Shown: piece by piece, positions 1 to 10,387 of the stretch
Layout of the letters: every line of letters starts with the position of its first letter
How positions within the stretch are numbered: position 1 is the first letter of the stretch
Source of the DNA: Azolla caroliniana
Taxonomy: Eukaryota; Plantae; Polypodiophyta
Length of the DNA: 10,387 bases
NCBI GenBank assembly: GCA_043228905.1
Contig: JBHGNT010001278.1
Location: 1 to 10,387, forward strand
Reading direction: 5' to 3'
The notes under the pieces: model-generated
Seen by the model: the letters and a program-made list of their open reading frames with translations, nothing else
Database searches by the model: none
Told to the model about the DNA's origin: nothing
Translations under genes and position numbers: made by a program

Positions 1-516
1 AACCATTTTTCCTTCCGGCCTGGCGTTGCCCAAAGTGACAACCAACGTCTCCCAGCTATCCGGGAGGGAACCGAGCAGGAGTAGAGCTAGTACCTCATCG
101 GCGAGAGGTACTTCCAATGATGTTGCCTGGTGGATCAACCCCTGGAAGGCATTCATGTGCTCCGCCATGCTGGATCCATCTTGGTACCGGAGTCTTACTA
201 GCTTCCGGAAAACCGAAACCTGATTAACAACATTTTTGTTCTGAAACATAATGTCGATCTTCTCCCAGAGCTCATGAGCCTTGCTCTCTTCATTGAAGTT
301 GTTGTATAGGCTCATGTCGACGAAGCACCGTATGTAAGCCGTTGTCTTCATGTGCATCACCTCCCATATCGTGGCGTCGATTTTGTCCAGTCTCTTGTCC
401 CCAAACTGAACTGGTAACCAAAGATCTTTAACCACGAGCATGTCCCTCATCTTCGACTTCCATACTGAATAGTTGGAGCCGGTGAGCTTGAACATGCCTC
501 CCAACGAATTGTCCAT
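1..516 (-). CDS. gag: Copia Gag(-Pol) N-terminus, Tnt1/Tto1 (Tork)-like, running off the window edge
   Basis: Manual translation from ATG at 516 gives 172 codons with no stop: MDNSLGGMFKLTGSNYSVWKSKMRDMLVVKDLW...AHELWEKID...SMAEHMNAFQGLI...DEVLALLLLGSLPDSWETLVVTL. These are typical copia gag motifs (NY..W..M, LL.SLP.SW). It is absent from the ORF track because it has no stop in the window. Confidence 0.92.
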   Translation of the reverse strand, partial: MDNSLGGMFKLTGSNYSVWKSKMRDMLVVKDLWLPVQFGDKRLDKIDATIWEVMHMKTTAYIRCFVDMSLYNNFNEESKAHELWEKIDIMFQNKNVVNQVSVFRKLVRLRYQDGSSMAEHMNAFQGLIHQATSLEVPLADEVLALLLLGSLPDSWETLVVTLGNARPEGKMV

Positions 517-531
517 TTTATGTGTCGTTTT

Positions 532-543
532 GCTCTGATACCA
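532..543 (-). promoter_or_regulatory. Primer binding site complementary to tRNA-iMet
   Basis: Plus-strand gctctgatacca is TGGTATCAGAGC on the minus strand, 2 nt from the LTR end and 15 nt before the gag ATG. Confidence 0.95.
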
Positions 544-821
544 CTTGACGAGAACTACACGTCCCGTATGCGTAACGCTCGGCCACAACCGAGCTTAGAA
601 TCATACACAAAAACAGGAAAAAATAAGACACACGACACAAAGGAGAGAAGAGTACACAAGATGTTTAACGTGGAAAACCATGAGAGGGAAAAACCACGGG
701 AGTCCACAGACTCCAAACTATCACTATGTTACAGTGTACAACAGTAAAGCACCGAGGCAACGACCTCGAGCTTTCTATCTCCGCCACAAGCGGCGGTTAC
801 AACAGAGGCAACGAACTCTTC

Positions 822-841
822 CTCTCTCTCTCTCTCTCTCT
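822..841. repeat. (CT)10 microsatellite within LTR A
   Basis: Direct read: ctctctctctctctctctct. Confidence 0.9.
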
Positions 842-916
842 ATACACAGTTACGCGCTCTGATCTCGCGCAAACAAGAATGACAACACACTCTAAACAAA
901 AGTTTGCCCTAAGTCA

Positions 917-924
917 TATTTATA
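917..924 (-). promoter_or_regulatory. Putative TATA box of LTR A
   Basis: TATAAATA on the minus strand, downstream of the U3 tandem repeats and oriented toward the PBS and gag. Confidence 0.6.
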
Positions 925-1015
925 CTAATATGACTTTTCGGCTATTTACAAATATAGCCACGATGGACTCTTAAAAACATATTTACGAATATGTCTCTTC
1001 ATCCGGTGAGCACTC

Positions 1016-1176
1016 CTCACCGGGTCTGCACCATCTGGCTCTCTGTAGCCGGGTACTCCTCATCCGGTTCTCACCGGGTTTGCACCATCCGGCTCTCCGT
1101 AGCCGGGTACTCCTCATCCGGTTCTCACCGGTCTGCACCATCTGGCTCTCCGTAGCTGGGTACTCCTCATCCGGTT
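1016..1176. repeat. Three tandem copies of a 54-bp unit in U3 of LTR A
   Basis: The unit ctcaccgggtctgcaccatctggctctcygtagccgggtactcctcatccggtt occurs at 1016-1069, 1070-1123 and 1124-1176 (53 bp). Confidence 0.93.
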
Positions 1177-1224
1177 TCGGCCGAGGCCAATACCTCCCCA
1201 TCCGGAGGGACCTGTCTCCCAACA

Positions 1225-1687
1225 CTTGTCCGACCCGAGCGGCTTGGTGAAGATGTCGGAAACCTGCCGATCCGTGTGAACATACCGAAGTTCAACTTCA
1301 CCGCTCAGGACCCGCTCACGAACAAAGTGATAATGCACTTCTATGTGCTTTGTCCGATCATGGAACACTGGGTTCTTGGCGAGTTGTATCTTGCTCATGT
1401 TGTCACAGTGGATCGGGATCGGGGTTGGCACCTCGATCCGAAGGTCACGCAACAGTCGCCGAAGCCAAATGGCTTCCTAGGTGGCAATGGTAGCACCCTG
1501 GTATTCGGCCTTAGTGCTCGACAGAGCCACTTTTGGCTGCGTTTTGTTGCTCCATGCAACAACCGCGCTACCAAGAGAAAACATGTAACCGGAGGTGGAT
1601 CGGCGATCTGATGCATCACCAACCCAATCGGCATCTGTGTATCTGACTGGCTCTTCAGTTATACCATTCCGGTATAACTGTCCCCGG
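1225..1687 (-). pseudogene. pol: Copia B RNase H
   Basis: YTDADWVGDASDRRSTSGYMF..VAWSNKTQPKVALSSTKAEY, an internal TAG near 1477, then HCDN..AKNPVFHDRTKHIEVHYHFVRE..QVSDIFTKPL. Confidence 0.93.
1684..1687. repeat. Left copy of the 4-bp target site duplication CCGG of element C (right copy 5209-5212)
   Basis: ccgg|TGTCG...GCGACA|ccgg. Removing C plus one CCGG restores the host frame RYVSVTKD-R-GQLYRNG. Confidence 0.9.
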
Positions 1688-1813
1688 TGTCGTGACGATT
1701 TTCGGCTACGGTGTGAAACCGAGTGAGACGAATAAACCAAGGATGTGCAACATTGCACATACACTTAGCAAATAAGCCTCTTAAGGCCTAGTGGCACTTG
1801 AGTTCATACAGAG

Positions 1814-1885
1814 GGGTGCAAGCAAGGTTTGAACCTTGCACCTCTAAGATACAAGATAATTGCCTTACCACTAGGACAACTATCA
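1814..1885 (-). other. tRNA-like sequence (degenerate, Pol III A and B boxes) inside the 5' LTR of C
   Basis: Minus strand: TGATAGT TG TCCT AGTGGTA AGGC A ATTAT CTTGTAT CTTAG AGGTG CAAGG TTCAAAC CTTGC... The A box TGTCCTAGTGG and B box GGTTCAAACC are at canonical tRNA spacing. The acceptor and anticodon stems do not pair. Confidence 0.6.
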
Positions 1886-1945
1886 TATAGTGTAGATGTT
1901 ATGTATTTCCTTTTCATATACAAATTATAGACGAAACAACCATAG

Positions 1946-2057
1946 AAAACCATGTGCACAAAACCATGGTTTTAAACCCATGGTTTGTGCATGACATAAG
2001 CAAAACCGTGTGCACAAAACCATGGTTTTAGCCCATGGTTTTGTGCATGTCACGAGC
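1946..2057. repeat. Two tandem 56-bp palindromic units in U3 of LTR C (also 4818-4929)
   Basis: aaaaccRtgtgcacaaaaccatggtttta..ccatggttt(t)gtgcatg occurs at 1946 and 2002. Unit 2 has a perfect 15-bp stem (2011-2025 with 2033-2047). Confidence 0.9.
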
Positions 2058-2068
2058 ATGGAAAGACC

Positions 2069-2075
2069 TATAAAA
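2069..2075 (+). promoter_or_regulatory. Putative TATA box of LTR C (also 4941-4947)
   Basis: cTATAAAAg immediately after the U3 palindromic repeats and oriented toward the PBS and ORF. Confidence 0.65.
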
Positions 2076-2341
2076 GCCTCTAGTTGGGCTTGTGTAAGGG
2101 GGGCTCAATATGTGATATCACCAACACCATTATCATCAATATAATTATATTTGTCTTTATCTTCTCCATATTTTTCTACTTCTCAAGTGTACAATCTTTC
2201 TTCTTCTCGAGTAAACCAATTTCATCTAATCTTACATTGATCGTCATCTAGCTTCGATAATTCCGCGAACGTCCTCCCCAGTCCAAGACCCCGGTGGTCG
2301 CTCGAGTAGCACACGCACGCGCGAATCTTCGCGACATCATT

Positions 2342-2359
2342 TGGTGAACCCGACGTGAA
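2342..2359 (+). promoter_or_regulatory. Primer binding site complementary to tRNA-Trp
   Basis: TGGTGAACCCGACGTGAA lies 5 nt after the LTR. It is the reverse complement of the plant cytosolic tRNA-Trp 3' end (..TTCACGTCGGGTTCACCA, as recalled). Confidence 0.88.
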
Positions 2360-2380
2360 GAGCAGCAGGGGAGGACGAAG

Positions 2381-4483
2381 ATGGATGGCGAATATCTCAT
2401 GGAGGCAATGTCAAGAAGGATGATGGAGTTTCTTAGAGAAGGGAAAAGAAGAAATGAAGCCCAACAAGCCGTCGACAAGGTAGTCGAACGAATGAGCTAT
2501 TTCAACGGTGCCGAAGTCCAAAGTTTCCTAAAAGTCTACAATGCGGAGATGGATTCAAGAGGTGTGGACAAAGCTATGAGGCTAGAGTACTTTTGTCGGG
2601 TGGTGTCTCAACCGATCTTCAAAGATGTAACAGAGCTTCTAGAAGCTCATGATTCGTGGGCGACTTTCGAGAAGGCTCTATTGGAGGAATATGACTATGA
2701 GAGACTAAAGGGACAAGATCGACGCAACTTCGACCAATGGGTGACATCAGCGAAGACCCACCAAGGTGCGACACAAGCATTCGTAGACTTCGAGCATCAT
2801 TTTTCTCAATTGTCGGAGCGGGAACAAAGATTGGTGGGGGTCGATAAGGTCCTTATGTTCGTGAAGTCAATCGATCGAATGGAAAGGATGGCGATCGGCC
2901 TCAAACTCGAAGAAGATGATGGTGCAAATGGCCTCATCGAGGATTGGAGCAAAGTGGTAAGTGTATGCCGACTACACGATAAGGGGCAAGCGAGAATATC
3001 GATGACAACAAGACGGCCCATGAGGGACGATCGAAGAGGGACGAGATGCAACAATGCACCACCAACAAAAGAAATGAAGCTTAGAAGGGAGACAAAACCG
3101 AGGCGAATGGTGATCGAGGAAGAAGAGACCTCCCAACAAATGCGGGTTAATGAAGTGGCCGATACAAAGGCTCTAGTTCGGTATGACAGTACCGAGAGAG
3201 AAGGTGTGAAACAAGTCACCTTCTTGTCTTACAAAGAAACGACGGCGAAGGAGGAGGCCGATGACTCGAGGACGGCGAACGCCACTTCGAGGGAGGATAA
3301 ATGTTTCGGAACACGCATTGTGTACGAAACATCGGGTGATGACGGCGCAAGCATGAGAAAAGCTTGCATGATCGAGGGAGAAAAAGTGTTTGAGTCTGAA
3401 GAGATTGAGGAGGTAGCCATGACAAACGACATCGAGTCGGAGGTGGCTATGGATGAGTCGACGACGGATAGCCATGTCGACACTTTCTTCACGCTTGTTC
3501 CAGAGACTTCGGCGGTTGCGCCCATGTGCCAACGTGAGACCGGAGAGACGGAAGGTGGTGACGGGAAGACGAAGGCCCAACACAAGGAGGAAGAAGATCG
3601 AGGAAGAAAGGATATCCCCACACCTATTCTAGAGACTTCGGCGGTTGTGCACGTGCACCAACGTGAGACCGGAGAGACAGAATGTGTGGACAAAAAAGAG
3701 GACGACCGGAAGGGCGATGAAGAAGACAAGGTAAATGTAAATGAACGAAGGGATTCCTTCACACTGGTTCCGGAGACTTCGGCAGTCGAGACCGTGTGTC
3801 GACATAAGACCGAAGATAAAGGAGGTGGCGAAGAGGAGACAATATGGCTCGAGGCGAGCATACACGGAGGGAAGGATATGGCCGACGTGGAGGCCAAGGA
3901 TGAAGCTGCTGTTGAGTTCGATGGAGAGGTTGCATGCGGGAAGGAAGGAAGAGTCGAGAACCGGTTGAACCGGAAGACGATCCGGCCGGGATTCCGACCC
4001 GAACGAAGGAAGATCCACATGGGAGCCGATCGACCGGGGCCGACCCGGCCGAAACCTGATTCGGCGAAAATCGATCGAACGATTCCGATCCAAAAGGGGG
4101 CTGACCCAGCCAGAATCAATCGGTCGAGCCCGGCCCGGGGAAATGTGAATGCAGACGAAGGCCAACCAAGCCAAGAAGCGATCGGTGGAGACCGATCCGG
4201 ACAAGGGCAAACCCGGCCTAATCGGAGATCGACACGAACGATCTACAATACCCAGTTGAAGACGGTGAGAGTGAGGAGTGACCAGGAGTCCAATCGAAGG
4301 ACACGCGCGGTGGACGAACGAAGAGCGGTCGTATCGACGACATCGTTCGGTAGATCTACTACAACCGATCGGGGAAGAAGGTGTGAGCGCCGGATATGGT
4401 GGATCAGGTGGCTACGGTGGTTCGGTTGGAAAGATTGCGCATACTCGAAGTGGAAGACGAAGTCAGACGAGGAACTCGGTTGA
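2381..4483 (+). CDS. 700-aa Gag-like protein: N-terminal capsid-like helical region, then acidic repeats and an Arg/Pro-rich, Trp-rich tail
   Basis: Uninterrupted ORF starting 21 nt after the PBS and ending shortly before the PPT. The N-terminus (FNGAEVQSFLKVYN..RLEYF..SWATFEKALLEEY) resembles gypsy Gag. No CCHC knuckle is present. Confidence 0.82.
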   Translation: MDGEYLMEAMSRRMMEFLREGKRRNEAQQAVDKVVERMSYFNGAEVQSFLKVYNAEMDSRGVDKAMRLEYFCRVVSQPIFKDVTELLEAHDSWATFEKALLEEYDYERLKGQDRRNFDQWVTSAKTHQGATQAFVDFEHHFSQLSEREQRLVGVDKVLMFVKSIDRMERMAIGLKLEEDDGANGLIEDWSKVVSVCRLHDKGQARISMTTRRPMRDDRRGTRCNNAPPTKEMKLRRETKPRRMVIEEEETSQQMRVNEVADTKALVRYDSTEREGVKQVTFLSYKETTAKEEADDSRTANATSREDKCFGTRIVYETSGDDGASMRKACMIEGEKVFESEEIEEVAMTNDIESEVAMDESTTDSHVDTFFTLVPETSAVAPMCQRETGETEGGDGKTKAQHKEEEDRGRKDIPTPILETSAVVHVHQRETGETECVDKKEDDRKGDEEDKVNVNERRDSFTLVPETSAVETVCRHKTEDKGGGEEETIWLEASIHGGKDMADVEAKDEAAVEFDGEVACGKEGRVENRLNRKTIRPGFRPERRKIHMGADRPGPTRPKPDSAKIDRTIPIQKGADPARINRSSPARGNVNADEGQPSQEAIGGDRSGQGQTRPNRRSTRTIYNTQLKTVRVRSDQESNRRTRAVDERRAVVSTTSFGRSTTTDRGRRCERRIWWIRWLRWFGWKDCAYSKWKTKSDEELG
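3485..3830 (+). repeat. Three diverged in-frame repeats within the ORF of C
   Basis: gagacttcggc anchors at 3503, 3632 and 3773 (spacing 129 and 141 bp). Peptides: FTLVPETSAVAPMCQRETGETE, TPILETSAVVHVHQRETGETE, FTLVPETSAVETVCRHKTED. Confidence 0.85.
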
Positions 4484-4547
4484 TCACCGTTGCCAAAGAT
4501 CTCACCTCTTCACCTTTTTCGGCACATACCGGAGGATGTGCGGGTTT

Positions 4548-4559
4548 GGTGGGGGTGGA
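4548..4559 (+). promoter_or_regulatory. Polypurine tract of element C
   Basis: GGTGGGGGTGGA directly before the TG of the 3' LTR. Confidence 0.85.
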
Positions 4560-5208
4560 TGTCGTGACGATTTTCGGCTACGGTGTGAAACCGAGTGAGA
4601 CGAATAAACCAAGGATGTGCAACATTGCACATACACTTAGCAAATAAGCCTCTTAAGGCCTAGTGGCACTTGAGTTCATACAGAGGGGTGCAAGCAAGGT
4701 TTGAACCTTGCACCTCTAAGATACAAGATAATTGCCTTACCACTAGGACAACTATCATATAGTGTAGATGTTATGTATTTCCTTTTCATATACAAATTAT
4801 AGACGAAACAACCATAGAAAACCATGTGCACAAAACCATGGTTTTAAACCCATGGTTTGTGCATGACATAAGCAAAACCGTGTGCACAAAACCATGGTTT
4901 TAGCCCATGGTTTTGTGCATGTCACGAGCATGGAAAGACCTATAAAAGCCTCTAGTTGGGCTTGTGTAAGGGGGGCTCAATATGTGATATCACCAACACC
5001 ATTATCATCAATATAATTATATTTGTCTTTATCTTCTCCATATTTTTCTACTTCTCAAGTGTACAATCTTTCTTCTTCTCGAGTAAACCAATTTCATCTA
5101 ATCTTACATTGATCGTCATCTAGCTTCGATAATTCCGCGAACGTCCTCCCCAGTCCAAGACCCCGGTGGTCGCTCGAGTAGCACACGCACGCGCGAATCT
5201 TCGCGACA
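4560..5208 (+). repeat. 3' LTR of element C (649 bp)
   Basis: No differences from 1688-2336 were found by eye. Confidence 0.97.
4686..4757 (-). other. tRNA-like sequence, second copy, in the 3' LTR of C
   Basis: Same sequence as 1814-1885, offset by 2872 bp. Confidence 0.6.
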
Positions 5209-6230
5209 CCGGTCCTTCGTGACGCTCACATACCGCAATATTCGATGAGCGCATTGAAGGTGCTCCACGGTTGGCTTCTACATGACCTGGCCGATCACTC
5301 CAACTGGATAACTGATGTCGGGTCTGGTGATTGTCAAGTAGATAAGGCTTCTGACAATTGCCGGAACCGTTTCTCATCGCAGGCCAATCCGGAGTTGGGA
5401 CATAGCTTCAGGTTCCGGTCCAGGGGTGTGGAGATTGGTCGGCATTCAGTCATGCCGAACTTGTACAACTTATTCAGCACATAGTGTCTTTGTGAGAGCA
5501 ATAGGCCATCGGGGGTCCGGATCACTTGATCCCAAGAAAATAATGAAGGTCCCCCAGGTCCTTCATTTCAAATGCATCTGACATCTCGGACTTCACTTGG
5601 CCGATTTCAACGAGCTTGGGTCCAGTGATGACTAAATCATCTACATAAAGCAAAATGCAAATCGAATTGTTCCAGATGAACAATGAAGAGTCAGACTTTG
5701 AGGCCGCAAACCCTATCTTACGCAGCCGGTGGGTGATCTTCGCATTCCAAGCTCGAGGGGCTTGCTTCAGACTGTAAAGTGACTTTTTGAGTCGGCACAC
5801 TGCCGACTTGTTCATCTCCGATTGGAAACCCAGGGGTTGGATCATATAGACCCGTTCGTCAAGGTCACCTTGAAGAAACACATTCTTCACGTCCATTTGG
5901 TGAAGATGCCATCCCCTTTGCGTAGCAACCGCCAGTACCACATGAACTGTCGTCATCTTCGTTACCGGAGCGAAGGTCTCGTCGTAGTTGATTCCGTGGG
6001 TGGTCTGTGGGTATCCCTTCGCCACTAACCGGGCCTTGTACTGGTTGATCGAACCATCGACGTTTAACTTTACTTTGTACACCCATTTGCAACTGATCGG
6101 TTTGCACTGTTGGGGAGGGTAAACCAGGTTCCATGTATCGTTGGCATCTAGTGCTCGCATTTCTTCCTCCATAGCAACACGCCAATTTGCGTCCTCTACT
6201 GCTTCTGCGTAGCTCTCCGGCTCACGCACT
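5209..6230 (-). pseudogene. pol: Copia B reverse transcriptase (frameshifted)
   Basis: EPESYAEA..W..AMEEEM, CKWVYKVK, YKARLVAKGY, HQMDVKNVFLQGDL, LKKSLYSLKQAPRAW, LLYVDDL (YVDD at 5636-5647), DLGDLHYFLGI. Frameshifts near 5525 and 5360. Confidence 0.95.
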
Positions 6231-6719
6231 TCCGCCACCTTAGTCATGTATGCATAGTGATGCGCCATGTACTCATTGTATCCGTACCTCTGAACGGGGT
6301 TCTTCTGGCGGATTGAGCGGCGTAACTTTCGGTTAGCCGGTTTGAGGCCCTTCTTGGCCGGTTCAGACTTCCTTTCTAAAGATCCGCCTTCTTCCTTTCT
6401 GGGGTCAGATCCGCTTCGATCCGACCCTTCACTGCTAGTATCGTATTCCGACATCTTCTTCTTCCCTTTCTCTTTGCGCATGAACCGTCTCCGCAGTTCC
6501 TTGCGCGGGGAGAGCACGACAGAGTCTTCACTACTCGTCGGTTCTTCATCCGACTGGTCATCCTGACTCAGCCGCTCATTCGATCCACTTAGCCAGAATG
6601 AGATCGGGCTCTCTTCTAGATTGCCAAAGTCTTCATCTTCTTCCTGAACCCCCTCGGGCTCACTAGCCTCATCTTCTGGAATCGGGTGTTCGTCGGGAGT
6701 TGGAGTCGGTAGGGTGTAC

Positions 6720-7700
6720 CATGATGCCGACTCATCAAACTCGACATCTCGACATACTCGTACCTGTTTAGTCCGGGGGTTATAACACTTATACCCCTTT
6801 TGTTCATGTGAGTAACCGGCTAGGATGCACTTCTCCGACTTCGGATCTAGCTTCTTCCGCTTCTCATCCGGTACATGCACATATGCAATGCTACCGAATA
6901 TCTGAAGGTGCCTCAAATTTGGCTTCCGTCGGAAATACAACTCATGTGTTGATAACTTGTCTCCGATCTAGTTTTGGATGTAGATGGTCATCTGAACCGC
7001 CTCAGCCCAGTAGAATTGGGGCAAGCTCTTCTCCTTCAGCATTGTCGTTGCCACATCGACAATCGACCGGTTCTTCCTTTCGGCCACACCGTTTTGCTCC
7101 GGTGTGTATCTGCAGCTAAATTCTCTCCGAATTCCGTTATGTTGCAGATAACTGTTGAATTGGCCAGAGTGCCCCCCTTTCTCGTCGTCACGTAAGCCGT
7201 CTCGAAGAAGTCCACACCAACTTGTCCTCTGAGACCATGTTGTCCTCATCATCAAACCTCGCTCTCGAAAGCATGTCGGCCATGGCATTGTCCTTCCCGC
7301 CATCCGACCACAAGCATTTGATCTTCCTCTCTGTTTCCCTTTCGACTAAACTTTGAAGGTTCCAGAAAGAGTCGAAGACTTCACTTTTCTTCTCGATGAG
7401 GTAGATCCACGTGTGCCGGCTATAGTCGTCGATGAAGGAGACGAAATACCGACTCTCGCCAAGACTAACGTTTTTTGTGTTGGTCGCCATACATCCGAAT
7501 GGATTAAATCGAGCTTGTTACGGCTCCGGTTTTGTTTGGTGGGGAATGGAAGCCAATGTTGCTTCCCAAGTTGGCAGGTTTCACATATTTGGACCTTTCG
7601 GGCACTAAAGTTCGGCAATCCGAACACAACTTGTTTCGATTGCAGATCTTGAAGCCTCCGGTAGTTGACGTGGCCGATCCGCTTATGCCAGAGATCGATG
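6720..7700 (-). pseudogene. pol: Copia B integrase (frameshifted, interrupted by filler DNA)
   Basis: LWHKRIGH..CETCQLGKQH (HHCC), LIHSDVW, FIDDYSRHTWIY, SDGG, TPEQNGVAERKNRSI, WAEAV, FGSIAYVHVPDEKRKKLDPKSEKCI. Confidence 0.93.
7170..7290 (-). other. 121-bp gypsy RNase H C-terminal fragment inserted into the copia B integrase
   Basis: After the copia ..KCLWSDGGK the sequence reads KDNAMADMLSRARFDDED (gypsy RH motif GK.N..AD.LSR). The copia sequence resumes at SGQFNSYL. Confidence 0.8.
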
Positions 7701-7779
7701 TCCAATTCAATCTTTGTCCCTTTGGCAAACATGGCGGTGCCGACGTCATTAGTGTTGAGGATGAACATCCTCCCTTCTC

Positions 7780-8090
7780 GGCGCCCTTGCGCAATTATCC
7801 GGCCTTCTTCCTCGATGAAGCACCCGAGGTGCGTAAACCGCATGTTCCGACTATCACAAAGAACCTGGTATTGGTTGGAAAAATCGTCGACCAGGGGATG
7901 CAATACATTCATAAGCTTTCCCTTTTGTCCAACATGGCTTAAAGGAACTTCTCCGACATGCACAATTGGGTGAGGGGTGTCGTCTCCGGTTTCGACAATC
8001 CTCGGTTGTTCTGGTTTCTCCAAAAAAGAGAAACACTCTTCATGGCTTGTCATGTGGTTGGACACTCTAGAATCAACGTACCATATTTCC
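7780..8090 (-). pseudogene. pol: Copia B aspartic protease region
   Basis: IWYVDSRVSNHMT, where the canonical DSGA..HMT is altered to DSR at 8066-8074. It contains a micro-inversion at 7844-7897. Confidence 0.85.
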
Positions 8091-8189
8091 TCCGATTTGG
8101 AATTAGTCTTCTTCATCGAGTTATCCTTGTGCTTCATCACGAAGGCTAGCCCTTTACCAGTCTTCCTGGTTCCGGATCCTTCCAATCCT

Positions 8190-8594
8190 TCTGCATAGTG
8201 CGAGCTTTGTCGGTTCCCTTGTCCGGCCTTGTTGGATCCAGATTTATCCGAGTCGGCACGCTTCTTCCAGCACTCGCTCTCTCTGTGGCCTTTCTTGCCA
8301 CAATACCAACATTCCGTGTCGGTTTTCGACTGCCAGTTTCCGGCTCCGACTTGACTCCCCCTGCTTATGGAAGGTCCGGAACTGTTGTCGACACTGTCTC
8401 TGTGCCCTCAGTACTGCTCTTGCCGGACACCCCCATTGTGTGCCGACCCTCCTCGTCCTCCATGCCCACGGGGTCGATCAGACTCCGTGTACAACATCCA
8501 GCTGTCAAATTGAGTGGTCCTCGACCCACTCGCGTGGTTTTCTTCGACCATCAACATTGATTGTAAGTCGAAGAAGGATGGTGGCTTCTCCCGC
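8190..8594 (-). pseudogene. gag: Copia B gag C-terminal part with CCHC zinc knuckle
   Basis: REKPPSFFDLQSMLMVEENH, a Gly/Arg-rich stretch, and CWYCGKKGHRESEC at 8311-8270. Truncated at 8594 by element D. Confidence 0.88.
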
Positions 8595-9242
8595 TGTCGT
8601 GTTATTCTGCACGTGCCGGAGAAACCAAGGCGGGACCGCGAGGCCCTGAACCGGGGAATAGCCGAACAGAGGGAGGAGAGACGCGAAACCACGGCCGAGC
8701 CGCGCACACAAATACACCGAGAACTCACAACGAAGATTGAACAACGAGTAAGGAAAATATATATTTATGATCAAGGTTATAGCTATCTCACCGGTAAGCG
8801 TCAACACAGTGACACCAACTCACACAACGCACACGGACAACACGAGATGGAGCCTCTGCTGGAAGCACTCGGGCTTTCCACAAAGCAGAGGCAACCTCCC
8901 AAACCTTGCAGAGAACGATGAAAGACAGAGGAGAAGAGCTCGGTCCCAATTCGACAACACTTCGTCCTACACAACGCGCTTCCCTACTCAGCCCCCTTTC
9001 CTCTCCCTTTATAGCCCAAGGGGAGAGAGACGTTACAGTCTATTCCGTCACTTTTATTCTCTGTCCTTTTGTATAGAGATCCTCCTCGATTCCCTACCTA
9101 ATGCACACACGCTACCTAGGATACCCACATCGCCGACCTATACCTAAATATGTACGATACATCAAAACATGTGCCCGTGTGTAAGGACCGGTTCACGCAC
9201 ACTATTCACCGATTCCTCCTAGGGAGGGTTTTCTCCACCACA
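8595..9242 (-). repeat. 3' LTR of gypsy D (about 648 bp)
   Basis: The minus strand starts TGTGGTG right after the PPT and ends CACGACA (6/7 terminal inverted repeat) where the copia gag resumes. A TATAAA lies at 9013-9008. The partner LTR is outside the window. Confidence 0.82.
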
Positions 9243-9254
9243 TCCGCCCCCACC
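9243..9254 (-). promoter_or_regulatory. Polypurine tract of gypsy D
   Basis: GGTGGGGGCGGA on the minus strand directly before TG. Confidence 0.85.
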
Positions 9255-9315
9255 TAACCGCGCATCCACTGATAATGGCTAGAATAGACCATTGCCAAAG
9301 AAGACCGACCCACGC

Positions 9316-9660
9316 TTATCTTTTGTTCTCCAGATTGCCATTCGCTCCAAACCGGTCGTCGTCGCTATCCATGTCCTCTAGGTCCGGTTTGTCCTCATGC
9401 CACTTCTTGAATGTCTTGATCCTCTTCCCGGCCACCGGCGCAACTATTCTCGTTCTGTTGAGCTCCGCGAGATGGTAGATGTCGTTGTCGTTGGCGCTTG
9501 TCACCGCGTAAGGCCTGAACCACCTCCTCTCAAATTTCCGCATCGCCTTGTGCTAGTTGTCGAGGCTGCTATCGTAGACTAGAACCCAGTCACCTTCCTC
9601 AATTTTCTTCGGTCGTAGTCGGTGAGTCCGGTCGAATCACCCCTTGTTCTTTGTCCTTGC
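9316..9660 (-). pseudogene. pol: Gypsy integrase C-terminal (GPY/F-type) region, no chromodomain evident
   Basis: ARTKNKG*FDRTHRLRPKKIEEGDWVLVYDSSLDN*HKAMRKFERRWFRPYAV..IYHLAEL, with in-frame stops. Confidence 0.8.
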
Positions 9661-10387
9661 CCGCACAGGTGTTAGATGACCATGATTTCCGACTGTCCGA
9701 AAGCCGATTTCTCCCCGAAGAAGGTGAGCCACGCGCCTTCCAGCTTCTGTAGCACCTTCTCACAGTCTCCGATGTGGTCTGAGACGAATTTCTGACACAG
9801 GTCTGATTTGACCGTTTCGTCCTTATCCTCCACCAGACATCCCTTGATCGGAATGTCATCCAAAAACGGCATGGTGATGTCTGGGATGCAGTCCCGTAGC
9901 ACCTTATTCATCACATTCACCATCTGTGCTACCGAGTTTGTCCCCCCTTGCAGAAGGGCACACATCTGCACTAGGCCGAAAGGAGTCTGCATTGTCGTAA
10001 TATCCATGCTCTCCACGGCTAGTTGGAATTGGTCGTACCCCAAGTACAGATCCCCGACCGAGTAAATCGACCTTCTGGCGAAGGCCTCCGCGAACTTGTC
10101 AATGGCCGGTCCGATTCCTGTGTTCCGAATGGTCACCTTGTTGACCGGCTGCAGGTCCTGAATAAAGCGCCACATGTCGTTCTTCTTTGGCACGGTAAAC
10201 CACCGATTCGAGTACGGGGCACTCGACAGTTCGAGGATGCCCATCTCCACCTTCTGTTTCAACATCTCCATCAACTTTGGGAGGTGAGCTCTAGGTACTA
10301 GAATCGGTTTGAGATTCCACGGCACATGTGGTACCGTGAAGATAACCATCGGCTCAATGACCATCGGGTCTACGCACCTGATCTCTT
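9661..10387 (-). pseudogene. pol: Gypsy reverse transcriptase (C-terminally truncated)
   Basis: SSAPYSNRWFTVPKKN..RFIQDLQPVNKVT, DLYLGYDQFQL, TPFGL..LLQGGTNS, PFLDDIPI (FLDD at 9855-9866), EKSAFG. A TAA at 9672-9674 is followed by a deletion junction. Confidence 0.92.

What the first reader, a model, noticed from the sequence alone, without database searches (positions are those of the whole stretch)
1814..1885. tRNA-shaped Pol III promoter module built into both LTRs of a young non-autonomous retroelement
On the antisense strand of U3, the sequence follows tRNA geometry position by position. It has an A box (TGTCCTAGTGG) at 8-18, a 3-bp D stem, CTTGTAT where the anticodon loop falls (TGT = Thr), an AGGTG variable loop, and a B box GGTTCAAACC inside a GCAAGG/CCTTGC hairpin. 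The acceptor and anticodon stems do not pair, so it is not a functional tRNA. Established: Cassandra TRIMs carry 5S rRNA with its Pol III promoter in their LTRs, and SINEs have tRNA-derived heads. Inference: this may be a tRNA analogue of Cassandra, using TFIIIC/Pol III for an antisense RNA or as a chromatin barrier next to the Pol II promoter. A SINE head captured in the LTR is the alternative.
Basis: partly seen in the sequence, partly recalled or inferred. Interest (0 to 1): 0.78.

Follow-up and report, generated by a model that had tools for sequence, protein, structure and literature searches.

The report
Backward tRNA promoter in retrotransposon ends
The end repeats of a young, capsid-only jumping gene, likely from a non-seed land plant, carry a worn tRNA-gene promoter that faces backwards and keeps its two control boxes across related repeats; it cannot make the element's own RNA as in known tRNA-bearing mini-elements, and likely acts as a protein-binding boundary beside the element's ordinary promoter.

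Summary
Observation confirmed. 1878-1823 (-) is a tRNA-derived A+B-box module: 12 of 12 tRNA invariants, 22.2 bits against at most 17.3 in 300 LTR shuffles, RF00005 13.8 bits (weak). It does not fold as a tRNA; 'Thr' is unsupported because that loop varies in all 10 relatives. It lies in U3 of identical 649-bp LTRs of a 3.5-kb gag-only Phygy-like element (4-bp NCGN target duplication). Ten distinct LTRs of two otherwise unalignable classes carry it antisense at fixed box spacing. Boxes are better kept than the spacer but not clearly better than the downstream flank, and several sister LTR classes lack it. The 'tRNA Cassandra' is already published (Helenus, 2024), but this is not one: those are short, non-coding and sense-oriented in the entries I viewed; this one codes Gag, keeps a TATA box and points away from the template. 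Best reading (0.4): a captured SINE/tRNA head kept as a TFIIIC site acting on LTR chromatin; rivals are a neutral relic (0.3) or an antisense RNA (0.18). No binding or transcript data. The scan has noted tRNA-like LTR modules, one antisense, in other genomes.

The parts
1814..1885 (-). tRNA-derived module in U3 of the 5' LTR (tRNA positions 1-72 by register)
1868..1878 (-). A box
1825..1835 (-). B box, near-palindromic, in the best-conserved stretch of U3
4686..4757 (-). identical module in the 3' LTR
1688..2336 (+). 5' LTR, 649 bp, TG...CA
4560..5208 (+). 3' LTR, 100% identical to the 5' LTR
1946..2058 (.). two 56-bp palindromic repeats between module and TATA box (enhancer role inferred)
2069..2075 (+). 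TATA-like box of the presumed Pol II promoter, conserved in class A LTRs
2342..2359 (+). primer-binding site; tRNA-Trp type by recall, the dominant Phygy type
2381..4483 (+). single 700-aa ORF: N-terminal Gag capsid-like domain plus long charged tail; no pol
4548..4559 (+). polypurine tract
1684..1687 (.). 4-bp target site duplication, left copy (NCGN type), in a copia pol on the - strand
5209..5212 (.). 4-bp target site duplication, right copy

Best explanation
The stretch is a tRNA-derived internal promoter (A box and B box) lying backwards in the U3 part of both LTRs, likely captured from a SINE or tRNA gene, likely kept by selection on the DNA boxes, and most likely working as a TFIIIC-binding boundary that acts on the LTR's own chromatin rather than as a source of the element's RNA. 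Shown: tRNA geometry, antisense orientation, loss of the cloverleaf, position about 190 bp upstream of a retained TATA box, and recurrence with fixed spacing in 10 distinct LTRs of two classes. Inferred from established Pol III biology: TFIIIC binds the B box and places TFIIIB on the AT-rich DNA on the TATA-facing side. Inferred and untested: this complex holds a nucleosome-poor border that limits silencing or read-through spreading in from the flank (the lineage inserts at CG-centred sites, here inside another retrotransposon), so the Pol II promoter of new copies stays usable. Odds by step: tRNA-derived 0.9; kept by selection about 0.6; chromatin role rather than RNA product about 0.4 overall.
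For: Signal above shuffles. Ten distinct modules, all antisense, in 7 class A and 3 class B LTRs; gap-free from tRNA position 1 to 64, with invariant columns mostly in the A-box 3' half, variable loop and B box. Box columns 0.72 vs flank plus anticodon arm 0.52 mean identity; between classes 0.59 vs 0.36. Class A and B LTRs share no BLAST match longer than 24 nt, yet L044 has near-perfect boxes (31.3 bits). 0 of 46 gap blocks fall in the 64-nt module of the class A alignment. In contigs of three DNA runs, 0 of 21 sites at 1824-1844 vary at 15% or more against 7 of 19 in the spacer; the two variable A-box sites remain consensus-compatible. No tRNA-like RNA structure is kept and covariation is not above control, pointing to DNA motifs. 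TATA is retained. TFIIIC/tDNA barrier, insulator and roadblock effects are documented in yeasts (PMC4228148, PMC7990762; passages).
Against: No binding, chromatin or transcript data. Boxes are not significantly better kept than flanks in the run data (2 of 36 vs 12 of 100, p=0.35), and the 60 bp downstream are nearly as conserved as the A box (0.77 vs 0.81). 3 of 10 modules have lost the B-box C, which in yeast cripples TFIIIC binding. Sister LTR classes (L034/L016, L041, L014, L019/L024, L046, probably L030) have no such module, so it is dispensable for the lineage. RF00005 did not report the modules of L044 or L007a. In the 3' LTR the complex would stand head-on in the path of the element's own Pol II transcript, a cost. 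Barrier data come from yeasts, not plants. Loci are metagenome contigs of collapsed repeats and may be chimeric.
Confidence: 0.4

Rival explanations
1. Neutral passenger: SINE or tRNA heads fell into U3 of ancestral LTRs, were copied to both ends by replication, and are decaying; the apparent conservation reflects recent capture and module swapping.
For: Patchy presence on the Gag tree: class F nests among class A yet lacks the module; L014 is sister to L044 and lacks it (quick tree, careful search unfinished). A related head lies in the opposite, sense orientation in the L037 LTR. Box vs flank difference is not significant in run data. Kojima notes that 'not a few' Repbase LTRs hold tRNA-like pieces.
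Against: Same strand and similar place in two LTR classes that do not otherwise align; spacer diverged while boxes and spacing held, the pattern reported for functional Cassandra promoters (PMC10853983 passages). No donor SINE outside LTRs among 163 kb scanned, though that DNA is element-centred.
Confidence: 0.3
2. The module is a working Pol III gene whose product matters: an antisense RNA of about 90-130 nt complementary to U3 at the 3' end of the genomic RNA, tuning silencing or packaging.
For: 9 of 10 modules have a T4 run downstream inside the LTR; all 3 class B modules at the same +33, giving 87 nt. AT-rich, TATA-like DNA lies about 25-35 nt upstream in class A, as for plant tRNA genes (PMC11700998 passages).
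Against: The window copy, the youngest, has no T4 on that strand within the LTR (next at 1581 and 4095); predicted lengths run from 87 to 228 nt; these LTRs are AT-rich so T4 runs are expected; no conserved RNA fold.
Confidence: 0.18
3. The selected feature is the hairpin round the B box (as DNA palindrome or as RNA in the 3' U3 of the genomic transcript), and the tRNA look is only its ancestry.
For: 1822-1843 is the best-conserved U3 stretch (0.88) and forms an 8-11 bp stem on either strand in window and L007a (z -1.6 to -3.1).
Against: Pairing 71.9% vs 69.3% in shuffles, 35 of 500 reach it; 2 pairs with compensatory change vs 1.0 expected; class B folds are not better than shuffles; the A box and its spacing are kept too.
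Confidence: 0.07
4. Helenus/Cassandra mode: Pol III started in the 5' LTR makes the template for reverse transcription.
For: A weaker mirror A+B pair exists on the + strand at 1784-1836 (15.6 bits) because the B box is near-palindromic.
Against: The conserved module is antisense; the mirror A box is lost in L005, L007b, L010a and L049; the + strand B box lacks the invariant C; a T4 run follows at 1911; the element is 3.5 kb, needs a translatable Gag mRNA and keeps TATA.
Confidence: 0.03

Closest known systems
Helenus / TRIMp3 (Kojima 2024, PMC10886601; whole main text read, supplement part 5 of 11 and one further passage)
   Same: Non-autonomous LTR element with a tRNA-derived, non-functional sequence in both LTRs, boxes A and B conserved, SINE-into-LTR origin proposed, function not yet shown by experiment.
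   Different: Helenus is 311-1263 bp and non-coding; the tRNA part is sense-oriented in the LTR entries I viewed (by eye); the only plant family (Selaginella) has 120-bp LTRs and a 5-bp TSD. This element is 3521 bp, codes Gag, has 649-bp LTRs with a TATA box, a 4-bp TSD and an antisense module.
Cassandra TRIMs (PMC10853983 passages; PMC10886601)
   Same: Pol III boxes in the LTR, conserved with fixed spacing while the sequence between them varies.
   Different: 5S-derived type 1 promoter that replaces the Pol II promoter and makes the element's RNA; here tRNA-type, antisense, beside a retained TATA box.
Phygy lineage of Ty3/gypsy non-chromoviruses (Neumann 2019, PMC6317226; passages and one supplement row)
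   Same: 4-bp NCGN target duplication, Trp-type primer site (tRNA identity recalled), Gag relatives with DUF4100.
   Different: Phygy elements are autonomous, 7.7-10 kb; this family has Gag only. No autonomous partner with this LTR was found, and lineage was not tested by RT phylogeny.
TR-GAG elements (as summarised in PMC13570524, passages)
   Same: Non-autonomous LTR elements retaining a Gag ORF without enzymes.
   Different: No Pol III module is mentioned for them in the passages read.
tDNA and extra-TFIIIC (ETC) boundary sites of yeasts (PMC4228148, PMC7990762; passages)
   Same: A/B-box DNA acting without a useful RNA product, next to a Pol II promoter: the proposed mode of action.
   Different: Those are fixed host loci shown by experiment; this is carried by a mobile element and untested.

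Membership tests
Helenus (TRIMp3) | tRNA-derived sequence with boxes A and B in the LTRs | tested here: met
Helenus (TRIMp3) | TRIM size (under about 1-1.3 kb) | tested here: not met
   3521 bp vs 311-1263 bp
Helenus (TRIMp3) | no protein coding | tested here: not met
   700-aa ORF with capsid-like fold
Helenus (TRIMp3) | Pol III promoter placed to produce the template RNA (sense) | tested here: not met
   antisense in 10 of 10 class A and B modules; sense in the Helenus entries viewed
Helenus (TRIMp3) | two LTRs, PBS, PPT, TSD | tested here: met
   TSD 4 bp, not the 5 bp of plant Helenus
Cassandra | 5S rRNA-derived core in the LTR | tested here: not met
   no 5S match in Rfam scans
functional tRNA gene | cloverleaf with acceptor and anticodon stems | tested here: not met
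   acceptor 1-2 of 7 pairs in all 10 modules, anticodon 2 of 5 in the window; ARAGORN negative
tRNA-derived SINE | dispersed copies outside LTRs with body, tail and own TSD | tested here: inconclusive
   none among 163 kb of element-centred DNA; 0-3% of laid DNA contigs run on into unlike sequence, but contigs are short and no genome is held
Phygy-like gypsy lineage | 4-bp NCGN TSD | tested here: met
   3 of 3 insertions with both flanks; table row
Phygy-like gypsy lineage | tRNA-Trp primer site | tested here: inconclusive
   same site in 23 places of the related loci; identity with plant tRNA-Trp is recalled, not from a call
Phygy-like gypsy lineage | RT/RH/INT phylogeny | not testable with these tools
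   the element has no pol; the window's gypsy RT did not match any of 58 loci
TR-GAG | intact Gag ORF between LTRs, no pol domains | tested here: met
   (fold match weak: E 0.058, probability 0.98)
TFIIIC boundary element | TFIIIC occupancy and barrier or insulator activity | not testable with these tools
   needs ChIP and reporter assays

The most novel reading that the evidence does not exclude
Gag-only Phygy-like retrotransposons have repeatedly recruited tRNA/SINE heads into U3 as a portable TFIIIC/Pol III chromatin boundary: a mobile element carrying its own tDNA-type insulator, facing away from its Pol II promoter, to stay transcribable after inserting into CG sites of silenced repeats. 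That would be a use of LTR-borne Pol III promoters distinct from Cassandra and Helenus, and would scatter large numbers of TFIIIC sites through a plant genome.
Probability: 0.22. Interest if true: 0.75.

Novelty: new variant of a known kind. Interest (0 to 1): 0.45.

Why it matters
tRNA-like sequence in LTRs is known, but so far explained as the promoter that makes a tiny element's RNA. Here orientation, size, a Gag ORF and a retained TATA box rule that out, yet the boxes persist across divergent LTRs. If TFIIIC binds them, it gives a direct test of whether tDNA-type barriers work in plants and whether a retrotransposon can carry an anti-silencing boundary; natural module-bearing and module-less sister LTRs supply the control. 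If not, it is a SINE relic and mainly a caution for tRNA annotation.

Tried and rejected
No whole genome is held, so copies could not be aligned genome-wide. Thr identity rejected: the loop differs in all 10 modules and position 1852 varies in the runs. Parent tRNA not identified: only prokaryotic tRNAs and one host tRNA-Met were at hand. Conserved RNA structure not supported. Bidirectional promoter rejected: mirror A box not conserved. Insertion hotspot upstream of the module (lead from e1-10420559): no insertion in the 45 nt upstream of 10 of 10 modules. Viral contigs gave nothing for Gag or module; six primer-site hits there were unrelated phage DNA, one with a 19.6-bit chance A+B score. 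Species genomes: 0 hits for the primer site, six 20-24 nt chance hits for the module. No RNA holder listed; run X23 (RNA is a guess) had 4 contigs with module variants, not used as evidence. A reading-frame test of TSD length was uninformative and dropped; TSD length rests on the flanks. First fold was poor (pLDDT 49.7); PDB sequence search empty; Pfam empty for the ORF. Sigma-70 scan irrelevant. Gag tree is the quick version only. Literature searches listed no report of an antisense tRNA-type module in a Gag-coding plant LTR element; the library lacks most subscription papers and Repbase was not searchable.

Full report
The element. Window 1688-5208 is an LTR element with 649-bp LTRs (1688-2336, 4560-5208) that are 100% identical, begin TG and end CA. 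A 4-bp duplication of NCGN type flanks it, and it sits in the pol region of a copia element on the - strand. Inside are a primer site, one 700-aa ORF (2381-4483) and a polypurine tract. The ORF has no Pfam match; some distant relatives carry DUF4100, a gag-type protease or Retrotrans_gag (6 of 18 scanned, mostly near or below cut-off). A confident model of its first 220 residues (pLDDT 92.7) ranks Arc/dArc capsids first (probability 0.98 but E 0.058). Relatives holding both ends likewise show one long ORF followed by PPT and LTR. So it is a young Gag-only element. A 4-bp NCGN duplication and a Trp primer site are the marks of the Phygy lineage (PMC6317226 passages and supplement row); the Trp identity of this site is recalled. 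The gypsy RT at the window's right end has its nearest named relatives in the liverwort Riccia at 63-68%, so a non-seed land plant host is inferred.

The observation. RF00005 positions 8-63 align to 1878-1823 (-) at 13.8 bits, E=2 over 4227 families on 141 nt, gathering score 29; the whole-window scan and ARAGORN miss it. Single boxes are at chance level in the window. A joint A+B matrix with tRNA spacing, trained on 37 of 47 phage and cyanobacterial tRNAs, gives 22.2 bits, above all 300 LTR shuffles (max 17.3), and 12 of 12 recalled tRNA invariants are present. The cloverleaf fails: acceptor 2 of 7, anticodon 2 of 5, D 3 of 4, T 3 of 5 in the 7-nt-loop register.

Relatives. A Gag-based scan returned 58 metagenome loci. 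Scanning them and the window (163,052 bases) gave 27 sites at 14 bits or more against 4-13 in five shuffled sets; the 14 sites above 18.5 bits (cut chosen after seeing scores) are 13 LTR modules and one real tRNA-Met. A 19.6-bit chance site in unrelated phage DNA shows the matrix has false positives. Counting identical copies once (L008, L009 and the second L010 copy equal L007a) and adding L042, found by BLAST, there are 10 distinct modules: 7 in class A LTRs like the window's and 3 in class B LTRs (L044, L040, L042). All 10 are antisense, with position 8 about 160-280 nt into the LTR, and align without gaps from tRNA position 1 to 64. Class A and B LTRs share no BLAST match over 24 nt. A class B profile finds all seven class A modules (8.3-13.4 bits, best real tRNA 7.9), but the class A profile scores L044 (8.9) below two real tRNAs; pairwise A-B scores average 7.8 against 3.0 for tRNAs, one of 41 tRNAs reaching 9.9. 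Common origin of A and B is therefore likely but not shown. The L037 LTR has a degenerate B-like head in sense orientation (15.9 bits, 7 of 300 shuffles). LTRs of L034/L016, L041 (part), L014, L019/L024 and L046 have no module, and L030 only a doubtful one (6 of 300). On the quick Gag tree presence is patchy. RF00005 did not report the L044 or L007a modules.

Conservation. Across the 10 modules box columns average 0.72 identity against 0.52 for flanks plus anticodon arm (p=0.001, optimistic because columns and sequences are related). In whole class A LTRs the T-arm and variable loop (0.88) and B box (0.86) rank with the TATA region (0.87) and U5 end (0.83); A box 0.81, anticodon arm 0.73, upstream U3 0.49, but the 60 bp downstream 0.77. 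None of 46 gap blocks falls in 1822-1885 (p about 0.008 if uniform). In contigs of three DNA runs from three organism codes, sites varying at 15% or more were 0 of 21 at 1824-1844, 2 of 15 at 1864-1878, 7 of 19 in the spacer and 12 of 100 in flanks (two flank sites taken); boxes vs spacer p=0.005, boxes vs flanks p=0.35, borders drawn after looking, 1814-1823 (1 of 10) left out. The anticodon loop differs in all 10 modules. The B-box C is lost in 3 of 10. Covariation of the B-box hairpin is not above control (35 of 500 shuffles) and RNAalifold finds only a weak stem. So DNA boxes and spacing are kept, RNA structure is not, and the evidence for selection is moderate.

Mechanism. The module points away from the TATA box at 2069-2075, about 190 bp off, with palindromic repeats between. 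Antisense Pol III transcription cannot yield the template. [quoted passage not shown] I commit to a boundary role on the LTR's own chromatin (0.4). An antisense RNA product is possible (T4 runs in 9 of 10, fixed in class B) but the youngest copy lacks a terminator in the LTR. A neutral relic remains strong (0.3): patchy distribution, a sense-oriented sister head, no functional data.

Comparison. The tRNA counterpart of Cassandra is published: Helenus (PMC10886601; whole main text; supplement part 5 of 11 and one passage). It is short, non-coding, sense-oriented in the entries viewed by eye, and proposed to make the template. The paper adds that not a few Repbase LTRs contain tRNA-like pieces but studied only TRIMs. 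Cassandra replaces its Pol II promoter (PMC10853983 passages). This element fails three Helenus features and fits TR-GAG (PMC13570524 passages). Unseen supplement parts could hold antisense Helenus cases. My searches listed no description of an antisense tRNA-type module in a Gag-coding plant LTR; other papers were seen as listings only. The scan's earlier notes have no look-alike sequence but record tRNA-like LTR modules in other genomes, one antisense in a gypsy element (unchecked).

Verdict. Real feature, new variant of a known kind, function untested. Interest 0.45; if the portable-boundary reading holds (0.22), 0.75.

Noticed in passing
L016:33-2040: Tandem array of about 303-bp units each with a tRNA-Met(CAT) gene or relic; a solo LTR (33-735, 4-bp TSD) and a second LTR (1342-2040) of a module-less relative sit at the same site just 3' of the tRNA gene in two units. 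Site preference or tRNA-gene targeting; assembly artefact not excluded.
   Followed up: partly
L014:403-1158: LTR sharing its 3' half with class B but with a tandem-repeat U3 holding two antisense B-box-like sites and no A box.
   Followed up: partly
L037:1629-1692: Sense-oriented degenerate tRNA-like head in another LTR class, closer to class B modules than to any of 41 tRNAs.
   Followed up: yes
window 1784-1836 (+): Weaker mirror A+B pair on the + strand sharing the near-palindromic B box; A box not conserved in relatives.
   Followed up: yes
window 1946-2058 and 4818-4930: Two 56-bp palindromic repeats with RY-like motifs (name recalled) between module and TATA box; class B LTRs have similar motifs at the same place.
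   Followed up: partly
L007:1-5560: LTR-gag-LTR-gag-LTR tandem of different subfamilies; true tandem array or collapsed assembly.
   Followed up: no
L001:1370-1462: Decayed module in a shortened LTR remnant upstream of an intact Gag.
   Followed up: partly
window 9672-10385 (-): Gypsy reverse transcriptase fragment, nearest named relatives in Riccia; possible member of the helper lineage, link not shown.
   Followed up: partly
window 1-1687 and 5209-8760: Nested broken copia elements on the - strand, with three 54-bp tandem repeats at 1016-1176.
   Followed up: no
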